Shown here: positions 1 through 64,000 of the stretch, one piece after another
Position numbering within the stretch: position 1 is the stretch's first letter
How the letters are laid out: the number at the start of each line of letters is the position of its first letter
Origin: Burkholderiales bacterium
Lineage (GTDB): Bacteria; Pseudomonadota; Gammaproteobacteria; Burkholderiales; Nitrosomonadaceae
Length of the DNA: 64,000 nt
Assembly (NCBI GenBank): GCA_024235735.1
Contig: JACKLU010000009.1
Coordinates: 24,667-88,666 of the forward strand
Reading direction: 5' to 3'
Translations under genes and position numbers: made by a program
The notes under the pieces: model-generated
The model's input: the letters and a program-made list of their open reading frames with translations, nothing else
The model's database searches: none
What the model was told of the DNA's origin: nothing

Positions 1-924
1 CAGCAGCGGTAACAGGAAAACATAGCCAATAACCGATATGGCGCCGGACAGAAGGCCGATTCCAAATGCGCCCGTCGGTGAAACGACATCGCATACCGAT
101 CCTATGCCGACACCGCCGGCCAGAGCGGCATTCGCCATATCCACCATCGATGTCTTGCCGCCATTCAGTTTGTAACTCAAAAAATAGGTCGCAATCGTTG
201 CACCAGACAGCGCCAGCAAAGTATTGGCAATCACTTGCGGCATGTCCTCAAGCGGCGATAGCGCTGTGGCGAAGCTTGGCCAGAAAAGCCACAGCACCAT
301 AGAGCCCAGCATCGCGAAACGATCCGATGTGGGATCCGATTCGATCGGTTTGCTGCGTTGATACTGTGTGGTCAGTACGATGGACATCGCCAGGCCGAAA
401 TAGGCGCCAAACGCATGAATGACGATCGATCCGGCCGTATCCTGGAAACCGTCGGTCAAACCGAGAGCATTATCCAGTACGATCCATTCATTGAGCAGAT
501 AAAGCGGCACCAATAAAAGCGCCAGCAGCGCATACTGAAATACGCGTAGCCGCCCAAGCACGGCGCCCATGGCGATTAAGGCGGCGGCCACTGACAGTTC
601 GGCAAATAAAATGGCATCGAGGGTATGCGGTGACAGTGCATGTCCGAAAATGCCGTTGGCGCGCAATAAAACATAGAGCGGCAATCCGGTTGCAACAACG
701 AGATAGGTGCCCGTCACCGCGCCAAAACCATAGCGGCGGACAAAAACCATCAAAAAGCCGAAACCGACCAGCAGCATGGCGAGAATATGAATGATGTAAT
801 TGTATTGCGCGACAGTGCGCGCCTCACTCATAACCGCTATCTCTTCAGCGCTGGCCCAGCAACTGAAGCTCAGCAAAAATAAACCCGCTGCACCCAGCAG
901 CATCAAGCTATGGCATTTTTTCAT
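1..924 (-). CDS. Rh50-type ammonia/ammonium (possibly CO2) channel, Amt/Rh family; 3' part runs off the left window edge
   Basis: Manual translation from ATG at 924 (absent from the ORF track because there is no stop in the window): MKKCHSLMLL...AQYNYIIHILAMLLVGFGFLMVFVRRYGF...IHAFGAYFGL...SDRFAMLGSMVLWLFWPSF...DMANAALAGGVGIGS. This closely resembles N. europaea Rh50 as recalled. Confidence 0.92.
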   Translation of the reverse strand, partial: MKKCHSLMLLGAAGLFLLSFSCWASAEEIAVMSEARTVAQYNYIIHILAMLLVGFGFLMVFVRRYGFGAVTGTYLVVATGLPLYVLLRANGIFGHALSPHTLDAILFAELSVAAALIAMGAVLGRLRVFQYALLALLLVPLYLLNEWIVLDNALGLTDGFQDTAGSIVIHAFGAYFGLAMSIVLTTQYQRSKPIESDPTSDRFAMLGSMVLWLFWPSFATALSPLEDMPQVIANTLLALSGATIATYFLSYKLNGGKTSMVDMANAALAGGVGIGSVCDVVSPTGAFGIGLLSGAISVIGYVFLLPLL

Positions 925-1549
925 ATGAATTTCCTTGTATTATCAACCTATAGATGCATCCTATAAGGTATTTCTTGAAAGAAAAATACTATTGCTGTTC
1001 TAACTCAAGCAATTCCTTGCCTGCGCGTCTGCCCTATCTAAGTCATCGTAGCGAGCCAGATGGGAAAAGCGGATACGGATTTTCTCGATTTTGCGGTGCA
1101 TCGCGAGATTAGTAGTAAAGAAGAAGTTTCGCGACGCAAAAATTGAGTAAATATAAACCGTTATCTCATTGGTGCAGTAGATGAGTCTTTAACCCGGCGG
1201 ACGCCTAGAGTCTGAACGCAATTTCCCATTTAAACAATAGGGTTATGCAAATTTGAAGAAAATAATTCTAGAGACATTTGTAGAATACCCACGCCATGGT
1301 TTCTAACGCATTGTTTTTAATATTCTGAAATTTCATAAATGCCACTGGAGCTGGTTCGCGTTGTTTTTCTGTTTGGACGCTACCAGCATCTAGTCAGTCG
1401 CCTGTTTTCGGGAAAATAATCGATTCGGGATTGAAATTTTATTCCTGGTATATCGGTGGCATGCGTGAACTGTTGCTGTAAGGATTTTTGCATGACATTG
1501 TGTGAGATCGGTGTGACGCAGTTGCTGCTGTTTCTTTCTGTCAGACTTT

Positions 1550-2872
1550 TCAATGTTTATGGTTGGTTTTTACTGCGATCGACTTATTGGAATGTGTATT
1601 GAATAATTGATAGAACTTAGGTTCGTTTGCTTGAACCAGCAGTTTGTAAAGATCCTGGTTGGTCAGTCCACGTTCAAGTTGTAGCAGTAAGGCGGCAAGG
1701 CCGGTAACATGAGCGGTGGCCATTGAATTGCCGGAAATGAAGTCGTAAGCGCCGTTGGGGAGCGTAGTAAGGATCTGTTCTCCAGGAGCCGGAACAGTCT
1801 GTGTATGGGTTTTATGGGATGTGCGAAACATGTGAGTGTGGCTTTGCACGCTGATGACACCCGGGTGGTGTGCCGGGAAGCCGGATTGGTTATCTTGCCG
1901 GTCAGTTTGAGAAGCGATGATAATGATGTCTTGTTGAATGGCTTTCTCGATCAGTCTGGCTAGAAGGGGATCGTGGGGTCCGGTTAAGCTTAAATTGATT
2001 AAGTCTACATTCATGTCTATGGCGGTGTTAAGCGCCAATGCCAAAGTAAAGCTGTTGCAGACTGCGTCGAGGCTACCTTCGGATATTTCCCAACAAGCTT
2101 TCATGGCAACGATACGACTGTCAGGCGCCAAGCCCACTATGCCCTGTCCATTGTTTGCTTTGGCGGCAATGATGCCGGCAATTGCCGTGCCATGCCCGTC
2201 ACTGAAAAAATCAACGGATTGATGGGTGACAAAATCCTTGATGACGTTAATCTGACCTTCCAAATCCGGATGTTTTATGTCTACGCCAGTATCAATAATT
2301 GCTATTGTTATATTTTTACCCGTTGCCTGATTGTGTATTTTTCCCAAATTGAACGGATGAATGCTTGATTGCAGCCGGTAATACGGGTCGCTGTATTCTT
2401 TACCCAGGACTTTAAACGTAGACATCAGCTGAACATTATCGATTCGGTTGTCATTGGATAATGCGGTGATGATTTCAGCGATTGACTGGTTTTCATTGAC
2501 CAGATAGACAACACAGTGTTCACCAATTTCACTGATCGACCACTGTGTAAGCAGTGTTAATTTGTAATCCGCCTCGATGTTGGCGGCAATTCTTTCGCTC
2601 CAGGACGAACTACCATAATCGCCCCTTTTGCGATAGGCATGATTAAATTGGCCGATAGGAATGCGATTGATGTGCTTGTCGGAATAGGTGACCAGAATAA
2701 TACGGTCAGTATAGTTGATATCAAATAGCAATGGATCGATTACCAAATCCTGCTTGGCGCTGACTGGCAACACCGAAGCGCCCAGAGTTACAAACAATAA
2801 CGTAATCAATAACAGCAATTTTTTTAAATGGGCTATTAACATAGCAGACTCATTCGGATGAAAGTGAGACAT
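1550..2872 (-). CDS. Secreted subtilisin-like (S8) serine peptidase with N-terminal propeptide
   Basis: Triad motifs IAIIDTG, HGTAIAG and SGNSMA (GTSMA variant); INLSL; hydrophobic signal peptide. The true start may be a few codons downstream. Confidence 0.9.
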   Translation of the reverse strand: MSHFHPNESAMLIAHLKKLLLLITLLFVTLGASVLPVSAKQDLVIDPLLFDINYTDRIILVTYSDKHINRIPIGQFNHAYRKRGDYGSSSWSERIAANIEADYKLTLLTQWSISEIGEHCVVYLVNENQSIAEIITALSNDNRIDNVQLMSTFKVLGKEYSDPYYRLQSSIHPFNLGKIHNQATGKNITIAIIDTGVDIKHPDLEGQINVIKDFVTHQSVDFFSDGHGTAIAGIIAAKANNGQGIVGLAPDSRIVAMKACWEISEGSLDAVCNSFTLALALNTAIDMNVDLINLSLTGPHDPLLARLIEKAIQQDIIIIASQTDRQDNQSGFPAHHPGVISVQSHTHMFRTSHKTHTQTVPAPGEQILTTLPNGAYDFISGNSMATAHVTGLAALLLQLERGLTNQDLYKLLVQANEPKFYQLFNTHSNKSIAVKTNHKH

Positions 2873-3554
2873 GCGCTAGTTCGGCAAAAATGACCTGCGC
2901 ATTGTTACGCAATGCACTAATGGCATCAGTTGTTTCCATAGCATATTTTTGTTCGCCATCTATGAGAATTTCATAAACACCGTTTTTGTATGGTCCATTT
3001 ACGATGTGACCGTAAACACTGCTTACGATAGTGTCGATTTGCGCCTTGTCCGTGTCATCTGTAAAAATCACTCGTATTAAGTTGGGTTTTTTACTTTTCT
3101 GAAGCGGTGCAGACGACTGAGCCAGAGTCCGGTATTCGTTTCCCGATAAGGTTTGTTCATGCATTGCATTGAATATAAATGTCGTTGTCATCAGCAGTAT
3201 GCAAAAAACCAGCGCGAAACTTTTTCTTGAAACTGGGAACTGAAAGAAAAGTTTCTGAAAATTATCGAGCTTTTTGCGAAAAAGCGCTAATTGAGAAACC
3301 GGCTGCGTTTCAATGCGCTTTTTCAGTTGATTAAACGACGCGTTGGACATTTGTTGCATCAGCTCTGCCTGCTGGATATTGTCGTAGACTTGGCGTTGCT
3401 GTTTTAATTCAATTCGGCACGTAATACATGTTTTGATGTGGCTCTCTACCCGTGCTTGTTCCGCAGCGCTCAGCGTTCGGTTGATGAACCAGGGCAAAAG
3501 ACTCCATACCGCACGATGTTCATGATTACTATTGATTTTGCTATTCACTGACAT
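2850..3554 (-). CDS. Membrane-anchored zinc-binding (ZAS/zf-HC2) anti-sigma factor with periplasmic C-terminal domain
   Basis: LLPWFIN...HIKTCITC (HxxxCxxC), a single TM helix, directly downstream of the ECF sigma gene. Confidence 0.85.
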   Translation of the reverse strand: MSVNSKINSNHEHRAVWSLLPWFINRTLSAAEQARVESHIKTCITCRIELKQQRQVYDNIQQAELMQQMSNASFNQLKKRIETQPVSQLALFRKKLDNFQKLFFQFPVSRKSFALVFCILLMTTTFIFNAMHEQTLSGNEYRTLAQSSAPLQKSKKPNLIRVIFTDDTDKAQIDTIVSSVYGHIVNGPYKNGVYEILIDGEQKYAMETTDAISALRNNAQVIFAELAHVSLSSE

Positions 3555-3569
3555 CTTTAGTTCCTGCCC

Positions 3570-4160
3570 TTAGTCTTCCTGAAGTGATTTTGCCAGAATT
3601 CTTCGAGCATGAAACATTCTGGTTTTTACGGTGTTTTCCGGACATTGCATAATTTCGGCGATTTCATTGTAGTGGAGGCCCTGAAAATAAGTCATTTCAA
3701 CGACTGCACGCTGCTCAGCCGACAACTGAGTGAATGCGACTTCCAGCCAGTTACTGGTTTCTACCTGAGAAATCCACTGCGTGCTTTTATCAGGAAAATA
3801 ATCCAGTTCATCATCAAATTCAACAGACCGGTCTTCATCCGCCATTGATTTCTCGACTCTTTTAAGCGCTTTGAAGTAAGCAATACCAAGTATCCAGGTT
3901 GACGGGCGGCATGTCTGGTCATAAGTTGAAGCTTTTTCCCAAACAACATACATGACATCATTAATAATTTCTTCGATATTGTTCCGCGTCCGCGTAATGC
4001 GAAAAATAAATTGAAACAATCGACTAAAATAAAGCTGATACAGTTGTTCGAATGCCTTTTCGTTTCCTGCAGCTGTTTCAGTAATTAACTGCTGCTCTCT
4101 TGCCCGCATCCTGGGTGAGGCATAAATACTTTCTTTATTATTTCCGGGCGATGTGGCCAT
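3570..4160 (-). CDS. ECF-type RNA polymerase sigma factor
   Basis: Region 2 (AFEQLY...EEIINDVMYVVW...STWILGIA) and region 4 (LSAEQRAVVEMTYFQGLHYNEIAEIMQCPENTVKTRMFHARR). Confidence 0.93.
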   Translation of the reverse strand: MATSPGNNKESIYASPRMRAREQQLITETAAGNEKAFEQLYQLYFSRLFQFIFRITRTRNNIEEIINDVMYVVWEKASTYDQTCRPSTWILGIAYFKALKRVEKSMADEDRSVEFDDELDYFPDKSTQWISQVETSNWLEVAFTQLSAEQRAVVEMTYFQGLHYNEIAEIMQCPENTVKTRMFHARRILAKSLQED

Positions 4161-4251
4161 GATTCATTTTTATTGAGACGCTGTCATTTTGGTTGCACAT
4201 ACCCGTTAATTCCAGGGCGTAATATAAATAGTTCAATGCATAGCAAAAAAA

Positions 4252-4989
4252 TTAGATTCCAAAAGTGATCGAGAACAGTATGCGATTACCGACCGCATCA
4301 GGTTCGAATTGCCAATCCAGGGAGGTGATTTGTTCTGAAGCGGCGTGAGCAGAGCCGTAGTAACGTAAATCGATGCCTATATTGGGCGAAAAGTGTATGG
4401 TAAATCCTGAAGCCCAATAGACATAGTCATAATGCAGATTCTTTTTTTGTTTGTTGTAACCCAAAGTACTTGAAAATTCGATGGAATCGGTAATGGGGTA
4501 TCGTCCGGTCATTTCATAACTGAATGACATATGTTTCTGATTATAACCATTTTCAGAAAAAGCGAGGCCCAATGTCAGCAAATCGCGAAAGTGCGTCACG
4601 AAATAAAATTCGTTGTAATCAGCCTGTCTGCCAAAAATGTTTCCATTATAAATATAACGATTCCATTCGAGGTTAAATCGCCAGTCTCTGGCTATTCGAT
4701 ATGCGTAACCAAAGTAAGGCCTAAATTCCAGTTTTGAGCGGTTTCCGAAGTCATGATCGGCAAAGTTAACTGAGGATAAAAAGGATCCTAGATAAAAACC
4801 GGTTTTGAATTCGTAATCAATATTGGCTTGAATGGATGGTTTTTTATCGCTTTTAGTATAGCCACGCCAGAAATAATCAGTTGTTCCCGTCAAGCTTGCA
4901 TTTAATTCGGCATGGCAGATGGCTGTGCTAAAGAGTAGTGGTGCGCAAAATAATAGCAGCTGTGCCAAATTGATGAAGGACATTTTCAT
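4252..4989 (-). CDS. TorF/TIGR02001-like outer-membrane beta-barrel (putative porin)
   Basis: Signal peptide; TTDYFWRGYT...PSIQANIDY...GFYLGS..S.V signature; alternating beta-strand pattern; C-terminal FSITFGI. Confidence 0.8.
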   Translation of the reverse strand: MKMSFINLAQLLLFCAPLLFSTAICHAELNASLTGTTDYFWRGYTKSDKKPSIQANIDYEFKTGFYLGSFLSSVNFADHDFGNRSKLEFRPYFGYAYRIARDWRFNLEWNRYIYNGNIFGRQADYNEFYFVTHFRDLLTLGLAFSENGYNQKHMSFSYEMTGRYPITDSIEFSSTLGYNKQKKNLHYDYVYWASGFTIHFSPNIGIDLRYYGSAHAASEQITSLDWQFEPDAVGNRILFSITFGI

Positions 4990-5482
4990 TTAGCAAAGAC
5001 ATCGAAAGGAAGCTTAAACAACAAGCAGATATGGATAAACACTCTGCCAGTATTGATTCTGAGCAATTACGCGCAAAAAAATGATTTATGAACCATGGAC
5101 TTGGATTTGTGGGTGAAAAATTTTTCATTATAGAACAGAAATTAAATAACTTAAATGTACTTCGATACAGTACTTCGATACAAATAATGAAAAACGACAG
5201 AAGTTAATGAGAACTATTATATATTTTGAACCTTTTGGCAGATTAACCGGATATACCGTATGTTAAAGGTACACATGTGTATAGGTACTTGTAATCGAGA
5301 GATGAAATAAATCTTTGAATTTATTGCCTTAACTAATTATTAAGAAAATCAATTATTTCGTTCAGTAATGCACTTATCAAATTATTGTTTGCAAGTTGAA
5401 GTGATTGACAACTTTTCGGTTACAAATTGACTGGGCCGTTTTAGTGCTTTTACCGGTACGGTTTCTAAATAAGAGAAATGAT

Positions 5483-7291
5483 ATGAAAAAATTATTAATC
5501 ATGATTGTTTTGATGGTTCTTCCGGGGTTTGTCTGGGCTAAAGGGGGCGATCGGCGGATCACTTTTGAATTAAACGACGGACCGGGTAACTGGTATAGAA
5601 ATGCAAATGGCCCGGTAGCCGGATTGGGTTCGCTTGCCGTAGGTACGCCGGGTGTTGAAGTTGTTTTCACAAGAGACGACTCCAATACCGTGCATACTTA
5701 TACCAGCCTGCTTTATCCGACTGGTGCTAGAAATATGCCTTTTGATACCGATCCCCAAAAAGGCAGTGAAAGTATCACGTTAAGGACGCCTGGCTTGTAT
5801 GTCTTTTTCTGTCAGGTGCATCCCTACATGCTCGGCGCAGTGATCGTGGATGATCCGAATACCAAAGGTCTCGACCTCGGTGAAACGATTACGTTGATTA
5901 ATGGCATTACCGTGCCTACCAGCAGCGATCTGGCAACACGCCTGCTGCGTGGTTTTATGGTATTGACCGAGCCGGGTAACTGGCAAAATTTCTCCTCTTC
6001 CGATCCATGGCATATTAATTATCCAAGTGTTCCTGTACGCATTACGGGGGGCGCAGTGATTGATCTCGCTAGCGTGCTAGAAGCCCGCTATGGCAACGAT
6101 ACTGCATTGCCATCGCTGCTGACTCCTCCACCGGGTGTAGGCGAAGTCTGGGTAAACACGCAATTTGAGAAAACTGCCAACAAACGCAAGCCGGGAGCGG
6201 CTGCTGTAGTTGATGCAACAACCTGGCAAGTAAAACGCAAGGTTTTCTTGCCGGATATCGAGATGAACAATCCGCACAATATGTGGACCGACCGCGATCA
6301 AAACCTCATTTATGTCACGGAATGGTTTGACAGCAAACTGACGATATTTGACCGAGTGTCCGGGCAGCTTATTGACCGGCTTCAGGTTGGAGAAGCACCG
6401 GCGCATGTCATGACGCGTGTAGATACCGATCAACTGCATGTTTCTATCAACGGTTCAGACGGGAATGAATCGGTCGTCGAGTTGTCACCGCTTGCTGGCG
6501 GCATTGAACGACGCATTGACGTCGGTCGGCCTGGTCCGCATGCGCATTGGATGGGACATGATGGCGGCACTATGGTAACCCCTAACGTATTTACCGGAGA
6601 CTCAACCATTTATGACTTCGTGCGAGATGGTATTCAGGATATCGTTCCAACCGGTAGCGATGAAGCGCATCCTATCGCAACGGGGATGATGCCCGATTCC
6701 AGTAAATATTACGTTGCCAACTTTCTGGATAGTACATTCACCGTTATTGAAACCGCAACAGGAAAGGTTTTAAAAACTATCAACCTGTTACAGAACTATG
6801 ATCCTGTTAGTGGCGCGATAACTGGGCCCGTTGGCGGTTTGCCGATTCAAACCCCGGTCAGTCCGGATGGCATTGCCATGGTAACGGCAAATATTTTGAC
6901 CGATACCATAACTATTGTGGATACCAAAACGGATACGCTGGTAGCTTCACTGTCTTGTGACGCCGGGTGTCATGGTGTGCAATTTGGCGCCAAGAAAGGC
7001 GGCGGCTATTATGCCTATGTCAGCAGTCAATCAGCCAATGTGTTGCAAGTAGTCGATATCGATCCTAACGGTGACGGCAATCCGAATGACGCTAAAGTCG
7101 TCGGCAGAATTTTGCTGACATCGGTTTCAAACACTGCGTCAGATGACAGGATTACGGCGCATGATGGGATGGGGGGTCAGGGGTTGTTGCCTATTCCGGT
7201 GGTATATAACGGCTGGGTGCAGAATCTGCCGAAAAGCTGGAAAGACCAATTAACACCTCAGCAGCGTGATCCATTAAATTCATCAAAATAG
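5483..7291 (+). CDS. Secreted protein: N-terminal type-1 copper cupredoxin domain plus YVTN/YncE-like beta-propeller
   Basis: ATG at 5483 after AAGAGA, signal peptide MKKLLIMIVLMVLPGFVWA. T1 Cu ligands VHT...CQVHPYM. Propeller repeats (YVANFLDSTFTVIE, VTANILTDTITIVD) with His at blade starts. Confidence 0.82.
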   Translation: MKKLLIMIVLMVLPGFVWAKGGDRRITFELNDGPGNWYRNANGPVAGLGSLAVGTPGVEVVFTRDDSNTVHTYTSLLYPTGARNMPFDTDPQKGSESITLRTPGLYVFFCQVHPYMLGAVIVDDPNTKGLDLGETITLINGITVPTSSDLATRLLRGFMVLTEPGNWQNFSSSDPWHINYPSVPVRITGGAVIDLASVLEARYGNDTALPSLLTPPPGVGEVWVNTQFEKTANKRKPGAAAVVDATTWQVKRKVFLPDIEMNNPHNMWTDRDQNLIYVTEWFDSKLTIFDRVSGQLIDRLQVGEAPAHVMTRVDTDQLHVSINGSDGNESVVELSPLAGGIERRIDVGRPGPHAHWMGHDGGTMVTPNVFTGDSTIYDFVRDGIQDIVPTGSDEAHPIATGMMPDSSKYYVANFLDSTFTVIETATGKVLKTINLLQNYDPVSGAITGPVGGLPIQTPVSPDGIAMVTANILTDTITIVDTKTDTLVASLSCDAGCHGVQFGAKKGGGYYAYVSSQSANVLQVVDIDPNGDGNPNDAKVVGRILLTSVSNTASDDRITAHDGMGGQGLLPIPVVYNGWVQNLPKSWKDQLTPQQRDPLNSSK

Positions 7292-7408
7292 TTTTTTGTT
7301 AACCAGTTTTCATCCATGAACATAACTCTATAAATTAATTGTGATAATTCATGAAAATAGATGAGAATTCCAGTGGAAAGGTATGCAATTGTAGCCAAGA
7401 CAGTGATT

Positions 7409-7452
7409 GGTTCATCCGGCAAGTGCGTACTTGCCGGATGAACCGATTTTTT
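7409..7452 (+). terminator. Rho-independent terminator-like hairpin downstream of the cupredoxin gene
   Basis: Perfect 16-bp stem GGTTCATCCGGCAAGT-gcgt-ACTTGCCGGATGAACC followed by GATTTTTT. Confidence 0.7.
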
Positions 7453-7508
7453 GTTGAGATACTGGCGATGGACATCGGAGGAACTGGCCTTTCATTTGAT
7501 GGATTAGT

Positions 7509-7804
7509 CACTGCTGTCCCGCTAATTTTCCTATCAAAACAAAGTTGGTTGGTTATCATATTCGTATTGACTAGTAGGTGGATCGCCTCGCAGCAGTGTC
7601 ATGAGATCACGTTTTTCAAACAGATTGAGCTGCAATAACCGTATTATCTGCTGCATGCTGATCTGAATCGTTGACTGGAATTTGATGAACGCGATCAGTA
7701 AATAGACGCACAATGCGATCCAGATTTGCGTCATGACGGCATTTTTGCTGGTTCCGACAAATGATTTGATTTTAAGGTTCTGTTTGATCCATTTGAAGAA
7801 CATA
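7509..7804 (-). mobile_element. IS4-family transposase 3' remnant with its terminal inverted repeat
   Basis: FFKWIKQNLKIKSFVGTSKNAVMTQIWIALCVYLL is typical of an IS4 C-terminus. End sequence TTAGCGGGACAGCAGTG finishes at 7509. The 5' part is missing. Confidence 0.8.
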
Positions 7805-8563
7805 TCGAAGAAACCGAACAGCGCATCGCACGATTCGACCAGCATTTGCTCACTGGATTGGAAAGCGAACGCAACTGGCTGGTGTTATTACAAACCTTAC
7901 TCGGCATTGATCTCATCGGTGCAGCCATGTTATTAGTAGAAATTGGCAACGATATGGATGCCTTTGGCAGCGCGGATCGTCTGGCTTCCTGGGTCGGCAT
8001 CTGCCCAATAACGAATCGGCAGGCAAACATAAATCCGGATGAACACGAAAAGGCGACAGGTATGTCCGTCGTCTTCTGTGTGAGTTTGTTCATGCCGCCA
8101 GCCGAGCCACTTCTGCATTCAAGGCAAAGTTCCAGTCACTCATCGTGCGGCGTGGGTACAAACGATCCATCATCGCACTACTGGGATACAAAATACTGCG
8201 TACCATTTTCTTCGAGACCTTTGCACGGCTACTGCGCGGCACGATAATCGCGTTAAAAATTTGCGAAAAATGCTCATTTACCCCGTGTAAACTCCGCTTT
8301 TTCGCAAATTTTTGCCTTATTCTCGCACCGCTCATGACACCGTGCAAAGGTCTCTCTTCATGTTCAAGCGGCGCGAATATTACCGGGACAGCGCCACTGA
8401 CTACGAGAAGATTTCTGTTCAGCGTAATGCCGCACGCTGGATAAAGACGCTGATTCGGCACGGTTTAATCAAACCAGCCCAAGTCTGATTAAATGCCAAT
8501 TCTAATATGACCTTGACTGGTCAGGATTATACTCGCCTGATTGGCTGTTTCTTTCACGTTAAA
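7805..8563 (+). pseudogene. IS110-family recombinase/transposase C-terminal remnant, frameshifted and interrupted by a MITE
   Basis: LLQTLLGIDLIGAAMLLVEIGNDMDAFGSADRLASWVGICP, then after a frameshift RRLLCEFVHAASR...RRGYKRSIIA, and after the MITE YRDSATDYEKISVQRNAPRWIKTL. The right-end position is approximate. Confidence 0.8.
8214..8354. mobile_element. 141-bp MITE, copy 1
   Basis: 15-bp perfect TIR GAGACCTTTGCACGG/CCGTGCAAAGGTCTC; 5-bp TSD TCTTC (8209-8213, 8355-8359); near-identical copy at 25101-25241. Confidence 0.92.
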
Positions 8564-8796
8564 TTTGCACTTATTTATACGAATCCGCTTGGTGTGTTCT
8601 GGGATGATTCAAAAGAAGGGAAGAACGGAAGATTAAAATGCTGTTAGAACGTTCTCGGATGCGGGCGGGTTGCACTGAGTTAACACTGATTTCAGTACAA
8701 CCCTGTTTTATGAAGATTCAACACTCTTTTTCCAATGATAAAAGGATTTCATTACAAGAAGTTGCAATTAGAGGATTTTTTTCTCGAGAGAAACGA

Positions 8797-8961
8797 TCAG
8801 TAATTTCCGATTATTTCCCGTCGAATATCCTTGTCGTCAAAATAGCTGTCATCATCGGCACATTCCATTTCGTCGATAATTCTCGCCACACGACTATCCT
8901 CGAAAAGATCTTCAACAACACAATCGTCATCAAACTTGTCAAAAGAAAATTCAATTTTCAT
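8797..8961 (-). CDS. 54-aa highly acidic small protein of unknown function
   Basis: AAGGAGG SD before ATG at 8961. MKIEFSFDKFDDDCVVEDLFEDSRVARIIDEMECADDDSYFDDKDIRREIIGNY (19 D/E). A candidate promoter lies upstream. Confidence 0.65.
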   Translation of the reverse strand: MKIEFSFDKFDDDCVVEDLFEDSRVARIIDEMECADDDSYFDDKDIRREIIGNY

Positions 8962-9002
8962 TTTAAACACCTCCTTGATTAAACTGGGCAAATCTATTAG
9001 AC

Positions 9003-9052
9003 ATCAATTAGCGTATCTGTAAAAGCGAAGAAAGTCAGTGATTTATCCCACA
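9003..9052 (-). promoter_or_regulatory. Candidate class II CRP-type promoter for the small acidic gene
   Basis: AGTGA-tttatc-CCACA at 9037-9052 (2 mismatches to TGTGA-N6-TCACA), centred 41.5 nt upstream of the TSS (9003) implied by -10 TACGCT (9015-9010, minus strand). Confidence 0.5.
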
Positions 9053-9239
9053 ATTCCCTTTTTGGGTGTGCAAGTAATTCTTTCTGGGAAGGAAACTGTC
9101 GTTTCCTGCGCTGTCCTGTCGGGTCGTCAGATTCACTTATTTCAGGAAAATCAATCCTATGCTAGTATTTAACCTAAACTGGGAATCCAGGTTTAAGGAT
9201 CTGGCCAATACATGAATAATAATCTGGGGAGAGCAATGG

Positions 9240-9962
9240 ATGCCTACACTGCGCCAAATTCCAATTGACCGGGCATGTGCGATGCTTTCGGCCATAAAGG
9301 AATTTCACGACCTGTCCGCTTCTGATCTGGAAGAGATCGCCAGGCAGTGCAGCTGGTATCGTTATGAAGAAAACGAAGAAATTGTACATTTTCAGGATAA
9401 ATCGAACAGTGTCTTTTTTATTGCTCAGGGCGACATAAGAGTCACTTATCATGCGTTATCCGGGCATGAAGTCATTCTGTGCGATCTGACAACCGGAGAA
9501 ATGTTTGGCGAATTAACCGCAATCGACGGAAAGTCCCGCTCGGCGACAGTCATCGCCAGAAACAGCGTACTGCTGGCCTCCCTGACAGCTATTGATTTCA
9601 AAAATGTTATCTATGCCAGCCGTCAGGTGGCCGAGGCCATACTCAAACGGCTTGCGAGTGAAGTGCGCCGATTAACAGAGCGCGTTTACGATTTCAGCAC
9701 ACTCGCTGTCAGCAACCGCATACAGGCTGAACTGTTGCGTCTGGCGAAAAACCATATGACGGGCCCCAATGTTGCGGTTGTCTCTCCTTCTCCGACACAC
9801 TTTGATATCGCCAATCTGGTCAGCACGCACCGCGAGGCCGTAACGCGAGAACTCAGCAATCTGGCCCGCAACAACCTGATTTTGCGGAAAGGGCATGATC
9901 TGCACATTCTGGATGTGGCAAGACTGACGGATATGGTCAATCTGGTGCGCGGCAGTAGTTGA
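9240..9962 (+). CDS. Crp/Fnr-family transcription regulator (CRP-like)
   Basis: cNMP pocket FGELTAIDGKSRSAT; HTH with CRP-type recognition helix THREAVTRELS; no FNR Fe-S cysteine cluster. Confidence 0.9.
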   Translation: MPTLRQIPIDRACAMLSAIKEFHDLSASDLEEIARQCSWYRYEENEEIVHFQDKSNSVFFIAQGDIRVTYHALSGHEVILCDLTTGEMFGELTAIDGKSRSATVIARNSVLLASLTAIDFKNVIYASRQVAEAILKRLASEVRRLTERVYDFSTLAVSNRIQAELLRLAKNHMTGPNVAVVSPSPTHFDIANLVSTHREAVTRELSNLARNNLILRKGHDLHILDVARLTDMVNLVRGSS

Positions 9963-10439
9963 GTAAACCCGGGTTGCCGGCGCGTGCACTCGATGTACAG
10001 ACGATTTTTTCTCTGTTTTTATACCTTTCGCAGGTTCCGGGCAGAATTTTCCAGTTCTTCCTTGTTCATCGCCCCATTCCTATTCTTCGGTTAAACAATT
10101 AATTCGAATGGTGAATCACACGATGGTATTTAGGATTAAGGGATCTGGCTGATTTACAATAAACCCCGTTCAGCGAATGTTAGGCGATGGTAGTTCGAGA
10201 GGGCTAAAGTCGACACGTGCATAGCCAAGCGGCATTGACCATGTCAACCGGTTCAAAGCAGCTTTCCAGTTTTTTATCGGCATTACCCAGTTTCTGGAAG
10301 CTTCTTGAATTGCCGGAAAAATGATTTTTTTGGTGTGATCTGAAGTGTTCTGGTCTTCATGGAATCCGCAGTTTCATAAAATTAATCAATGAAATTGAGG
10401 ACGAAAGATGGAGAAATTACCCCGTACAGGATGTAACCA

Positions 10440-10850
10440 GGGATTCACCAGTGAGCACGAGAGATTTATAGTGCAAAACGCCCGCGTAATGATTTGGCAG
10501 ATCAGGGTGTGCAAACGATACCGTATCAGTCCGAACATTACGACAGAAACTGGGTTTGTGTTGCAAGTAAAAACGGTAGCTTAAGGTGACAACCGACTCC
10601 GGGCATCTATTCGCCAATTGCCCCTGATGTTTTGAGTAGGAATTTGCAAGTAGCGCCTGAAAAAGCGTGAGCGAGCGATATCAGTGTGCCGCAGCAAATC
10701 CTCGTTCAAGTGTCTAAAACGCTTAGATGACATCAAAATCGGAGAGCGATGTTGCTTCGGTATCAGCAGGCAGTGCCTGCTGATAGACTGCATGGTGCCC
10801 AGCATAGAGGCGGTGCGAGTCTGATTCAGGCTTTTACGTTGAGCTGCGGG
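10440..10850 (+). pseudogene. Heavily degraded IS3-family transposase OrfB fragment
   Basis: Stitched across frames: IHQ*AREIYSAKRPRNDLADQG / LGLCCK*KR*LKVTTDSGH / SPIAPDVLSRNLQVAPEKA*ASDIS. These match IS3 OrfB segments; many stops and frameshifts. Confidence 0.6.
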
Positions 10851-11108
10851 AATCTTCGATGGCAATGCTAAGGGAAAGACACAAATGCAATTATATAAGG
10901 TCGACAGTGCCGAAGTGCCATCAAGGGGCGGAACTGTCCGTAGTAGCGTTGAAATGACTGTAATGGTCATGGAGCAAAGGGTCGGCGTTATTCAACCGAA
11001 ATTTTCGGTCAACAGCCATGTAATGGTCGGTTAAATTATTATGAGTTCAGGGTTTTTCATAAATAAGAAAGCAATTTTAGAGGTAAATATTCTTCGACAT
11101 TATTCATT

Positions 11109-12239
11109 TTATCCGTAAACATCTTCATTGAACTGACATTGTATTCGTTCGATCTCGGCGCGATGTTCGATGAGTGCGTTGACGCAGTCGACATCGAGTT
11201 TTTCTCCGGCTAATTGTCTGAGTGTGTCGAAGGCCCGATCGTTGCTCCAGGCTTCCTTGTATGGTCGGCGTGAAGTCAGCGCGTCGAAGATATCGGCGAC
11301 TGCCACAATGCGTGCTTCAAGCGGAATATCGTGATTGATTTTGCCGCACGGATAGCCACTGCCGTTGACTGCTTCGTGGTGGAATTCGGCAATGTTTCTC
11401 AGGATATCGATATGCGCAATACCGTCCAGGCTGAAGTTTGCGACGATTTCATCGATCATTTCCCGGCCTCTGCGCGCATGCGTGTTCATGATTTTTCGTT
11501 CTGACGCACTCAGTGGCCCCGGTTTTAACAGAATACTGTCCGGAATGGCGATCTTACCGATGTCATGCAGCGGCGAAAACATAAAAACATATTCGATATA
11601 CTCATCGTTAAGCTGATATTGTCTGGCCAGCGATTGCGCTATCAACCGGCTGTATCGCGACATGCGATCCAAATGGCTGCCTGTTTCGGGGTCACGCAGA
11701 TGGGTGATCTTTCCGGTAGTTTTCAATGCGGCGTTCATCACATGAATGGTGGACAATTCACTGATGACCATCAGCGCGATCAGATGGCCAAAAACATCAA
11801 GTTCTCTGAGCGCTTTTTCGGTAAACACATTGGTTTGGTACGAATTGAAGAAAAGAAACCCGATAAATTCGCCCCCGTGAAACATCGGCATGGTATAACT
11901 GGCGGCATAGCCTTGGCGACCGATGCGCTTGGTATGTTCCTGGTTGCCTTGCTCAAAAGTAATCAGGTTATTGACAACGCGGGGGCGCTTTTTTTCCAGT
12001 ATTTCCTTTAGCGACCTCGCCTGATTCAGCGGTATTTGGTAGTTATTCAATGGATTGTCTTCACCGCTGCTGTCGATATAAGTTCTTAGAACATGGGTTT
12101 GTGAATCGAATAACGTCACGGCAATGCGTGCTACAAAATCAAGATTCTGTTGAATAACCCGATGCGCGCTGACAAGCTTGTCTTTCAACGGCAAATGGCT
12201 GTTTAAATCTTCCAGTGCATCTCTATGATTAAACATCAT
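11109..12239 (-). CDS. GAF + HD-GYP domain protein (cyclic-dinucleotide phosphodiesterase-like)
   Basis: ETGSHLDRM, LHDIGK, HHE..NGSGYP, ARIVAVADIFDALTSRRPYK; N-terminal GAF. Start placed at MMFNH (12239); the ORF track extends to 12410. Confidence 0.88.
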   Translation of the reverse strand: MMFNHRDALEDLNSHLPLKDKLVSAHRVIQQNLDFVARIAVTLFDSQTHVLRTYIDSSGEDNPLNNYQIPLNQARSLKEILEKKRPRVVNNLITFEQGNQEHTKRIGRQGYAASYTMPMFHGGEFIGFLFFNSYQTNVFTEKALRELDVFGHLIALMVISELSTIHVMNAALKTTGKITHLRDPETGSHLDRMSRYSRLIAQSLARQYQLNDEYIEYVFMFSPLHDIGKIAIPDSILLKPGPLSASERKIMNTHARRGREMIDEIVANFSLDGIAHIDILRNIAEFHHEAVNGSGYPCGKINHDIPLEARIVAVADIFDALTSRRPYKEAWSNDRAFDTLRQLAGEKLDVDCVNALIEHRAEIERIQCQFNEDVYG

Positions 12240-12676
12240 CGGAATAATCGCTTGTATTTGGAAAGGCGGTGGTTTGAACAGTCCTGTCCAGATTAGCTTT
12301 CTCAATACAGAAAAAAGAGCACCCTTGAAAACAAAGGTGCCTGATTTTAGGGGAGAAATGAGCAGGTTGGAGTCCAAGGGAGTAAAGACCACAAGCTGCT
12401 TGACTGCCATTGTACCGCTAATACTGATATACGATTGCTCGAATAATCATCGGTTTGCATGCCATTTCTGGGGATCGGGGTGTATGCTGTGCGCTGCGTG
12501 TAAGAAATCGTAGTCTGGACCTTGTATTAGAGCTATTGCTTGTCTGCCGTTTTCTGGTCGCGCTTGAGTTCGAGCTGTAGACAAGGAATAATGCAATCTC
12601 GGTAGAGAAAGAGCTGATCAGCGGTTTATGGGAGCAATCGAAATCTTAACGCAGGTGGAAAAGAGAGAGCAATGAA

Positions 12677-13900
12677 ATGGCGAATTTTAAACAAATAGCT
12701 GATTTTGATGTTGCCCGGTATAGGGGTGTCCGTTCCGGGCTGGGCAAGTGCGCCGACGGATTCTTCCGGGATTTTTTTGTCGGCCATGACAATGCATTAC
12801 CGGATGAAAGATTGCATGGCGCTTTCGATTGGGACGGCGAGATCGTTTACGTTCCATGCGGTTACGAATCCGCATTTAATGCATGGTCAAGCATCGGCCG
12901 TTTTTTGAAACATGTTCAAAGCAATCATCATGATGCTAGCCGGAAAGTCTGCTTTGTCAGGTATTGTACTGGTGTTGTTGATGGCGGCATCATTTTTGGC
13001 AATGACCGAATAATATTTTCAGCCTCCGTGCACACAAGTACAGCAGTACAAAAAATTTTTGAGACAAAGGAGGGTTGCACGATTGATGTGCATTCTTTGT
13101 CGGTTACAGCTGATGGCACAATTGTTTTTAAGGCCGATCATGTTTTGTATATCCTGTCGCGTTCCGGCAATGCCATAACCGGGTATGTTACGCAGCCCAT
13201 TCCTTTGAATTCCGGGATAAACAGGATCAAGCTTTTAGAACACAGACTGGATAGTGATTTTTCTTATGTGGCCGCCTGCGAAGCAAGAAAATCCGCTGCA
13301 AAACTTGGAGAGTCTGCGAAGTTATGGTTGGTCAGTCTGAAAAGCAGCAGTGTGATCAATCGACTTGAAATGGAGAGTATTCTCGATTTCAGCCGGCATC
13401 CCTACAAACCTGAGCTAGTTGTTCTGGGACAGAATAAATTGACTTTGCTTTCGCTGCCGGATCTAAAGACAGTCCGGTCTGTAGCATTGCCTTTTGCAGG
13501 TGGAAATCCTGACCCGGTATGCGCCAATGCTGTCTATAGTCCTAACGGTCAGTATTTTGCTTTGACGTACGCGGGCAATGGCGATGTGGAAATTCGTGGC
13601 GCAGGTACTCTGGAAACTGTTTATACACTCAATGGACGGGGCTTTCCATTGGTCGATATGGCTTGGGACAGTACGGGAAATTATCTGGCGTGCAGATTCG
13701 CGGTACTGTTCGATCCGGTCAAATTCGAGTTGACGGTTTTCGATATCCGTTCACAGGAAATAGTTTTTGACATCACCATCAATCATCAGAAAGAGACAGC
13801 AGAGAAGAGTCCTGAAACGGTTTTCAGATGGTCGCCTCGTGCCACGGAACTTGCCTGTTTAATCGACAATCAGAGAATCCGGATCTATAAACCGGCATGA
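12677..13900 (+). CDS. Hypothetical protein with WD40-like beta-propeller C-terminal region
   Basis: 407-aa ORF with SD; repeats AVYSPNGQYFAL, MAWDSTGNYLA, FRWSPRATELA. Confidence 0.6.
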   Translation: MANFKQIADFDVARYRGVRSGLGKCADGFFRDFFVGHDNALPDERLHGAFDWDGEIVYVPCGYESAFNAWSSIGRFLKHVQSNHHDASRKVCFVRYCTGVVDGGIIFGNDRIIFSASVHTSTAVQKIFETKEGCTIDVHSLSVTADGTIVFKADHVLYILSRSGNAITGYVTQPIPLNSGINRIKLLEHRLDSDFSYVAACEARKSAAKLGESAKLWLVSLKSSSVINRLEMESILDFSRHPYKPELVVLGQNKLTLLSLPDLKTVRSVALPFAGGNPDPVCANAVYSPNGQYFALTYAGNGDVEIRGAGTLETVYTLNGRGFPLVDMAWDSTGNYLACRFAVLFDPVKFELTVFDIRSQEIVFDITINHQKETAEKSPETVFRWSPRATELACLIDNQRIRIYKPA

Positions 13901-13977
13901 GAAGATCATATTGTGTCCGGTTTGCTGTAAAATAGGCAACAAGAGGTACCATTCTTTTCGCAGCATCTTCAAATACC

Positions 13978-15048
13978 GTGAATGATCATTATCCAGACCG
14001 TACGCATACGACAGATTCCATAACATCGCTTTCTTATCGTGAAGCCGGTGTTGATATTGATGCCGGCGATCGCTTTGTTCAAAATATCAAACCTTTTGCT
14101 AGACGAACATTGCGGCCGGAAGTGCTGACTGGTATCGGCGGATTCGGTGCGTTGTTTGAAATTTCTAAAAACTACCGTAATCCGGTGCTGGTTTCCGGGA
14201 CGGATGGGGTGGGTACCAAACTGAAGCTTGCGTTCCAGTTAAACAGGCATGAAAGTATCGGCGTTGATCTGGTTGCCATGAGCGTTAACGATATTCTGGT
14301 GCTTGGTGCGGAGCCATTGTTTTTTCTCGACTACTTTGCCTGCGGCAAGCTCGATGTCGATGTTGCAACGGTGGTTGTCAGCGGCATAGCCGCCGGTTGT
14401 GAACAGGCGGGCTGCGCACTGATTGGCGGTGAAACCGCGGAAATGCCGGGTATGTATCCGTTCGGTGAATATGATTTGGCCGGATTTGCGGTTGGTGTCG
14501 TCGAGAAAACGCAGATTATTGATGGCGCGAAGATTGCGCCGGGTGATGCCATTATCGGCTTGGCGTCAAGCGGCGCGCATTCCAACGGTTATTCGCTGAT
14601 TCGAAGCATCATCGGTAGTCATTCTGTCGATCTGGATCAGGATTTTCATGGTAAACCGCTGAGCGATGCCTTGATGGCGCCGACGCGGATCTACGTCAAA
14701 CCTTTGCTGGACTTGTTGAAACAGCTTCCGGTCAAGGGTATGGCGCATATTACCGGTGGTGGGTTGATTGAAAATCTGCCGCGTATTTTGCCCGCGTATA
14801 CCCGTGCCGTGTTGCATAAAGACGCTTGGATCATGCCGCCGCTTTTCAGTTGGCTGCAACAGCTGGGCAATGTGAGCGACGCCGAAATGTTGCGCGTTTT
14901 TAACTGCGGCATCGGTATGGCCATCGTTATATCTGCTGATCAGGCGGATGCCGCCATGCAGCATTTGCATGCATCGGGCGAAACGGTCTGGCGTATTGGA
15001 AAAATAACCGAGCGTGCAGCCGATCAATCCGCAATCGCTATAAAATAA
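13978..15048 (+). CDS. purM: Phosphoribosylformylglycinamidine cyclo-ligase (AIR synthase)
   Basis: [49 protein letters not shown]. Confidence 0.97.
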
Positions 15049-15082
15049 ACCTATTTATAAGCGATTCTGGTAACAGTATTGG

Positions 15083-15721
15083 ATGGAAACGCTCGTTATT
15101 TTGATATCCGGTCGTGGCAGTAACATGCAGGCATTACTGGAAGCCGGCCTGCCGATTAATCGTGTTGTGGTGATCAGCAACGATCCTGATGCTGAAGGAT
15201 TGAAAATAGCCGCATCTTTAGGTGCTCTTGTTGCATGTATTGATCACCGTAATTTCCAGAGTAGGGAAGCGTTTGACGCCGCGCTGGCCGACGAAATCGA
15301 TCGTCATCAACCGGATCTGATCGCGCTCGCCGGCTTTATGCGTATTCTTACCGACGGTTTTGTGCTGCGTTATCAAGGCCGGCTGCTCAATATTCATCCA
15401 TCGTTGTTGCCGGCCTATCCTGGTTTGCAGACGCACCGGCGCGCACTGCAGGATGGTGTTAAAATTCATGGCTGTACAGTGCATTTTGTAACAGCAGCGG
15501 TTGATCATGGGCCTATCGTGATTCAGGCGGCTGTACCCGTTATGCCTGATGATACACCTCAGATACTGGCCAGCAGGGTGCTGCAAGCGGAGCATCGTAT
15601 CTATCCACAGGCTGTGCGCTGGTTTTTTCAGGAACGACTCAAACTTTCCGGGCAGATGGTTACTGTGTCCCGTGCAGTGGTTCACGATTCGGTTATTTAT
15701 TCGCCAGGATTACAAGATTGA
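15083..15721 (+). CDS. purN: Phosphoribosylglycinamide formyltransferase
   Basis: ISGRGSNMQA, LAGFMRIL, NIHPSLLP, GCTVHFVT, DHGP; follows purM. Confidence 0.97.
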   Translation: METLVILISGRGSNMQALLEAGLPINRVVVISNDPDAEGLKIAASLGALVACIDHRNFQSREAFDAALADEIDRHQPDLIALAGFMRILTDGFVLRYQGRLLNIHPSLLPAYPGLQTHRRALQDGVKIHGCTVHFVTAAVDHGPIVIQAAVPVMPDDTPQILASRVLQAEHRIYPQAVRWFFQERLKLSGQMVTVSRAVVHDSVIYSPGLQD

Positions 15722-16518
15722 AAGTGAAATCTATCTTCCTGTTTTTCTTTCTTTTGAGTTTCGCTATGCCGGTTTATGCGGATGAAGCGACAAGCCGGTC
15801 CGCAATACTGAAATCCGGTAAAATGCCGACGCGTATTCATGTGGATTACACGGTCACGACCGGTATTGGCAATGGCGAGTTGAGTGAAATTGTGGATATC
15901 AGCCAGGAGATTGATGCGCATACTTTCAATATTTCGAGTAATGCACAGGCCACCGGCATCTTCAAAGTCATTAAACCCGGTAACATCATACGTAACAGTC
16001 GTGGCCTGATAACCGATAAAGGCTTGCAGCCGGATTATTATTCCGATCAGCGCGCCAACAAAGAACCCAGTCTGGCGTTATTTGACTGGGAAAAAAAGAT
16101 CCTGACACTCAGACACGAGGGTAAGGAAACAACAGAGTCTTTGGCGGCAGATACATTGGATCGATTGAGTTTATCCTATCATTTTATTTTTATGCCACTA
16201 ACGGAAGTAAAAGACAAAATGCAAACCGGCAAGCTGTTCAAGATTCATGTGACAGACGGTCGCAGTACGCAGCTGATGCGATTCAAGATCAGCAATGAGA
16301 AACTGGATACCCCTGTCGGCAGGTTGGATACACTTGTATTAACGAAATTATATGATCGGGATGATTCCATGCGGAGAAAAATATGGCTGGCGCCGGACTA
16401 CCATATGATACCGGTTCGTATTCAGTCGGTTGAAAAAGACGGACTAGAAGTGGACAAAATGATTGCCGGAATCAATCTCGGCTACGATAAACCCGGCGTA
16501 GCCTGCTGCAGACGCTAG
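15718..16518 (+). CDS. DUF3108-like exported protein
   Basis: Signal peptide; GLQPDYY...FDW...TLDRLS...KIWLAPDYHMIPVRI pattern; overlaps the purN stop. Confidence 0.7.
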   Translation: MKVKSIFLFFFLLSFAMPVYADEATSRSAILKSGKMPTRIHVDYTVTTGIGNGELSEIVDISQEIDAHTFNISSNAQATGIFKVIKPGNIIRNSRGLITDKGLQPDYYSDQRANKEPSLALFDWEKKILTLRHEGKETTESLAADTLDRLSLSYHFIFMPLTEVKDKMQTGKLFKIHVTDGRSTQLMRFKISNEKLDTPVGRLDTLVLTKLYDRDDSMRRKIWLAPDYHMIPVRIQSVEKDGLEVDKMIAGINLGYDKPGVACCRR

Positions 16519-16554
16519 TCATTCACGCTAAAACATAATCTCTATTCATCCTCC

Positions 16555-17817
16555 ATGTCTTTGAATCCTTTATTGTTGGATAAAACGGTTGTTGCCCTGC
16601 GGACGATTCTACCGCTTGAATATCCGGCGGATGCTGTATTGCGGCGGTTTTTTCAGGAGAATCCGAAGCTTGGCGCGAATGATCGCACATTCATTGCGGA
16701 AACCGTATTCGAGATTTTGCGACACCGTTTGTTTCTGGAACATAACATCGATAGCGCGACGCCGCGAGCGTTGTTACTGGCCTATCTGGTTCGATTCAGT
16801 GGTGTTAATCTGCGCGAAATTAAGCACTGGGCAAAAGATTCCGAGATTAAATGGCTGAAAAGCATGAAAGCGGTTGTTATGGAAACGCAACCATTGACTG
16901 TACAGGCGGAATTTCCGGACTGGTTGATAGAAAAATTAAAACTTTTCATGTCTGACGCTGAAATTCTCAAACTGGGTTTGTCATTACAGAAAAGTGCGCC
17001 GCTGGATTTGCGCGTCAATACACTGCTGGAGAAACGTGAGCAGGCGCTGGCAGTGCTGACGCAGGAAGGTATTAAGGCTGAAGCCATGGCTTTCTCGCCG
17101 TGCGGTATCCGCTTGCGTGATAAATCAGCGATTAATCGCCATCCATTGTTTCTGTCGGGAAAGATTGAAGTACAGGATGAAGGCAGTCAATTGCTGGGTT
17201 ATTTGCTTGCGCCTAAACGGGGGGAAATGGTGGTTGATTTTTGTGCCGGAGCAGGCGGCAAGACGTTGCTACTGGGCGCACTCATGCATTCCAAGGGACG
17301 GTTGTATGCGTTTGATACTTCAGAAAAACGACTGAATAATCTAAAACCGCGTCTAAAACGTTCCGGTCTGTCTAACGTGCATATTCAGCGCATTGCGAGT
17401 GAGAGCGATATCAGACTCAAACGCTTGCAGGGAAAGATCGATCGCGTGCTCGTCGATGCGCCATGCAGCGGATTGGGTACATTGCGACGCAATCCTGATT
17501 TGAAATGGCGTCAGTCCGGGCGCAGTATTGAAGAACTGAAGGTCAAGCAGGCTTCGATTCTTTCCGCCGCCGCTGCGCTGGTTAAACCGGGCGGGCGGTT
17601 GGTCTACGCGACATGTAGTTTTTTGCCCGAAGAGAATCAGGAAATCATCGCCGGTTTTATCGAAAAAAACCCTGGATTCGAGTTATTAAATTGTGCCGAG
17701 TTATTGGCGGAGCAGAGGATTTCCATTCTGACCGACCAGTTTTTGCAATTATCACCTGCCACGCATCAGACTGATGGTTTTTTTGCCGCTGCGTTAATGC
17801 GCAAGAACGAATCTTAA
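16555..17817 (+). CDS. RsmB/NOP (Fmu/Sun)-family RNA cytosine-C5 methyltransferase
   Basis: VQDEGSQ, DFCAGAGGKT, VDAPCSGLGTLRRNPD, YATCS, TDGFFAA. Confidence 0.9.
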   Translation: MSLNPLLLDKTVVALRTILPLEYPADAVLRRFFQENPKLGANDRTFIAETVFEILRHRLFLEHNIDSATPRALLLAYLVRFSGVNLREIKHWAKDSEIKWLKSMKAVVMETQPLTVQAEFPDWLIEKLKLFMSDAEILKLGLSLQKSAPLDLRVNTLLEKREQALAVLTQEGIKAEAMAFSPCGIRLRDKSAINRHPLFLSGKIEVQDEGSQLLGYLLAPKRGEMVVDFCAGAGGKTLLLGALMHSKGRLYAFDTSEKRLNNLKPRLKRSGLSNVHIQRIASESDIRLKRLQGKIDRVLVDAPCSGLGTLRRNPDLKWRQSGRSIEELKVKQASILSAAAALVKPGGRLVYATCSFLPEENQEIIAGFIEKNPGFELLNCAELLAEQRISILTDQFLQLSPATHQTDGFFAAALMRKNES

Positions 17818-17833
17818 CGGCGTTTCAGAAAAA

Positions 17834-20497
17834 TCAAGTAACTGAAGTCTTGTTGTTTTCCAGCGAGTGCAGCAGTGCTGGCAGAATAATCAGCACACAG
17901 ACGAGTGTCAATATAACACCCGCCAGCAGCAACAATCCCATGCTTGCCGTACCTTGATGCTGTGAAAAAATCAGGCTGCCGAAACCGGCCATTGTCGTTA
18001 AAGCGCTGTAGAAGATGGCGCGGGCTGTGCTGGTATGTAGCAGATTTTCGTAAGCTTCGCCGGTACTGCGGCCTCTGTGAACCATATGCACACTGCAATC
18101 AATGCCGATGCCAAGGATGAGCGGCAGGGCGATCACATTGGCAAAATTAAAGGGTATGCCGAGTAGAACGGTGCTGGCGCCGGTAAACAAAGCTGCCAGC
18201 AATAATGGAATTAATACCAGCGCCGTTGATTTAACGCTCTTGAGCAGTACCAGAAGTGCGGTAATTACGCCGATCAGCGCCAAAGAGAATGCATGAATAA
18301 ATGCATTCACAACCGCCTCTCCGGCTTCCAGACTGATGACCGGCACACCGGTTGCACCCGGCGTTATTTGCTGTACGGCGCGCACAAAGCGAGTCAGGGC
18401 ATCATTGTCATCAATGTTTTCAGCCGGATAAATTGCGATGCGAAAAATATGATTATCGCTGAGCCAATGCGTTTTGACGGATTCAGGTATGTTTTTCCTG
18501 TCGAAAGGCTCAGCCTGTAAGGCAGTTTGCAGTCGATGGATAGATTCCGGCAGAAGGTGCAGCAGATCATGCGTTACAGCGGATAACAGTTGTACCTGCA
18601 TTTCGTGATCTTGAGTTTGGTCAAGCCGTGTCAGCAGTCTGGACAGCGATGCATGCAGGGCATGCGCCTTATTTATCGCGGCATGTGAGGGCTGCTCATT
18701 GACCAGCCGATCCAAAGCCAGTTGCAGTTCCTGCAAGGCAGTTCGCTGCGCGTTGACATCAATTGCTTTTTGCGCCACTGGCGCAAATGTTATCGGACCG
18801 AGCGTCATCGCCATTTCTTCTATGAGCGCCATTTTTTCGTCCTGATGATCCGGTACCATGTCGAGCAATGTCACCACTTTGTCGACTTCAGGCAAGGCGG
18901 CGAGTTGTTGTACAAGCTGTTCGACGTCAGTCTGGTCGTCTTCCAGCGCGATAATATGCCAAGGCGAATCATCGGCATTTTTCAGCAAGTCACGGAAAGT
19001 CTCTACCGATTCGACGCGCGGATCGTTCAGATTGAGCAAGTTGTAGTCGAAGCGAATGTACGGTAAGGCCAGCAGGGATAGTAAAGCGGCAAAGAGAGTT
19101 AGGGTATAGACTGTTCTGCGCGAGTGCCCAGGCCATTCCAGCATGCGATGAACGGGTTCTATGATGATGAGTGGTTTGATTGTTCGAATTGGAAAATAAC
19201 GCTGTAACGCGGGTGCTACGGTCAGTGTTACCAATAGACTGATGATCATTCCCGAGCCCGAGATTAAACCAAGTTCGGCTACGCCGTCATACGTTGTCGG
19301 CATGAAAGCATAAAACCCGATTGCGGTGGTTATCGCGCAAACCATTAAAGCGCGACCAATATCGCCGCTGGCCTTCGGTAATGTGTCCGTTACTGGCAAA
19401 CCGGTTCGGCGGACTTCTTCATGCCGCAATAAGAAATGGATGGCATAATCCACGCCAAGGCCAATATAAAGCACGGCAAAAGCGATGGATATCAGATTCA
19501 GATGGCCGACTGCAAAAGTGGCAAACGCGGCTGTCAGCAGCAATCCAAGAATAAGGCTGAACAATACGGTCATGATCGCACCAAAGGTACGCAGCGCGAT
19601 CAGCAACACCGCAATGACCAGTACAAGCGCAAGTATGCCGGCATCCTGTGCGCCGCGCATCGCGCTGTGCAGCTCGTCGTAAGCCAGTGCTGCTTCACCG
19701 GTAATACGCAGTTTTACGGATGACTCTGTGGTGATGCCAAGATTGCCGGCGGCTTCGCGGATAGCGTTCATCGGCTGTTCTGCGGCGAATAATTGAGCGT
19801 AATCGAGCTTCGGTCGTGTCAGAATGATTTCCTGATAGCGGTCAGCCTGTTGTTCGCCATCGAGTAATATTTGCCATGACAACGCGCGTGGCGTGTTCGC
19901 AAGTTGTGCATCCAGCGTCGAACTGACGCCGCTGAAAACGGCGCCCAGATCCAGATTTCTCCCGCGGATCATTTCATCGGCCGCTTCTGTCAACACAGAT
20001 GCAAAAGTATCCAAAGCTGGATTTTCCGATAGGCGCGCGATCAGTGGCTGTGCGGCTGCAAGGCGATCGGTGATTTTTTCAAGCTCGGCAATATCCTTGA
20101 AAAGCAGGCCGTTCTGCTCAAAGAAGGCGTCACCGCTCAGATAGTTAGTTTCATAAAAATGCGCGCCATCATTGTGCAGATATTCACTGAGTTGCTTCGC
20201 GGCAGCATGCGCCTGCTCGGGTGTTGGCGCTTCGACAACCAGAAGAAACGCGTCTTCAAACTGCGGAAATGCTTCTTTATAACGCTTGTGGTTGACACGG
20301 AAGGGTACTTCTTCGGATAACATATCTGTCGTGTCGGTATGTATGCCCAGATTATTCGAGGTATATACAACGCTGGCGACAGCAATGATGATGCTTAATA
20401 AAATGATCCAGATTGCTTTTTCATAGGAGAAAGCCGCCCAGCGCGCAAAGAAGCGATAGTCTGCGCCATGTGTAGTGTCCACAAAAATTCCTTTCAA
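17834..20497 (-). CDS. hpnN: Hopanoid-associated RND/MMPL transporter
   Basis: Two MMPL halves (GLGVDYAIH, GIGIDCSVH); adjacent to hpnM/hpnB/hpnH. Confidence 0.85.
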   Translation of the reverse strand: MKGIFVDTTHGADYRFFARWAAFSYEKAIWIILLSIIIAVASVVYTSNNLGIHTDTTDMLSEEVPFRVNHKRYKEAFPQFEDAFLLVVEAPTPEQAHAAAKQLSEYLHNDGAHFYETNYLSGDAFFEQNGLLFKDIAELEKITDRLAAAQPLIARLSENPALDTFASVLTEAADEMIRGRNLDLGAVFSGVSSTLDAQLANTPRALSWQILLDGEQQADRYQEIILTRPKLDYAQLFAAEQPMNAIREAAGNLGITTESSVKLRITGEAALAYDELHSAMRGAQDAGILALVLVIAVLLIALRTFGAIMTVLFSLILGLLLTAAFATFAVGHLNLISIAFAVLYIGLGVDYAIHFLLRHEEVRRTGLPVTDTLPKASGDIGRALMVCAITTAIGFYAFMPTTYDGVAELGLISGSGMIISLLVTLTVAPALQRYFPIRTIKPLIIIEPVHRMLEWPGHSRRTVYTLTLFAALLSLLALPYIRFDYNLLNLNDPRVESVETFRDLLKNADDSPWHIIALEDDQTDVEQLVQQLAALPEVDKVVTLLDMVPDHQDEKMALIEEMAMTLGPITFAPVAQKAIDVNAQRTALQELQLALDRLVNEQPSHAAINKAHALHASLSRLLTRLDQTQDHEMQVQLLSAVTHDLLHLLPESIHRLQTALQAEPFDRKNIPESVKTHWLSDNHIFRIAIYPAENIDDNDALTRFVRAVQQITPGATGVPVISLEAGEAVVNAFIHAFSLALIGVITALLVLLKSVKSTALVLIPLLLAALFTGASTVLLGIPFNFANVIALPLILGIGIDCSVHMVHRGRSTGEAYENLLHTSTARAIFYSALTTMAGFGSLIFSQHQGTASMGLLLLAGVILTLVCVLIILPALLHSLENNKTSVT

Positions 20498-20554
20498 GCG
20501 ATAAAAGAGCAGAAACTGAGTATGTAATTTGCTGTTTGGACTGTATTGAGATGC

Positions 20555-21205
20555 TTATTCGGTGTGTTCTGCTTCGGCTATCTTGACTTGCAGCATGTCG
20601 ATGAGTGATTGGAATCCATCGCGTTGCATGATTGACCGGTATTCGCTGCGTTTTATTGCCAGATCACTGACACCATCAAACAGGATGTTAATGATCATCC
20701 ATTTTCCATCGGTATGGTGCAGTACATAATCAAAATTAACGATATCGCCATTATTTTGTATGAGCTGACTGCGCACCAGTTTTTGTTCGCGCGGCAAATC
20801 GCGCTGCTCGATAAAATTGAATTGCTCGCCGTCATACTGTTTAAACTGTCCGGCATAGGTCACGATGCTGAGTTGGCGGAATGTTTCAATGATTGAATCG
20901 TGCTGTTCCTGATTTAGCGTGTTCCACAGCGTTGCACCAATAATTGTCTTGATGATCAGATCAATATCATGCGTTCGCTTGACTACGGGGGTCAGAAATT
21001 CCACGCGACCGGAGAAGCCCAGTTGCGCGCCATTACGCATGGATTGTAATAATGACTGCTGAAGATCATATACTGCTGCGTAAGCACTATCCGGCTCTGG
21101 TTCTTGCGCGTTCGCGATTTTAATGACCGAAATGAATGGCAGAAGAATAATGCTGATCAGAATCAACATCCACGGTAATTGTTTAATGATCTGTTTTGCT
21201 TTCAT
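20555..21205 (-). CDS. hpnM: HpnM / MlaC (Ttg2)-family periplasmic lipid-binding protein
   Basis: VNFDYVLH...WMIINILFDGVSDLAIKRSEYRSI. The start position is uncertain. Confidence 0.8.
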   Translation of the reverse strand: MKAKQIIKQLPWMLILISIILLPFISVIKIANAQEPEPDSAYAAVYDLQQSLLQSMRNGAQLGFSGRVEFLTPVVKRTHDIDLIIKTIIGATLWNTLNQEQHDSIIETFRQLSIVTYAGQFKQYDGEQFNFIEQRDLPREQKLVRSQLIQNNGDIVNFDYVLHHTDGKWMIINILFDGVSDLAIKRSEYRSIMQRDGFQSLIDMLQVKIAEAEHTE

Positions 21206-22325
21206 AGTGACGATCTTTCCAGCGCGCACGCTCTCCCCGCCAGTAGCGTATTGCAGACGTCCATGTCATGGCAAGATACAGTGCGCCAGTAAAAGGGAGT
21301 GCAAAAGTCCATAAGGGGGAACGGCGGTAATATTTTAAGGTTGGTTTGTAGGCATAAAACATTGCTGCACAGGCAATCAGACTGATCATATAAGTTTTCG
21401 GATCAGGCGGCAATAAGAACGCAAAAGGTGCAAGCCAGAACATCGAGAGCATGATAACCGTGCACAATAGTAATAAAAACAGTGAGTAATTGAGTTGGGT
21501 ATAAGCTGTACGCGCAACCATTTCCCAAATTGGTTCGAGTCCTTGATAACCGCGATGGCTGCGCGCGGCATGACTCAGTCCCAACCAGATATTCTTGCCG
21601 GAATGTTTGATGCGCGCGGCCAGCGTGCAATCGTCAATGAGTGCATCATGCAGACTGCTGAAGGCACTGACAGAGCGCAACGCCTGGGTTTCGACCAGTA
21701 TGCATCCTCCTGCGGCAGCGGCCATTCGTGAATCCGGTTTGTTGGTCAGACCAAAGGGATAAAGCAGTTTGAAAAAAAAGATAAATGCGGGCATTAACAT
21801 GCGTTCAACAAGGGTATCCATCGGTGGCATCGCCATTAGCGATACCATTGAACGGTTTTCAGTTAACACCTTATTTTTTAGTGTTGGGATAATGCCTTGT
21901 GATAATGTGATATCCGCATCGAGCAGCAGTGTATAGGGCGTAGTGACATGTTTCAAACCTTGCTCGAGCGCCCAGAGTTTGCCGCTCCATCCCGTCGGCG
22001 GCGTGGTTCCTGCTATCACCTGTGCGCCTTTTAGGCGGGCAAGTTGTGCGGTTTCATCGGTTGATTGATCATCGATTACGATAACTTGTAAGCCTTCGCC
22101 TTGTAGCTTTAAACCGTCGAGTGTGTGTTGAATATAAGATGCTTCATTACGTGCCGGAATTAGCACCGTGACGTCGTTTAAATTTTGGTTAAGCTGATGC
22201 CCAAAATCGGGTTCAATCTGTTCTCGCGTGCTGATCGGTTGCCACGGAAGTAACAGAAGGGACAGCCAGCAGACTGTCCCGAAAGCGCCGCCATACATGA
22301 CGCTGTATAGTAACAATTCAGCCAT
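21183..22325 (-). CDS. hpnB: Hopene-associated GT2 glycosyltransferase
   Basis: IPARNEA, DDQSTD, GWSGKLWAL, LDAD, AAAGGCILV, LIDDC, WEMVARTAYTQL. Confidence 0.85.
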   Translation of the reverse strand: MAELLLYSVMYGGAFGTVCWLSLLLLPWQPISTREQIEPDFGHQLNQNLNDVTVLIPARNEASYIQHTLDGLKLQGEGLQVIVIDDQSTDETAQLARLKGAQVIAGTTPPTGWSGKLWALEQGLKHVTTPYTLLLDADITLSQGIIPTLKNKVLTENRSMVSLMAMPPMDTLVERMLMPAFIFFFKLLYPFGLTNKPDSRMAAAAGGCILVETQALRSVSAFSSLHDALIDDCTLAARIKHSGKNIWLGLSHAARSHRGYQGLEPIWEMVARTAYTQLNYSLFLLLLCTVIMLSMFWLAPFAFLLPPDPKTYMISLIACAAMFYAYKPTLKYYRRSPLWTFALPFTGALYLAMTWTSAIRYWRGERARWKDRHYESKTDH

Positions 22326-22382
22326 TACATTTTATGTGGTCCATGCCGATCATCCAGTGATACCGCAGGGAAGTAAGTTCGA

Positions 22383-23507
22383 TTATTTGTTGGTATTAGA
22401 AATGGTAACAGGAATATCAGCGAGTTTATTTGCTTTTTTGCCTTCATTGACCGCCCATTTTGGTATGGGCTCAGCGACCATTTCTCCCGTTGTTTTGGGG
22501 CCTTTCACAGACATCACAAAGGCTTTCCAAGGGTTATGTAACGTATCTTCCACAGCGGTTGCTTCATAGCCGCAGTGCGCCATGCACTGCGCGCATTTAG
22601 GATTGTTGGCGTTGCCGTACTTTTCCCATGGTGTGGTGTCGAGCAATTCCTGAAAAGTTTTGACGTAACCTTCGTCGGACAGCAGGTAACATGGCTTCTG
22701 CCAGCCGAATACATTGCGTGTCGGATTTCCCCATGGTGTGCACTTGTAATCCTGATTACCTGCCAGAAAATCCAGATAAAGCGCAGAATGATTGAGCCGC
22801 CATTTGCGCTTCAGTTTTTTACCCAATTCAAAAATGCCCCGGAATAGCCGTTTGGTATCCGCGCCTTTGATGAAGACATCCTGTCTGGGTGCGTGTTCAT
22901 AGCTGAACCCCGGTGCGATTGTGACACCCTCCACGCCCAATTCGGTTACATAATCCAGAAACTCGGCGACATCCTCTGGTGTTTCTCCTTGAAACAGGGT
23001 GCAGTTAACGGTCACGCGAAAGCCTCTATCCAAGGCTAATTTGATAGCTTCAACCGCGCGCTCAAAAACACCTTCTTGGCATACCGAAGCATCATGGCGC
23101 TCTTTCATACCGTCGAGATGCACCGAGAAAGTCAGATACGGCGAAGGCGAGTAATCACCCATACGCTTCTTGAGCAGCAGCGCGTTTGTGCAAAGATAAA
23201 CATACTTTTTGCGCTTGATGATTCCTTCAACAATGCGCGGCATGTCTTTATGCAGCAGCGGTTCTCCGCCGGGGATTGAAACCATGGGAGCGCCGCATTC
23301 ATCGACTGCCTGCATGCATTCTTCATATGAAAGGCGCTTGTCCAGAATTTCTTCGGGATGTGCAATTTTTCCGCAGCCGGCGCATGCCAGATTGCAGCGA
23401 AACAACGGCTCCAGCATCAGTACTAAAGGGTATTTTTTAACACCTTTAATTTTTTGTTTGATCAGATAGCTACCAACGGCAATCTGTTGGCGTAATGGAA
23501 CTCCCAT
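22383..23507 (-). CDS. hpnH: Adenosylhopane synthase, radical SAM
   Basis: LMLEPLFRCNLACAGCGK, C-terminal CAQCMAHCGYE; GGAGG SD before ATG at 23507. Confidence 0.93.
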   Translation of the reverse strand: MGVPLRQQIAVGSYLIKQKIKGVKKYPLVLMLEPLFRCNLACAGCGKIAHPEEILDKRLSYEECMQAVDECGAPMVSIPGGEPLLHKDMPRIVEGIIKRKKYVYLCTNALLLKKRMGDYSPSPYLTFSVHLDGMKERHDASVCQEGVFERAVEAIKLALDRGFRVTVNCTLFQGETPEDVAEFLDYVTELGVEGVTIAPGFSYEHAPRQDVFIKGADTKRLFRGIFELGKKLKRKWRLNHSALYLDFLAGNQDYKCTPWGNPTRNVFGWQKPCYLLSDEGYVKTFQELLDTTPWEKYGNANNPKCAQCMAHCGYEATAVEDTLHNPWKAFVMSVKGPKTTGEMVAEPIPKWAVNEGKKANKLADIPVTISNTNK

Positions 23508-23954
23508 GGTTAAAACCTCCAAAATACTTCATTAAACGACGAATTGATTTTTTTGTTCAGAGTTGATGGCGTGTAGCGAGTTGCAGCCAGAGTCAAAATT
23601 ATATTCAATTCGTTAAAACTGTTTCGGGTCTGTAAATGCTGAAAGAGTGACGTAGATTTGATCCATTGCTTTTCTTGTTGTGCTTGTGGATTTATTGTGA
23701 AGGCAATGGATCTTGTTTTTTTGCGGTTTCAGTCAGCAATATAATTCATTATACAGTTTATTGACAGTGGTGATATTGATCGGTACCGGATCTCTTTTTC
23801 GTTTTGTATGAAAACAACAGTGTTCGTATTTTTGAAAAAATATGCGGTATGTTTGGCAATATCAGCTGTCTCGGCTTCTGTTGCACGCCAGGAGACACCA
23901 AAAGAAATAATCAGGACTCCTGGCTGAATAAGGTGTTGTACTGATTGGGAATTT

Positions 23955-24581
23955 TTAGTAATCCACACCAAGTGCGCGAAGAGTCTCTTTGGTTAATTCT
24001 CCGGAAGCCAGATTATTGTTCTGTTGAAAGCTTTTTAAAGCTGCCAAAGTTCTGGGGCCACTGACTCCGTCGGCTGGTCCGGGTTTATAGCCGGCATTTG
24101 CAAGCGCCTGCTGCACCTTGCGAATCAGATTGGGTGTGGCTGCGACAACTTCGTCAGCATCATCAATGATTTCGGCAACTGCCGCGCTGGCATCTTCCCT
24201 AAAATCAACGATAGTCTCTTGTGTTGTTGTAATGCTGTCTTCAAGGGCGCTTATCATGGTATCCGCGGATTCATTGACAGCTTCTTCAGCTGCGTCAAGA
24301 CCTTCGTCAACTGATTCTGAGAATCCATCAAGAACACCTTCCATCGATGCAATTTCATTCTCTGAGTCGAAATCACCAAATGTTTTTATTTCTTCTACAT
24401 TTTCCAGACTGGTTAATGGCTCAGGCGCAATGACAGTCTCTCCAATTTCTTTGGTATTCATTCCGACTTGTCCATTTTCCGTCGAATCTGTGTTTTCCCC
24501 ATTGCCGCATCCCGATAAAAGAACAACAGCTAACAAGAAAACAACTCCCGTTGATAAGCTTCTAATTTCAAGTGATTTCAT
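23955..24581 (-). CDS. Acidic lipoprotein with C-terminal peptidoglycan-binding domain
   Basis: GGAGG SD; lipobox LLSGC; PG_binding_1-like IRKVQQALANAGYKPGPADGVSGPRTLAALKSFQ. Confidence 0.8.
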   Translation of the reverse strand: MKSLEIRSLSTGVVFLLAVVLLSGCGNGENTDSTENGQVGMNTKEIGETVIAPEPLTSLENVEEIKTFGDFDSENEIASMEGVLDGFSESVDEGLDAAEEAVNESADTMISALEDSITTTQETIVDFREDASAAVAEIIDDADEVVAATPNLIRKVQQALANAGYKPGPADGVSGPRTLAALKSFQQNNNLASGELTKETLRALGVDY

Positions 24582-25100
24582 TGATACATCCTCCGTAAGT
24601 TTGGAAATAACATCTTCAACCGCCACCATGATAATAATAGCTGAGACTTTTGCAAAACTCTATTTCATGAAATTTGAAATAACGAAAATAATGGGTTAAT
24701 TAAATTTAAAAAGACTTGGATTTAAGTAATAAGAGCAATTAATTTCCGGCAAATGCAAGGAATACAGTCGTTATTGTAAAAATACACGACTTTCGTTCAT
24801 AGATATTTTGATACTTGAATTGTGCGAGTGTTTTAATAAATGTAGATGAACATCGCCATTAAAAGTGAAAGTAATACACTCTTATTTATAGACTAATATT
24901 ACAGGGTTTCTCTAAAAATCCAGATTTTTCTACGACACTTTGTTGTTCAAAAAATGTTTTCTTACATATCAATTATATGCTGAGTCAATACTCATAGTCT
25001 TGTTATGTGCCTCAAAATTGAGAAAATCTGCGATCGTTCTTCCACACGGCTTGCTACGATTGCTTGAGTCAGACAAACTCCCAATCTATATGTATATCAT

Positions 25101-25241
25101 GAGATCTTTGCACGGCTACTACGCGGCACGATAATTGCGTTAAAAATTTGCGAAAAATGCTTATTTACCCCGTGTAAACTCCGCTTTTTCGCAAATTTTT
25201 GCCTTATTCTCGTACCGCTCATGACGCCGTGCAAAGGTCTC
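25101..25241. mobile_element. 141-bp MITE, copy 2
   Basis: TIR GAGATCTTTGCACGG/CCGTGCAAAGGTCTC; 5-bp TSD ATCAT (25096-25100, 25242-25246); 6 substitutions versus copy 1 by manual alignment. Confidence 0.92.
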
Positions 25242-25362
25242 ATCATAATTGACAGTGATGTATTTTTCCGCTGAAAAATGCTGAAAGCAGAGTTATAAAA
25301 AAACAAATTTTGAGGTACGATGCTTAGCCTATTTGTGAGCCTTACTTACTTGTGAATATCTA

Positions 25363-26184
25363 ATGCGTCGAATTACTATTGCAAAAAAGCCGCTTATTAT
25401 GGGGGTGATTAACATTACTCCGGATTCCTTCTCAGACGGCGGTAAATTTTTCTCGACTGATGCTGCGCTGCAACAAGCAAAAAAACTTATCGATGAAGGC
25501 GCTGATATTCTGGATATTGGTGGTGAATCCACTCGGCCTGGCAGTGTATCGGTTGAGGTTGACGAAGAAATGAGGCGCGTATCGCCATTACTGGAAATGC
25601 TGGTTAAAGAAAACATACCGGTTTCGGTTGATACTTCCAAGCCCGAAATCATGCAATACGCTATAACTGCGGGAGCAGCCATGATCAATGATGTAAATGC
25701 TTTGCGCGCTCCCGGTGCTTTGGAAGCGATAGCGGCAAGTGACTCGGTTGCAGTGTGTATGATGCATATGCAGGGTAAACCGTCCAGTATGCAGGATAAT
25801 CCAGAGTACGTTAACATTATCGATGAAGTGATGACTTTCCTTAGTGAACGCATTCAGGCTGGAATGGCGCACAGCATAACGCGTGACCGCATAATTATTG
25901 ATCCCGGTTTTGGTTTTGGTAAAACTTTGCAGCATAATCTTCAACTGTTGAGAAATCTGAAACAATTTAGTCGGCTTGGAGTTCCCGTTATGGCTGGAAT
26001 TTCACGAAAATCAATGCTTGGGATGATAACCGGAAATCCGGTCGATCAGCGCGTACACGAAAGCGTAGCAGCTGCTATGCTTGCTGTAATGAATGGTGTG
26101 AACATAGTGCGAGTGCACGATGTAAAGGCAACTCGGGACGCATTGGCAGTTTATCATGCCATGCAAGATGCGGATATGGGATAA
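25363..26184 (+). CDS. folP: Dihydropteroate synthase
   Basis: MGVINITPDSFSDGG, DIGGESTRPG, SVDT, DPGFGFGK, SRKS, VRVHDV. Confidence 0.96.
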   Translation: MRRITIAKKPLIMGVINITPDSFSDGGKFFSTDAALQQAKKLIDEGADILDIGGESTRPGSVSVEVDEEMRRVSPLLEMLVKENIPVSVDTSKPEIMQYAITAGAAMINDVNALRAPGALEAIAASDSVAVCMMHMQGKPSSMQDNPEYVNIIDEVMTFLSERIQAGMAHSITRDRIIIDPGFGFGKTLQHNLQLLRNLKQFSRLGVPVMAGISRKSMLGMITGNPVDQRVHESVAAAMLAVMNGVNIVRVHDVKATRDALAVYHAMQDADMG

Positions 26185-26193
26185 ATTATTGCA

Positions 26194-27576
26194 TTGAAGG
26201 ATAAGACATTGGGAAAAAAGCTTTTTGGTACTGATGGCATCAGGGGGCGGGTGGGTGAAAATCCGATTACTCCCGAAAAAATTTTACATCTCGGCTATTC
26301 TGCGGGAAAGGTATTTATTGCCATGGATTGGCATCTTAAAAAAGGTGAGCGCCCTGTTGTGCTGATAGGAAAAGATACGCGTGTATCGGGCTATATGCTG
26401 GAATCCGCACTGGAGGCCGGGTTATCGGCGGCTGGTGTCGATGTACTTTTGTCAGGACCCATGCCAACGTCAGCGATTGCTTATCTGATCCGGGCGCTTA
26501 GATTGCAGGCCGGTATTGTTATTTCAGCATCACATAATTTGTTTGAAGACAATGGCCTCAAATTTTTCTCGCAAGACGGTGTCAAGCTGCCGGATGAAAT
26601 AGAGGCGCGTATTGAGTCCGGGATAGAATCACCAATCAAAACCATGCCTTCCGCTCAGTTGGGGAAGGTGCAGCGAATTAAGGATGCGAGTGGACGCTAT
26701 ATAGAGTTTTGTAAGAGCACTTTTCCGTATCAGCTTGATTTGAGAGGGTTGCGTATTGTTGTTGATTGCGCGCACGGTGCGACCTATCACATTGCTGGGC
26801 ATGTATTCCACGAACTTGGGGCAGAAGTTATTACCATTGGAGTTGAACCTAATGGTCTGAATATAAACTATGAATGCGGTGCGACACATTGTGCTGCGCT
26901 GCAGGATGCAGTTAAATTACATCGGGCTGACTTGGGTATAGCGCTTGATGGTGATGGTGATCGAGTAATCATGGTTGATGAATACGGTACATTATTCGAT
27001 GGCGATCAGTTGGTTTATATTATTGCTAAACATCGGTTTCAACAAGGAAATCTCAAAGGTGGAGTCGTTGGTACGTTAATGACTAATCTGGCTATTGAGA
27101 ATGGTTTGAAGCATCTATCAATTCCGTTTCTGCGCGCGAAGGTCGGAGATCGCTATGTAATGGAGAAGTTGTGCGAGAAAGATTGGTATCTGGGGGGCGA
27201 AAGCTCCGGACACATCATTTGCAGGGATAAGCACACTACTGGAGACGGTATTATTTCTGCTCTGCAGGTTTTGTATGCCTTACGCGATAATAATCAGACA
27301 CTTTCTGAATTGTTGAAAGAAATTAGGTTATACCCGCAACGGTTAATTAATGTAAAAGTAAATCGATCGTTTAAATTCAGTGAAGACAGTTTGATTCAAA
27401 ATGTGATTAGAGAGGCCGAGCTGGATTTGAATACGAAGGGTCGTGTACTGCTGCGCGCATCGGGTACCGAGCCTGTGATTAGAGTGATGGTTGAAGGAGA
27501 ATCTGATCAGAAAGTGAATTTTTGGGCGAATCGGATAGCTGACGTTGTTCAGAAAAACTGCAGTATCTCGGATTAG
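26194..27576 (+). CDS. glmM: Phosphoglucosamine mutase
   Basis: [34 protein letters not shown]; follows folP. Confidence 0.96.
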
Positions 27577-27600
27577 ATTTTTCGGTGTATATGAAAAGGT

Positions 27601-27634
27601 TTGTCATTAAAATGTAACAAATTTGTCATACAAT
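27601..27634 (+). promoter_or_regulatory. PHO box (three 11-bp-spaced half-sites) and -10 element of pstS
   Basis: TTGTCAT-taaa-ATGTAAC-aaat-TTGTCAT followed by TACAAT (27629-27634). Confidence 0.8.
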
Positions 27635-27677
27635 GCGCCCACTGATTGAAAGTCTAATCTTTGGAGAGTGAATAGAG

Positions 27678-28682
27678 ATGTTTAAATTGTTAAGTAAGAA
27701 ATTAACCGGAATCGGTGTTACTTTAGGTTCGTTTGTTTTTTGTTTTAATTTGGCGCATTCCAGTCCCATTGTCAGAATAGACGGCTCGAGTACTGTTTAT
27801 CCGATTACTGAAGCTGTTGCGGAAGATTTTCAAATTGCAAAACGCGGTACAGTACGTGTTACCGTAGGCATTTCCGGCACCGGTGGCGGGTTCAAAAAAT
27901 TCTGCCGTGGTGAGTTGGATATCGTCAATGCCTCTCGCCCAATCACTGAGCTGGAAATGGAATCTTGCAGAAAAACCGGGGTGCAATATGTTGAAATGCC
28001 TATCGCGATCGATGCGTTGACGGTTGTCGTGAACCCACGAAATACGTGGAGTAGAGCCATGACTGTTGATGAACTCAGGCAATTCTGGGAGCCAGCCGCA
28101 CAAGGTAGAATAAACAATTGGAATCAGGTCAATCCTGCATGGCCGAACGAGAGAATCAAATTGTTTGGACCCGGCGCGGATTCCGGGACCTTCGAGTATT
28201 TTACCGAAGCAATAGTTGGGCGGGCAAAATCCAGTCGGGGTGATTTTACGGCGTCTGAGGATGATAATGTTCTGGTGCAGGGTGTGGCCAGTGATATGTA
28301 TGCATTGGGTTTTTTTGGATTTGCCTATTATATTGAGAATAGTCGACGCGTGAATGCGGTCGCAATAGATAGTGGCAGCGGTGGAGTATTGCCATCAGCG
28401 CATACTGTGAAAGATGGAAGTTATCAGCCATTATCTCGACCGGTATTTATTTATGTAAATGCGCGTTCGACGACGAAGTCTGAAGTACGCGATTTTGTTA
28501 AATTTTTTATGGATAACGCAGTCGAGTTAGTATCTGAGGTAAAGTATTTTCCACTCTCGCTTAATGTCTATAAGTTGAATCTTGAAAATATGGAAAAAAA
28601 TAAATTGGGCAGCGTATTTGCTGGTCAATCAGAAGTGAACGTTAATATTGAGGAAGTAATGAAGCATGATGCGCGATTATAA
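27678..28682 (+). CDS. pstS: Phosphate ABC transporter substrate-binding protein
   Basis: IDGSSTVYPI, SGTGGGFKKFC, DSGTFEYF, YQPLSRPVFIYVN; PHO box upstream. Confidence 0.93.
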   Translation: MFKLLSKKLTGIGVTLGSFVFCFNLAHSSPIVRIDGSSTVYPITEAVAEDFQIAKRGTVRVTVGISGTGGGFKKFCRGELDIVNASRPITELEMESCRKTGVQYVEMPIAIDALTVVVNPRNTWSRAMTVDELRQFWEPAAQGRINNWNQVNPAWPNERIKLFGPGADSGTFEYFTEAIVGRAKSSRGDFTASEDDNVLVQGVASDMYALGFFGFAYYIENSRRVNAVAIDSGSGGVLPSAHTVKDGSYQPLSRPVFIYVNARSTTKSEVRDFVKFFMDNAVELVSEVKYFPLSLNVYKLNLENMEKNKLGSVFAGQSEVNVNIEEVMKHDARL

Positions 28683-28690
28683 TGAGATAA

Positions 28691-28848
28691 AGGCAATTCT
28701 AAAAAATCCGGCATAATCCGGCATATTGCGTCAACAATATTTTGTTGCGCGCATAAATGTTTGCCCATGCCTCAATTATAAGCTGCGCGCACATTCTTGC
28801 TTGCGCTTCGCTTCGTTTTGTTTAAAACGCTGAATTATATAGGTGCCT
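28691..28848. repeat. Possible degenerate MITE/footprint
   Basis: Ends AGGCAATTCTAAAAAAT and (reverse complement) AGGCACCTATATAATT; similar TTTAGAG(G/A)T(G/T)C end-like motifs at about 11075, 38885 and 60869. No TSD seen. Confidence 0.3.
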
Positions 28849-29124
28849 GAATTCAGGGTTAATTAGAAGGCAGATTCAAGACTGTGTCAAAATACTCCAC
28901 CCAAATTGGCATCGTTCTATCACTTTGGCTTGCTTAATTCCTGTAGATTGTTTTTTCTTATGCGGCCGGTTTTTTTACGGCAATAAAATCGTTCAATTAT
29001 TCTGTATAAATTTGTTATACAATCCTTTGTTGTCTTGCTCGAGCAGTATTGCCGGGGATATAAAATAAAGTATAACGTAACGAATTGATTGTATTTTTTG
29101 TAAAGATAAAAAACTGGAGAAAAT

Positions 29125-29880
29125 ATGAAGGATATATCCAAACATAAATGGGTGACAAAATTGGGCGGTGTTGTTTTAGCCTCGTTCTTGGTGGCGCCTG
29201 CTTACGCACAGCTTATGCTCGCGCACGAAGGGCATCACGATGCGGGTGGATGTGAAATAAAAAATGGCGAATTTCCTATCGCATTCAGCGCCTATGAAGT
29301 ACCTGAAGGTGATATCCCGCCATTGCATTCATATTGTAAAAATATTCCCACACCTGGAAAAGTACAACTGACTGTTGAATTGTCTGACTGGGATTCGCGA
29401 GAGATACCACTGGCTGTTCGATTGGTCGAGGCGGGGCATGATCATCATGGCGTTCACGCCAGCCATGGAGATAATAAGGCATCATCTGGAGATAAAGCTG
29501 ACTCTGATCATGGTGGGCATGATATGCATGATCATGACGATCATGTGATGGAACATGAGGGGCCCGGTCATTCAGACCCAAGCGCTGCGGAGCATGGTAT
29601 AAACTACATCCCATACATGAAGCACTCTTCAGGTATTATTGTGGTTTCAGCAGATTTAAAGAAAGGGAATTATGAGGTACTTCTGGAAAGAAAAGATGAC
29701 GCTGGGAAAGTAGTCGTGGCTGGACGTATACCGTTTGCAGTTGGTGGGAGTGGGGGTGGTCACGCTGGTCATGGCGGTGGATTCGGGGTAATGGAAATCA
29801 GTCTTCTGATTATCGTTGCTGGCGGTGCCGCTTTCTATTATATGAATCGCAAAAAGAAAGATAATGAAAATAAGTCGTAG
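29125..29880 (+). CDS. PmoD/AmoD-AmoE-like periplasmic, C-terminally membrane-anchored protein with His-rich insertion
   Basis: Signal peptide; GGCEIK...FSAYE...YCKNIPTPG.V.L.VELSD..SREIPLAVR...P..KHSSGII follows the PmoD/AmoD pattern as recalled; 21 His; C-terminal TM plus RKKK. Confidence 0.7.
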   Translation: MKDISKHKWVTKLGGVVLASFLVAPAYAQLMLAHEGHHDAGGCEIKNGEFPIAFSAYEVPEGDIPPLHSYCKNIPTPGKVQLTVELSDWDSREIPLAVRLVEAGHDHHGVHASHGDNKASSGDKADSDHGGHDMHDHDDHVMEHEGPGHSDPSAAEHGINYIPYMKHSSGIIVVSADLKKGNYEVLLERKDDAGKVVVAGRIPFAVGGSGGGHAGHGGGFGVMEISLLIIVAGGAAFYYMNRKKKDNENKS

Positions 29881-29917
29881 ATATGTGTAATGTGTTTACT
29901 AATCATTAGAAAACGAC

Positions 29918-29946
29918 TTGACAGAGAAAAGTTGAGGCAGTAGTCT
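29918..29946 (+). promoter_or_regulatory. Sigma70 promoter of the hao operon
   Basis: TTGACA-N17-TAGTCT, implying a 5' leader of about 170 nt. Confidence 0.7.
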
Positions 29947-30125
29947 GGGTATTCGAAGAAGAAGTGCTGTGAGGTGCTGTTCTGAGGAGTGAGGCTATGA
30001 TTTGATGGTTGGCGCGCGGGATGTTATGCGGAAGCCATTGAAGGTAGAGAGGGCGGCGAAGGCACGGAGAAGAGGGTTAAGAAGGACCAATTGGGAATAA
30101 ACAGGAAAACATAAAGGAGAGAGAG

Positions 30126-31835
30126 ATGATTTCCAAGCTATGGCATAAATTGGCCATGTTTGCGGGCGCAATGGCGCTGGCTGGAGCTGCGCATGCGGCA
30201 GTACCGAGCGTGCCGGATGTAACGTATGAAGCACTGGGTTTGGACAGGAGCGCGACGCCGAAGCAATTGCACGAAGCGCTGGTGAAGCGTTACAAGGATC
30301 CTGAGCAAGGGTACGGGAAAGGCACGATGGGAGATTACTGGGAGCCGATCCAGCTGAGTACATACATGGATCCGGCGACCTTTTACGAGCCGCCGACATC
30401 GATGAGAGACAAAGCGGAACGTAAGGAATGCGTAGAGTGTCACACGGATGAATCGCCGGTATGGGTTAATGCATGGAAGAAGAGCACGCATGCGAATCTG
30501 GATAAAGTGCGCGCATTGAAGCCGGAAGATCCGACATATTACAAAAAAGCGAAACTTGAGGACGTAGAGAAGAATCTGCGTTCATTGGGTTACTTGAAAG
30601 AAGGCGAACCGCTGAAGGAAGTTGGCTGTATTGATTGTCACGCGGGGATTAATCAGCAGGGCAAGATTGACCACAGCAAAGACCTGATCATGCCGACGGC
30701 GGACGTATGTGGCAAATGCCACCTGCAGGAATTTGCCGAGCGTGAATCCGAGCGCGACACCATGATATGGCCGAACGGACAATGGCCGGATGGACGTCCT
30801 TCACACTCGCTGGACTACAAAGCCAACGTAGAGACCACGGTATGGGCGGCGATGCCGCAACGTGAAGTGGCCGAAGGCTGCACGATGTGTCACTACAACC
30901 AGAACAAATGCGACGGCTGCCATACCCGGCACGAATTCTCAGCGGCGGAATCCCGTAAACCGGAAGCCTGCGCGACCTGCCACAGTGGTGTAGATCACAA
31001 CAACTGGGAAGCGTACTCCATGTCCAAGCACGGCAAGATTGTTGCGATGCTGGGCGACAAATGGAACTGGGAAGTTGAGCTCAAAGACGCCTACAGCAAA
31101 GGTGGACAGACAGCGCCGACCTGCGCGGGTTGCCATATGGAATTTGAAGGCGAGTATGCGCACAACATGGTCAGGAAAATCCGCTGGGCGAACTATCCGT
31201 TTGTACCCGGCATAGCCGAGAACATCAACAGCGAATGGTCGGAAGAAAGACTGGATGCATGGGTAATTACCTGCACCCAATGTCACTCAGAGCGTTTCGC
31301 ACGTTCCTATCTTGATCTGATGGACAAAGGCACGCTGCAGGGACTGGCGAAATACCAGGACGCGCACGCGGTCGTATCGAAACTGTACGAAGAAGGACTG
31401 CTGTCAGGACAGAAGACCAACCGTCCGAATCCACCGGCGCCAGAGAAGCCTGGATTCATGATCTTCACACAGCTGTTCTGGTCGCAGGACAACAACCCGG
31501 CGTCAATGGAGCTCAAAGTACTTGAAATGGGCGAAAACGATCTGGCCAAAATGCACGTAGGTTTTGCGCACGTCAACCCGGGCGGCTGGACATACACCGA
31601 AGGTTGGGGGCCGATGAACCGTGCATACGTTGAAGTACAGGACGAAAACACACGGATACGTGAAATGGTTGCATTAAAAGAACGCGTGGCCAAACTCGAA
31701 GGCAAACGCACAAGCTTACTCGACCTTGACAGCACGGCAGAGAAGATTTCGCTGGGCGGTTTAGGTGGCGGCATGCTGCTGGCTGGTACATTAGCACTGG
31801 CGGGCTGGCGCAAACGTAAGCAAAGCGAAGCTTGA
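30126..31835 (+). CDS. haoA: Hydroxylamine oxidoreductase (octaheme, oxidative type)
   Basis: Eight CxxCH motifs; cross-linking Tyr context GGWTYTEGW; signal peptide; C-terminal hydrophobic tail. Confidence 0.98.
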
Positions 31836-32878
31836 TACCCGCAGAGACAACCGATCGCGACGCGCAAGCGAAGCGGTCGGGAAATAAACTACTCCCGTCA
31901 TTAGGACTGCTCCTGGTGACGGGAGGTTTGGTTTTATTGGGATGGGTTGCGTATACCACGTGGATCAAACCGGTAGACGCGCCCTATCATTATCAGCACG
32001 TATCGACTGGAAATCCGCAGCAATATCCCGATCTCGAACTGGACGACTGGCCAGAGCTCACCATCAATCGGTATGATGTCATCGTGCCAGACATAGCCAA
32101 GCCCATAGCACAAGCCACCGTAGCACAACGTGAAAACAGTGCGCCGGTATTGATCAAATGGCAAAACAACAGTAAAGAAATACTGCATACACTGGACTGG
32201 AAATCAAGCGAACTCAGTGCGTTGGCCAAAGCGATCAAGCAATACGCGCCCAGAGATGCATTACTGCTGGCGTGGTGGGATCTATCACAGCAATTGAACC
32301 TGCTGACCGAATACGAAACCCTGTTCACCAATCACCTGAAAGAACCGCAAATCATACCGCAGCACTGGCTGAAATACAGCCGGGCGATAGACGCTTATGA
32401 GAATGCGTTCTGGCAAAACAAAGCACAGCGGAAAGAAATCGAAAACTTCGGGCAATTCAGCCTTGCACTGGCATCGAAACCGGAAGAAGGCGTGCCGATG
32501 CTGCGCAAACTGATCGGATCCGACCGTGAAGCCTATCTGATAGTGCATGTCACCGACCTGTACAAACTGGGGCTCATGTACCCGGAAAGAATAGGCGTCG
32601 CATACCAGAACTTTCCGTTAAGCGGGAACATACACGGCATGATCAATCACATGAAAGTGCAGCTCAAAGAAAACGACTTTGACACCTACACCCTGCAATC
32701 GATCACGGACTCAGAGATCAGAGTATATTTTCTAAGCGATGAAGAAAGCAGTCAGTCCCTGCTTGCGCAAATGCTGCCTTTCACCGACAAACCCGCGCCA
32801 ATGGAACTGGAAGCACTCGAGCTACTCTATCAGAGAGGAGGCTACTGGTTATACAAAATACCTGGAGAACGGGGATAG
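31832..32878 (+). CDS. haoB: Hydroxylamine oxidation protein HaoB (orf2)
   Basis: TTG start overlapping the haoA stop; N-terminal TM; LLAWWD motif; canonical position between haoA and cycA. Confidence 0.92.
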
Positions 32879-33040
32879 AGAAAAGCGTCACAGTCATATA
32901 GAATAGCGCGCTGGCGAAAGAACAAAATCGGAACCAGAACTAAAGCGCGCGAACCGATCCCGGATGACCTTTACAGCGACGGGGGATAGCGTAAAATAAG
33001 CGGCATACCAACATGAAATAAAAAAGCACAAGGAGGAAGG

Positions 33041-33769
33041 ATGAAACACCCAATAACTTACATACTGGCGCTCATAGCGCTATTTGCGTTTTTTCCGGGC
33101 ACAGTAGCGGCGGATTTTGAAGGGCGTAAGAAATGCAGCTCCTGCCACAAATCCCAGGCCAAAGCGTGGGGAGAAACGGCGCATGCCAACGCGATGGAAT
33201 CACTCAAGGCAGGCGAGCGCAAGGAAGCAAAAGTCAAAGCTGGACTGGATCCTGACAAAGATTATACGCAGGACAAAGACTGCGTCGGTTGTCACGTGGA
33301 TGGCTGGGGAGAAAAAGGCGGTTACACGATAGAGAAACCTAAAAAAATGCTGGCGGCAGTTGGCTGTGAATCGTGTCACGGGCCAGGCAAGAAATATCGT
33401 GGCGATCATCGCAAAGGCGGTCAGGCATTCGAGAAATCAGGAAAGACCACCCAACGGTCCGTACTGTCGAAAAAAGGACAGGACTTTCACTTTGAAGAAT
33501 CCTGTGCTTCGTGTCACCTGAACTATGAAGGATCGGGCTGGAAAGGAGCGAAAGCGCCCTATACGCCATTTACCCCGGAAGTTGACGAGAAATACCGGTT
33601 TGACTTTGACAAAATGGTAAAGAATGACAAAGCGATGCATGCGCACTACAAACTGGATGGTGCATTTGTAGGCGAACCGAAATTCAAATATCACGACGAA
33701 TTCCAGGCCAACGCACAGGAAGGCGAGAAAGGCGGGGATGACGACGAAGATGATGGCGATGACGACTAA
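33041..33769 (+). CDS. cycA: Cytochrome c554 (tetraheme)
   Basis: CSSCH, CVGCH, CESCHGPG, CASCH; KAPYTPFTPEVD. Confidence 0.96.
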   Translation: MKHPITYILALIALFAFFPGTVAADFEGRKKCSSCHKSQAKAWGETAHANAMESLKAGERKEAKVKAGLDPDKDYTQDKDCVGCHVDGWGEKGGYTIEKPKKMLAAVGCESCHGPGKKYRGDHRKGGQAFEKSGKTTQRSVLSKKGQDFHFEESCASCHLNYEGSGWKGAKAPYTPFTPEVDEKYRFDFDKMVKNDKAMHAHYKLDGAFVGEPKFKYHDEFQANAQEGEKGGDDDEDDGDDD

Positions 33770-33781
33770 AGGGAGACCCGA

Positions 33782-34456
33782 ATGACCGTATTACAGAAAG
33801 GCGCGATCGGAACGTTACTGACCGGGGCGCTGCTTGGGATCGTACTGATTGGGGTAGTGTTTGGAGGAGAAGCGGCGCTGTCGACGGAAGAATTCTGCAC
33901 GAGCTGCCATTCGATGACGTACACACAGGACGAATTGAAGGAATCGACGCATTATGGCGCACTGGGCGTCAATCCTGGCTGCAAGGACTGTCATATACCG
34001 CAGGGATTCAGGAATTTCCATCTGGCGGTATATACGCACGTTGTGGATGGAGCGCGGGAATTGTGGCTGGAGCTGGTGAATGATTATTCGACGCTGGAGA
34101 AATTCAATGAGCGTCGCTTGATCATGGCGCACGATGCGCGGATGAATCTGAAGAAATGGGACAGTGTGACCTGTCGGGATTGTCATAAGAACCCTGATCC
34201 GCCGGGAGAAGATGCGCAGGCGGCGCACAAGCGGATGGAAACGCATGGAGCGACGTGTATAGATTGTCATCAGAATCTGGTGCATGAAGAAGCGCCGATG
34301 ACGGATCTGGATGCGAGCCGGGAGCAGAAGAAGCTGGTATTGAAGGCTGACGGCTGGGATGACTGGGATGGGGCAGACGAGGACGATGAAGACGACGAGG
34401 ACGAGGATGAAGACGACGATGAAGACGACGATGAAGAAGATGAAGACGATGATTAA
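33782..34456 (+). CDS. cycB: Cytochrome cM552 (NapC/NirT-family tetraheme quinone reductase)
   Basis: N-terminal TM; CTSCH, CKDCH, CRDCH, CIDCH; poly-D/E tail. Confidence 0.96.
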   Translation: MTVLQKGAIGTLLTGALLGIVLIGVVFGGEAALSTEEFCTSCHSMTYTQDELKESTHYGALGVNPGCKDCHIPQGFRNFHLAVYTHVVDGARELWLELVNDYSTLEKFNERRLIMAHDARMNLKKWDSVTCRDCHKNPDPPGEDAQAAHKRMETHGATCIDCHQNLVHEEAPMTDLDASREQKKLVLKADGWDDWDGADEDDEDDEDEDEDDDEDDDEEDEDDD

Positions 34457-34704
34457 GTCTTTTTGTTCTCGTTCTTAAAACATGAGTTTTAAGAACTGAT
34501 CGAATTTTCAAATGGGTTAAAATTTTTGCATGTAATTCCTGTGGCTAGCTAGCGCCGCACCGGCATGAACAGATTTAAATCGAGTCATGCTGGTGCATGC
34601 GTAAAGCTTCCGGTGAATAAGGCAATAAATTAAAAGTATTAGCGCTCTATGGGTAATAGAGTTATATGAAGCATTATTTCCTTTAGCGTATCCAAAGCTT
34701 AATG

Positions 34705-34728
34705 ACCCGCATCAGCGGGTTTTTTTTT
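34705..34728 (+). terminator. Rho-independent terminator immediately before the next gene's SD
   Basis: ACCCGC-atca-GCGGGT followed by a T-run to 34728. Confidence 0.75.
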
Positions 34729-34738
34729 GAGAGTTTCA

Positions 34739-35494
34739 ATGTTAAATCACTTGTCACATCCGGAGATGCAATATCCGCATCGTAGTCGAGATTATTTTAT
34801 AGCCGGATTTACTTTTTTTTGTGTTGCAGTAAGCCTCGTCATTGATGGCAGTGCAAGTCTAGAAACGCAGAACCTATTGGGCGTCATTGCGTGGATTTTT
34901 TTATTTGCACTTCTTGTCGGGGAAAATAGAGAAGTAAGAATGCAAGTGGTTATCGCTGTTGCGTTTGCAACTGCCGGCGAACATTTTGCCTCCATTTATA
35001 TGGAAGGTTATACCTATCGCTTTGGAAATGTACCGCATTATGTTCCACCAGGTCACGGCATGGTTTATTTAACGGCCGTTGCGCTGGCACGATCAGGTTT
35101 TTTTCAAATGCATGCGCGCAAAATAGCAATTTTTGTATTTGTTACAGGTGGATTATGGTCGGTCTGGGGAATCAGCGGAATACCTGAGCAAGGTGATCAG
35201 GTAGGCGCATTTCTTTTTGTGATTTTTGTAATATGCGTACTAAAAGGACGGTCGCCTTTAGTTTATCTGGGGGCTTTTTTCATTTGCACATGGCTCGAAA
35301 TTGTTGGAACGGCTGCTGGCACCTGGAAATGGGCGGAAATTGAACCGGTATTCGATTGGTCGCAGGGTAATCCGCCAAGTGGTGTTGCAGCTTGGTATTG
35401 CTTAGTTGACGCGGTTGCAATTGGATTTGCGCCGATCTGTCTGCGCGGATTGAAAAAAATTACAAATTGGTATAAAAGATCGATCATCAGTTGA
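34739..35494 (+). CDS. Conserved multi-pass membrane protein downstream of cycB (possibly the AOB 'orfM')
   Basis: About 7 hydrophobic segments; GEHFAS...YTYRFGNVPHYVPPGHG and GNPPSG motifs; start placed at ATG 34739 after GAGAG. The orfM identity is recalled, not verified. Confidence 0.7.
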   Translation: MLNHLSHPEMQYPHRSRDYFIAGFTFFCVAVSLVIDGSASLETQNLLGVIAWIFLFALLVGENREVRMQVVIAVAFATAGEHFASIYMEGYTYRFGNVPHYVPPGHGMVYLTAVALARSGFFQMHARKIAIFVFVTGGLWSVWGISGIPEQGDQVGAFLFVIFVICVLKGRSPLVYLGAFFICTWLEIVGTAAGTWKWAEIEPVFDWSQGNPPSGVAAWYCLVDAVAIGFAPICLRGLKKITNWYKRSIIS

Positions 35495-35548
35495 TACGTG
35501 ATTGTGAAATTGAATGATTTTAGATAATTCTAAATTAGGAAAAAACAA

Positions 35549-37456
35549 GTGACTGTAATTCGATTACCGGACGGCTCGGAAAGAGTATTTGAACATCCTG
35601 TGACCGTAATGGATGTGGCAGCCTCAATAGGAACAGGACTAGCACGCGCAGCTATAGCAGGAAAGATCAATGGCAAATTGGTCGACCTTGATCGACTGAT
35701 TAAAGAAGATAGTGAACTCACAATTATTACAGAGAAAGATGCTGAGGGTCTTGAAATTATCAGGCATTCCAGTGCACACCTTTTAGCGCATGCGGTAAAA
35801 GAATTATTTCCAGAGGTACAAGTAACTATCGGGCCAGTGATTGAGGATGGTTTTTATTATGATTTTTCTTATAAACGTCCGTTTACGCCGGAAGATCTTG
35901 ATGCGATAGAACATCGAATGCTTGAAATTAGCAAGCGAAATATCAAAATCGAGAGAAAGGTTTGGGAACGCTCAGCGGCAATCAGTTTTTTTAAACGACT
36001 GGGTGAGCACTATAAAGCACAGATTATTGAATCGATACCCGGCGAGGAAGATTTGACACTGTATACGCAGGGGAATTTTACCGATTTATGTCGCGGCCCT
36101 CACGTTCCGAATACTTCCAAGCTCAAAATATTTAAGTTGATGAAAGTTGCTGGAGCGTATTGGCGGGGCGATTCAAAAAATGAGATGCTTCAAAGAATCT
36201 ACGGAACGGCATGGACAACAAAGAATGATCAGAATGATTATTTGCACAAACTGGAAGAGGCGGAAAAAAGAGATCATCGTAAAATAGGTAAACAGCTGGA
36301 TTTGTTTCATACACAAGATGAAGCGCCTGGCATGGTATTCTGGCATCCGAAAGGATGGATACTGTGGCAGCAAATAGAGCAGTATATGCGGTGTGTGCAG
36401 AATGAAAATGAGTACCAGGAAATTCGCACCCCCCAGGTTCTGGACAAGGAATTGTGGAAGCAGTCCGGTCATTGGGATAATTTTCGTGAAAATATGTTTA
36501 TCACGGACACCGAAGATCGAAGCTTTGCGATTAAACCGATGAACTGTCCGGGGCATGTGCAGATCTTCAAGCAAGGACTCAGAAGTTATCGCGACTTACC
36601 AATGAGACTCGCTGAATTTGGCTCGTGTCATCGTAACGAGGCTTCTGGGGCACTGCACGGTATTATGCGTGTTCGAGGTTTTACGCAGGATGATGCACAT
36701 ATTTTTTGCACGGAAGATCAAATTCAGGGCGAAGTAGTGAAGTTTATAAACTTGTTAAAGTTTGTTTACGCAGATTTCGGATTTAAGGATATTCTGGTCA
36801 AACTGTCGACGCGTCCGATTAAACGCGTGGGTACAGATAATCAGTGGGATAAATCAGAAAGCGCACTAGAAGCCGCGCTCGATCAAGCAGGATTGGAGTG
36901 GGAATTGCAGCCGGGAGAAGGCGCATTTTACGGACCAAAAATAGAATTTGCATTAAAAGATTGCATTGGTCGAATATGGCAATGCGGTACACTGCAGCTG
37001 GATTTTTCCATGCCTGAACGCCTGGGTGCGGAATATGTTGCAGAAGACAATACACGACAAGTGCCGGTTATGTTGCACAGGGCTATTTTAGGGTCGCTGG
37101 AACGTTTTATCGGAATTTTAATAGAACATTATGCCGGTGTATTTCCTCTGTGGTTGGCCCCGATTCAGGTTGCTGTATTGAATATATCCAAGGGGCAAGC
37201 AGAATATGTGGAGAAAGTGACAAGAGAATTAAAACGGTGTGGGTTCAGAGTGATACAAGACTTGAGAAATGAGAAAATAACCTATAAAATCCGTGAGCAC
37301 AGCTTACAGAAGCTTCCTTATCAAATTATTGTAGGTGACGCGGAAGTAAATGCTAATCTGGTTTCTGTGCGTATTCGTGGCGGAGAAGATTTAGGTCAAA
37401 TGTCGCTAGAAAATCTGATTAAGCGTCTTAAAAAGGAAGTTGAATTAAAGCAATGA
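35549..37456 (+). CDS. thrS: Threonine--tRNA ligase
   Basis: TGS domain, [33 protein letters not shown]. Confidence 0.98.
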
Positions 37457-37486
37457 TTTTTCATTTAGATTATATGGAGAATTGCC

Positions 37487-38056
37487 ATAGTACAAGAAAA
37501 GGCAGCGCGCATAAATGATGAAATAGATGTGCCAGAAGTACGCTTAATTGGCTTGGACGGTGAGCAGATGGGTATAGTGATGCTGGCTGAAGCCAATGAG
37601 CTGGCTGAAGAAGCAGGAGTGGATCTGGTCGAGATAGCGCCAACAGCACAACCTCCAGTTTGTCGGTTGATGGATTATGGAAAGTTTCGTTATCAAGAAA
37701 GTAAACGAAAACATGATGCGAAACTGAAACAAAAGCAGGTACAAATAAAGGAAATCAAATTTAGACCTAATACGGATGAAGGCGATTATCGAATCAAGTT
37801 ACGCAATTTGATAAATTTCTTGAACGATGGTGATAAAGTCAAGGTAACACTCCGGTTTCGTGGTCGTGAGATGGCGCATCAGGAATTTGGTGTGCGTATT
37901 CTTGAGCGCGTAAGAGATGATCTGGACTCTTATGCGACAGTAGAGCAATTTCCAAAAATGGAAGGCAGACAAATGGTGATGGTGTTATCACCAAAGAAAA
38001 AGGAAACGAAAACAAGTAAAACAAAAACAGCGACCAGTGATTCCATTCCAACATGA
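37487..38056 (+). CDS. infC: Translation initiation factor IF-3 with non-canonical ATA start
   Basis: GGAG SD 7 nt before an in-frame ATA at 37487 ([13 protein letters not shown]..), upstream of the track's GTG at 37529; [17 protein letters not shown]. Confidence 0.93.
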
Positions 38057-38209
38057 TGGTCAGGTCAATAGATGTTTTTTTATGATTGTGTGTCTACAGG
38101 GGCATGTAGTATTAGAAGTGAACGTATTACAAGTGATGAAGGGTTATAAAAGTTTTTCATAAATAATATGGAAACACCTGAAGTCATATTATAAAAGGAG
38201 GGTATAGCA

Positions 38210-38407
38210 ATGCCTAAAATGAAGACTAAAAGCAGCGCGGCAAAACGCTTTAAAGTTCGCGCTAGCGGAAGTATTAAACGTGCGCAGGCTTTCAAGCGTC
38301 ATATACTGACAAAAAAAACGACAAAGAATAAACGACAACTCAGAGGAATAACCAGTGTTCATCCCAGTGATGCTTCGTCGGTTCATTCAATGTTGCCTTA
38401 TGCATAG
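38210..38407 (+). CDS. rpmI: 50S ribosomal protein L35
   Basis: [15 protein letters not shown]...HILTKK. Confidence 0.97.
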
Positions 38408-38419
38408 GAGTGTTGATCA

Positions 38420-38779
38420 ATGCCTAGAGTAAAACGTGGTGTTACGGCGCATGCGCGACATAAAAAAATTCTCAATCTTGCAAAGGGGTATAGAGGGCGT
38501 CGTAAGAATGTATATCGAATTGCCAAGCAAGCAGTGATGAAAGCTGGACAATACGCTTATCGTGACAGGCGTCAACGTAAACGGCAATTCAGAGCATTAT
38601 GGATTGCGCGTATCAATGCGGCAGCACGGGAATGCGGATTGTCCTACAGCGTTTTTATGAATGGTTTGAAAAAAGCAAGCATTGGAATCGATAGAAAAGT
38701 ATTGGCTGATTTAGCAATATTTGACAAAATTGCTTTCGAGAAAATTGTTGAACGGGCTAAAGAAAGTTTGGCTATCTGA
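38420..38779 (+). CDS. rplT: 50S ribosomal protein L20
   Basis: MPRVKRGV...AKGYRGRR...[24 protein letters not shown]. Confidence 0.98.
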
Positions 38780-38798
38780 ATATTTTCTCAACAGAAAT

Positions 38799-38834
38799 AG
38801 GGAGGTGTTGGGTTTGACCCAAACCTCCCTTTTT
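38799..38834 (+). terminator. Terminator after rplT
   Basis: AGGGAGGT-gTTGGGT-ttg-ACCCAA-ACCTCCCT followed by TTTT. Confidence 0.75.
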
Positions 38835-39015
38835 ATATTGACCATGAGCGAGTGTGCGTAATTGGATTTTTCCGGAACCTGGCATTTTTAGAGGTTGCAA
38901 TTATTACTTAGTAAGTCATTGATGAGCAGCAAAGGGGAGGGCTCTGGTGTTGCTGGAGTACCAAAGGGTTTGAAGTGAAGTGAATTGTACAGTTTGAATA
39001 AAATATTGAGCTTAG

Positions 39016-40041
<1,026 letters not shown>

Positions 40042-40077
40042 CAAGATCATTGTGATTTCATAATAAGTATAAAGGCC

Positions 40078-42444
40078 ATGAAATTTTCTGAAAGTTGGTT
40101 GCGGACTTTTGTAAATCCGGATTATACGAGCGATGAGCTTGCTCATGCGTTGACTATGGCTGGTTTGGAAGTCGAAAATTTAGAACCTGTTGCCGCTTCG
40201 TTTGAGCATGTTGTCGTGGCCGAAGTGCTGGGCGTCGAGAATCATCCGGAAGCGGATCGATTAAAGATTTGTCAGGTCAGCGTTGGAGAGCATGCGAAGG
40301 AACCACTACAGATTGTCTGTGGCGCTCCAAATGTAAAACCTGGCATTAAAGTGCCGTGTGCGCTGATTGGTGGAAAGTTGCCTGGTATTGAAATAAAGAA
40401 GGTGAAACTACGCGGTGTCTTGTCGTTTGGAATGTTATGTTCGGCACGGGAACTGGGAATCAATGAAAATGCGGACGGATTGATGGTCCTGCCTGACGAT
40501 GCACCAACGGGTCAAAATTTTCGTGACTATTACGCACTAAACGATAAGGTTTTTACGCTAAGTCTGACACCGAACAGAGCCGATTGTTTGAGTGTTTATG
40601 GGATTGCGCGGGAAATCTCCGCGATTACCGACACACTGTTGGCGCCGTTAAAAATAAGTCATGCGTCTGAAGAAATCCCCGATAAGATCGAAGTGCATAT
40701 TAAGGCACCCGATGCATGTCCTCTGTATTGTGGCCGTATTATTCGAGGCATCAATTTGAATGTTGATCCACCTCTGTGGATGAAACAGCGACTGGAAAGA
40801 AGTGGTTTGCGCTCAATCAATGCTGTGGTCGATACGACTAATTATGTTCTGCTTGAAACGGGGCAGCCAATGCACGCATTTGATTTAGCCAGATTGGAGG
40901 GTGCGATCCGGGTGCGCTATGCGGAAGCAGGAGAAAAGATAACACTGTTGAATGACAGTGAGATAGTACTCACGCCTGATATGTTATTGATTGTGGATGA
41001 TTATAAACCTTTGGCATTGGCCGGTATTATGGGTGGATTGGAAAGTGCTGTAGTATCGGAGACAGTCGATATTTTTCTGGAATGTGCATTTTTTATCCCG
41101 AATTGTATCTCGGGTAAATCATTTACACTTGGTTTTAGTTCGGATTCTGCTCACCGATTTGAACGCGGTGTCGATTTTGCGGCAACTCGCAGCGTGCTCG
41201 AATATGCGACTGAACTCATTCAGTCGATCTGCGGTGGCAAGGTTGGGCCGGTAATTGAAACGAAGTATCAATTACCCGAAAGGCGTCAGGTTGCAGTTCG
41301 TTCTGATCGTGTCAGGCGTGTGTTGGGCATTTCGCTGACTACTGACCAAATCTTTGAATACTTTAAACGCCTGCAATTTGTGTTTTCGGAAAACGATGGG
41401 ATTTTTTATGTAACACCGCCAAGCTATCGATTTGATCTTGTCATTGAAGAAGATTTCATCGAGGAACTGGCGCGCATTCATGGTTATGATGCCATTCTGG
41501 CACAGCAGCCAAGGGCAGAGCTCTCGATGTTGGCGGTTCCGGAAAAAAAGCATACACCTGCAGCAATCAAGCAGATGCTTGTTATGCGAGATTATCAGGA
41601 AGTGGTCAATTATGCTTTTGTGGATGAATTCTGGGAACGAGATTTGTTGCAGAACAGCCGTCCGATTGTACTAAAAAATCCGATTGCTAGTCATATGAGT
41701 GTCATGCGCAGTGGCTTGATCGGGGGGCTGATCGCTAATCTGCAGTTTAATCTGAATCGCAAACAGGACCGGGTGCGTTTGTTTGAAATGGGGGGATGTT
41801 TTGAGTGCGATTCGAACGGGAACTATCGTCAGTTTGATAAATTAGCAGGACTGGGATGCGGCGACGTGTACCCTGAACAATGGGGAGAATCGGCGAGAAC
41901 GATTGATTTTTTTGATTTAAAGGCCGATATTGAAGTGCTATTTCATGCGCGCGAATTGAATTTTCAACCAGGATCGCATCCTGCATTTCATCCGGGTAAA
42001 TCAGCCAGAATTATTGTGGAGCAGAATTTTGCCGGATGGCTAGGCGAGTTGCATCCGCATTGGCAGAAAAAATTTGACTTGCCTCGATCTGTTGTTCTGT
42101 TTGAACTTTCGCTTGACTGCTTGCTGCCGAAGTCATTGGCGCATGCAAAAGAAATGTCTAAATATCCTCCTGTTAGGAGAGATATCGCAATTACTGTCGA
42201 TAATCAAGTTGCAGTACAGTCGCTTTTGGATGTGATGCAAGAAAATAAACCGGAGATAGTAACCGAAATCGTCTTATTTGATATGTATCGTGGAAAATCT
42301 GTTGGCGAAAAAAGAAAAAGTCTCGCGTTCAGAATCCTGTTGCAGGATATTGAGAAAACACTGACCGATGAAGAGATTGATAATGCAATATCCAGCCTGC
42401 TTCATGTTCTTGAACTAAAATTTTGTGCGACATTAAGAGTCTGA
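40078..42444 (+). CDS. pheT: Phenylalanine--tRNA ligase beta subunit
   Basis: MKFSESWLR, LTPNRADC, HRFERGVD, FDX-ACB domain at the C-terminus. Confidence 0.98.
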   Translation: MKFSESWLRTFVNPDYTSDELAHALTMAGLEVENLEPVAASFEHVVVAEVLGVENHPEADRLKICQVSVGEHAKEPLQIVCGAPNVKPGIKVPCALIGGKLPGIEIKKVKLRGVLSFGMLCSARELGINENADGLMVLPDDAPTGQNFRDYYALNDKVFTLSLTPNRADCLSVYGIAREISAITDTLLAPLKISHASEEIPDKIEVHIKAPDACPLYCGRIIRGINLNVDPPLWMKQRLERSGLRSINAVVDTTNYVLLETGQPMHAFDLARLEGAIRVRYAEAGEKITLLNDSEIVLTPDMLLIVDDYKPLALAGIMGGLESAVVSETVDIFLECAFFIPNCISGKSFTLGFSSDSAHRFERGVDFAATRSVLEYATELIQSICGGKVGPVIETKYQLPERRQVAVRSDRVRRVLGISLTTDQIFEYFKRLQFVFSENDGIFYVTPPSYRFDLVIEEDFIEELARIHGYDAILAQQPRAELSMLAVPEKKHTPAAIKQMLVMRDYQEVVNYAFVDEFWERDLLQNSRPIVLKNPIASHMSVMRSGLIGGLIANLQFNLNRKQDRVRLFEMGGCFECDSNGNYRQFDKLAGLGCGDVYPEQWGESARTIDFFDLKADIEVLFHARELNFQPGSHPAFHPGKSARIIVEQNFAGWLGELHPHWQKKFDLPRSVVLFELSLDCLLPKSLAHAKEMSKYPPVRRDIAITVDNQVAVQSLLDVMQENKPEIVTEIVLFDMYRGKSVGEKRKSLAFRILLQDIEKTLTDEEIDNAISSLLHVLELKFCATLRV

Positions 42445-42661
42445 AAAATGATTCATTTGTCATATAAAATTATGAATATAAATGAAAAAATAATAATATA
42501 GCAGCTAATCTTTTGTTGATAATTGATATAATAAAAACTATATAGTGTTAATTAGCATGCTGAGATAGCAAGACATGGGGGCGAAAAATATCTCAACGCG
42601 TAAATCATAGTACAGCACTATTTTAAGAAGAATTTAATCTGATAACTATGCGGAGAAAAGA

Positions 42662-42973
42662 ATGGCTCTAACTAAAGCTGAATTGGCTGATTTGTTATTT
42701 GAAAATGTTGGACTGAACAAACGTGAAGCGAAGGACATGGTCGAGTCTTTCTATGAGGAAGTTCGTATAGCATTGGAAAAAGGCGAAGGCGTCAAATTAT
42801 CAGGTTTTGGCAATTTTCATTTGCGAACTAAACCGCAGCGGCCTGGCCGTAATCCTAAAACCGGAGAAGAAATACCGATTACCGCGCGACGCGTTGTGAC
42901 GTTTCATGCCAGCCAGAAGCTTAAAACCATGGTTGAACAGAATTATCATGGAAAACAAGAAAGCAACTCATAG
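42662..42973 (+). CDS. ihfA: Integration host factor alpha
   Basis: [38 protein letters not shown]. Confidence 0.97.
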
Positions 42974-43343
42974 ATTTCCACCGATTCCGGCGAAACGCTA
43001 TTTTACAATTGGCGAGGTTGGCGTGTTATGCGGCGTCAAACCTCATGTTTTGCGTTACTGGGAACAAGAGTTTACACAGCTGAGACCCGTTAAGCGCCGT
43101 GGAAACAGGCGCTATTATCAACATCAAGAAGTCTTGCTGATCCGTAGAATCAGAGAACTTCTATATGATCATGGATTCACCATCAATGGCGCCCGAAGCC
43201 GGCTGGAGCAGAACGATTCAGGCGCAAAATCCTCACAAATGGCGATTTCCGGAGTGCGACAGGGACAAGCGGAATCGCCGGTTGATCTGAGCTACTTACG
43301 CAACGAGCTTCAGAGCATAATAGCTTTTTTAGCAACCAAGTAA
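42948..43343 (+). CDS. MerR-family regulator conserved downstream of ihfA
   Basis: [11 protein letters not shown]...[12 protein letters not shown]...RRGNRRYY; overlaps the end of ihfA. Confidence 0.88.
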
Positions 43344-43414
43344 GCTGTCGTGAGTATATGTTGACTTATCTCATGTGTTTAATATTCTGCTTGTTTGCTA
43401 TAATCCATTATAAG

Positions 43415-43491
<77 letters not shown>

Positions 43492-43733
43492 TGATTGGAT
43501 ACACATTCTGATAGCTTTCTATCGCTTCCCGATTTAAAAGAATGATTCAAATCATTAACAGATTCTGTGCTTGTTTATACTTATCGCACTTCATATTTGA
43601 TATCAATATGTTTCACCGAACGAAAGTAGGGTGAAGGGTATTACAATAAAAGCGGACTGGATACGAAAGATTTGATCAATCGCACTTCATTTTTCTTGAT
43701 TCGGTTTCCGATTTTATAGATAACAATTCAATA

Positions 43734-44495
43734 ATGCGTATTTTAGTCAGTAATGATGATGGCTATTTTTCACCAGGATTGGCATGTCTGGCCGAAGCAC
43801 TATCCAGCGTGGCCGAAATCATAGTAGTAGCGCCAGAGCGTGACAGAAGCGGCTCAAGCAATTCCTTGACATTGGATCGACCACTAAGTTTGCGTCGTTC
43901 GTCCAATGGATTTTATTATGTCAATGGAACACCAACGGATTGTGTTCACCTTGCGGTTACCGGTATGCTGGATGTACTGCCCGACATGGTTATTTCAGGC
44001 ATCAATGATGGTGCGAATATGGGAGATGATACGATTTACTCCGGAACTGTTGCTGCTGCAACGGAAGGATTTTTATTGGGCGTGCCCTCGCTGGCAGTAT
44101 CTTTGGCTGATGTCACCAAGGGATGCTATGCTACAGCAGCGCGAGTAGCGGTCAATATGGTTAAGCGGTTTAAACAGAATGAGTTGAAAATTCCCATTTT
44201 GCTGAATATCAATGTTCCTGATGTTGAATACGACCAACTTGAGGGTATCAAGGTAACACGATTAGGCCGGCGACATAAAGCCGAACCGGTAATCAGATCC
44301 CTAACTCCGCGTGGAGATACTGTATATTGGGTGGGTGCGGCTGGTGCTGCGCAGGATGCGGGTGAGGGGACGGACTTCGATGCTGTACGTTGCAATCATG
44401 TTTCAGTTACACCGTTGCAAATTGATTTGACACGATTTGACCAGATGGGGTTTGTGAGTGAGTGGCTGAGCAGGCAAGCATCACTCGATGAATAG
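43734..44495 (+). CDS. surE: 5'/3'-nucleotidase SurE
   Basis: [32 protein letters not shown]. Confidence 0.96.
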
Positions 44496-44588
44496 GTCAT
44501 TATGGACTCAAGTAGTGTTGAGCGATATAACAAAACATCATGTATTCATGAAGTTAGAATTGCCCTGTAACGCAGTGGGTAGTAGTCG

Positions 44589-45251
44589 GTGAATATGCAT
44601 CTTTTAGGCATAGGAATGACATCGCATCGAACGCGTATGCGTATGATTGAGCGCCTTCGCGCTCAAGGTATTACTGACGAAGTTGTATTATCGGTTATGG
44701 GCGCAATTCCGCGCCATCTTTTTGTCGAAGAGGCGCTAGCCAGTCGTGCATATGAGGATGTAGCTCTGCCGATTAACTACGGACAGACAATTTCCAGTCC
44801 ATGGATGGTGGCGCGTATGAGTGAGTTGTTGCGAGCCAATTCAGCGCTCAATAAAGTATTGGAAATTGGTACTGGCTGTGGTTACCAGACTGCTGTACTG
44901 GCAAGATTGGCGAGATTGGTTTATTCAATTGAGCGTATAGGGCCATTATTAACAAAAACACGCATTCGTTTACACAAACTTCAGGTCAGAAATATTCATT
45001 TGAAGCATGCTGACGGATTACTAGGGTTGTCTGATGCTGCTCCGTTTGATGGTATTATCATGACTGCTGTCACAACGCATATACCCGATACGCTGCTGGA
45101 ACAGTTGGCTGTTGGCGGAAAAATTGTTTTTCCCCGGGGCAGTCAAAAGCAGAATTTATGTATTATTGAAAGAAATTCGCAAGGCTACGCAGAAAAAATA
45201 CTGGAAGAGGTAAATTTTGTTCCCATTATATCCGGCGTTGTTAAAAAATAG
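44589..45251 (+). CDS. pcm: Protein-L-isoaspartate O-methyltransferase
   Basis: IPRHLFV, GQTISSP, VLEIGTGCGYQTAVL, APFDGII. Confidence 0.94.
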   Translation: MNMHLLGIGMTSHRTRMRMIERLRAQGITDEVVLSVMGAIPRHLFVEEALASRAYEDVALPINYGQTISSPWMVARMSELLRANSALNKVLEIGTGCGYQTAVLARLARLVYSIERIGPLLTKTRIRLHKLQVRNIHLKHADGLLGLSDAAPFDGIIMTAVTTHIPDTLLEQLAVGGKIVFPRGSQKQNLCIIERNSQGYAEKILEEVNFVPIISGVVKK

Positions 45252-45270
45252 TGATGCTGAGGAAATTGCG

Positions 45271-46308
45271 ATGGATAATAATCAAGAATTATTGAAAACC
45301 GGTATCCGAGGGATGTCGGTCGCTATAGTCTGGCTGTTATTTTTTTCATGGTTAATTACTGGTTGTGAGACGACAAAAGGACCGGCGCCTGTTGCTGAGC
45401 GTGCTGCTGTTCCGACTACTGTCCCAGAAAGGACGATGAATGTCCCGTCTTCTGAGCAAACTGATTCATTTTATATTGTGCAACGGGGGGATACGCTTTA
45501 TGGTATTGCGCTCAAGCATGGCATTAGTCAGAAGGATTTGGCAGAGTGGAATAACATAAACGACCCGCACTCCATTAGACCAGGGCAACGCATTAATTTG
45601 TCGCTGACTTCCGGAAACGCGGGGCCGGTGCTATTCGCGGTACCACATCAATCCACGATGCCGATCGTGGATTCGTCCTTGGACTTGACTGGAAATGCGG
45701 TTGATTCGACTCAATATCCGGCATTAGAAGGAACTGCATCGCAGGCAGTTAAGACATCACCAAAAGCCCTAAAACTGCCTTACTCGGAGCAGAATGTGGC
45801 GCTTTTGCAGCATTCTGCCAATCCTTCCTTGAGCGTAGCTGATAGAGAGCAGGTTGTTTCTTCTGGAGCGGGCACGCGAATCGAGAATGCACCCAATCCG
45901 CCTGTGGAAAGCACCAGTCTGGCTATGCATGCCCCGGCGGTGTCAAATTGGATCTGGCCGACAAGTGGTCAATTACTTTCTTCTTTTTCGGCTAATTCCA
46001 AGGGGCTGAAAATCTCTGGACAAATGGGACAAGCCATTGTGGCTACCGCTGCGGGGGAGGTGGTTTACAGCGGCGATGGATTGCGTGGATATGGCAATCT
46101 TATCATTATTAAGCATAATGATACCCTTCTAAGCGCATACGCGCATAACAGCAAATTGCTTGTAAAAGAAGGAGAAACCGTTACACAGGGACAACAAATT
46201 GCAGAAATGGGAAGCACTGATACTGATTCTCCACAGCTGCACTTTGAAATCAGGCGGCATGGGAAGCCGGTTGATCCCATGGAGTTTTTACCCGTAAATC
46301 CAGGATAA
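45271..46308 (+). CDS. nlpD: LysM/M23 lipoprotein NlpD
   Basis: Lipobox LITGC; LysM YIVQRGDTLYGIA; M23 GYGNLIIIKH...SAYAHN...LHFEIR; surE-pcm-nlpD synteny. Confidence 0.9.
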   Translation: MDNNQELLKTGIRGMSVAIVWLLFFSWLITGCETTKGPAPVAERAAVPTTVPERTMNVPSSEQTDSFYIVQRGDTLYGIALKHGISQKDLAEWNNINDPHSIRPGQRINLSLTSGNAGPVLFAVPHQSTMPIVDSSLDLTGNAVDSTQYPALEGTASQAVKTSPKALKLPYSEQNVALLQHSANPSLSVADREQVVSSGAGTRIENAPNPPVESTSLAMHAPAVSNWIWPTSGQLLSSFSANSKGLKISGQMGQAIVATAAGEVVYSGDGLRGYGNLIIIKHNDTLLSAYAHNSKLLVKEGETVTQGQQIAEMGSTDTDSPQLHFEIRRHGKPVDPMEFLPVNPG

Positions 46309-46327
46309 TTTCAGGTAATTTCGCTGA

Positions 46328-46786
46328 TTGCAATACAGCTTAAAGCCGCACAGGCAAGTTTCTGCAGTTGTTCACCTTAAACCTTCCAGACAACTGACAT
46401 GCATGCTCATTATGGCGCATTGCGCTGTTATACCTTTGGTGTGGCTATTGACAGCAGCGCTCAGCTTCAAGTTTGCGATCATGCTTATGGTAACGATCAG
46501 CTTGTATTACTATTTACGACAAGATGCGCTGCTTAATTTTCCGTGTTCAGTGGTCTCGTTCACATTAACTGATGGAAAAAGCTGTGTACTGAAAATGCGC
46601 AATGGCAGCGAGAAGGAATGTGCTGTCTTGGCAATCTCGTACGTTTCCGCTTATCTAACTGTGCTGATTCTGCAACCCGTTTGCTATTGGAATTTTCGAA
46701 GTGTGATTATTCTTCCGGATAGTGTTGATGCCGAGGAATTCCGGCGGCTAAGAATATTGCTTCGCTGGAAATGGAAGCATGTCTGA
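46328..46786 (+). CDS. YgfX/CptA-like inner-membrane protein
   Basis: Two N-terminal TMs; C-terminal ILPDSVDAEEFRRLRILLRW. Confidence 0.7.
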   Translation: MQYSLKPHRQVSAVVHLKPSRQLTCMLIMAHCAVIPLVWLLTAALSFKFAIMLMVTISLYYYLRQDALLNFPCSVVSFTLTDGKSCVLKMRNGSEKECAVLAISYVSAYLTVLILQPVCYWNFRSVIILPDSVDAEEFRRLRILLRWKWKHV

Positions 46787-46874
46787 GTTTATGAATAAAA
46801 ATAGCGCATGGAAAAGACGTTAGTCAGAATCTTCATGCGCCACTTTTACTTTTTGAGTATTTGTTAAAGTTATT

Positions 46875-47234
46875 TCAGCGCATTTTCCATTCTTTATAGG
46901 TTGTTTCGCGATCGAAATTGTCCCAGACATAGCTGGGTTGAACAATGGGTGTCGTTGGTACTGGGAAAGTTGCGATATCCAGTGCGCCTGAAAGACTGCG
47001 ACCAACACTGTGAAACAGACCGGTGAAAAGACCTGCGGTCATTCCATATGTTGCGCCATGTCTACGGCCGGTTATTATCATGGTTTTCGGAATTTCTACA
47101 AAACCCGTGACTGCGTTAGCTATACCGGTACCCAATTTTTCACCAACTTTTGTTGAGTAATTGTGCGCCATGACACTGGTGGGGAGAAGTGTCAATGCTG
47201 CGAATAGCAGAAAAATACGAATCAATTTATACAT
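46875..47234 (-). CDS. TIGR04073-like (exosortase-system-associated) exported protein
   Basis: KLGTGIANAVTGFVEIPK...GRSLSGALDIATFPVP; signal peptide. Confidence 0.65.
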   Translation of the reverse strand: MYKLIRIFLLFAALTLLPTSVMAHNYSTKVGEKLGTGIANAVTGFVEIPKTMIITGRRHGATYGMTAGLFTGLFHSVGRSLSGALDIATFPVPTTPIVQPSYVWDNFDRETTYKEWKMR

Positions 47235-47302
47235 GAAAAAAGCCTTTTTTAAGATGTAAATGAGTCAAAAATATATCAGCTGTTCTGATTGCTGTTATTT
47301 GA

Positions 47303-47809
47303 TTAATCAGATTTTTGTTTCAAGAACCGCATAATCCTTTCAACTTCAGAACCTATCTGGTGATACGGATAATTTTGTTTTTCCAGTTCTGTTCTAATTA
47401 GAAAGGACATTTCCAGAACGAGCAGCTCCATCGTATTTTTATCACCTTTCGATATCGCCTCCTGATATTCTTTCTGGAAGCGGTTAATTGCGTCCATCAT
47501 TTTGGTATTGTTTTCATCAGTCGGCAAAATAGAGCTGAGTTCATATTTCAGATTGCTGGACAAATTGGCCGGTGTTTCATTTGTAACGGTCTGGGTATCA
47601 GGGGGGAAGAGTTTGTTTAAATGAATTGAACTCATGATTAGAACAACGCCGGAAAGTATTGTGGTGAGAATGAACCGCCAGATGCCGTATGTTTTTCCAA
47701 AAAAATGAATCGTTTTTGTTTTCTTGAAATTGAGGCGAATGAGTGCAGATAATCCAATAAAAAATATAATGGCCCCTGCGGCCATTATGAAAGGTACAAT
47801 CGGATTCAC
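47303..47809 (-). CDS. Hypothetical membrane protein (2 TM plus helical domain)
   Basis: 168-aa ORF, ATG start, two hydrophobic segments. Confidence 0.55.
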   Translation of the reverse strand: MNPIVPFIMAAGAIIFFIGLSALIRLNFKKTKTIHFFGKTYGIWRFILTTILSGVVLIMSSIHLNKLFPPDTQTVTNETPANLSSNLKYELSSILPTDENNTKMMDAINRFQKEYQEAISKGDKNTMELLVLEMSFLIRTELEKQNYPYHQIGSEVERIMRFLKQKSD

Positions 47810-48045
47810 AGTTTTTTTACTCCCTGAATGTCTTATTTATCATTTAGTTATGCTGTGTTGGAAGCAGAAAGGCGCACTGTTTTCTCAGTACAGTAATTAT
47901 CATCAAATAATATGCGCATATCAGCGAGCTATTTTAGCTTAAAACCTGCAATTAGAAATATGGATTATTTTTGTTCGCGGATTCAATTGAGATGGCCGTT
48001 CACAGAACGTAATTAGAAAAAGCGAATGAACGGCCTTCAAATTAA

Positions 48046-48591
48046 TTACTGCGGTGGTGGGGGTGGTGGATTGCCAGGCGGCGGCGGTGGTGGCGTAAAC
48101 CCAGGGGGAGGGGGTAAAATTTTTACAGGCTGGGGTGAAACTGAAGATTGTTCATTGGAGAATCTCCCTGTGACGGGAACCCGGTGCCCTTTTGCATACA
48201 TGCATTGGATATAATTGATGTCATATCGATATTGAGCTTCATAACCCGAAGTTCTCGATGTGCCAGATCCGGCCAGACCTCCAGCGAGCAGGCCGGTTCC
48301 GGCGCCAATTGCGGCGCCTTCTCCACCGCCAAGCGCGGCGCCTGCCGCAGCACCTAAGGCAGCGCCTACAGCGGCGCTTTCAACACCACTGGAAACAGAG
48401 GCATCTCTTGGCGTGATTCCTCCAATTTGGGCATACGCATAACGCCTGCATTCGTAATCATCGTAGCGGAATTGTTCAAAATTTTTATTGGCGCCGGGTA
48501 ATACCATAATGCTCGGACTGTTGGGCAGGCTGACACAGGCAGCAAGGAATGTAGCAGCAACCGGATAAAGTAATTTGCGGATAGTAAACAT
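48046..48591 (-). CDS. Glycine-zipper lipoprotein with poly-Pro tail (copy B')
   Basis: Lipobox LAAC; GAALGAAAGAALGGGEGAAIGAGTGLLAGG; YIQCMYAKGH; PPPPGFTPPPPPPGNPPPPPPQ. Confidence 0.8.
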   Translation of the reverse strand: MFTIRKLLYPVAATFLAACVSLPNSPSIMVLPGANKNFEQFRYDDYECRRYAYAQIGGITPRDASVSSGVESAAVGAALGAAAGAALGGGEGAAIGAGTGLLAGGLAGSGTSRTSGYEAQYRYDINYIQCMYAKGHRVPVTGRFSNEQSSVSPQPVKILPPPPGFTPPPPPPGNPPPPPPQ

Positions 48592-48607
48592 ATTTCATAC
48601 CTCTTGA

Positions 48608-49030
48608 TCATTGTTGAGTCGGCGGTGCGGGATCTACCCGCTGCCAGCCACCGGGGCACTGTTTAACATAGGGGTAATAGCCTTCGGGGTTGGTGCAGTA
48701 GTACCAGTAATGCGTTTGTGATTGAGTCGCTGGAGGCGACTCTTGCTGCTGAATATAAACCGGTGGTGTCGGAGATACTATAACCGGCGGTGTTGCAGGA
48801 ACGACAATAGGAGGCGCACCATAAAAAGGTGGATAAAAAAAGGGATCATAATACCCATAACCACCATAACCACCATAACCACCATAACCACCATAACCAT
48901 CATAGAAACCTGGGTAACCTAAGTTTATTCCAAAACTGAAGTGATCAAAATGCCCGCCATGTGCAGTTGCAAAATGACTGGTAATAAGCGTCATTAGTGT
49001 AAAGATGGATAACAGGGAAAATTTTTTCAT
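48608..49030 (-). CDS. Exported Gly/Tyr/Pro-rich protein with C-terminal YYC-NP-GYYPY-C-GW motif (copy A')
   Basis: Signal peptide ending ATA|HGG; (GYG)5; YWYYCTNPEGYYPYVKQCPGGWQRV. Confidence 0.75.
   Translation of the reverse strand: MKKFSLLSIFTLMTLITSHFATAHGGHFDHFSFGINLGYPGFYDGYGGYGGYGGYGGYGYYDPFFYPPFYGAPPIVVPATPPVIVSPTPPVYIQQQESPPATQSQTHYWYYCTNPEGYYPYVKQCPGGWQRVDPAPPTQQ
48855..48899. repeat. In-frame 9-bp tandem repeat x5 (CCATAACCA), encoding GYG repeats on the minus strand
   Basis: Five perfect units counted directly. Confidence 0.9.
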
Positions 49031-49156
49031 AAAGGCATTCCTGCTTAAGCTGAAGTTAGGAAGTTATTAATGATAGCTGTTGATAGTATGTTCTGATCAA
49101 ATCATCCTTAAATCGAAGCTGTGAGTAAGTGGGAGATCAATGAGCCTGGTTTGCGT

Positions 49157-49687
49157 TTATCGGTATATTGGCGAAGGCGGATACCCTGGCGGGACAATAT
49201 TTCGACTGCTGCCATAGGCGTCATTCTGAAAGGTGCCGGCAACAGGAACATGATGACCTTTCGTATACATGCATTGTATATAGCCGTGATCATAGCGCTG
49301 TTGATGGATCAGGCCGGAAGTTCTGGCATTGTCCGAGCCAACTAATCCGCCGGCCAAAACACCCGTACCCGCACCGATAGCTGCCCCTTGTCCACCACCT
49401 AAAGCAACGCCGGCGATTGCACCCAGTGCAGCACCAATAGCGGCGCTATTAAAGCCGCTATTAACTACCGCCCCTTTTGCCGTAGTGCCGCCAATTTGTT
49501 CATGAGCGTATTGCCGGCAAAAATAATCATCGTGACGGAATTGATCAAAATTTTTTCCATCTCCAGGTAAGGCCATAACGCTCGGGCCATCTGGCATGCT
49601 AATGCACGCGGCTAAAAGTAGCAGGGGTAAGGCGCTAAAAATAAACTTCAAAATTGATCGCATCACCGATATCTCTTTTGCATTCAT
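49157..49687 (-). CDS. Glycine-zipper lipoprotein (copy B)
   Basis: ATG overlaps the upstream stop (TAATG); lipobox LAAC; paralogous to 48046-48591 (MALPG..KNF.QFR.DD..CR, YIQCMY.KGH.VPV.G). Confidence 0.8.
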   Translation of the reverse strand: MNAKEISVMRSILKFIFSALPLLLLAACISMPDGPSVMALPGDGKNFDQFRHDDYFCRQYAHEQIGGTTAKGAVVNSGFNSAAIGAALGAIAGVALGGGQGAAIGAGTGVLAGGLVGSDNARTSGLIHQQRYDHGYIQCMYTKGHHVPVAGTFQNDAYGSSRNIVPPGYPPSPIYR

Positions 49688-50259
49688 TATTGTGGTGTAG
49701 GTTGGGGTGCTACTTGCAGCCACCCTTCGGGGCATTGCTTGATGTATGGATAGTAACCTTCCGGGTTGCGGCAGTAATACCAGTAACTGGTTTGTACGGG
49801 TTGTGCTTGTGAAGTGGCAGGTGTTTCGCGCTGGATATAAATGACAGGCGCCGAAGGCGCAATGATTGAAGGAGAAGAATAATAATAACTACGCGGATAA
49901 TAATAAGCGCCAGGATAGCGATAGCGGTATGAATAAGGATAGCTGGGATAGCTATAGTATCCGGAGCCAAAAAAACCTGGCCCAAATAAGCCCGGGCCGT
50001 AGAATCCACCGAAGCCGATTCCAAGATTATAATGGCTGTGGCCACGATTAAAATGCTGATGGCCGCCGCTAAAACCACCGCCTCTTCCCGTGTCGCTGCC
50101 TCCGCCAATGACACTGCCTTCGCCATGACCACCTCTTGCCCACACTGGATGATTAATGGTTAATCCAGTCAATAGCAACATGAAGCATAAACCTGTCCAT
50201 TTTTTTGTATCAGTCCATGGATAGCTTTTGGTGGGGGTGCTGTAAATTGACTTTTCCAT
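49687..50259 (-). CDS. Exported Gly/Tyr/Pro-rich protein (copy A)
   Basis: Hydrophobic leader ending VWA|RGGHG; Y-rich middle; YWYYCRNPEGYYPYIKQCPEGWLQV. The start is uncertain. Confidence 0.75.
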   Translation of the reverse strand: MEKSIYSTPTKSYPWTDTKKWTGLCFMLLLTGLTINHPVWARGGHGEGSVIGGGSDTGRGGGFSGGHQHFNRGHSHYNLGIGFGGFYGPGLFGPGFFGSGYYSYPSYPYSYRYRYPGAYYYPRSYYYSSPSIIAPSAPVIYIQRETPATSQAQPVQTSYWYYCRNPEGYYPYIKQCPEGWLQVAPQPTPQ

Positions 50260-50445
50260 ATTTTCAGACTCGAAGATCATATGACGCGCATGTTAAAACG
50301 TGCAACCTGAATCAGAACTGAATGAAATTTCTATTTCCCAAAACCTGCGCTAAAACAGGTATCATAAAGCATTTGAACAGAATCACTGACAATCGTTTTA
50401 CCGTTATCGGTAATTTTTTTGTTTTATTCTTTAGGAGAAATTAAT

Positions 50446-51315
50446 ATGTCGCAGAAACATCCGGTTATCGCTGTTACCGGATCGTCTGGTGCAGGAACAT
50501 CGACGGTCAAAAATAGTTTTGAGCATATTTTCCGGCGTGAGAATTTGAAAGCCGTTGTCGTTGAAGGGGACAGTTTTCATCGCTATGATCGTGAAGCCAT
50601 GAAGGCAGCTGTTGCCGAATCAGAGAAAAACGGGGGGCGAGCGATTAGTCATTTTGGCCCAGAAGCGAATGAATTTGAGAAACTGGAGGCCTTATTCAAA
50701 GAATACGGTGAAAGCGGTTCCGGACAAACACGTTTATATCTGCATAATGAAGAAGAAGCGGCGCCTTGGAATCAAAAGCCAGGTACATTCACGCCTTGGA
50801 CGCCTGTTGCATCAGGCTCTGATCTCCTTTTTTATGAGGGTTTGCATGGTGGTGTTAAGAGTGATACCGCTGATGTTGCAAAATATGTGGATCTACTGGT
50901 GGGGGTCGTGCCAATCGTCAATCTGGAATGGATACAAAAAATATTCCGTGACACCAACGCGCGAGGTTATTCAGCCGAAGCAGTTACACATACCATTCTA
51001 CGCCGCATGCATGATTACGTGCACTATATAACACCGCAGTTTTCGCGTACGCATATTAATTTCCAGCGTGTACCGACAGTGGATACATCCAATCCATTTA
51101 TCGCCAGGGAAATTCCCACACTTGACGAGAGTCTGGTCGTAATCCGGTTCAGAAATCCGAAACAAATTGATTTCAGGAATCTTTTGGCATTGATTCATGA
51201 TTCATTTATGTCACGTCCAAATACGATTGTTGTTCCAGGCGGTAAAATGGGCATGGCGATAGAATTGATTCTGACGCCATTGATTACGGAACTTGTTGCC
51301 AAAAGCAGAGCTTAG
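50446..51315 (+). CDS. prk: Phosphoribulokinase (Calvin cycle)
   Basis: IAVTGSSGAGT, EGDSFHRYDR, LFYEGLHGG, INFQRVPTVDTSNPF; AGGAGA SD before ATG 50446. Confidence 0.96.
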   Translation: MSQKHPVIAVTGSSGAGTSTVKNSFEHIFRRENLKAVVVEGDSFHRYDREAMKAAVAESEKNGGRAISHFGPEANEFEKLEALFKEYGESGSGQTRLYLHNEEEAAPWNQKPGTFTPWTPVASGSDLLFYEGLHGGVKSDTADVAKYVDLLVGVVPIVNLEWIQKIFRDTNARGYSAEAVTHTILRRMHDYVHYITPQFSRTHINFQRVPTVDTSNPFIAREIPTLDESLVVIRFRNPKQIDFRNLLALIHDSFMSRPNTIVVPGGKMGMAIELILTPLITELVAKSRA

Positions 51316-51468
51316 TTCTTGTTTTTATATTTTTGTTGCGGCAATACATTGACGAATCAGGTTAACAGGTTACCATCGCGGCCATTGATCTGATTCGGAA
51401 TCAGCTTCCGGTTCTCAATTCAAGAAATCCATTCAATGGATTAATTCCATTGATATTATTATTTTTTT

Positions 51469-53679
51469 ATGAATTCCTCTCTGCTTGCTGGCTTAAATCC
51501 TCAACAACTGGAGGCCATTACGCTGTCAGAACAATCAGTGTTGGTGCTTGCAGGAGCCGGTAGTGGAAAAACCCGAGTCCTCACTACGCGCATAGCCTAT
51601 TTGATTCAGACCGGTAAAGTCAGTCCATACAGCATACTCGCCGTCACGTTTACCAACAAAGCAGCTAAGGAAATGCTGGTGCGTATCAATGCCATGTTAC
51701 CGATCAATACGCGTGGTATGTGGATTGGAACGTTTCACGGTTTGTGTAATCGCCTGCTGCGTACACATTATCAGGAGGCTGGATTGCCACAGGCATTCCA
51801 GATTATTGATATCGCGGATCAATTGGCAATGATCAGGCGGATTCTGAAAGCTCTCTCGGTTGATGACAAGCGTTTTCCGCCACGCCAGGTGCAATGGTTC
51901 ATCAACAACGCGAAGGAAGCCGGGCGGCGTGCGGCCAATGTTGTTGCAGATGATCCGTATACCCGTCATTTGCTTGAATTTTATTCAGCATACGAGCGAC
52001 AGTGCGATCGCGAAGGCGTGGTTGATTTTGCAGAATTGCTGTTACGCAGTTATGAAATGCTCAGTCGTAACGAGGTTCTGCGTGAGCATTACCGGGAACG
52101 GTTTGACCATATTCTGGTGGACGAATTTCAGGATACCAACCGACTTCAATATGACTGGCTGAAATTACTGGCCGGGGCTGACGCTGATCGCCATCCGGCC
52201 GCAGTCTTTGTTGTCGGTGACGACGATCAAAGCATTTATGCTTTTCGGGGGGCGGATACTGGGAATATGAAAAGTTTTGAACATGACTTTGGTGTTACTA
52301 AAGTTATCAAGCTGGAACAGAATTATCGTTCGCATGGCAACATCCTTGCGGCTGCCAATGCTGTTATTGCGCGTAATACCGATCGACTCGGGAAACATCT
52401 ATGGACAGCAGATGACCAGGGAGAATTATTGCGCGCGTACCGTGGCTTGAATGATTTTGATGAAGCCAGCTTTATTGTCGATGAAGTCAGAGCTTTGCAA
52501 TCGGAAGGTATACCGTTGGCGCAGATGGCCTTGTTATATCGCTCCAATGCGCAATCCAGAGTGCTTGAGCATAGTCTTTTTAATGCTGCGCTACCATATC
52601 GTGTATACGGTGGCATGCGGTTTTTTGAACGCATGGAAATTAAGCATGCATTGGCGTATTTGCGTTTGATCGCTCATCCGGATGATGATAATGCTCTGTT
52701 GCGTATCATTAATTTTCCTGCGCGCGGTATTGGTGCCCGTTCCCTCGAGCAATTGCAGGATGCCGCGCGCCAGCAAGGTTGCAGCTTGTGGACGGCAGCG
52801 ATTCAAAAGTGTGGTGGCGACAGTCATGCTGCTGCCGGAAGCAACGCTAAAGGCTTGACCGGATTTGTCGGTCTGATTCTGTCAATGCGGCAGGATTGGG
52901 AGAGTCTGCCCCTGCCGCAGATTGTGGAGCGTGTGCTGGTTCAGAGCGGCTTGATATCGCATTACAAAAACGAGCGTGATGGCGCCGACAGGCTTGAGAA
53001 CCTGCATGAACTTGTTAATGCGGCAACCATCTTTGTACACGAAGCGGATGATGATAATTTGATGGCCTTCCTGACGCATGCTTCGCTGGAAGCCGGTGAA
53101 CATCAGGCCGGGAGTGGTCAGGATGCCTTACAACTTATGACTGTGCATGCAGCCAAGGGGCTTGAGTTCCACACTGTTTTTCTGAGCGGATTGGAGGAAG
53201 GACTTTTCCCGCATGAAAACAGTTTGAATGATATCAATGGGTTGGAAGAAGAACGGCGTTTGATGTATGTTGCCATGACACGCGCACGCCGCCGCTTATA
53301 CCTGACTTTGGCGCAGAGTCGAATGTTGCATGGACAGACACGTTATAATATTCCATCGCGGTTTCTGGACGAAGTGCCGGAAAAGCTTCTGAAATGGTTA
53401 AGTCCAGCTGTCGGAGTGAAAACGAATGATAATTTCGTTGTCGCAGATTCGGCTAATGATTTCCGTTACAATCGTGCAATCCAAAGAAATTCGCTCAATC
53501 AATCTTCAGGGAATGCTGCGCAGTGGCGAATCGGCCAGATTATCCGGCATGCCAAATTTGGGGAAGGCGTGATTATTGCTTATGAAGGTGCAGGCAATGA
53601 TGCGCGTGTGCAGATAAAATTCAATGACGTCGGGATCAAATGGCTGATGTTGGAATACGCAAAACTGACGCCCGTATAA
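51469..53679 (+). CDS. uvrD: DNA helicase II
   Basis: AGAGSGKT, TFTNKAA, DEFQDTN, GDDDQSIY, QNYRS, EERRLMYVAMTRA, C-terminal Tudor-like domain. Confidence 0.93.
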   Translation: MNSSLLAGLNPQQLEAITLSEQSVLVLAGAGSGKTRVLTTRIAYLIQTGKVSPYSILAVTFTNKAAKEMLVRINAMLPINTRGMWIGTFHGLCNRLLRTHYQEAGLPQAFQIIDIADQLAMIRRILKALSVDDKRFPPRQVQWFINNAKEAGRRAANVVADDPYTRHLLEFYSAYERQCDREGVVDFAELLLRSYEMLSRNEVLREHYRERFDHILVDEFQDTNRLQYDWLKLLAGADADRHPAAVFVVGDDDQSIYAFRGADTGNMKSFEHDFGVTKVIKLEQNYRSHGNILAAANAVIARNTDRLGKHLWTADDQGELLRAYRGLNDFDEASFIVDEVRALQSEGIPLAQMALLYRSNAQSRVLEHSLFNAALPYRVYGGMRFFERMEIKHALAYLRLIAHPDDDNALLRIINFPARGIGARSLEQLQDAARQQGCSLWTAAIQKCGGDSHAAAGSNAKGLTGFVGLILSMRQDWESLPLPQIVERVLVQSGLISHYKNERDGADRLENLHELVNAATIFVHEADDDNLMAFLTHASLEAGEHQAGSGQDALQLMTVHAAKGLEFHTVFLSGLEEGLFPHENSLNDINGLEEERRLMYVAMTRARRRLYLTLAQSRMLHGQTRYNIPSRFLDEVPEKLLKWLSPAVGVKTNDNFVVADSANDFRYNRAIQRNSLNQSSGNAAQWRIGQIIRHAKFGEGVIIAYEGAGNDARVQIKFNDVGIKWLMLEYAKLTPV

Positions 53680-53781
53680 TTTCATTCGTTCTATTTTGGG
53701 CGACCACCCAGCCTGTTCTTTCTTCTTTTGGGTATAAAGTTGCGGAACAAACGCTGGGGGAAAGTAGCAATACCCGTTTAT

Positions 53782-53979
53782 TTACTCTTTGTTTTTCTCT
53801 AAAGCATTGCATTTGTCAATGAATGCCTGACGGGCGGTTTCGTCATTTTTAAACTCCGCCAGTGATTTTTCCATGCCTCTTCCCGAACAATTCACCGTAT
53901 TTGCCTCTGGCAGGCCGTCGCAGCCGATTAGAACGATGCTGAGCCCAAGAATACAGGCGACATTCCCTTTAAATTTCAT
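53782..53979 (-). CDS. TrbK-like entry-exclusion lipoprotein (orphan)
   Basis: AAGGAGA SD; lipobox LIGC; PEANTVNC...RQAFIDKC resembles the PEVNDENC...QQAFSSLC pattern of ICE TrbK proteins as recalled. Confidence 0.6.
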   Translation of the reverse strand: MKFKGNVACILGLSIVLIGCDGLPEANTVNCSGRGMEKSLAEFKNDETARQAFIDKCNALEKNKE

Positions 53980-54755
53980 TTGGTTTCTCCTTTGTAAATG
54001 AACGATGACTGGTGCTGTGAGTTCGATTTTATTAAATCGTTTTATGCGATTCTACCGGTGAATCGAATATTGATATTCTACCTGAATCTCTGCGGTCTGA
54101 GAATTTTGGTGAATAAACCGGACCAGAAGCGTTTGTGGTTAATGTTTAAATGTGTAATGCCGATACCAATAGACGTATTTTTATGATTCTTATCCAAAAT
54201 GCCCACGCTACGTTTCAAAATTATTTTATCGAAAAAAAAGGAAGGATCCACGCTAGCTGACACACATTTGAGCGATCTGAAACGAATCATCGCAAAATTG
54301 TTTAACCGGTTTGTTAACAGCGATCTGCTGCCTTATATGATGGCACCCTTGGCCTTTCTGGCATTAATGTATCTGGAGTGGCTTTATTTGACTATGTTAT
54401 GATGCACATTCTGGTCTACGGGTTCGCGATCAGAGCCACCCAAGCTGCTGGTAATGTCATGTAGTTTCAGACCCGCGAGAACTGGAACCATAGCTACATC
54501 TTTTTTGGTTTTCCATCTCAACCGCTCAAGTTGTTCAACTGTCATTACCGTTTTTTGGAAAAGCGACTGAAAGAGACCTTCCTGTTCAGTTTTTTTGAGC
54601 TATGCCGACCGTCTCCGTCCGGGATTGTTTAGCCTGCTTTAAACATTTTTCTGCCGTACCTGATGCGATACTACAAGTTCATCCGAAATTCGCCGCCATC
54701 CAGTAAACGTTCCGGAACGAAAGCCTCTTTGCAATTTCTGTCGCCATGACATGCG

Positions 54756-55034
54756 TTACTCCTCCCACCAATAATCCGGCGGCAAGAAATGAAATAATAA
54801 TTTTGCGTCTTTTTTCATATTTTTTCCTGATTTGAAGCGACCAATGTTAAATCTTTGCGCAGATTGGAGGCCAAACATGAAGCTATTTGGTTGACTGTCA
54901 GCGCACTCAAAATAAACAATCTTTTCTGTGGTTTTTTCCACTTCAAGCGGAAATGTGGGGGAATCAGGGTTGTTCCAGGAAGCAAAAAGAGAGAATAAAA
55001 ACTGGTATAAATCAATTTTGACTGTTATGCTCAT
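54756..55034 (-). CDS. Hypothetical 92-aa protein
   Basis: ATG-started ORF with protein-like composition but no clear SD and no recognised motif. Confidence 0.35.
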   Translation of the reverse strand: MSITVKIDLYQFLFSLFASWNNPDSPTFPLEVEKTTEKIVYFECADSQPNSFMFGLQSAQRFNIGRFKSGKNMKKDAKLLFHFLPPDYWWEE

Positions 55035-55122
55035 GAACAGTTAAATGATAACTATCTGCTTATAAGAATAAAAAAATTAATCTCTATGTCACTGATGCCA
55101 CAGCGCGAAGAAAAAGAAAAAA

Positions 55123-56355
55123 ATGGAAGTTGCCGACCTTAAAATTCTGCTCGTCGACGATGACACATTTATACTGAAGCTGTTGACCAAGATGCTCGTC
55201 AATCATGGTTTTAAATCAATTGAGGCTTGTGATAACGGTCCTGATGCGCTAAAAAAAATCGACCATCCCCAAACGCGTCCTGATTTGATTCTGTTGGACC
55301 TCAATATGCCGGATATGGATGGTATTGAGTTTGTTAGGTATTTGGTCGAACGGCGCTATCAAGGCAGTCTGGTGCTTGTCAGCGGAGAAGACGAGCGCAT
55401 GCTGAAAACAGCGGAAAAGCTGGTGCATGCCCATCAGATTACGATGCTGGGATATCTCCACAAGCCGGTCAGTCCGGACAAACTGGTTAATCTGATAAAA
55501 AAATGGGCGCCGCCGGAGGGAAATCATCGAATAACTCCGCTGGCTAAAAAAAATTATGATGCCGCAGCTTTGAAAAGCGCGATATCCAATCGAGAGTTGG
55601 TGAATTATTATCAGCCCAAGGTAGCTGTGAAGACTGGTGCAGTGATTGGCGCTGAGACCCTGGTGCGTTGGCGGCATCCAACTGATGGGCTGGTATTTCC
55701 AGATCAGTTTATTAAAACGGCGGAGCAAGAGGGGCTGATCAACGACCTCACTTCGCTGGTGTTGAGCCAAGCATTGGCGCAGGCCAGAGTCTGGCATGAA
55801 AGTGGTTACGCATTACGGGTGGCGATCAATGTTTCCATGGACAATTTGGCATCGCTGAATTTCCAGGACCTTGTTGTCAATCTTGCGATTGACAACGGTC
55901 TCTCGCCTCAAAACATTGTACTCGAAGTGACGGAAAGTCAATTAATGAGTGCGGACGCGCGGGTGCCCTTGGAAATTCTGACGCGATTACGGCTGAAACG
56001 CTTTCATCTGTCGATTGATGATTTCGGCACCGGTCATTCGTCAATGGCGCAGCTACGCGATATTCCTTTTGATGAACTCAAGATTGATCAAGGCTTTGTC
56101 CATCGCGCCTGGGCGGATGAGACATTGCGCGCCATCTATGATGCAAGCCTTTCCATGGCTAAGCAGTTGGGTATGGAAGTTGTGGCGGAAGGTGTTGCAG
56201 ATGAAAAGGACTGGCTTTTTTTGCAACAGACAGGTTGTGACTATGCGCAGGGTAATTTTGTATCCAAACCGTTACTGGCGGATGACTTTGTATCGTGGAT
56301 GCATGAGTGGGATAATCGTGTCCGGCAGGGGAAGCTGCTAAGCGATTCTGCCTAG
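55123..56355 (+). CDS. Response regulator receiver + EAL c-di-GMP phosphodiesterase
   Basis: LLVDDD...LLDLNMPDMDG receiver; YQPKV, ETLVRW, EVTES, IDDFGTG, ELKID, AEGV, QGN. Confidence 0.92.
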   Translation: MEVADLKILLVDDDTFILKLLTKMLVNHGFKSIEACDNGPDALKKIDHPQTRPDLILLDLNMPDMDGIEFVRYLVERRYQGSLVLVSGEDERMLKTAEKLVHAHQITMLGYLHKPVSPDKLVNLIKKWAPPEGNHRITPLAKKNYDAAALKSAISNRELVNYYQPKVAVKTGAVIGAETLVRWRHPTDGLVFPDQFIKTAEQEGLINDLTSLVLSQALAQARVWHESGYALRVAINVSMDNLASLNFQDLVVNLAIDNGLSPQNIVLEVTESQLMSADARVPLEILTRLRLKRFHLSIDDFGTGHSSMAQLRDIPFDELKIDQGFVHRAWADETLRAIYDASLSMAKQLGMEVVAEGVADEKDWLFLQQTGCDYAQGNFVSKPLLADDFVSWMHEWDNRVRQGKLLSDSA

Positions 56356-56499
56356 CACAGCACACCGCTGCATTATTTGCAAAAGACATTGAATTCGCCG
56401 ATTTTCATTTATTGATTTATTCTATTATTATTGAATTCCATAGCGCTTAATTAGCAAGAAGAAACGCTATGGAACAAAAGTTATGGAATAAAAACCAGC

Positions 56500-56691
56500 C
56501 TAATAGGCCGAATCTGAATCAATTGATCTGGCTTTTCCGCCTCCTTCCTGATCGCCCGAAGGTATTTGGTGGAATGGCTGAATGGTTTTGCCATAGGCAT
56601 CTGGATCAGGTGTTTCCGGTGCAGTGGGCCGGCCCCCGCACGCAATCAATATCAGAGCAATCGATAAAGCTAAAAAAATTCTAAATTTCAT
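56500..56691 (-). CDS. 63-aa small lipoprotein of unknown function
   Basis: AGGGGAG SD; MKFRIFLALSIALILIAC lipoprotein signal; FNR-type promoter upstream. Confidence 0.7.
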   Translation of the reverse strand: MKFRIFLALSIALILIACGGRPTAPETPDPDAYGKTIQPFHQIPSGDQEGGGKARSIDSDSAY

Positions 56692-56732
56692 AAAACTCCC
56701 CTTGTACGCATTATTGAATTTGCTTTTAATAG

Positions 56733-56781
56733 CAGGTGCATACTATCGATTAAGATTCCGAGTGATATTGATCTTAATCAA
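56733..56781 (-). promoter_or_regulatory. Class II FNR/ANR/DNR-type promoter
   Basis: Perfect TTGAT-CTTA-ATCAA (56768-56781) centred 41.5 nt from the TSS (56733) implied by -10 TAGTAT (56745-56740, minus strand). Confidence 0.75.
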
Positions 56782-56856
56782 ACAACTCCTTTGGGAAGAG
56801 GAATGTAAATTACGCGAAGCGGAATAAAGCAGCTTTTGAAGAAAGTCGGTGAAAAG

Positions 56857-57993
56857 CTACGGTCTCAAATTGTCATTTGTAAATACCGCAATCTGATTTC
56901 TGCCGCCTTCTTTGGCCTGATACAAGGCTGCATCTGCTCTGGCGAGCAATAGTGTGCCGATTGACTCGCAATTCGGTTTCTCCTGCGGCGATGATGGGCA
57001 GAAATTTTTCAGATTGGCCATGCCAATCGAAATGGATACTCGAAATTGTTCACCCTGGAAATCGTATAAATTTGAGTAAACCGACTGACGCAAACGCTCG
57101 GCTATTTCGTGAGCAGATTGCAGTGATGTTGCCGGAAGCACAACGACAAACTCTTCTCCGCCGTAGCGCGCCACGATGTCACAGGCGCGTATCTGCATTT
57201 TTATCAGACTGGCTGTGCGTACTAAAACATCATCGCCGATCTGATGGCCATAGGTATCATTAATGCGTTTGAAAAAATCTACATCGAGAAACATGCACAC
57301 CAGATCGTCTTTCCAGCGCAGACTGCGAGCGATTTCGTCCTTTAGGCGCAGATCAAAGTAACGGCGGTTATAAACCCGCGTCAATACGTCCTGATAACTG
57401 ATTTCCCTGAGCCGTTGTTGATTGAGGCAGTTTTCAATGGCGACTGCGATCATGGCGGATAATTTTTGCAGAAAAAACGTGCCAATGCCCTGTGGATAGC
57501 GTTTCGCATCATCACTCAGAAGCAGTAAGGCACCGATAATACGCTTTCTCCGCATCAATGGAAGATATGCGGCACTTTTGAAAGGTGCTTTATTGTTCAG
57601 GCCAGTGATCATCCAATGGCATTTTTCAAGGACATCTGCGCCTGTTAATGATACCTTGTCTAATGTATCAATAATTCTGGAATCTTTGACGGTATCAAGT
57701 ATCCGCAGCCTGTTTTCATGGTTCGTTCGGGTTTTTTCATCCTGATCGAAGAACAGGCGCGCCGTATCCTTATGCTGATCAATGAGACACAGCACAACGT
57801 CCTGCAATTGAAAGCGCACTTTCAGTTGTGAAAATAATAAATAGCGCAATTCTGTTGGCGTGTTCGCATCGATAATTTCAAAACCGAAAGTTTCGTACTG
57901 CGTCTGCTTTTTTTCGTTATCCCTGGCATGCCGGATCAAATCATCAAGCTTGGTTTGCAGCAGACTATTTTTAATATGACCGGGGATGTTCAT
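56857..57993 (-). CDS. DUF484/GAF-like + GGDEF diguanylate cyclase
   Basis: DVLTRVYNRR, DVDFFKRINDTYGHQIGD, I-site RACD, RYGGEEF. Confidence 0.9.
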   Translation of the reverse strand: MNIPGHIKNSLLQTKLDDLIRHARDNEKKQTQYETFGFEIIDANTPTELRYLLFSQLKVRFQLQDVVLCLIDQHKDTARLFFDQDEKTRTNHENRLRILDTVKDSRIIDTLDKVSLTGADVLEKCHWMITGLNNKAPFKSAAYLPLMRRKRIIGALLLLSDDAKRYPQGIGTFFLQKLSAMIAVAIENCLNQQRLREISYQDVLTRVYNRRYFDLRLKDEIARSLRWKDDLVCMFLDVDFFKRINDTYGHQIGDDVLVRTASLIKMQIRACDIVARYGGEEFVVVLPATSLQSAHEIAERLRQSVYSNLYDFQGEQFRVSISIGMANLKNFCPSSPQEKPNCESIGTLLLARADAALYQAKEGGRNQIAVFTNDNLRP

Positions 57994-58046
57994 TTTGTGA
58001 TTTCTGACTTGTCATGCCAGCGGATTATCGCATATCCGTCAAGTCC

Positions 58047-58889
58047 TTAACATAGATTTTGTTGGTCAGTACATGTTCTTTCCTGCAGCATGCGAACAAT
58101 CCACCAGATTGCCAGCGCTGCTATCAAATGCTTCAACGTGTGACCGCTGACTATCTGTCCCAGAGTGAAAATCTGCTGATCCAATGTTTCAGCTACTTTT
58201 GCCAGCGCGTAAAACCCAATGGCCTGGAGTACCCTGTTGCCGTGTGTGTAAGCGGTGGGCAGCATCAGACTCAGGAGTGCTATGAGCAATAATGAATAAA
58301 ACTGTATGACAATATAAAAATTCAGATTGCCGGCACCCTGCTGCTCGCTCCAATACCAGTACAATACGCTTGCCGCGCCGATTGACACGAGCACCGGCAA
58401 TAAATGAAACCCCAGTTTGGGATCGACACGTTCGGACAATGTCGCTGCAAGCAGCGCCATAATGCCGATTGCGATGGGCAGGCGATCCCAGAGCAGTGCC
58501 GTATTATCGGGGTGCCAATGGTAACAGGCTGATCCCAGGGCGGTCATGACAATGCTGAGAAAAAAAATCCGATACGGCCACACTTCCGCGGAAGTTCTAA
58601 ACGGCCGCCGATTGAATTCATGCCTGCTGCCTGTTATATGTCGAAGACAAAATAGGCCTGCGATGCCGCTGAACAAAATGGCAAGGTTGGAGGCCACGTT
58701 CATGAAATTAGGTATGCCCAGCAGCCGCCGCTGATCGGCAAATCCGTGGTAATCATGGGGCTGCGCGATCGGCGGCAATGCAGCTGCGCTCAGTATAACA
58801 AGGAAAGAAAATGCGCCTAGAAAATATAATAGCCGCAGTGTTTCTCGATTCAGTTTATGCGGGCCTTTTGTATAATCGGTTTCAGTCAT
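58047..58889 (-). CDS. CREST-superfamily (ceramidase-like) membrane hydrolase
   Basis: HGFADQR...NVASNL, GSACYHW, WDRLP, GHTLKH; start overlaps the radA stop (ATGACTGA). Confidence 0.75.
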   Translation of the reverse strand: MTETDYTKGPHKLNRETLRLLYFLGAFSFLVILSAAALPPIAQPHDYHGFADQRRLLGIPNFMNVASNLAILFSGIAGLFCLRHITGSRHEFNRRPFRTSAEVWPYRIFFLSIVMTALGSACYHWHPDNTALLWDRLPIAIGIMALLAATLSERVDPKLGFHLLPVLVSIGAASVLYWYWSEQQGAGNLNFYIVIQFYSLLLIALLSLMLPTAYTHGNRVLQAIGFYALAKVAETLDQQIFTLGQIVSGHTLKHLIAALAIWWIVRMLQERTCTDQQNLC

Positions 58890-60234
58890 ACATCCGCCCA
58901 ACAGCATCTCGTACATTATTAACAGCGATGATTTCCATACCGGCGATGGATTGTTTCGGTTTATTCGCCTGAGGAATGATGGCGCGGGAAAATCCAAGTT
59001 TGGCGGCTTCCTTTAATCGCTCCTGCCCGCGCTGAACGGGACGGACTTCACCTGCGAGTCCTACTTCGCCGATAACCACCATTTTTTCCGCCAACGGTTT
59101 GTTTTTCAGCGAAGAGACAATGGCCAGCAAAATGGCCAGATCCGCGCCGGGTTCCGCAATTTTGACGCCACCGACAGCATTGACGAAAACATCCTGGTCA
59201 AAACAGGGAATACCGGCATGACGGTGCAACACGGCCAGCAGCATGGCTAACCGGTTTTGTTCCAGACCAACGCATAAACGTTTGGAATGCGGTGCACGCG
59301 CCTCGTCGACAAGGGCTTGTATTTCAACCAGCAGCGGGCGCGTGCCTTCCTGCGTCACCATGACACATGAACCGGCCACCTGACCACCATGATGCGACAG
59401 AAATAAAGCCGATGGATTTTTGACTTCGCGTAGCCCCTTCTCGCTCATGGCGAAGACACCCAGCTCATTGACCGCGCCAAAACGGTTCTTGAAAGCGCGG
59501 ATCAGGCGGAAGCTTGAATGCATATCGCCTTCGAAATATAAAACGGTATCCACCATATGCTCGAGAACACGGGGCCCTGCCAGAGCGCCTTCTTTTGTCA
59601 CATGACCGATGAGAATGATCGCAGTGCCGCTGGATTTAGCTTGCCGTGTGAGTTGCGCGGCACATTCGCGTACTTGCGCGACTGAGCCGGGGGCGGACTG
59701 AAGTATTTCCGAATAAATCGTTTGAATCGAGTCAATTACAACTATGCGGGGTTGATGCGCATTCAACGTTTGCTGTATTTTTTCCAGCTGTATTTCTGCA
59801 AGGAGGGGTACGGATTGGACATTGAGCGCGAGTCTTCTGGCGCGAAGCGCTACCTGTTGGGCGGATTCTTCGCCACTGACATACAGTACTTTGCAGTCAA
59901 TAGACATTTGCGCCAGCGCTTGCAGCAATAAGGTGGATTTACCGATACCTGGATCACCGCCGAGCAACACAACGCCGCCGCGCACCATGCCGCCGCCGAG
60001 CACGCGATCCAATTCGGAAATGCCGGTGGAATAGCGCGGTTCTTCCTGCGTTTCAATATCACACAGATTTTGCACCTGGTCTGTATCGGATACCGGACTG
60101 AAACGTGATATTTCTTTTTCGGTCACGGTTTCAACAAGTGTATTCCATGACTGGCATTGCGGGCATTGGCCCTGCCATTTCAAGGTTTGTCCGCCGCATT
60201 CGGTGCATACATAGACTGATTTTTGTTTAACCAT
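58882..60234 (-). CDS. radA: DNA repair protein RadA (Sms)
   Basis: CTECG...CPQC zinc finger, GGDPGIGKST, KNRFG, Lon-like C-terminus. Confidence 0.97.
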   Translation of the reverse strand: MVKQKSVYVCTECGGQTLKWQGQCPQCQSWNTLVETVTEKEISRFSPVSDTDQVQNLCDIETQEEPRYSTGISELDRVLGGGMVRGGVVLLGGDPGIGKSTLLLQALAQMSIDCKVLYVSGEESAQQVALRARRLALNVQSVPLLAEIQLEKIQQTLNAHQPRIVVIDSIQTIYSEILQSAPGSVAQVRECAAQLTRQAKSSGTAIILIGHVTKEGALAGPRVLEHMVDTVLYFEGDMHSSFRLIRAFKNRFGAVNELGVFAMSEKGLREVKNPSALFLSHHGGQVAGSCVMVTQEGTRPLLVEIQALVDEARAPHSKRLCVGLEQNRLAMLLAVLHRHAGIPCFDQDVFVNAVGGVKIAEPGADLAILLAIVSSLKNKPLAEKMVVIGEVGLAGEVRPVQRGQERLKEAAKLGFSRAIIPQANKPKQSIAGMEIIAVNNVRDAVGRMYD

Positions 60235-60267
60235 TAGCAATCCGCCAGACGATAGGGGGACAGCAAT

Positions 60268-60825
60268 TTACGCCTGACTATCCGTATAGACTTCCGCCAT
60301 TTTGAATGATTTGCCCTGCGCATCTTTGGCGGAAAGCGCCGGTTCCCTGTCAATAGGCCAGTCAATAGCGAGGGTGGAATCGTTCCAGATAATGCAGCGC
60401 TCATGTTCAGGCGCCCAATAGTCGGTAGTCTGGTACAGAAATTCGGCGTAATCCGAAAGCACGACAAATCCGTGCGCGAACCCTTCCGGTATCCAGAGCT
60501 GCTTTTTGTTCTCGGCGCTCAGTATTTCACCCACCCATTGACCAAAAGTCGGCGAAGCATGGCGTAGATCTACCGCTACATCGTATACTTCGCCCGCGAC
60601 GACGCGCACAAGTTTGCCTTGCGGTTGCTTTATCTGGTAATGCAAGCCGCGCAATACATTTTTCATCGAGCGGGAATGATTGTTTTGCACGAAAGCTACA
60701 TGCCTGCCGATGATCTGATCAAATTGCCGCTGATTGAAACTTTCATAGAAGAAGCCGCGCGTATCGCCAAAAACTTTGGGTTGCAGGAGATAAACATCGG
60801 GTATTGCCAGTTGTGTCGCATTCAT
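60268..60825 (-). CDS. rmlC: dTDP-4-dehydrorhamnose 3,5-epimerase
   Basis: FGDTRGFFYE, LRGLHYQ, QGKLVRV, GFAHGF. Confidence 0.95.
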   Translation of the reverse strand: MNATQLAIPDVYLLQPKVFGDTRGFFYESFNQRQFDQIIGRHVAFVQNNHSRSMKNVLRGLHYQIKQPQGKLVRVVAGEVYDVAVDLRHASPTFGQWVGEILSAENKKQLWIPEGFAHGFVVLSDYAEFLYQTTDYWAPEHERCIIWNDSTLAIDWPIDREPALSAKDAQGKSFKMAEVYTDSQA

Positions 60826-60882
60826 ATCGTTAGTCACCACGGATATTGGTCAACTGAGGGTTTATAGGTTTAGAGATGCCCT

Positions 60883-61812
60883 TTAATGTTTGCGTTGGAG
60901 AACTTGCAGCAGATACTGACCGTAACCGTTCTTCGCCAGGGGCATGGCGAGTGCCTCCAGCTGTGCGGCATCAATCCAACCCTGATGAAAAGCAATTTCT
61001 TCCGGGCAGGCAATTTTCAACCCTTGCCTATGCTCTATCGTCGCTACAAAATGACTCGCTTCGAGCAGTGATTCGTGTGTTCCGGTATCCAGCCAGGCAT
61101 AACCGCGTCCCATGATTTCGACATTCAGCGTTGAATGCTCCATGTAAATCCGGTTTACGTCCGTGATTTCCAGTTCATTGCGATGCGAAGGCTTGATGCT
61201 TTTGGCGTAATCAACAACATTGCGGTCATAAAAATATAATCCGGTTACAGCATAGTTCGATTTCGGATTCAGCGGTTTTTCTTCCAGACTCAGTACCTGC
61301 CCCTGTGTGTCAAATTCCACTACGCCGTAACGTTCGGGATCTTGCACATGATAAGCGAAAACACTGGCGCCGGATGTTTTCTGCATGGCGTTGGCCAGCA
61401 AGTGACAAAAATCATGGCCGTAGAAAATATTGTCACCTAGAACTAGCGCTGAACAATCATTGCCAATGAAAGATTCGCCAATGAGAAAAGCCTGTGCCAG
61501 TCCACCCGGCTCGGGTTGAACCGCATAAGCGATATTCAATCCCCATTGACGTCCGTCGCCGAGCAGCAGTTCATAATCGGCGATATCCTGCGGTGTTGAT
61601 ATAATCAGCAGATCGCGCATACCAGCAAGCATCAATGTGGTGAGGGGGTAATACACCATGGGCTTGTCGAAAACCGGTAACAGCTGTTTGGAAACGGCCT
61701 TGGTCACCGGGTAAAGTCTTGTTCCTGAACCACCGGCAAGCACAATTCCCTTTCTGTGCGGTATCTGTTGTTGAATACTATTTTCTTTGGTCTGTTGTGT
61801 TGATTGCGTCAC
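60883..61812 (-). CDS. rmlA: Glucose-1-phosphate thymidylyltransferase
   Basis: [41 protein letters not shown]. Confidence 0.96.
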
Positions 61813-62046
61813 TTCGTTTATTCCGTTAAATCAGAATGGTGCGACAGGGTATGCGAGCAGATGTCAATTCAAACGCGCGTGCCGGATGTTGATCAACATA
61901 AGCAGCATGGAGTGACTCCGCTGACTGATTAAGTGAAATGCGCATTGTATACTATATTAACTTGCAGCGAGAATCGCTGCTCCAGACTTAAAATTAGGCA
62001 TCGCAATGAGAAACATGAACGGGGTGTTGAATAAATCGCAGCTACC

Positions 62047-63747
62047 ATGATTCAGACACACTATTACCGACGTCTTGCAAGCATGATGACAGCCTGCAGG
62101 CATTCTTTTTTATGGGCCTTGTCGGCCATGATGATCATGGCGGTAATAATGGCCTTCCTGCCGATGCAGATTCAACACATACTGCGCGCCGCTTTTGTCG
62201 AGCAGGACGAATCATACGCACAAACCGCACTGCTCGTTTTTATTGTACTTATCATTATTTACAGTGTTTCCGGATATGTCGGTCAGTACTGGATGAGAAA
62301 AGCAGACAAGCAGCTCGTTATGCAATTGAACAGCGTATTGTTTGACAAATTGCTTCATCTGCCTGCGCAGTACTATCAATCTTTAAGCGAGAATCATGCT
62401 GCTCAGACGGTATTACATCAGGTTCGGACGATATCGAGGACGAGCATGCAGGCGCTGACGGTATTGATGCGGGATACGTTTGCGGTTTCAGGACTCATTG
62501 CATGCCTTTTTTATTTGAACAGGGAAATTGCGATGCTGATTTGCTTGCTGATTCCTTTTGTTTTTCTGATGCTTCAGATTACAGCCGGCCAGCAAAATCG
62601 CTTTCCTGATGCCACGATGCAAAACGCCGAATCGGATAAGACCGAACTGGCTGGCTGTTTGCACCGTTGTCTTGAGAACTTTCGCTATATCCAGTTATTT
62701 GGCGGGCAACAGCAGGAGTGCCAGCACCTCGACAGTAATGCACAATCCATTCTGAACAGTGAGAATCAGCAAAATGACTATAAGGCGTTCGTTGCAATGC
62801 TCTGTCAGTTATTGATTGCCCTGATCGTCATAGCGATGGCTTATTTGCTGATGCAACAGGTTATTGACAAGACATTATCGATCGACCAGGCCGGCGCTTT
62901 TATCGCCATCATGCTGTTACTGATAATGCCCGTCAGTCGTCTGGCCGGAGTGTCTCATGTGCCTGAATTGATGCAGCGACAACTGGAACAATTGTTTGCA
63001 GTGTTTGATCTTCCCGCAGTATCAATGAATGGGGCTGTCAGCTTAACGGAAGTACGCGGAGAATTAATACTGAATCAGGTGCATGTGCGGTGTAGTGAAA
63101 AAGCGTCTTGCCAGACGTATACGCTCGATTTGAACATCAAGCCAGGGGAGACGATCGCTCTGGTTGTTGATGACAGCGCGGCAAGATTGCTGCTCATGGA
63201 TTTGCTGCTGGGTTTCAGCCCACCGGCAACGGGCGAGATAAAACTGGATGGACAGGACTACGGCCAGATCAGACGTTGCGATTTGCTTGCGCAGTTTGCC
63301 GTCATTTCCGGTATTCCGATTATTCTCGGCGATTGCATCGCGGATAATATTGCTTATGGCGATACCGGTTGCGCGCATGAAGCGCACATTATGCAGACAA
63401 TCCGGACAACCGGGGTTGCAGGTTTTGTGCGTGACATGCCGGAGGGCTTGCAGACACGAATCGATGGCAATGACGCGCGCCTGACGCGCAAGCAATGGCA
63501 GCTTGTTGCTGTCGCACGGGCATCTCTGAGAAATCCACCGATCCTAATCATCGATGATCTCTGGCCGCGGCATGTGCAGGAATTGACTGACGATGTATTC
63601 AAAGCGCTTACAGAAGTAATGCGGAACCGAACAACGATTCTGCTGCTACCGGCTATGCCGACCTGTCGGGAAGGCATTGACCGGATTCTGCTGTTGGAGA
63701 CAGGAGAAATCGTTATTCCCGGCGAACAGCGTAACTCCCACCGATGA
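62047..63747 (+). CDS. MsbA-like ABC half-transporter with a degenerate (predicted inactive) nucleotide-binding domain
   Basis: 6-TM domain plus NBD scaffold (PGETIAL, GEIKLDG, DNIAYG, MPEGLQT, ARASLRNPPILII), but Walker A, Q-loop, signature, catalytic Glu, D-loop and H-switch are all substituted. Confidence 0.8.
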   Translation: MIQTHYYRRLASMMTACRHSFLWALSAMMIMAVIMAFLPMQIQHILRAAFVEQDESYAQTALLVFIVLIIIYSVSGYVGQYWMRKADKQLVMQLNSVLFDKLLHLPAQYYQSLSENHAAQTVLHQVRTISRTSMQALTVLMRDTFAVSGLIACLFYLNREIAMLICLLIPFVFLMLQITAGQQNRFPDATMQNAESDKTELAGCLHRCLENFRYIQLFGGQQQECQHLDSNAQSILNSENQQNDYKAFVAMLCQLLIALIVIAMAYLLMQQVIDKTLSIDQAGAFIAIMLLLIMPVSRLAGVSHVPELMQRQLEQLFAVFDLPAVSMNGAVSLTEVRGELILNQVHVRCSEKASCQTYTLDLNIKPGETIALVVDDSAARLLLMDLLLGFSPPATGEIKLDGQDYGQIRRCDLLAQFAVISGIPIILGDCIADNIAYGDTGCAHEAHIMQTIRTTGVAGFVRDMPEGLQTRIDGNDARLTRKQWQLVAVARASLRNPPILIIDDLWPRHVQELTDDVFKALTEVMRNRTTILLLPAMPTCREGIDRILLLETGEIVIPGEQRNSHR

Positions 63748-63804
63748 GACGTTAAGTGTCGGAATATTTTACACGCATCGCGCAAAAAAGCCGGAGTAGG
63801 CGGA

Positions 63805-63893
63805 GTAGGCTGGGTTAGCGAAGCGTAATGCAGCATTGCCATGATGTCCACCGCAGTGTTTACGTTGGAGTTCGCAAACTCACCACCAATTTG
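63805..63893. repeat. Degenerate inverted REP-like doublet
   Basis: GTAG-GCTGGGTTAGCGAAGCGTAATGCAGC and the opposite-orientation GTTGGAGTTCGCAAACTCACCACCAATT resemble GTAG-class REP palindromes. Confidence 0.45.
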
Positions 63894-64000
63894 TGCGGTT
63901 ACGCGATTCGGGGAAGGCGAACACCGTGATCCCAACATCATCCCGCACATTTCCGCCGCTACAGACCAAAACTGTCGAAAAATTTTACAATTTCACGTTA

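Follow-up and report, generated by a model that had tools for sequence, protein, structure and literature searches.

In this work, we have analysed a 64-kb stretch of DNA (the window) in which three genes follow one another closely on the reverse strand. They are predicted to code for an ECF sigma factor (4160..3570 (-), 196 aa), a single-pass class I (ZAS) anti-sigma factor (3554..2850 (-), 234 aa) and a secreted S8 subtilase made as a pre-pro-enzyme (2872..1550 (-), 440 aa, or 430 aa from the ATG at 2842). A previous sequence-only reading had given the three products these identities, which Pfam and NCBIfam models now back, and had described the genes as tightly linked by a 15-bp gap and a 23-bp overlap. 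The open reading frames confirm this linkage: 15 nt (3555-3569) separate the sigma and anti-sigma ORFs, and the 23-nt overlap of the anti-sigma and S8 genes is true for the longest S8 ORF, while a start at ATG 2842 (MLIAHLKKLLLL..., a typical signal peptide) leaves a 7-nt gap to the anti-sigma gene and no overlap. The trio is tightly coupled whichever S8 start is used, and all the peptide strings cited in that reading are found in the ORF translations. Pfam scanning covered about 13 of the larger ORFs in the window, and Rfam gave no match within positions 1-9000.

The sequence-only reading had staked itself beforehand on the trio being conserved as a unit, and our comparison of 80 loci from Nitrosomonas, Gammaproteobacteria and Acidobacteriota shows that it is. 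The sigma gene lies upstream of the anti-sigma gene in 80/80 loci, and in 73/80 the anti-sigma gene is immediately followed by the S8 gene; since this order recurs in 73 loci from several phyla, the arrangement is not due to chance. Two loci (L052 and L071) have the anti-sigma gene and no S8 gene within the available flank, and in locus L062 the S8 gene is found relocated and divergent, equipped with a separate copy of the ECF promoter motif described below. No further gene is universally linked to the trio in the 80 loci. Contigs from metatranscriptome (RNA) runs reveal low-level expression of the trio genes and span the sigma/anti-sigma junction, at a depth too low to assess the anti-sigma/S8 junction.

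The sigma protein bears Sigma70_r2 at residues 40-104 and Sigma70_r4_2 at residues 138-187, together with Sigma70_ECF (Pfam), and scores 68.9 bits against TIGR02937 (NCBIfam, cut-off 42.9). It has the sigma2 and sigma4 regions only, in about 200 aa, as do the ECF (group 4) sigma factors, and its nearest solved structures are SigK, the SigH/AlgU type, RpoE and SigW. The NCBIfam equivalog and subfamily models all stayed under their cut-offs for this protein, the best being PRK12515 with 123 bits against a required 236. Upstream of the sigma gene we predict an ECF-type autoregulatory promoter (4205..4235 (-), TGAAC-N-GGAATTAAC) with a GAAC-type -35 element. At least 37 of 78 related loci, again from Nitrosomonas, Gammaproteobacteria and Acidobacteriota, have the corresponding motif, TGAAC-N-GGAAT/GGGAC, in front of their sigma gene. 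A pattern search of the 64-kb window returned two matches where 0.01 would be expected, and the second copy (5227..5256 (+)) is divergent from the operon. The gene that starts 227 nt downstream of this second motif codes for a secreted YncE-like beta-propeller with a cupredoxin-like N-terminal part (5483..7291 (+); Pfam YNCE), which also has a weak amicyanin match in the NCBIfam scan and is a putative member of the regulon. On the other side, directly upstream of the sigma gene and on the same strand, lies an accessory part of the locus, the gene of a putative porin of the TorF/Gcw_chp family (4252..4989 (-); NCBIfam TIGR02001, E=8e-29); a porin is found upstream in 42 of the 80 loci, those of Nitrosomonas and some Gammaproteobacteria, and one RNA-run contig bridges the porin-sigma gap. 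The putative regulon genes of nitrifiers and methanotrophs code for plastocyanin-type copper proteins, a di-haem peroxidase, beta-propellers and outer-membrane barrels, which hints at a role in periplasmic copper/redox physiology. Scans for sigma-70 promoters and for terminators gave nothing above background.

The second gene codes for a protein that can be divided into a zinc-type domain, a predicted membrane helix, a short spacer and a periplasmic domain. It scores 25.8 bits against zf-HC2 (Pfam, cut-off 22.2), and homologue conservation delimits a zinc-binding anti-sigma motif at residues 13-46 (3417..3518 (-)), formed by H13 and H39-x3-C43-x2-C46, four residues that are invariant in 79/79 anti-sigma homologues. 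The combination of H-x3-C-x2-C with an upstream ligand is that of the class I/ZAS factors, and zinc and sigma binding are both putative here. We found over 1,400 clusters of homologous proteins, and a profile of the whole family, compared with PDB sequences, matched the ChrR, RslA and RsiW anti-sigma domains, with no match for the C-terminal domain. A hydrophobic stretch read from the sequence (FALVFCILLMTTTFIFNAMH) predicts a transmembrane helix at residues ~113-132 (3159..3218 (-)), K/R-rich on its N-terminal flank and acidic on its C-terminal flank. About 9 residues outside the membrane stands the motif Y141-R-T-L144 (3123..3134 (-)), of the form [YF]-x-T-L, whose conservation makes it a candidate site-1 cleavage or protease-recognition site: among the 79 homologues the first position is Y or F in 79, the T is kept in 76 and the L in 73. 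In 63/79 homologues the distance from this motif to the first strand (b1) of the periplasmic domain is 15-17 aa, with a spacer of variable sequence, and in the AlphaFold2 model the motif is disordered (pLDDT ~54) and unpacked against the domain.

The product of the third gene matches Peptidase_S8 (PF00082) with E=2e-38, and its closest PDB matches are subtilisins. The catalytic triad and the oxyanion Asn (D194, H227, N293 and S383) are invariant in 76/76 S8 homologues, all of which are predicted to be catalytically intact. We considered and rejected membership of the mycosin (T7SS) subfamily, as the best NCBIfam model, TIGR03921, gave 162.7 bits, under its cut-off of 278.75, and both the Gram-negative host and the different gene context also speak against it. 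AlphaFold2 and PF22148 matches in homologues place the protease's own N-terminal prodomain at residues 40-160 (2393..2755 (-)); it is modelled as b-a-b-b-a-b plus a disordered insert, the pro-region of 8/28 S8 homologues matches PF22148, and every S8 retains a prodomain of its own. The pro/mature junction, positioned by analogy with subtilisins, is predicted between ...GKEY160 and SDPYY, and its P1 residue is Tyr or Phe in 48/75 S8 homologues.

The sequence-only reading had also claimed that the periplasmic domain of the anti-sigma protein has an alternating beta-alpha pattern typical of subtilase propeptides and resembles the prodomain of the neighbouring protease. The pattern is real in the AlphaFold2 model, where residues 159-226 (2877..3080 (-)) form a b-a-b-b-a-b domain (b1 159-164, a1 170-179, b2 182-186, b3 193-198, a2 208-216, b4 221-226) with a core pLDDT >90. 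With this model, Foldseek retrieved from the PDB as top matches 3whi_B, 1spb_P (TM 0.72, rmsd 2.2 Å), 1scj_B and 3cnq_P, which are pro-segments of subtilisin E and BPN'; pro-segments account for five of the six best PDB fold matches, at marginal E-values of ~3e-3, with many RRM, ACT and S6 folds close behind in score. When the model of the S8 pro-region was the query, the matches were ACT and IlvN-type domains and not pro-segments, so fold searching is unreliable among ferredoxin-like folds and we have therefore given more weight to the Pfam evidence. PF22148, the fervidolysin N-terminal prodomain, is matched by 13/29 anti-sigma family members at lenient E-values (best 3.5e-5), and its gathering score of 21 is reached by the homologues from loci L035 (24.5 bits) and L043 (21.0 bits). 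This link emerged only on scanning the family members one by one: for the anti-sigma protein of the window no Pfam propeptide model matched, and zf-HC2 and a weak DUF7743 match were all that Pfam and NCBIfam returned. In addition, hhalign aligned the anti-sigma domain collinearly with the S8 pro-region (P=2e-4, probability 38-46%). Both claims have held, and on these alignments and models we take the periplasmic domain of the anti-sigma factor to be a copy, now diverged, of a subtilase prodomain of the fervidolysin type.

This domain is rarely seen elsewhere. A phmmer search with it against 1.84 billion representative proteins gave 51 matches, nearly all in the same ~230-aa architecture with the domain at the C-terminus; that search revealed neither an S8 prodomain nor any other architecture, bar two doubtful partial matches in giant proteins. 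Its fourth strand carries an acidic residue, E225, that is kept in 67/79 homologues and that is, we presume, reminiscent of the helix-capping acidic residues in the subtilisin BPN' pro-segment. The tail that follows b4 is 1-19 residues long in the 79 homologues and shows no sequence conservation, so it does not look like the C-terminal tail that fills a protease substrate cleft. No conserved cluster of Cys, His or Met that could bind metal was found in it.

We propose that these genes form a putatively autoregulated operon in which a single-pass membrane anti-sigma factor would be controlled by the subtilase encoded next to it. Our preferred reading, to which we give a little under an even chance, is that the co-encoded S8 protease docks on the propeptide-like domain and then cuts away the periplasmic portion of the anti-sigma protein, so that the sigma factor is freed. 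The domain would act as a docking (exosite) module for the periplasmic subtilase, and the active enzyme would degrade or clip the periplasmic part, most probably at or near [YF]-x-T-L, ~9 residues off the membrane and 15-17 before the domain. The short stub left behind would become a substrate for a general site-2 protease of the RseP type and for cytoplasmic proteases, and the sigma factor would be freed by regulated intramembrane proteolysis of its anti-sigma. Once free, it would transcribe its own operon, protease included, and also nearby genes whose products are secreted redox, copper and outer-membrane proteins; as the sigma-driven operon includes the protease, the circuit would therefore behave as a positive-feedback switch, damped by new anti-sigma. 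A site-1 protease co-induced with its own substrate, which this model needs, is unusual. Moreover, the S8 protein looks like an outer-membrane-sorted lipoprotein in several lineages, so a cut ~9 residues from the inner membrane would be sterically awkward there.

Two roles for the domain, trans-propeptide or bait, had been suggested from the sequence, each with site-1 cleavage by the S8 protease, and such a role is plausible. The strict synteny with an S8 gene lends indirect support to a putative role of the domain in binding, inhibiting or chaperoning its cognate subtilase. The trans-propeptide idea is now less likely, given that the S8 proteins keep their own prodomain and that the anti-sigma tail after b4 is unconserved. 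In real pro-segments this tail occupies the active-site cleft, and because here it varies in length and sequence, a canonical plug in trans is the less likely arrangement. The bait idea gains some support from the juxtamembrane [YF]xTL motif, which is invariant and separated from the domain by a spacer of constrained length. Subtilisins prefer large hydrophobic or aromatic residues at P1, and in Proteobacteria Tyr is found both at the predicted S8 junction and in the anti-sigma motif; in most Acidobacteriota the junction lacks Tyr while the motif keeps it, so this agreement lends the cut model weak support.

An unlikely alternative, with information flowing in the opposite direction, is that the domain works as a tethered inhibitor or chaperone that binds S8 in its mature or its folding form, holding it inactive or aiding its folding at the inner membrane like the stand-alone I9 inhibitors; some other signal and protease would then free sigma, and the destruction of the anti-sigma would unleash S8 too. 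This would suit a domain homologous to prodomains with known foldase and temporary inhibitor roles, with a near-invariant acidic E225 in b4, and expression from one operon would provide matched amounts of domain and protease. The unconserved tail of 1-19 residues after b4 does not favour it, however, a second foldase is not obviously needed when each S8 already has a prodomain, and neither the invariant [YF]xTL motif nor the constant spacer would be accounted for.

We regard as equally improbable that S8 is a mere output or negative-feedback member of the regulon, like MucD, while a conventional site-1 protease cuts the anti-sigma factor and the ferredoxin-like C-domain senses a metal, a small ligand or a protein. 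The domain and the prodomain of the neighbouring protease match one Pfam prodomain family, and the domain is almost confined to this anti-sigma architecture beside this protease; these two facts are hard to explain without a direct relationship between domain and protease. The lack of a conserved metal-binding cluster in the C-domain also argues against a metal sensor, although ACT and other ligand-binding domains have the same fold and a metal or redox signal is conceivable because the putative regulon encodes copper and haem proteins. A periplasmic protease as last gene of an ECF operon does have precedents, in algU-mucA-mucB-mucC-mucD and in the Xanthomonas rpoE-rseA-mucD. Finally, that the propeptide resemblance is convergence or chance within a common, generic ferredoxin-like fold, and the linkage co-regulation only, appears very unlikely, for although the Foldseek E-values are marginal with RRM, ACT and S6 nearly equal and the hhalign probability is 38-46%, the HMMER matches fall on one prodomain family in 13/29 members, two of them at or above the curated threshold, five of the six top PDB fold matches are pro-segments, and synteny is strict across phyla.

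The docking and cleavage model has points in common with well-characterized systems. E. coli sigmaE-RseA (with DegS at site 1 and RseP at site 2) and B. subtilis sigmaW-RsiW (with PrsW) likewise pair an ECF sigma factor with a single-pass anti-sigma factor, and their stepwise proteolysis from the periplasmic side is the release logic expected here; RsiW also shares the class I zinc-type anti-sigma domain. Unlike DegS (S1C) or PrsW, the putative site-1 enzyme is here an S8 subtilase encoded in the operon itself, and we take the periplasmic regions of RseA and RsiW to be unlike the prodomain-homologous domain. In the algU-mucA-mucB-mucC-mucD operon of Pseudomonas and in rpoE-rseA-mucD of Xanthomonas, the order of sigma, anti-sigma and periplasmic serine protease genes is the same and the operon is also autoregulated. 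MucD, however, is of the HtrA/DegP type (S1C) and acts indirectly by removing inducing signals, whereas the protease here is an S8 enzyme, and MucA is without a propeptide-like domain. Subtilase pro-segments (MEROPS I9; Inhibitor_I9, PF22148) and the stand-alone I9 inhibitors yeast PBI2 and Pleurotus POIA1 share the b-a-b-b-a-b fold with the anti-sigma domain, which resembles pro-segments too in the conserved acidic residue of b4. In contrast with the N-terminal pro-segments of proteases, this domain is the C-terminus of a membrane-anchored anti-sigma factor, and its unconserved tail, unlike that of canonical pro-segments, makes an active-site plug doubtful. The actinobacterial group ECF54 has genes for a subtilase, a carboxypeptidase and a CHAT protein in its neighbourhood and is proposed to be under proteolytic control; it has no anti-sigma factor, and sigma itself is the proposed target of the protease (PMC8999054). 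Unlike ECF54, the module described here includes an anti-sigma factor of the canonical ZAS type that bears a dedicated propeptide-like domain, and it is found in Gram-negative phyla.

In our literature searches and in the article texts consulted, we found no description of a module of sigma factor, anti-sigma factor with propeptide domain and S8 protease. The sequences suggest that it differs from known ECF/anti-sigma signalling by its prodomain-like inhibitor domain and its operon-encoded subtilase. More tentatively than the docking model itself, we put forward the broader possibility that the module is widespread, its anti-sigma factors forming over 1,400 clusters across three or more phyla, and that the operon-encoded subtilase would be a dedicated site-1 protease, recruited by a propeptide mimic on its substrate, while a fixed-length spacer would present [YF]xTL as the scissile motif.

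What would this mean for the biology of these sigma factors? To our knowledge, few ECF sigma factors have an assigned signal and site-1 protease. In the present case, both partners are suggested by the sequence alone, as the operon encodes a protease and the anti-sigma factor bears a copy of a protease prodomain, and this provides a directly testable hypothesis for more than 1,000 'zf-HC2 domain-containing proteins' that have yet to be characterised. Should the model be confirmed, subtilases would join the known classes of bacterial site-1 proteases, and the I9-type fold would gain a new use as a docking module borne by the substrate. The system would then be a bacterial counterpart to the eukaryotic S1P/S2P logic, in which the subtilase S1P/SKI-1 makes the first cut in SREBP on the luminal side and thereby allows the intramembrane protease S2P to set the transcription regulator free; this hypothetical resemblance is at the level of mechanism, as the substrates of the SREBP pathway are not homologous to the anti-sigma factor. 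It would also represent a compact and possibly orthogonal protease-gated transcription switch, and in ammonia and methane oxidisers the module may control periplasmic copper and redox proteins.

We conclude that the periplasmic C-terminal domain (C-domain) of the ZAS anti-sigma factor encoded in the window is a diverged homologue of a subtilase prodomain, carried next door to an apparently functional subtilase. Reading of the ORFs places three tightly packed genes on the minus strand at 1550-4160: an ECF sigma factor (4160..3570; 196 aa; Pfam Sigma70_r2, r4_2 and ECF), an anti-sigma factor (3554..2850; 234 aa) with a Pfam zf-HC2 motif, one hydrophobic helix at residues ~113-132 and a C-terminal domain of ~75 residues, and an S8 subtilase (2872..1550; 440 aa; Pfam Peptidase_S8, E=2e-38) in which a signal peptide and an N-terminal pro-region precede the catalytic domain. 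The sequence-only reading had described this linkage accurately: the 15-nt spacing between sigma and anti-sigma genes and the 23-nt overlap between anti-sigma and longest S8 ORF were recovered, and every peptide string it quoted was located in the translated ORFs. With the start at ATG 2842, the first codon of the S8 signal peptide, the overlap becomes a 7-nt gap. The zinc ligands H13, H39, C43 and C46 of the anti-sigma are invariant in 79/79 homologues; the same holds for S8 residues D194, H227, N293 and S383 in 76/76, and the protease is thus predicted to be an active enzyme rather than a pseudoprotease.

Scanning the anti-sigma alignment against one genome per species (GTDB) yielded 80 loci, from Nitrosomonas (L001-L032), assorted Gammaproteobacteria including Methylococcaceae and Competibacterales, Rhodocyclaceae and, in many further cases, Acidobacteriota (Thermoanaerobaculia, Holophagales). 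A sigma gene lies immediately upstream of the anti-sigma in all 80 (tblastn), and in 73 the anti-sigma gene is followed immediately by a co-directional S8 gene, so that the trio is a conserved unit across several phyla. The exceptions are one partial S8 copy, two nearby but divergent genes, two loci truncated by contig ends, and two loci (L052, L071) whose available downstream flank (1.8 and 4.4 kb) lacks an S8 gene. When all ORFs of the 80 loci were clustered, the only universally linked genes were sigma (78 loci), anti-sigma (79) and S8 (75). A profile search extended the anti-sigma family to ~1,460 protein clusters, for which the best annotation was 'zf-HC2 domain-containing protein' or 'anti-sigma factor RsiW'; their C-terminal part carries no Pfam domain annotation.

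An AlphaFold2 model of residues 136-234, built on a 61-sequence alignment (mean pLDDT 78.6; core >90), gave the C-domain as b1 159-164, a1 170-179, b2 182-186, b3 193-198, a2 208-216 and b4 221-226. In Foldseek its best PDB matches were the subtilisin pro-segments 3whi_B, 1spb_P (TM 0.72 on target, rmsd 2.2 A over 75 columns), 1scj_B, 3whi_A and 3cnq_P, with the Tk-subtilisin propeptide and the PC1/3 prodomain lower in the list. The model thus indicates a ferredoxin-like open sandwich, of which pro-segments are the nearest solved representatives. Since RRM, ACT, S6 and EF-1beta folds are interspersed among the matches and E-values are just 3e-3 to 1e-1, the fold search alone is not decisive, and the sequence evidence is stronger. 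When anti-sigma proteins were scanned singly against Pfam, PF22148, the fervidolysin N-terminal prodomain family, was matched by 13 of the 29 family members and any other Pfam family by at most two; two homologues reached the PF22148 gathering score of 21 (L035, 24.5 bits; L043, 21.0 bits), over profile positions 22-80 of 81. The co-encoded S8 pro-regions match the same family (8/28 members, best E=1.3e-4), and profile-profile alignment of C-domain with S8 pro-region is collinear from b1 to b4 (P=2e-4 to 3.5e-4, probability 38-46%). S8 residues 40-175 are likewise modelled by AlphaFold2 as b-a-b-b-a-b, with b1 and a1 separated by a disordered insert; Foldseek with this model returned ACT domains and no pro-segments. 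These matches and alignments bear out the structural half of the sequence-only reading, that the C-domain is propeptide-like. The domain appears specific to this anti-sigma architecture: a phmmer search with the window C-domain against 1.84 billion representative proteins found it almost exclusively at the C-terminus of ~220-260 aa proteins.

What does an anti-sigma factor do with a prodomain? The copy probably serves to engage the neighbouring subtilase. The mechanistic half of the sequence-only reading, the anti-sigma as a trans-propeptide or bait for the protease, is plausible and can be sharpened. A classical trans-propeptide plug is disfavoured on two counts: the tail past b4, which would fill the active site, ranges from 1 to 19 residues with unconserved sequence, and every protease has its own prodomain. 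Outside the C-domain, the most conserved periplasmic element is [YF]-x-T-L-[AS]-[ND]-P, present in the window as Y141-R-T-L, ~9 residues past the membrane helix (Y or F in 79/79 homologues, T in 76/79, L in 73/79; L052 has a deviant F-S-M-V). In the AlphaFold2 model the motif is unpacked against the C-domain (pLDDT ~54), and the spacer from motif to b1 (residues 141-159; window 3080-3134, minus strand) is 15-17 residues long in 63/79 homologues and variable in sequence. A fixed spacer and an invariant aromatic-x-T-L are what would be expected of a docking module that presents a tethered cleavage or recognition site. Placing the predicted S8 pro/mature junction by analogy with subtilisins, just before a conserved D-P-Y, gives Tyr or Phe at P1 in 48/75 homologues, mainly Proteobacteria.

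The model that we favour, tentatively and at somewhat less than even odds as a whole, is that the C-domain docks active S8, which would remove the periplasmic part of the anti-sigma, with a candidate cut after Y141; an RseP-type site-2 protease would then take the ~9-residue stub, and the freed sigma factor would induce its own operon and neighbouring genes. Against it, a site-1 protease co-encoded with its own substrate is unusual, the P1 correlation breaks down in Acidobacteriota, most of which differ at this position, and in several lineages S8 resembles an outer-membrane-sorted lipoprotein, as suggested by lipobox-like N-termini (for instance LVSC, LAGC) without Asp at +2 at four non-Nitrosomonas loci (L033, L038, L048, L066); the window S8, unlike these, has an ordinary signal peptide. 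Alternatively, the C-domain may be a tethered inhibitor or chaperone controlling the protease and not the sigma factor. I9-type and fervidolysin-type pro-segments and stand-alone I9 inhibitors are its closest relatives; with the tail unconserved and a prodomain already in each protease, we consider this unlikely. Equally doubtful is that S8 is a mere output or MucD-like feedback, the C-domain having another sensor function: algU-mucABCD and Xanthomonas rpoE-rseA-mucD are indeed the closest operons by gene order, and the C-domain here is a homologue of the protease's own pro-region. A fortuitous likeness of fold is improbable given the PF22148 matches.

In logic, the closest pathways are sigmaE-RseA-DegS-RseP and sigmaW-RsiW-PrsW, and the favoured docking and cleavage model bears a conceptual resemblance to SREBP processing in eukaryotes by S1P (a subtilase) and S2P. 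A review (PMC8999054) mentions subtilase genes in the vicinity of ECF54 sigma factors, which, unlike the sigma factor of the trio, are without anti-sigma factors. Full-text literature searches and text queries of the ECF reclassification paper did not turn up any account of an S8-linked ZAS anti-sigma whose ectodomain is propeptide-like; the ECF group may already be numbered, with 'Peptidase_S8' listed in its context. The trio is of clear interest to researchers of ECF signalling and of subtilases.

Nitrosomonas and Nitrosomonadaceae metagenome bins supply the nearest homologues, and metagenomes of activated sludge and wastewater contain window DNA. At its start the window cuts into an Rh/Amt-type ammonium transporter gene, whose 5' part occupies 1-924 (minus strand; PF00909, E=6e-41); the 625-nt gap between it and the S8 stop codon holds no ORF of at least 60 aa and no Rfam match. 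The sigma gene is immediately preceded, in the same orientation, by a gene for a putative TorF/Gcw_chp-family porin (4989..4252); a TorF-family porin likewise precedes the operon in 42/80 loci, from Nitrosomonas and some of the Gammaproteobacteria. An IS110-family transposase fragment (7846-8247; PF02371) sits in a patch of short overlapping ORFs at 7300-8500 that adjoins the beta-propeller gene at 5483..7291 and looks like insertion-sequence debris. Further on are ordinary chromosomal genes. A minus-strand row at 17834-23522 encodes an MMPL transporter, a family-2 glycosyltransferase and a radical-SAM/DUF3463 protein, which we take to resemble the hopanoid biosynthesis/transport genes hpnN, hpnI and hpnH.

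Upstream of the sigma gene, Nitrosomonas, gammaproteobacterial and acidobacterial loci carry TGAAC(C/T)-N-GG(A/G)A(T/C)A(A/T)AC, a conserved ECF-type motif that has the look of an autoregulated promoter. The pattern occurs exactly twice in the window (0.01 expected): at 4235..4205 (minus strand), before the sigma gene, and at 5227..5256 (plus strand), 227 nt before a gene (5483..7291, plus strand) whose product is a secreted, YncE-like beta-propeller protein; its N-terminal stretch is cupredoxin-like. Elsewhere, extra copies precede plastocyanin-type Copper-bind fusion genes (L038, L069, L070), a di-haem CCP/MauG (L010), a propeller-cytochrome c lipoprotein (L051) and a DUF5777 barrel (L063); L034 also belongs to this set of loci. 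At L062 the divergent S8 gene itself is preceded by a copy, so the protease appears to stay under this motif. Contigs from RNA runs, which can contain DNA, weakly indicate low-level expression; they extend across the junction of the sigma and anti-sigma genes and, with possible read-through into the operon, across the gap between the porin and sigma genes. The local regulon looks like one of periplasmic copper/redox proteins and outer-membrane proteins; it may concern periplasmic copper or redox proteins, and ammonia and methane oxidisers are among the hosts.

Follow-up and report, generated by a model that had tools for sequence, protein, structure and literature searches.

Pairs of extracytoplasmic function (ECF) sigma factors and anti-sigma factors are a well-known signaling principle. 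In the sigma-E/RseA/DegS-RseP system of Escherichia coli, a single-pass anti-sigma factor and a periplasmic serine protease are combined with positive autoregulation and outer-membrane-protein biology, and DegP is an output of the system. In the mycobacterial SigK-RskA pair (ECF19-type), the anti-sigma factor begins with a zinc finger, and the regulon is made up of secreted proteins. In the SigX cluster of Pseudomonas aeruginosa (ECF102: SigX, CfrX, CmpX, and OprF), the sigma factor gene lies near genes for a putative anti-sigma factor and a porin that is thought to be regulatory (PMC7826278).

We analyzed a stretch of 64,000 nucleotides from a Burkholderiales bacterium (here called the window). 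As predicted from its genes, a cassette within it resembles the sigma-E system in having an ECF sigma factor, a single-pass anti-sigma factor, a periplasmic serine protease, positive autoregulation, and a tie to outer-membrane-protein biology. In contrast to sigma-E, the protease is of the S8 type (subtilisin fold) instead of S1/PDZ, its gene is part of the operon, and the first gene of the operon codes for an outer-membrane barrel. Equivalents of RseB and RseC are absent, and the anti-sigma factor is a ZAS-type zinc-finger protein with a small alpha/beta periplasmic domain. The clustering of ECF sigma, anti-sigma, and outer-membrane porin genes likens the cassette to the SigX cluster by gene content; it differs in lacking a mechanosensitive channel, in a porin of the TorF/Gcw_chp family in place of the OmpA-like OprF, and in the presence of the S8 protease. 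Among NCBIfam families, SigK ranked second in similarity to the sigma factor (E = 4.7e-29). The factor is not a SigK member, because its 101 bits are far under the cut-off of 226, and phylum, partners, and motif differ as well. The main text of the ECF reclassification paper contains no S8-linked group, and no description of a cassette that always includes an S8 protease and a TorF-type barrel was found in the searchable literature.

A four-gene cassette and a copper-propeller gene

The first-pass annotation had described five genes in a divergent layout, and all five open reading frames and their family assignments were confirmed (Table 1).

Table 1. Coordinates of the cassette, the copper-propeller gene, and flanking features in the window
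Feature	Position	Strand	Basis or remark
Rh50/Amt ammonium-channel gene	1 to ~1010	-	Left neighbor, chromosomal
S8 protease	1550-2872	-	Peptidase_S8; last gene of cassette operon
Anti-sigma factor	2850-3554	-	zf-HC2
ECF sigma factor	3570-4160	-	TIGR02937
Predicted autoregulatory ECF-type promoter	4236-4203	-	TTGAACTATTT-N12-GGAATTAACGG; motif alignment
TorF/Gcw_chp-family putative porin	4252-4989	-	TIGR02001; first gene of cassette
Predicted outward ECF-type promoter	5226-5258	+	TTGAACCTTTT-N11-CGGATATACCG; PWM
Predicted 5' leader of copper-protein mRNA, AT-rich	5259-5482	+	Between motif and ATG
Copper-propeller protein, 602 aa	5483-7291	+	N-terminal cupredoxin and YVTN/YncE-type propeller
Intrinsic terminator (stem-loop 7405-7448 and T-run)	7405-7452	+	Stem and fold z-score
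IS4-family fragment	~7534-7845	-	Boundary feature, outside system
IS110 Transposase_20 fragment	7846-8247	+	Boundary feature, outside system

The order and content of the cassette (porin, ECF sigma factor, anti-sigma factor, and S8 protease) were identical in all 17 cassette loci, 7 of which were found via the copper protein and 10 via the protease. The porin scored well above the cut-offs of TIGR02001 (100.9 bits; cut-off, 47.15) and Gcw_chp (58.8 bits; cut-off, 24) and begins with a signal-like sequence; it is a putative outer-membrane beta-barrel of the TorF/Gcw_chp family. The sigma factor contains only the sigma-2 and sigma-4 regions (Sigma70_r2, Sigma70_r4_2, and Sigma70_ECF), scored 68.9 bits against TIGR02937 (cut-off, 42.9), and is classified by these profiles as an ECF (group 4) sigma factor. 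The profile scores did not place it in a named ECF subgroup (such as SigK, SigW, or PRK12515); the best match, PRK12515, reached 123 bits compared to a cut-off of 236.

The anti-sigma gene starts 16 nt past the sigma stop codon. Its product matched zf-HC2 (25.8 bits; cut-off, 22.2; E = 1.2e-5), and its N-terminal HxxxCxxC zinc motif is invariant in all 17 cassette orthologs. A transmembrane helix (residues ~110 to 133) is followed by a small periplasmic domain (residues ~157 to 228), for which an AlphaFold model (pLDDT, about 85 to 90) displayed a beta-alpha-beta-beta-alpha-beta arrangement. Judged by these features, the protein is a class I (ZAS-type) single-pass anti-sigma factor with a predicted cytoplasmic zinc-finger domain that binds the sigma factor.

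The product of the last cassette gene matched Pfam Peptidase_S8 (E = 2.3e-38). The triad D194/H227/S383 and the oxyanion residue N293 are invariant in 17/17 cassette orthologs and keep the family order, and a signal-like hydrophobic segment could be read at the N-terminus. The protein is thus predicted to be a periplasmic subtilisin-family serine protease with intact catalytic motifs; membership in the Mycosin family was rejected (162.7 bits; cut-off, 278.75). As annotated, the start of the protease gene and the end of the anti-sigma gene share 23 nt, and Met11 (ATG at 2842) constitutes an alternative start.

The divergent gene encodes a secreted protein in which an N-terminal cupredoxin precedes a 7-bladed YVTN-type beta-propeller. 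In agreement with the N-termini of homologs, it starts at the ATG at 5483 and not at the TTG at 5405. The N-terminal domain matched a pseudoazurin profile (E = 1.8e-4), is all-beta in the structure model, and carries the ligands H71/C110/H113/M116 (C-x2-H-x2-M), which are invariant among 14 sequences from four phyla. Profile, ligands, and model together identify it as a type-1 (blue) copper cupredoxin whose predicted copper site is complete. Seven invariant histidines are located in the linker and propeller. The database label "copper oxidase / multicopper oxidase type 1" has to be corrected. Multicopper oxidases are defined by at least two cupredoxin domains, the HxH motif of the trinuclear site, and Pfam Cu-oxidase domains; this protein has one cupredoxin domain, the remainder is propeller, and no Cu-oxidase family matched at E ≤ 0.01.

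Like nitrous-oxide reductase (NosZ, including the lactonase-type clade III), the copper protein unites a 7-bladed propeller with seven conserved histidines and a cupredoxin in one secreted polypeptide. Unlike NosZ, it displays the reversed domain order and type-1 instead of CuA ligands, and nosDFYL are absent nearby; no nos genes were found in 80 copper-protein neighborhoods. The L-NosZ match was weak (E = 2.8e-5), and its 22.9 bits, compared to a cut-off of 700, led us to reject NosZ or L-NosZ identity. Foldseek searches with the model retrieved nothing beyond generic 7-bladed propellers, a two-domain analog not being among them, and a literature search on the copper protein and its DUF neighbors yielded nothing relevant. 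Across GTDB species-representative genomes, 460 matched stretches encode relatives, and identities of 60 to 70% were observed across Nitrosomonas, Nitrosococcus, Nitrospira, Acidobacteriota, Chloroflexota, and even Nitrososphaera. The family is highly conserved and uncharacterized, without a solved or named relative. Elsewhere in the window, a Crp/Fnr regulator was the only one of its usual neighbor genes.

Two predicted promoters of the cassette sigma factor

Alignment of the porin-sigma spacers of seven loci revealed a bipartite motif, TTGAACyTTTT-N11-GGAATAWACSG (type TTGAAC-N16/17-GGAATAWAC). These seven loci then proved to have the same motif in the divergent spacer as well, on the opposite strand. 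Its -10-like half, GGAATAWAC, differs from the textbook ECF -10 element. The sigma-upstream site lies between the porin and sigma genes, beginning 76 nt ahead of the sigma start codon, and all 10 held-out cassettes have it in the corresponding position (21.7 to 31.9 bits). The outward site faces away from the porin, ends 225 nt before the copper-protein ATG, and scored 31.2 bits with the full position weight matrix (PWM). Another PWM was trained on the seven sigma-upstream sites only, and 1.31 Mb was scanned on both strands. The outward site of the window scored 20.0 bits compared to 18.1 bits for the best background site, and the top ranks were occupied by 28 cassette-associated sites, among them the two sites of every Nitrosomonas cassette that had been held out (L081 and L085 to L088). 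Both sites were detected in 16 of the 17 cassettes, and the outward site (at least 18 bits and at most 500 nt from the porin start) always pointed away from the porin. We infer that the motif is the promoter used by the cassette sigma factor. Induction of the porin by the sigma factor, as suggested in the first-pass annotation, is not borne out, since none of the 17 cassettes has a motif in the porin direction (best score, ≤12.8 bits, equal to background; window maximum, 1.1 bits). Nitrospira clusters likewise carry ECF genes near the copper protein; a consistent GAAC-type motif was not found in them.

The strong terminator that had been reported to close the block was confirmed: a perfect 20-bp stem carries a loop of 4 nt and is followed by a T-run (local fold z-score, -5.5). 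It is predicted to close the copper-protein transcript. The leader had no Rfam match. In activated-sludge metatranscriptomes, one contig (3913 to 4494) bridges porin and sigma factor, and another (5308 to 5732), of uncertain strand and RNA origin, covers the copper-protein leader. Contigs cover both transcription units; they are low-depth and unstranded, may include DNA, and give neither transcript starts nor strand.

We consider it reasonably probable that the locus comprises a conserved four-gene envelope-signaling cassette of Nitrosomonas with two sigma-dependent promoters and an interchangeable outward cargo. In the resting state, the anti-sigma factor would tether the sigma factor to the membrane. 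In response to an envelope signal, the periplasmic part of the anti-sigma factor would be proteolyzed, with the first cut most plausibly made by the S8 protease of the same operon, and the freed sigma factor would raise expression of its own operon and of the copper protein. The promoter between porin and sigma factor would provide positive autoregulation of the sigma factor, anti-sigma factor, and protease. The outward promoter would transcribe whatever cargo is present, here the secreted cupredoxin-propeller protein, and this transcript would end at the hairpin. The protease role, the nature of the signal, and the copper-protein chemistry are the parts of this scheme that we infer. We regard the cargo as interchangeable because, in about half of the cassettes, what lies in front of the outward promoter is either unrelated genes or ~1 kb of DNA devoid of genes. 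No conserved RNA or small open reading frame was found in the gene-free DNA past the outward promoters, where the promoter segment alone is common.

The predicted promoter pair is directly testable with a reporter. The cargo matters more than the cassette, given the conservation of the copper protein, its complete predicted type-1 site, and its seven invariant histidines. Envelope-stress-type sigma control in some Nitrosomonas would offer a practical route to induce the protein and find its substrate.

Role of the S8 protease

The protease gene lies directly downstream of the anti-sigma gene in 17/17 cassettes, and the periplasmic domain of the anti-sigma factor weakly resembles subtilase prodomains by fold. 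Both observations argue against the alternative that the protease is a DegP-like output of the regulon, serving periplasmic quality control or processing, and not the initiator of anti-sigma degradation. We regard this alternative as possible, if the less probable one: the protease is the last gene of an autoregulated operon and would therefore rise after induction, and S8 proteases are not known as established site-1 proteases of anti-sigma factors.

The model of the periplasmic domain retrieved the prodomains of subtilisin, Tk-subtilisin, furin, and PC1/3 at ranks 2 to 39, with target-normalized TM scores of 0.62 to 0.71 (isolated prodomain chains) and rmsd values of 2.0 to 5.2 Å. These matches are weak (E, 0.008 to 0.1), and RRM, ACT, and EF-1-beta folds score alike. 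Pfam Inhibitor I9 did not match the domain, hhalign gave a probability of 6%, and a PDB profile search was without matches. The domain shares the strand and helix order of the subtilisin propeptide (Inhibitor I9), and its gene adjoins that of the S8 protease; in contrast to the propeptide, it is joined to the anti-sigma factor and not to the protease. A joint reading, which we put forward as an improbable speculation, holds that the domain mimics a subtilase prodomain, that the co-encoded protease docks there in the way it docks on its own propeptide and, once a signal arrives, degrades the domain, and that the output at this locus is a new kind of secreted copper enzyme. If true, the cassette would represent a new way to degrade anti-sigma factors under regulation, in which the S8 protease is the first cutter and the tethered prodomain the sensor or bait. 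The output in this lineage would be an enzyme combining type-1 copper with a histidine-rich propeller, which might act on a nitrogen oxide because the family is found in ammonia oxidizers, Nitrospira, and Nitrososphaera.

Linkage of the copper-propeller gene to the cassette

The motif faces the copper-propeller gene in all seven linked loci found via the copper protein. In a further Nitrosomonas locus (L032), which has no cassette within 8 kb on each side, a 24- to 28-bit site is located 60 nt before the first possible copper-protein start codon. On the basis of this common motif, the copper-propeller gene is probably under the control of the sigma factor, in line with the first-pass annotation. 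Mere adjacency, in which a rearrangement placed an independently regulated copper gene beside a cassette motif that plays no part in copper-protein expression, appears unlikely to us. It would explain why cassettes that lack the copper protein also have the outward motif and why the leader is long (225 nt in the window; as much as ~930 nt in L036, where another gene intervenes), and it would fit the IS activity that is frequent around cassettes (L085, L089, and the window). However, the L032 motif adjoins a copper gene in the absence of a cassette, and the window clade has neither a terminator nor an opposing gene between motif and ATG. Moreover, the linkage persists between cassettes whose proteases and anti-sigma factors are ~62% and ~42% identical, respectively, and the protease tree shows it on at least three branches.

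The first-pass annotation went further and regarded the five genes as one self-contained, mobile, inducible module in which the sigma factor induces enzyme and porin and the protease processes or senses them. The five-gene block recurs in 8 loci, including the window, and nucleotide homology to the closest long relative (L002) spans exactly this block (1549 to 7310), leaving the terminator outside. However, of 60 copper-propeller loci whose upstream sequence was long enough, only 6 had the cassette, and the copper-propeller gene adjoined only 1 of the 10 protease-anchored loci, all of which contained the intact cassette. Most copper-propeller genes lack both cassette and motif, including the N. 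marina/Nm51 copies, which are 82% identical, and each of the 20 "class B" Nitrosomonas loci. The strong five-gene claim fails because copper-propeller homologs are usually unlinked to the cassette, the very outcome that its authors had named as speaking against it. The cassette protease is conserved even if the copper protein is missing or, as in N. ureae, JL21, and N. supralitoralis, has its gene elsewhere in the genome, which also argues against a protease acting specifically on the copper enzyme.

Mobility fared no better. The reported IS debris does abut the block, as IS4 and IS110 fragments, but on the right side only; the left neighbor is not an IS element. No flanking or terminal repeats were found around the block, its GC content (40 to 49%) is within the range of the window (46 ± 3.5%), and Rfam and tRNA scans of positions 1 to 10000 gave no matches, with no tRNA near the block. 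A composite transposon or mobile island was rejected on these grounds, and together with the missing porin-direction motif, the findings make the five-gene module very improbable. The conserved unit is the four-gene cassette, and the five genes are a lineage-specific pairing in this wastewater Nitrosomonas.

QhpE matures quinohemoprotein amine dehydrogenase, and a comparable role of the S8 protease as dedicated maturation protease of the copper protein, suggested by a weak NCBIfam match and the closeness of the two genes in the window, is highly improbable given the score (74.1 bits, far under the cut-off of 165), the 9/10 protease-anchored cassettes without an adjacent copper protein, and the lack of a nearby S8 gene at most copper-protein loci.

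The cargo of other cassettes (L002, L036, L044, L056, and L090) overlaps the usual neighbors of the copper protein, namely, fam96 (a small protein), fam3, fam27 (P-loop), a DUF5666 protein, and an outer-membrane barrel. The IS fragments (7534 to 8247) occupy the position at which relatives encode further cargo genes: a P-loop protein, a DUF5666 protein, and an outer-membrane barrel in L002 and fam3 in L036, L044, and L056.

Gene content of the locus

The closest relatives of the window's proteins belonged to Nitrosomonas and to metagenome-assembled genomes (MAGs) named "Burkholderiales," and the DNA runs containing the stretch were sludge or wastewater metagenomes; the host is a Nitrosomonas from wastewater or activated sludge. 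All five open reading frames, the hairpin, and the insertion sequence (IS) debris of the first-pass annotation were found as described. Porin, ECF sigma factor, anti-sigma factor, and S8 protease genes make up a cassette that is divergent from the copper-protein gene, and an ammonium channel gene directly adjoins its protease end.

Features of the locus and predicted promoter elements
Feature	Position	Strand	Remarks
Rh50/Amt-type ammonium channel gene	1-1010	-	Pfam Ammonium_transp, E=5.8e-41; runs off left window end
S8 protease	1550-2872	-	Profile match
Anti-sigma factor	2850-3554	-	zf-HC2
ECF sigma factor	3570-4160	-	TIGR02937, over its cut-off
Predicted sigma-proximal element	4236-4203	-	Porin-sigma spacer
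TorF/Gcw_chp putative porin	4252-4989	-	TIGR02001, 100.9 bits (cut-off, 47)
Predicted outward element	5226-5258	+	Ends 225 nt before ATG at 5483
Secreted copper protein, 602 aa	5483-7291	+	N-terminal cupredoxin and 7-bladed YVTN-type propeller
Perfect 20-bp hairpin and T-run	7405-7448		3' of copper-protein gene
IS4-family fragment, then IS110-family fragment	Beyond hairpin

A GAF and HD-GYP-type (HD_5) protein encoded at 11109-12410(-), probably a cyclic-di-GMP phosphodiesterase, showed no connection to the cassette or the copper protein.

The conserved unit comprises four genes

Synteny was examined from two sides, that of the copper protein and that of the protease. Relatives of the copper protein were encoded in 460 stretches of species-representative genomes, and the best 80 of these loci (L numbers designate loci fetched via either protein) were examined. 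Upstream sequence reached 4.4 kb or more in 60 of them, and the cassette was linked in 6 of these 60; L001, L002, L036, L044, L054, and L056, all Nitrosomonas-type, carried the other four genes in the same order and in divergent orientation. On the protease side, porin, sigma, anti-sigma, and protease genes kept this order at the loci of all ten orthologues (46 to 80% identity), and the copper protein was the divergent neighbor at one of the ten (L089). The cassette of four is therefore the conserved unit; different loci place different neighbors beside it, the copper protein among them. Both are present in, for example, N. ureae, JL21, N. supralitoralis, and Nm84; they lie on separate contigs in the last three, and in N. 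ureae each is outside the flanks fetched around the other. Copper-linked cassettes fell on at least three branches of the protease and sigma trees, a scatter that would fit either an old, repeatedly broken linkage or repeated capture. In L089, whose cassette is 80% identical, the copper-propeller frame (gene 237-2008, minus strand) shifts near residue 482, so that the gene is a pseudogene or the 7x long-read assembly is wrong at this point; the protease there has DDE, Y1, and IstB transposase genes as neighbors.

Apart from matches of chance size, 1550-7452 has neither direct nor inverted repeats at its flanks, and no tRNA was found near this block. The GC content of the genes (40 to 49%) is ordinary for the window (46 ± 3.5%), and the IS fragments are confined to one side. 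The first-pass annotation had proposed one self-contained, mobile five-gene system; homologues of the copper protein are mostly unlinked to the ECF/S8 trio, and neither the unity nor the mobility of the system was borne out.

A predicted promoter pair may connect the sigma factor with the copper-protein gene

When the porin-sigma spacers (approximately 90 nt) of the seven linked loci were aligned, a bipartite element, TTGAACyaTTT-N11/12-GGAATAWACGG, was found to be conserved within otherwise diverged sequence, beginning 49 to 79 nt upstream of the sigma start codon. A GAAC-containing upstream half and a spacing of 16 to 17 nt are expected for an ECF -35/-10 pair. The same element was present on the opposite strand of the divergent spacer, facing the copper-protein gene, in 7/7 linked loci. 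To escape circularity, a weight matrix was built from the seven sigma-upstream sites alone, and 1.31 Mb (all fetched loci and the whole window) was scanned on both strands. The 28 best matches were all cassette associated and included, at 21.7 to 31.9 bits, the autoregulatory and outward sites (those facing away from the porin) of the held-out Nitrosomonas cassettes L081 and L085 to L088. The window's outward site reached 20.0 bits, compared to 18.1 bits for the best unrelated match anywhere in the 1.31 Mb. In 16 of 17 cassettes, the 500 nt preceding the porin contained an outward-facing site scoring 18 bits or more; the exception was the Methylobacter cassette. Toward the porin, the highest score did not exceed 12.8 bits in any of the 17; thus, the porin lacks a promoter of the ECF-motif type.

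A site of 24 to 28 bits was also located 60 nt before the first possible copper-protein start codon of Nitrosomonas sp. UBA6494 (L032), where no cassette was found within the 8-kb flanks on each side. As a motif match, it independently supports a predicted functional link NEVERTHELESS between the cassette sigma factor and the copper-protein gene. Activated-sludge metatranscriptome contigs cover parts of both units, with 3913-4494 spanning the porin-sigma junction and 5308-5732 the copper-protein leader; since these contigs are of low depth and unstranded, they indicate only probable expression. The third-best match in the window, 7784-7816(+) within the IS4 fragment (17 to 21 bits), is probably due to chance, as shuffled sequence reaches the same range. 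Two sigma-70-like hexamer pairs at 5352-5411(-) point toward the porin from within the predicted copper-protein leader; if they are used, the porin and copper-protein transcripts would overlap head to head.

The locus is thus an ECF signaling cassette whose constant partners are unusual and whose layout is predicted to include two promoters, and in the window's lineage it is predicted from its motifs to be wired to an uncharacterized copper protein. What stands of the earlier interpretation is this predicted connection from sigma factor to copper enzyme; the accompanying induction of the porin falls away with the five-gene unit and mobility. Such a cassette is ordinary in principle. Its predicted promoters lend themselves to direct testing, and the biochemistry of the cargo family merits attention.

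The cargo of the outward promoter varies

Genes behind the outward promoter differ from cassette to cassette. L036, L044, and L056 carry a small secreted protein (family fam96) followed by the copper protein and fam3, while L090 has fam96, fam3, and the P-loop protein fam27 without the copper protein. The cargo of L002 consists of the copper protein, fam27, a DUF5666 protein, and an outer-membrane barrel; that of L088 consists of an alpha/beta-hydrolase-like protein, a fam27-like protein, and an ABC protein; and that of L087 is an SH3 lipoprotein. About 1 kb of gene-free DNA follows in L091, in L092, and in L081 (N. ureae), where it precedes a GH42-like secreted protein; these stretches have only the promoter segment in common. 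In L085, an IS (DUF772/DDE gene) is inserted downstream of the promoter. L085 and L091 are two versions of one cassette locus (99.8% identity across approximately 890 nt), with L091 being free of the IS gene. Where the copper protein occurs without the cassette, members of fam3, fam27, the DUF5666 proteins, and the barrel are again its usual neighbors; the cassette has therefore been tied repeatedly to a gene set rather than to a single gene. Behind the copper protein, the window carries the terminator and IS debris; its homology to L002 ends at 7310, and a search across the 64 kb found none of the other cargo genes. IS elements recur around cassettes (window, L085, and L089), which can account for the shuffling of cargo.

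Predicted signaling mechanism

The anti-sigma factor has an invariant HxxxCxxC sigma-binding motif, one transmembrane helix (residues ~110 to 133), and a periplasmic domain of about 70 residues, modeled as beta-alpha-beta-beta-alpha-beta at a pLDDT of ~85 to 90. The S8 protease, whose gene follows that of the anti-sigma factor in every cassette, has a signal-like N terminus and an invariant triad. The simplest account follows the standard ECF scheme, in which a periplasmic event would lead to proteolysis of the anti-sigma factor and release of the sigma factor, which would then amplify its own operon via the internal promoter and fire the outward one. The S8 protease may itself initiate this degradation, or it may be no more than a product of the induction. 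One weak lead toward the former is that the anti-sigma model resembles subtilase prodomains: Foldseek placed those of subtilisin E, BPN', Tk-subtilisin, furin, and PC1/3 at ranks 2, 3, 4, 6, 8, 11, 15, 17, 30, 37, and 39, with target-normalized TM-scores of 0.62 to 0.71 for those that are isolated prodomain chains and an overall rmsd of 2.0 to 5.2 Å. However, E values were only 0.008 to 0.1, the fold is a common one (RRM, ACT, and EF-1-beta were interleaved among the matches), and sequence tests were negative. We regard it as unlikely that the modeled domain serves as a "prodomain bait" for the protease. The leading porin, not sigma dependent by motif, may take part in sensing, purely by analogy with OprF, which has been proposed to be part of sensing with SigX (PMC7826278).

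The copper protein and its other neighborhoods

The N-terminal ~130 residues of the copper protein contain invariant type-1 ligands (H71, C110, H113, and M116) and match pseudoazurin (E=1.8e-4); seven further histidines are invariant outside the cupredoxin (H177, H265, H308, H319, H353, H355, and H497). Conservation is very strong, with 60 to 70% identity among Betaproteobacteria, Gammaproteobacteria, Nitrospira, Acidobacteriota, Chloroflexota, and Nitrososphaera, and 79% in the gammaproteobacterium Nitrosococcus halophilus. The proteins of the Nitrososphaera MAGs L060 (8001-9758) and L061 (4441-6204) are ~63% identical to the bacterial one, which in archaeal ammonia oxidizers implies transfer between domains. 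Searches for solved relatives gave generic propellers only, and no Cu-oxidase domain lies behind the database names "copper oxidase" and "multicopper oxidase type 1." The nearest concept is NosZ, which combines a propeller bearing a seven-histidine copper cluster with a cupredoxin, but tests for membership in the NosZ family failed. We infer that the protein is a secreted redox enzyme in which the type-1 copper transfers electrons and histidines of the propeller bind a metal.

Copper-protein loci lacking the cassette have different neighborhoods, each internally conserved. Those of the Nitrosomonas ureae/oligotropha type contain DUF6502, a DUF5666 protein, an outer-membrane barrel, and, downstream, the small acidic fam3. 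A Crp/Fnr-family regulator (fam38) marks their far edge in N. ureae-type genomes; the window's regulator at 9240-9962(+), 68% identical to fam38 in L025, L029, L037, L040, and L047, may be left over from an older neighborhood that was once shared and was then rearranged by the IS elements. Nitrospira loci combine radical-SAM/SPASM, DUF547, and glycosyltransferase genes with the copper protein, DUF5666, a Phenol_MetA_deg-type barrel, and an ECF sigma factor with a CBM48-bearing anti-sigma factor; no common promoter motif was found in these clusters. In L010, L013, L015, L017, L027, L055, and others, the copper-propeller gene lies within a long codirectional cluster that also holds a histidine kinase, a GT2 gene, and an ECF sigma factor, the CBM48-linked one being a second. 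In Candidatus Angelobacter (L038, L041, L052, L059, L062, L068, and L069), the gene of an H-NOX (HNOB, E=3e-36) plus V4R protein lies immediately downstream and convergent, which may point to the sensing of NO or O2 in the vicinity of the enzyme. Together with the frequency of the protein in nitrifiers, this neighbor hints, speculatively, at nitrogen-oxide chemistry. Two copper-propeller genes occur in tandem in Nitrosomonas sp. Nm33 (L005, 2633-4369 and following), and two copies lie approximately 3 kb apart in the Nitrospira locus L067 (8001-9794 and 12802-14844).

Follow-up and report, generated by a model that had tools for sequence, protein, structure and literature searches.

The 54-codon acidic open reading frame found in the window (the whole 64-kb stretch of DNA analysed) is a genuine gene. 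It is under purifying selection and transcribed, it is linked to rh50, the gene for the Rh-type ammonia channel, and it has a conserved site upstream. The gene is limited to one Nitrosomonas subclade, that is, to only some of the ammonia-oxidising Nitrosomonas. On balance, we lean toward a reading in which it encodes a small partner-binding protein that is co-expressed with Rh50 and has a CRP-type regulator in charge of its expression.

A transcribed gene under purifying selection

8797..8961, minus strand: gene for a 54-aa acidic protein, ATG at 8961, stop TAA at 8799-8797 (open reading frame list)
8970..8974, minus strand: Shine-Dalgarno sequence GGAGG of the small gene, 8 nt 5' of the ATG (read from the sequence)

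The product (MKIEF...IIGNY) contains 13 Asp and 6 Glu residues (35.2%), two Cys and a net charge of approximately -12.5, which agrees with the earlier note's description of an ORF with 35% Asp/Glu, two Cys and a strong Shine-Dalgarno sequence. Its tryptic peptides are IEFSFDK, FDDDCVVEDLFEDSR and IIDEMECADDDSYFDDK. The GGAGG motif is kept in eight of the nine aligned loci, the ninth, Nm51, reading GGCGG. Close homologues fall into seven clusters, every one exactly 54 aa long, with identities of 69-98%. The pN/pS ratio is 0.24 in the sense frame, whereas the five remaining frames give 0.41-1.3; differences at codon positions 1, 2 and 3 number 55, 67 and 158. Pairwise dN/dS ranges from 0.08 to 0.5, with dS reaching ~1.6-2 while dN is ~0.2, and the length is constant, free of indels, at dS above 1. 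Moreover, the antisense frames are broken in relatives. RNA contigs carrying the gene occur in at least 10 metatranscriptomes, with runs from at least seven studies. Both the transcripts and the homologues under purifying selection on which the earlier note had made its reading depend are thus present.

The small gene in the rh50 locus

1..924, minus strand: rh50 (Rh-type ammonia channel), of which the window edge leaves the 5' two-thirds (tblastn, Pfam, PDB)
1206..1222, minus strand: AAATTGCGTTCAGACTC, a further conserved block, upstream of rh50 (spacer alignment of L001, L007, L021, L022 and the window)
1268..8593, no strand: strain-specific 7.3-kb insertion between the small gene and rh50, missing in relatives

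In a tblastn search with the protein of locus L007, the rh50 fragment showed 90% identity over 308 aa; its product matches Pfam Ammonium_transp and the N. europaea Rh50 structures 3B9W and 3BHS (5.5e-138). The partnership of the small gene with rh50, which the earlier note had missed, is the main contextual fact about it. In approximately 20 related contigs, the small gene is syntenic within the chromosomal rh50 locus, and every unrearranged locus has the same gene order, even that of Nm51, where crp is not adjacent. The spacer between the small gene and rh50 is 366-937 nt in relatives and 7.3 kb in the window strain. L014 and L015, whose flanks are 95-98% identical, lack the insertion, as do X2, X12 and X13 RNA contigs, in which position 1267 is joined to 8628/8634, insertion-free junctions being scored as joints on window coordinates. 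The cargo of the insertion comprises a subtilase, a pair of anti-sigma and ECF sigma factors, Gcw_chp and a cupredoxin/propeller protein, together with IS110/DDE fragments. The IS debris lies on one side of the small gene only, as part of this strain-specific insertion. Horizontal acquisition, which the earlier note had read from such debris, is not borne out: the locus is chromosomal and syntenic in ~20 contigs, and only the window strain type has the IS-bearing insertion.

Furthermore, the two genes share transcripts in some strains. At 21x, the X2 contig spans the spacer and the small gene, with one end in rh50 codons and the other at 8977/8, and the X12 (178x) and X13 contigs bridge the downstream spacer of the small gene to the rh50 side. 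Among 80 metagenomic rh50 loci, 78 have neither the small gene nor the box within 2.5 kb upstream; the remaining two comprise one locus with the small gene and one of the window type, whose small gene lies beyond the flank. Rh50 clearly works without the small gene. The ancestral order would be the crp-like gene, the divergent small gene, a hairpin-containing spacer, rh50 and then, in most relatives, a response-regulator/Hpt gene. In this arrangement, the small gene would have been the promoter-proximal gene of the rh50 locus, and the 7.3-kb insertion has parted it from rh50 in the window strain.

A CRP-family regulator and a conserved CRP-type site

9037..9052, minus-strand reading: CRP-type dyad TGTGG-GATAAA-TCACT, centre 9044.5 (conservation)
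9160..9168, plus strand: possible extended -10 (TGCTAGTAT) of the regulator gene (inferred assignment)
9240..9962, plus strand: 240-aa CRP-family regulator, cNMP-binding domain plus Crp-type HTH (Pfam, NCBIfam, PDB, residue mapping)

The divergently encoded regulator has both domains of the CRP type (Pfam cNMP_binding PF00027, 5.9e-16; HTH_Crp_2 PF13545, 2.6e-11). Its best NCBIfam match is CRP PRK11753 (5.9e-26), under the equivalog cut-off (91 vs 266 bits). Among solved structures, E. coli CRP is its best relative (5e-17), and E. coli CRP and Vfr are the best full-length matches in the PDB. The phosphate-binding cassette (CRP G71, E72, R82 and S83) is kept, GEMFGEL...SRSAT standing against GDFIGEL...ERSAW in CRP, and is invariant in orthologues. 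Similarly, the recognition helix (CRP R180/E181/R185, which read TGTGA) is kept as THREAVTRE against CSRETVGRI. The intact cNMP pocket and R-E-x3-R helix described in the earlier note are confirmed by Pfam, PDB and residue mapping. The residues H19, H21, E96 and K101, through which AR2 of CRP contacts the alpha-NTD in class II activation, are S, Y, S and D in the regulator. The dN/dS of the regulator is 0.05-0.09. An FNR-type oxygen sensor was rejected, since the regulator has three Cys (C13, C37 and C81) and no CX2CX5C motif, and FNR PRK11161 scores just 18.5 bits. At the possible promoter of the regulator gene, the intergenic alignment shows conservation of the block TACTAGCA, and crp RNA contigs mostly begin at 9185-9232.

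The linkage of the peptide to Crp genes that the earlier note had raised is found: the regulator adjoins the small gene in every locus that has the 54-aa form and upstream sequence. Orthologues of the regulator (60-75% identity) occur widely across Nitrosomonas and related MAGs, where their gene neighbourhoods differ and the box is absent. No box was found next to more distant orthologues, and Nm51 has the box and no adjacent crp. The adjacency is suggestive and is no proof.

The site claimed in the earlier note, AGTGA-N6-CCACA (minus strand TGTGGGATAAATCACT), is present at 9037-9052, with TACGCT at 9015-9010. The exact sequence TGTGGGNTAAATCACT occurs in 21 of the 23 related loci, including Nm51 (protein identity 45%) and L023 (54%); one MAG, L005, reads TGTAGG in the left core. 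The dyad sits within the invariant block AATTGTGGG.TAAATCACT.ACT. This block of ~25 bp extends beyond the 16-bp dyad and is almost invariant though the protein is only 45-54% identical, and the intergenic region outside it cannot be aligned. Between the dyad and the -10-like elements, the spacing is fixed and free of indels, while the distance from the dyad to crp varies by more than 230 bp. Compared with the consensus TGTGA-N6-TCACA, the dyad matches at 8 of 10 positions, with both GTG and CAC cores. Because GTG-N8-CAC is found 17 times in the 64-kb window vs ~16 expected, the dyad by itself is no better than chance and its significance comes solely from its conservation. A search of the window for further copies of the box gave only two 3-mismatch matches, within chance. 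Inspection of the block showed no GG-N10-GC, and a sigma-54 reading was therefore rejected. The invariance of the block even at 45-54% protein identity suggests that it is likely to be a real operator.

The binder of the block is most likely the divergently encoded CRP-family regulator, as its position and recognition helix suggest. Because the regulator keeps R-E-x3-R together with a canonical cyclic-nucleotide phosphate-binding cassette, a nucleotide second messenger, the ligand suggested by this cassette, would set the expression of the small protein and, by read-through, part of that of rh50. Its action on the small gene may be activation or repression. Of the cyclic-nucleotide-switched small protein proposed in the earlier note, control by a CRP-family, probably nucleotide-sensing regulator remains reasonable, since the gene is real, its neighbour is of the CRP type and the dyad is set, at constant spacing from the small gene, within a block that barely varies; the exact -41.5 geometry is at odds with the RNA contigs.

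Transcription start and position of the site

8988..8989, minus strand: furthest 5' end of RNA contigs, probable TSS G8989 (contig ends)
8996..9001, minus strand: -10-like hexamer TCTAAT, 7 nt upstream of G8989 (inferred assignment)
9010..9015, minus strand: TACGCT, taken as the -10 in the earlier note; TA.GCT invariant in the alignment, TAGGCT in Nm51

The furthest RNA contig 5' ends lie at 8989 in X11 and X25 and at 8988 in X12, from three unrelated studies; since the X12 contig continues upstream of 8988 with 88 unrelated nt, it is weak start-site evidence. The remaining small-gene RNA contigs end at 8971-8978 (X1, X2 with adapter, X7, X9, X28, X30 and X31). The region upstream of 8989 is crossed solely by contigs of low, uniform depth (X3-X6, X8, X10 and X13), and the runs X3-X6, labelled 'RNA?', were set aside as DNA-like owing to their uniform ~5x depth over genes and spacer. 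Among contigs of the expressed class, none extends past 8989 to the predicted TSS at 9003, and no contig end in any run lies near 9003. These ends were taken from assembled contigs rather than raw reads and may reflect processing of a longer transcript that begins at 9003. TCTAAT reads TTTAAT in L001, L013 and L021, T.TAAT is invariant in nine diverse loci, and its spacing of 7 nt from the observed RNA end is canonical. A generic promoter scan of the small-gene upstream region returned no sigma-70 promoter, and an Rfam search of the 5' leader, spacer and IS region returned no known RNA family.

Transcription would most likely start at G8989 from the -10 TCTAAT, placing the dyad near -55.5. The earlier note had placed the TSS near 9003 and the site at exactly -41.5, a value that is true by construction because it was derived from the assumed TSS. 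With the furthest RNA ends at 8988/8989, the dyad centre (9044.5) falls at ~-55.5 instead, as far as ends of assembled contigs, which may be processed, can place it, and the AR2 residues H19/H21/K101 that class II activation uses are not kept. TACGCT as a -10 is unsupported by RNA and could serve a second, condition-dependent promoter.

Two alternatives touch on the control of the gene. By E. coli rules, -55.5 is the wrong helical face for activation, and a dyad that is out of phase with 8989 would not support activation of the CRP kind. The block could thus be a repression operator or be bound by a different factor, with the adjacent regulator controlling other genes or only itself. The retention of the box in Nm51 without an adjacent crp, the unrelated contexts of regulator orthologues and the length of the block beyond 16 bp are consistent with this. 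In contrast, the only symmetry inside the block is the CRP-type GTG-N8-CAC, the recognition helix of the regulator matches that of CRP, and the regulator adjoins the small gene wherever the 54-aa form is held; we regard this alternative as possible and rather unlikely. Similarly, two promoters may exist, P1 (TACGCT, TSS ~9003, dyad at -41.5) firing only with the liganded regulator and P2 (TCTAAT, TSS 8989) being constitutive and dominant in the sampled communities. Both hexamer-like motifs are invariant across lineages, and low-depth RNA-library contigs cross 8990-9100 in X8, X10 and X13. However, the crossing contigs have a uniform low depth (3-6x) that resembles DNA carry-over, those of X3-X6 are DNA-like throughout, and the lack of ends near 9003 also argues against P1. 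To this arrangement we assign the same low likelihood as to the preceding one, and we retain the start at G8989 with the CRP-type regulator as the binder.

Structure and possible role of the small protein

Profile searches of the 54-aa protein against Pfam, NCBIfam, PHROGs, PADLOC and the PDB gave no match. When 1.84 billion cluster representatives were searched exhaustively with HMMER, only two clusters matched, both close relatives, and the family is confined to Nitrosomonas. The AF2 model, built on an 8-sequence alignment, is of low confidence (pLDDT 55), with helices at residues 21-32 and 44-51. Among homologues, S23, V25, I28, I29, D30, E31 and M32 form an invariant core. The two Cys, which the earlier note had singled out, do not behave as a functional feature, both positions varying: C14 is I or D in some homologues, and C34 is F in half. 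The protein is strongly acidic and has no hydrophobic segment. Collectively, the protein is predicted to be cytoplasmic, very acidic and largely disordered, with one conserved amphipathic helix, SRVARIIDEM, and an aromatic residue that is conserved at the C terminus.

Several assignments were rejected. No register of the protein fits an EF-hand loop, and a Cys-metal site conflicts with the variation of the Cys. Membership of the PII family (GlnK/GlnB) fails for want of a Pfam or NCBIfam match and on size, 54 aa with two short predicted helices vs a PII domain of ~112 aa with a T-loop. The protein would probably act through binding a partner, which its genomic association suggests to be Rh50 or a component of ammonium handling. 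That it is dedicated to regulating the Rh50 ammonia/CO2 channel, as an unrelated and disordered functional analogue of GlnK-AmtB whose level is set by a cyclic-nucleotide-sensing CRP homologue, is a narrower proposal that we hold to be doubtful.

The earlier note had instead pictured a class II CRP-dependent promoter (-41.5, TACGCT, TSS ~9003) that drives a peptide acquired horizontally and serving as a DNA mimic, anti-defence protein or metal chelator. The invariant letters of TA.GCT include precisely the T, A and final T required of a -10, the dyad spacing gives -41.5 if the hexamer occupies -12 to -7, the product is very acidic and IS fragments lie nearby. However, the expressed-class RNA contigs stop at 8989, the regulator has S, Y and D for H19, H21 and K101, and the Cys are not conserved. 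The locus is moreover a syntenic chromosomal one, with no mobile island and a strain-specific insertion, and the family, confined to Nitrosomonas, has no PADLOC, PHROGs, Pfam, NCBIfam or PDB similarity. With DNA mimics and anti-defence proteins the protein has acidity alone in common, showing neither family homology nor a phage, plasmid or defence-island context. We consider this combination improbable.

The hairpin between the small gene and rh50

8667..8703, minus strand: conserved hairpin without a U-tract, 94 nt downstream of the small-gene stop

The RNAalifold consensus of the hairpin has 10 pairs, four of them with compensatory changes, and its fold reaches -19.2 kcal/mol (z = -4.5). A conserved block, GGAAAAA.TGTGTTGA, precedes it. 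Such an element raises the alternative of a leader peptide or uORF, in which translation of the many Asp/Glu codons tunes rh50 via the hairpin and the peptide itself is functionless; the ORF is D/E-rich and lies upstream of rh50 on one transcript in some strains, with the hairpin downstream. However, a hairpin that begins 94 nt after the stop is out of the ribosome's reach and, lacking a U-tract and lying in a spacer that varies from 366 to 937 nt (7.3 kb in the window strain), does not have the make-up of a leader-peptide attenuator. In addition, the non-acidic residues S23, V25, I28, I29 and M32 do not vary and dN/dS lies well under 1, and we give this alternative very little credence. That the ORF is no gene, being a chance open frame inside a conserved 5' leader RNA of rh50, would agree with the missing family or structure match and the low-confidence AF2 model and is scarcely tenable against the frame-specific substitutions, the indel-free length at dS above 1, the correctly spaced Shine-Dalgarno sequence and the interrupted antisense frames of relatives.

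Comparison with known systems

With E. coli CRP and Pseudomonas Vfr, the regulator has in common the two-domain architecture, the cassette G-E...R-S-A and the R-E-x3-R helix, and the site shares with their targets the dyad cores GTG-N8-CAC with an N6 spacer. In contrast, identity to E. coli CRP is ~29%, the regulator has ~30 additional N-terminal residues and the AR2 residues are not retained. Compared with CRP target promoters, TGTGG/TCACT matches 8 of 10 consensus positions, and its apparent position, ~-55.5, differs from those of both class I (-61.5) and class II (-41.5).

In glnK-amtB, a PII protein encoded just 5' of the Amt ammonium channel regulates that channel. Similarly, the gene described here encodes a small soluble protein immediately 5' of an Amt/Rh-family channel gene, at least sometimes co-transcribed with it. 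However, PII is a 112-aa trimer of ferredoxin-like fold, whereas the small protein has 54 aa, is acidic and disordered, and has no likeness to it in sequence or predicted fold; furthermore, the small gene is missing from most rh50 loci. The cyanobacterial proteins IF7/GifA and PirA, of ~50-65 aa, bind nitrogen-metabolism proteins under the control of NtcA, a CRP-family regulator that reads GTA-N8-TAC and senses 2-oxoglutarate. A CRP-family regulator paired with a protein of ~50-65 aa is the common element, its control being predicted in our case, while the small proteins share no homology. The enterobacterial small proteins SgrT, MgtS, AcrZ and MntS modulate transporters, and several of them (AcrZ and MgtS, for example) are membrane-anchored; genes of this type usually lie outside the operon of their transporter. 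The size class and the logic of a modulator are alike, whereas the protein described here is acidic and has no hydrophobic segment.

Significance

NH3 supply is essential to ammonia-oxidising bacteria. In a comparative survey, these bacteria had the Rh50 channel and no Amt gene (PMC5209957). Our literature search found no partner protein or transcriptional control of Rh50, nothing on the 54-aa protein or on CRP control of rh50, and, for this group, no work on the CRP-family regulator described here or on cNMP control of rh50. The locus provides a lineage-specific small protein that is co-encoded and, in some strains, co-transcribed with rh50, a CRP-symmetric block among the most conserved non-coding stretches of the rh50 locus and a regulator with an intact cyclic-nucleotide cassette. 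Nitrosomonas sp. Nm51, which is cultured, carries the small gene and the box, and experiments are therefore feasible. If the proposed links fail, the gene would be one more conserved orphan small protein. If they hold, they would open a practical route to studying the regulation of substrate uptake by nitrifiers, and, should the reading that joins Rh50 and the regulator be true, second-messenger signalling would be tied to the entry of the substrate, NH3, in nitrifiers.

Sequence and conservation of the small acidic gene

The ORF, its Shine-Dalgarno sequence, the divergent CRP-family gene, and the intergenic site all lie where the earlier note had placed them, and its description of the letters is therefore correct. 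The features are as follows.

8797–8961, minus strand: small ORF (ATG at 8961, end at 8797), 54 codons, product MKIEFSFDKFDDDCVVEDLFEDSRVARIIDEMECADDDSYFDDKDIRREIIGNY
8970–8974, minus strand: Shine-Dalgarno sequence GGAGG of the small gene, 8 nt 5′ of the ATG
9015–9010, minus strand: TACGCT, the −10 hexamer of the earlier note
9037–9052, minus strand: CRP-type site TGTGGGATAAATCACT, dyad center 9044.5
9240–9962, plus strand: regulator, 240 aa; Pfam cNMP_binding (5.9e-16) and HTH_Crp_2 (2.6e-11)

The small protein contains 13 Asp and 6 Glu (35.2%) and two Cys, with a net charge of approximately −12.5. Among 5.8 billion proteins, a word-indexed search returned seven clusters of homologues from Nitrosomonas MAGs, each exactly 54 aa long, with 69–98% identity; when 1.84 billion representatives were scanned exhaustively with HMMER, the sole addition was a more distant 56-aa cluster. 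Among 185,579 species genomes, the gene occurs in seven species, all Nitrosomonas; the cultured strain Nitrosomonas sp. Nm51 carries a 62-aa version with 45% identity. As the earlier note's reading implied, the homologues are under purifying selection: pairwise dN/dS is 0.08–0.5, with dS reaching ~1.6–2, and pN/pS pooled over eight pairs is 0.24 in the annotated frame versus 0.41–1.3 in the five other frames. Differences at codon positions 1, 2, and 3 number 55, 67, and 158, and the long antisense frame over the gene is interrupted in relatives. Judged from sequence, the ORF is a genuine gene.

The invariant core of the protein comprises S23, V25, I28, I29, D30, E31, and M32, the acidic runs, and a C-terminal Tyr/Phe, and the two Cys are not kept among the homologues. 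The AlphaFold2 model (pLDDT 55, low confidence) places helices at 21–32 and 44–51, which fits a predicted acidic protein that is disordered for the most part and has a single amphipathic helix. Searches of Pfam, NCBIfam, PHROGs, PADLOC, and PDB gave zero matches. The earlier suggestions of a DNA mimic, an anti-defence protein, or a chelator have acidity as their sole support.

A conserved CRP-type site upstream of the small gene

Between lineages, the intergenic region is unalignable on its crp side, which has indels exceeding 230 bp; the ~95 nt upstream of the small-gene ATG align without gaps. The block AATTGTGGG.TAAATCACT.ACT does not vary among nine diverse loci, nor do TA.GCT, TGT.TAAT, and both GG pairs of the Shine-Dalgarno sequence. 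Of 23 loci, 21 have the exact pattern TGTGGGNTAAATCACT, Nm51 and the related locus L023 among them, and one MAG has a TGTAGG variant of the box. GTG-N8-CAC is the only symmetry of the block. Such cores are expected ~16 times per 64 kb and were found 17 times; the evidence for the box is its conservation and not its match to a consensus. Conservation of the block exceeds that of the small-gene coding sequence, an argument for a genuine protein-binding site, and the adjacent regulator, with the DNA-reading residues of CRP, is the obvious candidate binder.

Transcription start of the small gene

Logan contigs of public metatranscriptomes, which are assemblies and not reads, were placed on the window. 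As anticipated, 10 or more RNA runs, belonging to at least seven studies, contain a small-gene transcript, often at greater depth than its neighbors (15x vs 3x in run X7; 178x vs ~53x for the Rh-type ammonia channel gene rh50 in run X12). The 5′ ends of the small-gene contigs are as follows.

8989: runs X11 and X25
8988: run X12, followed by 88 unrelated nt
8977/8: run X2, with Illumina adapter directly after
8977: runs X7 and X9
8975: run X1
8974: runs X28 and X31
8971: run X30

None of these contigs extends into 8990–9003. The spacer is crossed solely by contigs of low, uniform depth (X8, X10, and X13), and runs X3–X6 are DNA-like throughout. An invariant TCTAAT (9001–8996) lies exactly 7 nt upstream of G8989, and in the window a TTTACA is found 16 bp further upstream. 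Because contig ends stop at 8989, 7 nt below this hexamer, the start is probably at 8989. The dyad center would then fall at −55.5, which by E. coli rules is neither class I nor class II. The earlier note had proposed class II geometry at exactly −41.5, a figure that follows from its assumed −10 TACGCT and a start near 9003; the RNA-class contigs end at 8971–8989 instead and support neither claim. Given the invariance of TA.GCT, a second promoter, active under certain conditions, is conceivable beside that at 8989. Possibly, the 8989 end is a processed end of a transcript from 9003. We favor a start at 8989.

The rh50 locus and its strain-specific insertion

All related contigs that are long enough and unrearranged share one gene order: a 240-aa Crp-like gene, the divergent 54-aa gene, 366–937 nt of spacer, and an Ammonium_transp gene (454–465 aa), usually followed by a response-regulator/Hpt gene, which in most relatives lies 30–300 nt after rh50. 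The transporter is of Rh type; the window copy (924..1, truncated where the window ends) and the N. europaea Rh50 structures match at 5.5e-138. The expected linkage of the small gene to Crp genes held in most members; in Nm51 the small gene is linked to rh50, but its upstream neighbor encodes a PAS-GGDEF-EAL protein, not crp. Of 80 metagenomic rh50 loci with 2.5-kb flanks, one carries the small gene and box, and another is of the window type, in which an insertion puts the small gene past the flank; the small gene has thus been added to the rh50 locus in a particular lineage. Other neighbors are given for N. europaea in a comparative study of RH50 neighborhoods, in which a small gene of this kind goes unmentioned (PMC5209957). 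Rh50 of this clade has a heptad-like C-terminal extension of ~60 aa (L007 5532–7734 and equivalents; the window rh50 is incomplete), and this extension, together with the response-regulator/Hpt neighbor, hints at a signaling role for the locus.

Relative to the near-identical loci L014 and L015 (95–98% identity), the window has a 7.3-kb insertion at 1268–8593, between the small gene and rh50, with the following content.

1550–2872: S8 subtilase
2850–3554: zf-HC2 anti-sigma factor, paired with the ECF sigma factor
3570–4160: ECF sigma factor
4252–4989: Gcw_chp protein
5405–7291: cupredoxin-like and beta-propeller protein, 628 aa
7534–8461: IS fragments (IS110- and DDE-transposase)

Because the insertion is absent from L014 and L015, the IS debris, from which horizontal acquisition had been proposed, belongs to a strain-specific insertion that interrupts a conserved chromosomal locus and does not indicate that the gene pair came in horizontally. 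The same subtilase lies upstream of rh50 in the metagenome contig L031. A palindromic element of ~141 bp (8214–8354; ends GAGACCTTTGCACGG...CCGTGCAAAGGTCTC, inner arms AAAAATTTGCGAAAAA/TTTTTCGCAAATTTTT) overlaps the 3′ end of the IS110-family transposase fragment (7846–8247) and reaches past it. It occurs in metatranscriptome assemblies with many differing flanks and at very high depth (~4500x in X2, ~1800x in X12), has no Rfam match, and could be a REP-/MITE-like repeat or a non-coding RNA associated with the IS. The X2 and X13 strains lack 176 nt upstream of rh50 (1032–1207), and a ~70-nt repeat is found in the spacer of L014, L003, and L013, with a copy at window 24993–25060; the spacer appears populated by small mobile repeats.

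In strains without the 7.3-kb insertion, RNA contigs link the small gene to rh50. An X2 contig of 831 nt (21x, with an adapter at each end) spans rh50 codons (706–1031), the spacer, and the small gene as far as 8977/8. In X12, a 178x contig has 8628 connected to 1267 and extends further in the direction of rh50; in X13, a contig connects rh50 codons with 8742. Most simply, the small gene and rh50 would form a single transcription unit that is partially terminated, or processed, beyond the small gene. The spacer that follows the small gene contains a hairpin (8667–8703, minus strand) with 10 pairs, four with compensatory changes, and a folding energy of −19.2 kcal/mol (z = −4.5). It has no U-tract, is preceded by a conserved block GGAAAAA.TGTGTTGA to ~8735, and possibly serves in processing or partial termination. 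Closer to rh50 lies another conserved block, ATTGTTTAAATGGGAAATTGCGTTCAGACTC (1206–1240, minus strand), with TCACAC in relatives where the window has TCAGAC; it might be an rh50 promoter or a further regulator site. Rfam recognised nothing in the leader, spacer, or IS region.

The CRP-family regulator

The closest full-length solved relatives of the regulator are E. coli CRP (5e-17) and Vfr. In alignment, the equivalents of CRP G71/E72/R82/S83 and R180/E181/R185 are retained, and the AR2 residues are missing. Within the CRP/FNR family, the regulator joins the CRP branch as a new member; FNR itself is ruled out because the Cys cluster is absent. In a meta-regulon study of CRP/FNR in nitrifying bioreactors, FNR alone is discussed for Nitrosomonas (PMC8510549). 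Orthologues with 60–75% identity and the same recognition helix are common in Nitrosomonas and related MAGs, where they adjoin unrelated genes (SulP, CstA, and ABC transporters) with no box nearby. The X2 crp contig (44x) starts at 9074, ~100–150 nt upstream of the starts in other runs (9185–9232), which suggests a second crp start near the conserved box; a CACAAT at 9049–9054 on the plus strand overlaps the box. Beyond crp, 9963–11108 is a gene-poor 1.1 kb where L003–L006 have a 911-aa UvrD-like/ankyrin protein. A 433-aa GAF and HD-GYP-type protein follows (11109–12410; syntenic in L003 and L013), possibly a nucleotide-signaling neighbor of the Crp-like gene.

Proposed mechanism

A real, expressed, lineage-restricted gene for a small acidic protein heads the rh50 locus; an almost invariant CRP-type site precedes it, and a CRP-type regulator adjoins in most members. 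The regulator would bind the box in response to a cyclic nucleotide and would thereby set the level of the small protein and, via read-through, of rh50. The small protein would act by partner binding, for which it would use the conserved amphipathic helix and the C-terminal aromatic residue. Guilt by association favors Rh50 or the response-regulator/Hpt protein as this partner. Any Rh50- or ammonium-related role is a tentative proposal, and a direct GlnK-like regulator of the Rh50 channel is improbable. The small gene–rh50 pair resembles glnK–amtB in the logic of its arrangement but differs in sequence and fold. The arrangement is also reminiscent of the small regulators controlled by NtcA in cyanobacteria. 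The locus of small gene, rh50, and box is solidly real and can be tested in cultured Nm51.

Follow-up and report, generated by a model that had tools for sequence, protein, structure and literature searches.

A duplicated gene pair coding for a glycine-zipper lipoprotein and a predicted disordered exported protein with a two-cysteine module in a member of the Nitrosomonadaceae

Only in recent work have SlyB, YfgH and other glycine-zipper lipoproteins come to be seen as organisers of the outer membrane that are induced by stress. SlyB is described as a glycine-zipper lipoprotein with a stabilising effect on the outer membrane of stressed cells (Janssens et al., 2024, Nature 626:617, as cited in PMC13070103), and for YfgH both ring formation and the same effect during stress have been proposed (bioRxiv 10.64898/2025.12.22.696046). 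We have analyzed a stretch of 64,000 nucleotides from a Nitrosomonadaceae genome (the window) that carries two copies of a gene pair, one member of which (B) codes for a lipoprotein with a hairpin of this kind and the other (A) for an exported, predicted disordered protein that ends in a two-Cys motif, here called WYYC. Our preferred reading, a tentative one to which we give a probability of about 0.45, is that A and B make up a self-contained two-protein envelope module held together by WYYC docking and duplicated here as A'-B'-A-B. The pair had been predicted to be uncharacterised, and we have indeed found no function for it in the source names, Pfam, NCBIfam or the PDB, nor any study of it in a literature search with the motif strings, the Pfam names and the term 'glycine zipper family protein'. 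Among the papers that this search returned, one on a Stenotrophomonas T4SS was irrelevant to the pair, and the 'glycine zipper family protein' induced in a Collimonas transcriptome and the one linked to Vibrio rstAB-eptA could not be assigned to the B subfamily.

The four genes lie on the minus strand, between 50259 and 48046, in the order A'-B'-A-B (all features given below are on this strand, in positions of the window). The ORF list contains the two paralogous pairs that the original prediction had placed here, with A and A' sharing 56% identity over the C-terminal 59 aa (BLASTP, E 8e-21) and B and B' 58% over 170 aa (E 5e-44). A' (49687..50259) codes for an exported, predicted disordered Gly/His/Tyr-rich protein of 190 aa when read from the ATG at 50259 (MEKSIYS...), the end adopted in the original prediction. 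This is the second in-frame ATG of an ORF that covers 49687..50280, and the upstream one at 50280 would give 197 aa. B' appears as an ORF at 49157..49735, and from its conserved ATG at 49663 (49157..49663) it codes for a glycine-zipper lipoprotein paralogue of 168 aa. A (48608..49030 in the ORF list) codes for an exported, predicted disordered protein of 140 aa and B (48046..48591) for a glycine-zipper lipoprotein of 181 aa. No additional copies of the pair were found within the 64-kb window. Database searches gave 216 homologues of A and more than 3360 of B, and with hundreds of homologues in a conserved gene order chance is excluded.

Translational coupling through a TAATG had been proposed for one of the pairs. 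The overlap exists in the A'/B' sequence, where an alternative B' ATG at 49687-49685 overlaps the A' stop codon, but in the alignment of orthologues it is missing from most tandem loci. The downstream ATG at 49663 (MRSILKF), 23 nt past the A' stop, is conserved and corresponds to the B start in the alignment; hence A' and B' are probably not coupled by overlap. The gap from A to B is 16 nt long and contains an AAGAGG site, and as far as the sequences indicate both pairs are probably closely spaced genes rather than overlapping ones. No promoter or terminator that would mark the ends of the operons scored above the expectation from shuffled sequence. Single metatranscriptome contigs cover A' plus B', A plus B, and the spacer from B' to A, and the contig over A' extends to 50344; A and B are co-transcribed.

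The features that had been read in B are confirmed. Its lipoprotein signal peptide (48535..48591 by translation) ends in the lipobox LAAC, also present in B', with an invariant Cys19 and Val as the +2 residue. A lipobox was found in 133 of 135 B orthologues, none of which has Asp at +2. Two further Cys, C48 and C130, are invariant over 81 homologues. The glycine-zipper hairpin, the part that resembles SlyB, covers aa 68-110 (48262..48390; Pfam match 68-109), and its counterpart in B' spans approximately aa 69-110 (49334..49459; Pfam match 93-134 in ORF numbering, alignment A2). Both proteins exceed the gathering score of PF13441 (Gly-zipper_YMGG; 30.2 bits each vs 28.9), only B exceeds the cut-off of 27 for PF13436 (Gly-zipper_OmpA; 29.6 bits, 23.9 in B'), and both fall below that of 24.2 for PF05433 (glycine zipper 2TM; 12.4 bits in B, 13.9 in B'). 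The subfamily is characterised by the motifs FEQFRxDDxxCR and YxQCMYAKG at the N- and C-terminal sides, with a mean column identity of 60–73% (alignments A2 and A3). Besides, a C-terminal polyproline tail (PPPPGFTPPPPPPGNPPPPPPQ, 48049..48114), not noticed before, is conserved in both alignments, disordered in the model, and Pro-rich in 123 of 135 orthologues. NCBI names B homologues 'YMGG-like glycine zipper-containing protein'; some sources name them automatically 'SlyB' and JGI names some 'YcfJ'.

The relation of B to SlyB that the original prediction had put forward holds for the hairpin and not beyond it. SlyB (PDB 7ojf) is the best PDB relative of B by sequence (phmmer, E 3e-5), and in Foldseek it was the sole structural match, restricted to the hairpin (7ojf_A, 47 columns, 40% identity, rmsd 3.1, E 1.4). 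The AF2 model of B, of moderate confidence (pLDDT 67, pTM 0.46), is a small helical bundle with a disordered tail.

Glycine zippers can line rings or pores, and an outer-membrane channel had been proposed on this basis. We found no sign of a channel or pore: neither Pfam, the AF2 model nor Foldseek against the PDB gave a barrel or a CsgG-like domain, and the small helical bundle of the model has no PDB counterpart. A curli-like arrangement, in which a pore made of B would export A to form fibres on the cell surface, amyloid or an adhesive, would suit the Gly/Tyr/Phe-rich repeats of A and the strain variability of its GYG repeats, but B is a small helical lipoprotein, and no accessory secretion genes are conserved nearby. 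In addition, the invariant Cys pair in the terminal module of A is typical of a protein folded in the periplasm, and the fusions of this module to B and to a peptidoglycan-binding OmpA domain (see below) place it in that compartment. We consider such a channel with its cargo very unlikely.

Glycine-zipper proteins can also act as membrane-active toxins (PMC5380434, PMC12955049), and the pair might be viewed as a toxin with its immunity protein or as a glycine-zipper bacteriocin pair like Caulobacter Cdz. Against this, both proteins carry Sec or lipoprotein export signals with no type I secretion genes linked, and there were no matches to PADLOC defence systems or to phages. The plasmid matches of the pair are chromids and megaplasmids, and the high conservation of B (60–73%) together with its location on chromosomes and chromids fits polymorphic toxin systems poorly. 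A toxic role is thus hardly credible.

Protein A has the architecture that had been read in it, namely a signal peptide, a low-complexity region rich in Gly, Tyr and Phe, and a Pro-rich linker ahead of the two-Cys motif. The predicted Sec signal peptide (MKKFSLLSIFTLMTLITSHFATA/HGG, 48962..49030), supported by the translation, alignment A1 and a model helix at residues 5-17, would end at ATA|HGG. That of A' (MEKS...NHPVWA/RGG, 50137..50259) aligns with the signal peptides of its homologues and would end at VWA|RGG by the AxA rule. The low-complexity region of A (48815..48961) starts with HGGHFDHF and contains 33% Gly, 22% Tyr and 14% Phe, with six [GS][YF][GS] motifs. Inside it Tandem Repeats Finder detected a 9-nt repeat of 5.6 copies (48855..48904) coding for (GYG)n, whose length differs among strains; one metatranscriptome contig skips 36 nt in frame at 48864-48901. 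Two conserved features had been overlooked, the His-rich N-terminus of the mature protein and a PPVY[IV]Q element. The His-rich start and a composition of 43% G+Y+F+W are conserved over 128 A orthologues, and some homologues have GGHY and GHGH repeats. In the AF2 model everything except residues 109-132 is disordered, with pLDDT below 50 at residues 31-66, and Foldseek found no structural neighbours of A in the PDB. Composition and low pLDDT in the AF2 model would fit a disordered sticker-and-spacer protein; the amyloid, condensate or 'prion-like' behaviour that had been suggested for A is a possibility raised by its composition alone.

The C-terminal element of A (48611..48775, from the alignment and the AF2 model) consists of PPVYIQQ and the WYYC module (HYWYYCTNPEGYYPYVKQCPGGWQRVDPAPP), and that of A' (49690..49851; HMM match E 5e-26, alignments A4 and A6) of PVIYIQ and its own copy (SYWYYCRNPEGYYPYIKQCPEGWLQVAPQP). 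They share the motif YWYYCxNPEGYYPY[VI]KQCPxGW, and both Cys are invariant across homologues, as had been anticipated. In alignment A1 the invariant residues of A are W109, Y111, C112, G117, Y118, Y119, P120, C125, G128 and W129. The module is modelled with pLDDT 77–79 and beta elements at 109-112 and 129-132, and its Cys pair probably forms a disulfide. We found no relatives of it in Pfam, NCBIfam or the PDB, the PDB sequence matches of the A1 and A4 profiles being noise (antibody 'YYC', prion/TIA1 low-complexity regions). The W-x20-W spacing, the central YY and the PPxY-like motifs nearby suggested WW domains, but neither A nor A' has a Pfam WW match, and hhalign of alignment A4 against an approximate WW alignment (A5) gave a probability of 1.5% over 6 aligned columns. 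The WW domain may serve as a loose analogy for the binding of Pro-rich peptides, not as a homologue.

An HMM of the module matched 2557 cluster representatives, sometimes with 2–3 copies per protein. It also occurs on His/Trp-rich third genes, and one WYYC protein is fused to an OmpA peptidoglycan-binding domain (PF00691, E 5.7e-23). In a long-A subfamily the WYYC proteins adjoin another mini glycine-zipper lipoprotein, distinct from B, and this neighbour together with the OmpA fusion suggests a periplasmic site close to the outer membrane. Judged by its distribution, the two-Cys motif is a reusable and widespread module in its own right, a status that had escaped the original prediction.

The co-occurrence of A and B was confirmed across Proteobacteria. 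B lies immediately 3' of A in 62 of 76 usable A-seeded loci and A immediately 5' of B in 69 of 77 usable B-seeded loci, that is, they are adjacent in 82–90% of usable loci from many genera, with a median gap of 26–38 nt. The loci come from Beta-, Gamma- and Deltaproteobacteria and one Nitrospiraceae MAG, and include Nitrosomonas, Nitrosospira, Cupriavidus, Burkholderia/Caballeronia, Janthinobacterium and Acidovorax, as well as Rhodocyclales, methanotrophs, Deltaproteobacteria MAGs and Rahnella. A comparison of locus neighbourhoods gave no conserved neighbours other than the pair itself past the synteny of Nitrosomonas. In two Methyloversatilis assemblies B is naturally fused to a WYYC module, for instance at 2309-3115 of locus L092. 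Adjacency, fusion and co-transcription all speak for the two-component pairing that had been proposed.

A minority of loci depart from this arrangement: A-type proteins lack a B in L020, L063, L070 and the long-A subfamily, and B lacks an adjacent A in L087, L091, L116, L127 and L155, so that WYYC may bind something other than B. B could act alone as an outer-membrane stabiliser of the SlyB/YfgH type. A would then be a periplasmic protein co-regulated with B, and its WYYC module would attach to some third component, for instance peptidoglycan, LPS or an outer-membrane protein. The many architectures in which the module appears would agree with this, and the Methyloversatilis fusion would be just as useful to B if the module had a third party as its ligand. 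However, the A-B adjacency is very tight across distant taxa, and WYYC is also paired with a second kind of glycine-zipper lipoprotein; these two facts make a direct partnership the easier explanation, and we regard the third-component reading as unlikely.

The His-rich start of A could instead point to metal or pH handling, A being a periplasmic His-rich binder or buffer (Cu, Zn, Ni, Mn) that B anchors to the outer membrane. Of 128 A orthologues, 113 have His among the first 30 residues of the mature protein, 72 of them at least three (maximum 14), and copper-dependent ammonia oxidisers and methanotrophs often have the pair and have it in several copies. At single loci the neighbours include a CopA-like ATPase (L017) or a Spy/ZraP-like gene with an outer-membrane efflux factor (L113), and in Rahnella mntR and a metal ABC transporter lie near the pair. 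On the other hand, the His tract varies greatly in length and 15 of the 128 orthologues have no His there, no metal gene is found among conserved neighbours, and it is in the aromatic and Pro elements and in WYYC, not in the His tract, that A is invariant. A role in metal handling looks doubtful to us.

If A and B are direct partners, as we prefer to read the locus, B would be an outer-membrane lipoprotein whose Gly/Ala-rich hairpin of the SlyB type lies within the inner face of the outer membrane or oligomerises at it. The hairpin would be flanked by two conserved helices whose invariant Cys pair probably forms a disulfide, followed by a disordered linker and the polyproline tail. A, exported by Sec, would be intrinsically disordered through its His-rich start, its Gly/Tyr/Phe-rich middle and its Pro-rich linker with PPVY[IV]Q; the C-terminal WYYC module of some 30 residues, probably stapled by a disulfide, would be its sole folded element. 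Through this module A may dock onto the helical part or the Pro-rich tail of B, so that sticky disordered A chains would form a brush on a B oligomer beneath the outer membrane. Such a module might work as a scaffold that stabilises the envelope or buffers stress, comparable to a SlyB or YfgH that has its partner built in. A bolder version, which we think quite unlikely, is a periplasmic phase-separating or hydrogel system in which rings of B would nucleate a disordered, His/Tyr-rich layer of A beneath the outer membrane. Condensation of this layer, triggered by pH or by metals (Cu, Zn, Ni), would protect the envelope mechanically or chemically, and WYYC would represent a new and widespread family of small, disulfide-stapled domains through which proteins dock onto outer-membrane lipoproteins.

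The B subfamily is common in Betaproteobacteria (nitrifiers, Burkholderia, Cupriavidus) and methanotrophs. What appears to set it apart from SlyB and YfgH is a dedicated disordered partner, rich in His, Gly and aromatic residues, that ends in a two-Cys module. Should A bind B, WYYC would define a new docking domain for outer-membrane lipoproteins, A would be a rare case of a dedicated disordered periplasmic protein, and the pair would offer a tractable handle on the envelope robustness of nitrifying bacteria in wastewater. The idea can be tested directly, since a B-WYYC fusion exists in nature and cultivable hosts (Cupriavidus necator, Burkholderia and Rahnella) carry the pair.

Among described systems, curli (CsgA and CsgG) has in common with A-B the pairing of a lipoprotein with an exported, repeat-containing and aggregation-prone protein. 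The resemblance ends there, as B has no CsgG-like fold or family match, A has no curlin repeats in Pfam or NCBIfam and a WYYC module that points to the periplasm, and the A-B loci have no linked accessory genes. The coacervating GHGxY proteins of the squid beak and the [G/S]Y[G/S] domains of the FUS type are similar to A in composition; A shows no homology to them and is a short protein, predicted to be periplasmic and anchored by a folded module. YfgH and YcfJ of Escherichia coli are, like B, small outer-membrane lipoproteins of the glycine-zipper clan, and we have found no A-type partner described for them. The motifs at both sides of its hairpin define B as a separate subfamily, and the PF13441 and PF13436 models describe only the zipper of about 42 residues, leaving the flanking Cys helices, the Pro tail and the partner outside. 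SlyB (PDB 7ojf, SlyB13-BamA) is, like B, a lipoprotein with a Gly/Ala-rich helical hairpin, and we know of no dedicated adjacent partner of the A type for it. B differs from SlyB/PCP in its PF05433 score under the cut-off, and from SlyB itself in lacking its C-terminal domain; in its place B has a polyproline tail and, at the sides of the hairpin, two helices that carry the invariant Cys pair.

We found four ORFs on the minus strand of 48046-50280; in the direction of transcription they are A' (49687..50280; the end at 50259 in the original prediction is the second in-frame ATG), B' (ORF extent 49157..49735), A (48608..49030) and B (48046..48591). That they form two paralogous pairs was borne out by BLASTP, with 56% identity between A and A' across the C-terminal 59 residues (E 8e-21) and 58% between B and B' across 170 residues (E 5e-44). 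HMMs made from homologues detected no further copies of A or B in the 64-kb window. The proposed translational coupling of A and B by a TAATG overlap did not hold: the overlap exists in the window, at the A'/B' junction, and is missing from most orthologous tandem loci, while the downstream ATG at 49663 (MRSILKF) is the conserved start of B' and coincides, in the alignment, with that of B. The intergenic spacers are short, 23 nt for A'/B' and 16 nt (with AAGAGG) for A/B, without overlap. Homologue names and sequencing runs indicate a Nitrosomonas of activated sludge as the source of the window. Roughly a dozen loci retain the A'-B'-A-B tandem, among them those of N. marina Nm71, N. aestuarii Nm36 and Nitrosomonas sp. 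Nm51. The sole RNA gene found in the window was a tRNA-Pro (GGG) at 43415-43491 (+), on which Rfam and ARAGORN agree.

The cassette was found in metatranscriptomes of activated sludge and bioreactors, at a contig depth similar to that of the flanking genes. Single assembled RNA contigs span A' and B' (49144-50043), A and B (48227-48884 and 48313-48884) and the B'-A spacer (48964-49490), which is supportive of co-transcription and nothing stronger, because the contigs may include DNA carry-over. Length differences between strains in the low-complexity coding regions of A and A' are also visible in these contigs: an in-frame 36-nt skip inside the 9-nt tandem repeat that encodes the GYG repeat of A (48855-48904), and several short insertions adding up to 21 nt within the Gly/His region of A' (50087-50120). 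Directly downstream of B, the gene at 47303-47809 (-) encodes a predicted membrane protein of 168 aa without a family match; this gene adjoins A-B in 26 loci, all Nitrosomonas-type, and may belong to the transcription unit of B, since one RNA contig (X26, 47337-48152) extends into the 3' end of B. The small exported protein at 46875-47234 (-) matches NCBIfam TIGR04073, 'exosortase system-associated protein' (92.7 bits, cut-off 50); its gene is syntenic in 21 loci and has the peak contig depth of one metatranscriptome. An ORF that matches the YgfX/CptA-like membrane protein (46328-46786, +; Pfam Cpta_toxin, PF07254, 38 bits vs 27.3) directly follows an NlpD-like LysM/M23 lipoprotein gene (45217-46308).

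The sequence features originally described for both proteins were all present. In A there is a signal peptide (ending between ATA and HGG; VWA and RGG in A'), a low-complexity stretch (Gly 33%, Tyr 22%, Phe 14%, six [GS][YF][GS] motifs), a Pro-rich linker and the two-Cys motif. Neither Pfam nor NCBIfam matched A, and Foldseek returned nothing for its model, which is disordered save for the signal-peptide helix and a small beta element at 109-132 (pLDDT 77-79). Across 128 orthologues the composition (~43% G+Y+F+W) and the linker, with PPVY[IV][QE], are conserved, and the C-terminal module reads W-Y-Y-C-x5-Y-Y-P-Y-V-x2-C-x3-W-x2-V-x-P, with W, C, YYP, C and W invariant. The mature protein starts His-rich, with His among the first 30 residues in 113/128 and three or more in 72/128. 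A His-based metal or pH function could draw on the conservation of this tract and on metal-related neighbours at scattered loci, but the tract is variable and no metal genes are conserved, and we consider such a function unlikely.

B and B' share the lipobox LAAC and a glycine-zipper segment scoring above the cut-off of Pfam PF13441 (30.2 bits vs 28.9). From N to C terminus, B consists of the lipobox Cys, PSVMxLPGxGKxFEQFRxDDxxCRxYA, a Gly/Ala zipper hairpin, YDxxYIQCMYAKGHRVP, a variable linker and a Pro-rich tail (present in 123/135 orthologues); its two additional Cys are invariant across 81 homologues. The residue at +2 of the lipobox is never Asp in 133 orthologues, which suggests that B is sorted to the outer membrane. 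In the AlphaFold2 model, which has moderate confidence (pLDDT 67, pTM 0.46), B is helical (residues 38-55 and 61-133) and its tail is disordered; Foldseek found no counterpart of the whole protein in the PDB. The family is large (>3360 matches, mean column identity 60-73%), and its members are named only 'YMGG-like glycine zipper-containing protein', 'glycine zipper family protein', 'hypothetical' or by auto-names (SlyB, YcfJ).

The expected co-occurrence of A and B across taxa was confirmed from both sides. With the A profile, run against a single genome of each species, we located at least 574 loci and examined the best 80; 76 of these had sufficient downstream sequence, and B lay directly downstream on the same strand in 62/76. 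Reciprocally, an A-type module was directly upstream of B in 69/77 usable loci, over a much broader range of taxa: Nitrosospira, Ca. Nitrotoga, Herminiimonas, Janthinobacterium, Cupriavidus, Burkholderia, Paraburkholderia, Methyloversatilis, other Rhodocyclales, Thiobacillus, Gallionellaceae, Acidovorax, methanotrophic Gammaproteobacteria and one Nitrospiraceae MAG. The records of Burkholderia sp. YI23 annotate the pair as two 'hypothetical proteins'. When all flanking ORFs were clustered, no other neighbour was conserved beyond Nitrosomonas synteny, so the pair is self-contained; that it would be a toxin with its immunity protein seems to us extremely improbable. The pair is also present in the enterobacterium Rahnella aquatilis, where a diverged A-B on megaplasmid CP042358.1 (L163, 1415-3004) immediately follows mntR and is divergently oriented to a metal ABC transporter operon. 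Plasmids of Klebsiella variicola (L162) carry a B-like gene without a WYYC partner, with a small Pro/Lys-rich two-Cys exported protein encoded ~400 nt upstream.

Departures from the pair were of several kinds. L020, L063 and L070 are short A genes without a partner, and L087, L091, L116, L127 and L155 are B genes without one. B is disrupted in two Nitrosomonas loci: in L017 (4320-6016) just its first ~40 codons are left, followed by a CopA-like P-type ATPase ORF, and in L035 (4417-5769) a gap of ~1 kb lies between A and the 3' part of B. A subfamily of long A proteins (340-430 aa; L031, L038, L039, L041, L051, L058, L059, L069 and L072, from Nitrosomonas and related MAGs) has a strongly acidic, Asp/Gly-rich N-terminal half (GGFDGGDFGGDYGG...) and ends in the WYYC module, without B; in several of these loci the next gene encodes a 57-59-aa lipoprotein (LLSGCWTLVAAGAGAYGGYKMKE.GYTLQ) that itself has a short glycine zipper. 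Several single Nitrosomonas MAGs hold A-type genes at three or four separate loci (for example L024/L044/L053/L069, L036/L037/L068, L032/L033/L061 and L063/L070/L078), a pattern that suggests lineage-specific expansion of the family among ammonia oxidisers.

With a profile built from both C-termini of the window we searched 1.84 billion representatives and obtained 2557 proteins at E ≤ 0.001 (336 at ≤ 1e-10), typically short and with the module C-terminal, some with two or three copies. We found no relatives in Pfam, NCBIfam or the PDB, and a literature search found no paper mentioning the module; by its sequence it is a family in its own right. A WW-like identity was unsupported (hhalign probability 1.5%). 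In two independent Methyloversatilis assemblies (L092, 2309-3115; L122, 2270-3127) the module is fused to the C-terminus of B after a Pro/Ala-rich spacer (WYYCASARKYYPYVNSCSEGWRVVP), and each keeps a separate A upstream. In a 302-aa protein (P0469) it stands after a signal peptide, a Gly/His-rich region and an aromatic/Pro region and before an OmpA peptidoglycan-binding domain (PF00691, E 5.7e-23). Several Rhodocyclales(-like) and Gallionellaceae loci have a third gene, A'', downstream of A-B (L113, 3106-3597; L121, 2863-3567; also P0377 and P0475), whose exported, His/Trp/Arg-rich product (WRGGRWHHGWHDGRRGWWW..GGIWYxYPxPVYPYPDPY) ends in one or two modules. A channel with its cargo, as in curli, is rather improbable: the model of B is small and helical, accessory genes are missing and the WYYC fusions point to the periplasm. 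A module that binds some third component, with B acting alone, is also doubtful.

Beside the observed gene linkage, B-WYYC fusion and co-transcription we place our preferred reading, with a probability of roughly 45%, of A and B as a two-protein envelope module, for which we infer binding, disulfides, oligomerisation, location and role. The lipid anchor and zipper hairpin of B would hold it in the outer membrane, and it probably oligomerises, by analogy with other glycine-zipper lipoproteins; A would be a disordered periplasmic protein held at B through the WYYC module. The role may be structural or protective, as reported for SlyB and YfgH (bioRxiv 10.64898/2025.12.22.696046; Janssens et al. 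2024 as cited in PMC13070103).

Among known systems, B belongs to the Pfam glycine-zipper families, and SlyB is its top PDB sequence match (E 3e-5). In the Foldseek comparison with PDB 7ojf only the hairpin matches (47 columns, 40% identity); B fails the SlyB family model and lacks the second domain of SlyB, so any SlyB-like mode of action would be confined to the hairpin. A distinct lipoprotein subfamily (Cys-clamped zipper, Pro tail), its obligatory disordered partner and a new small module make up a combination that appears to be undescribed and may be of interest to envelope biologists.
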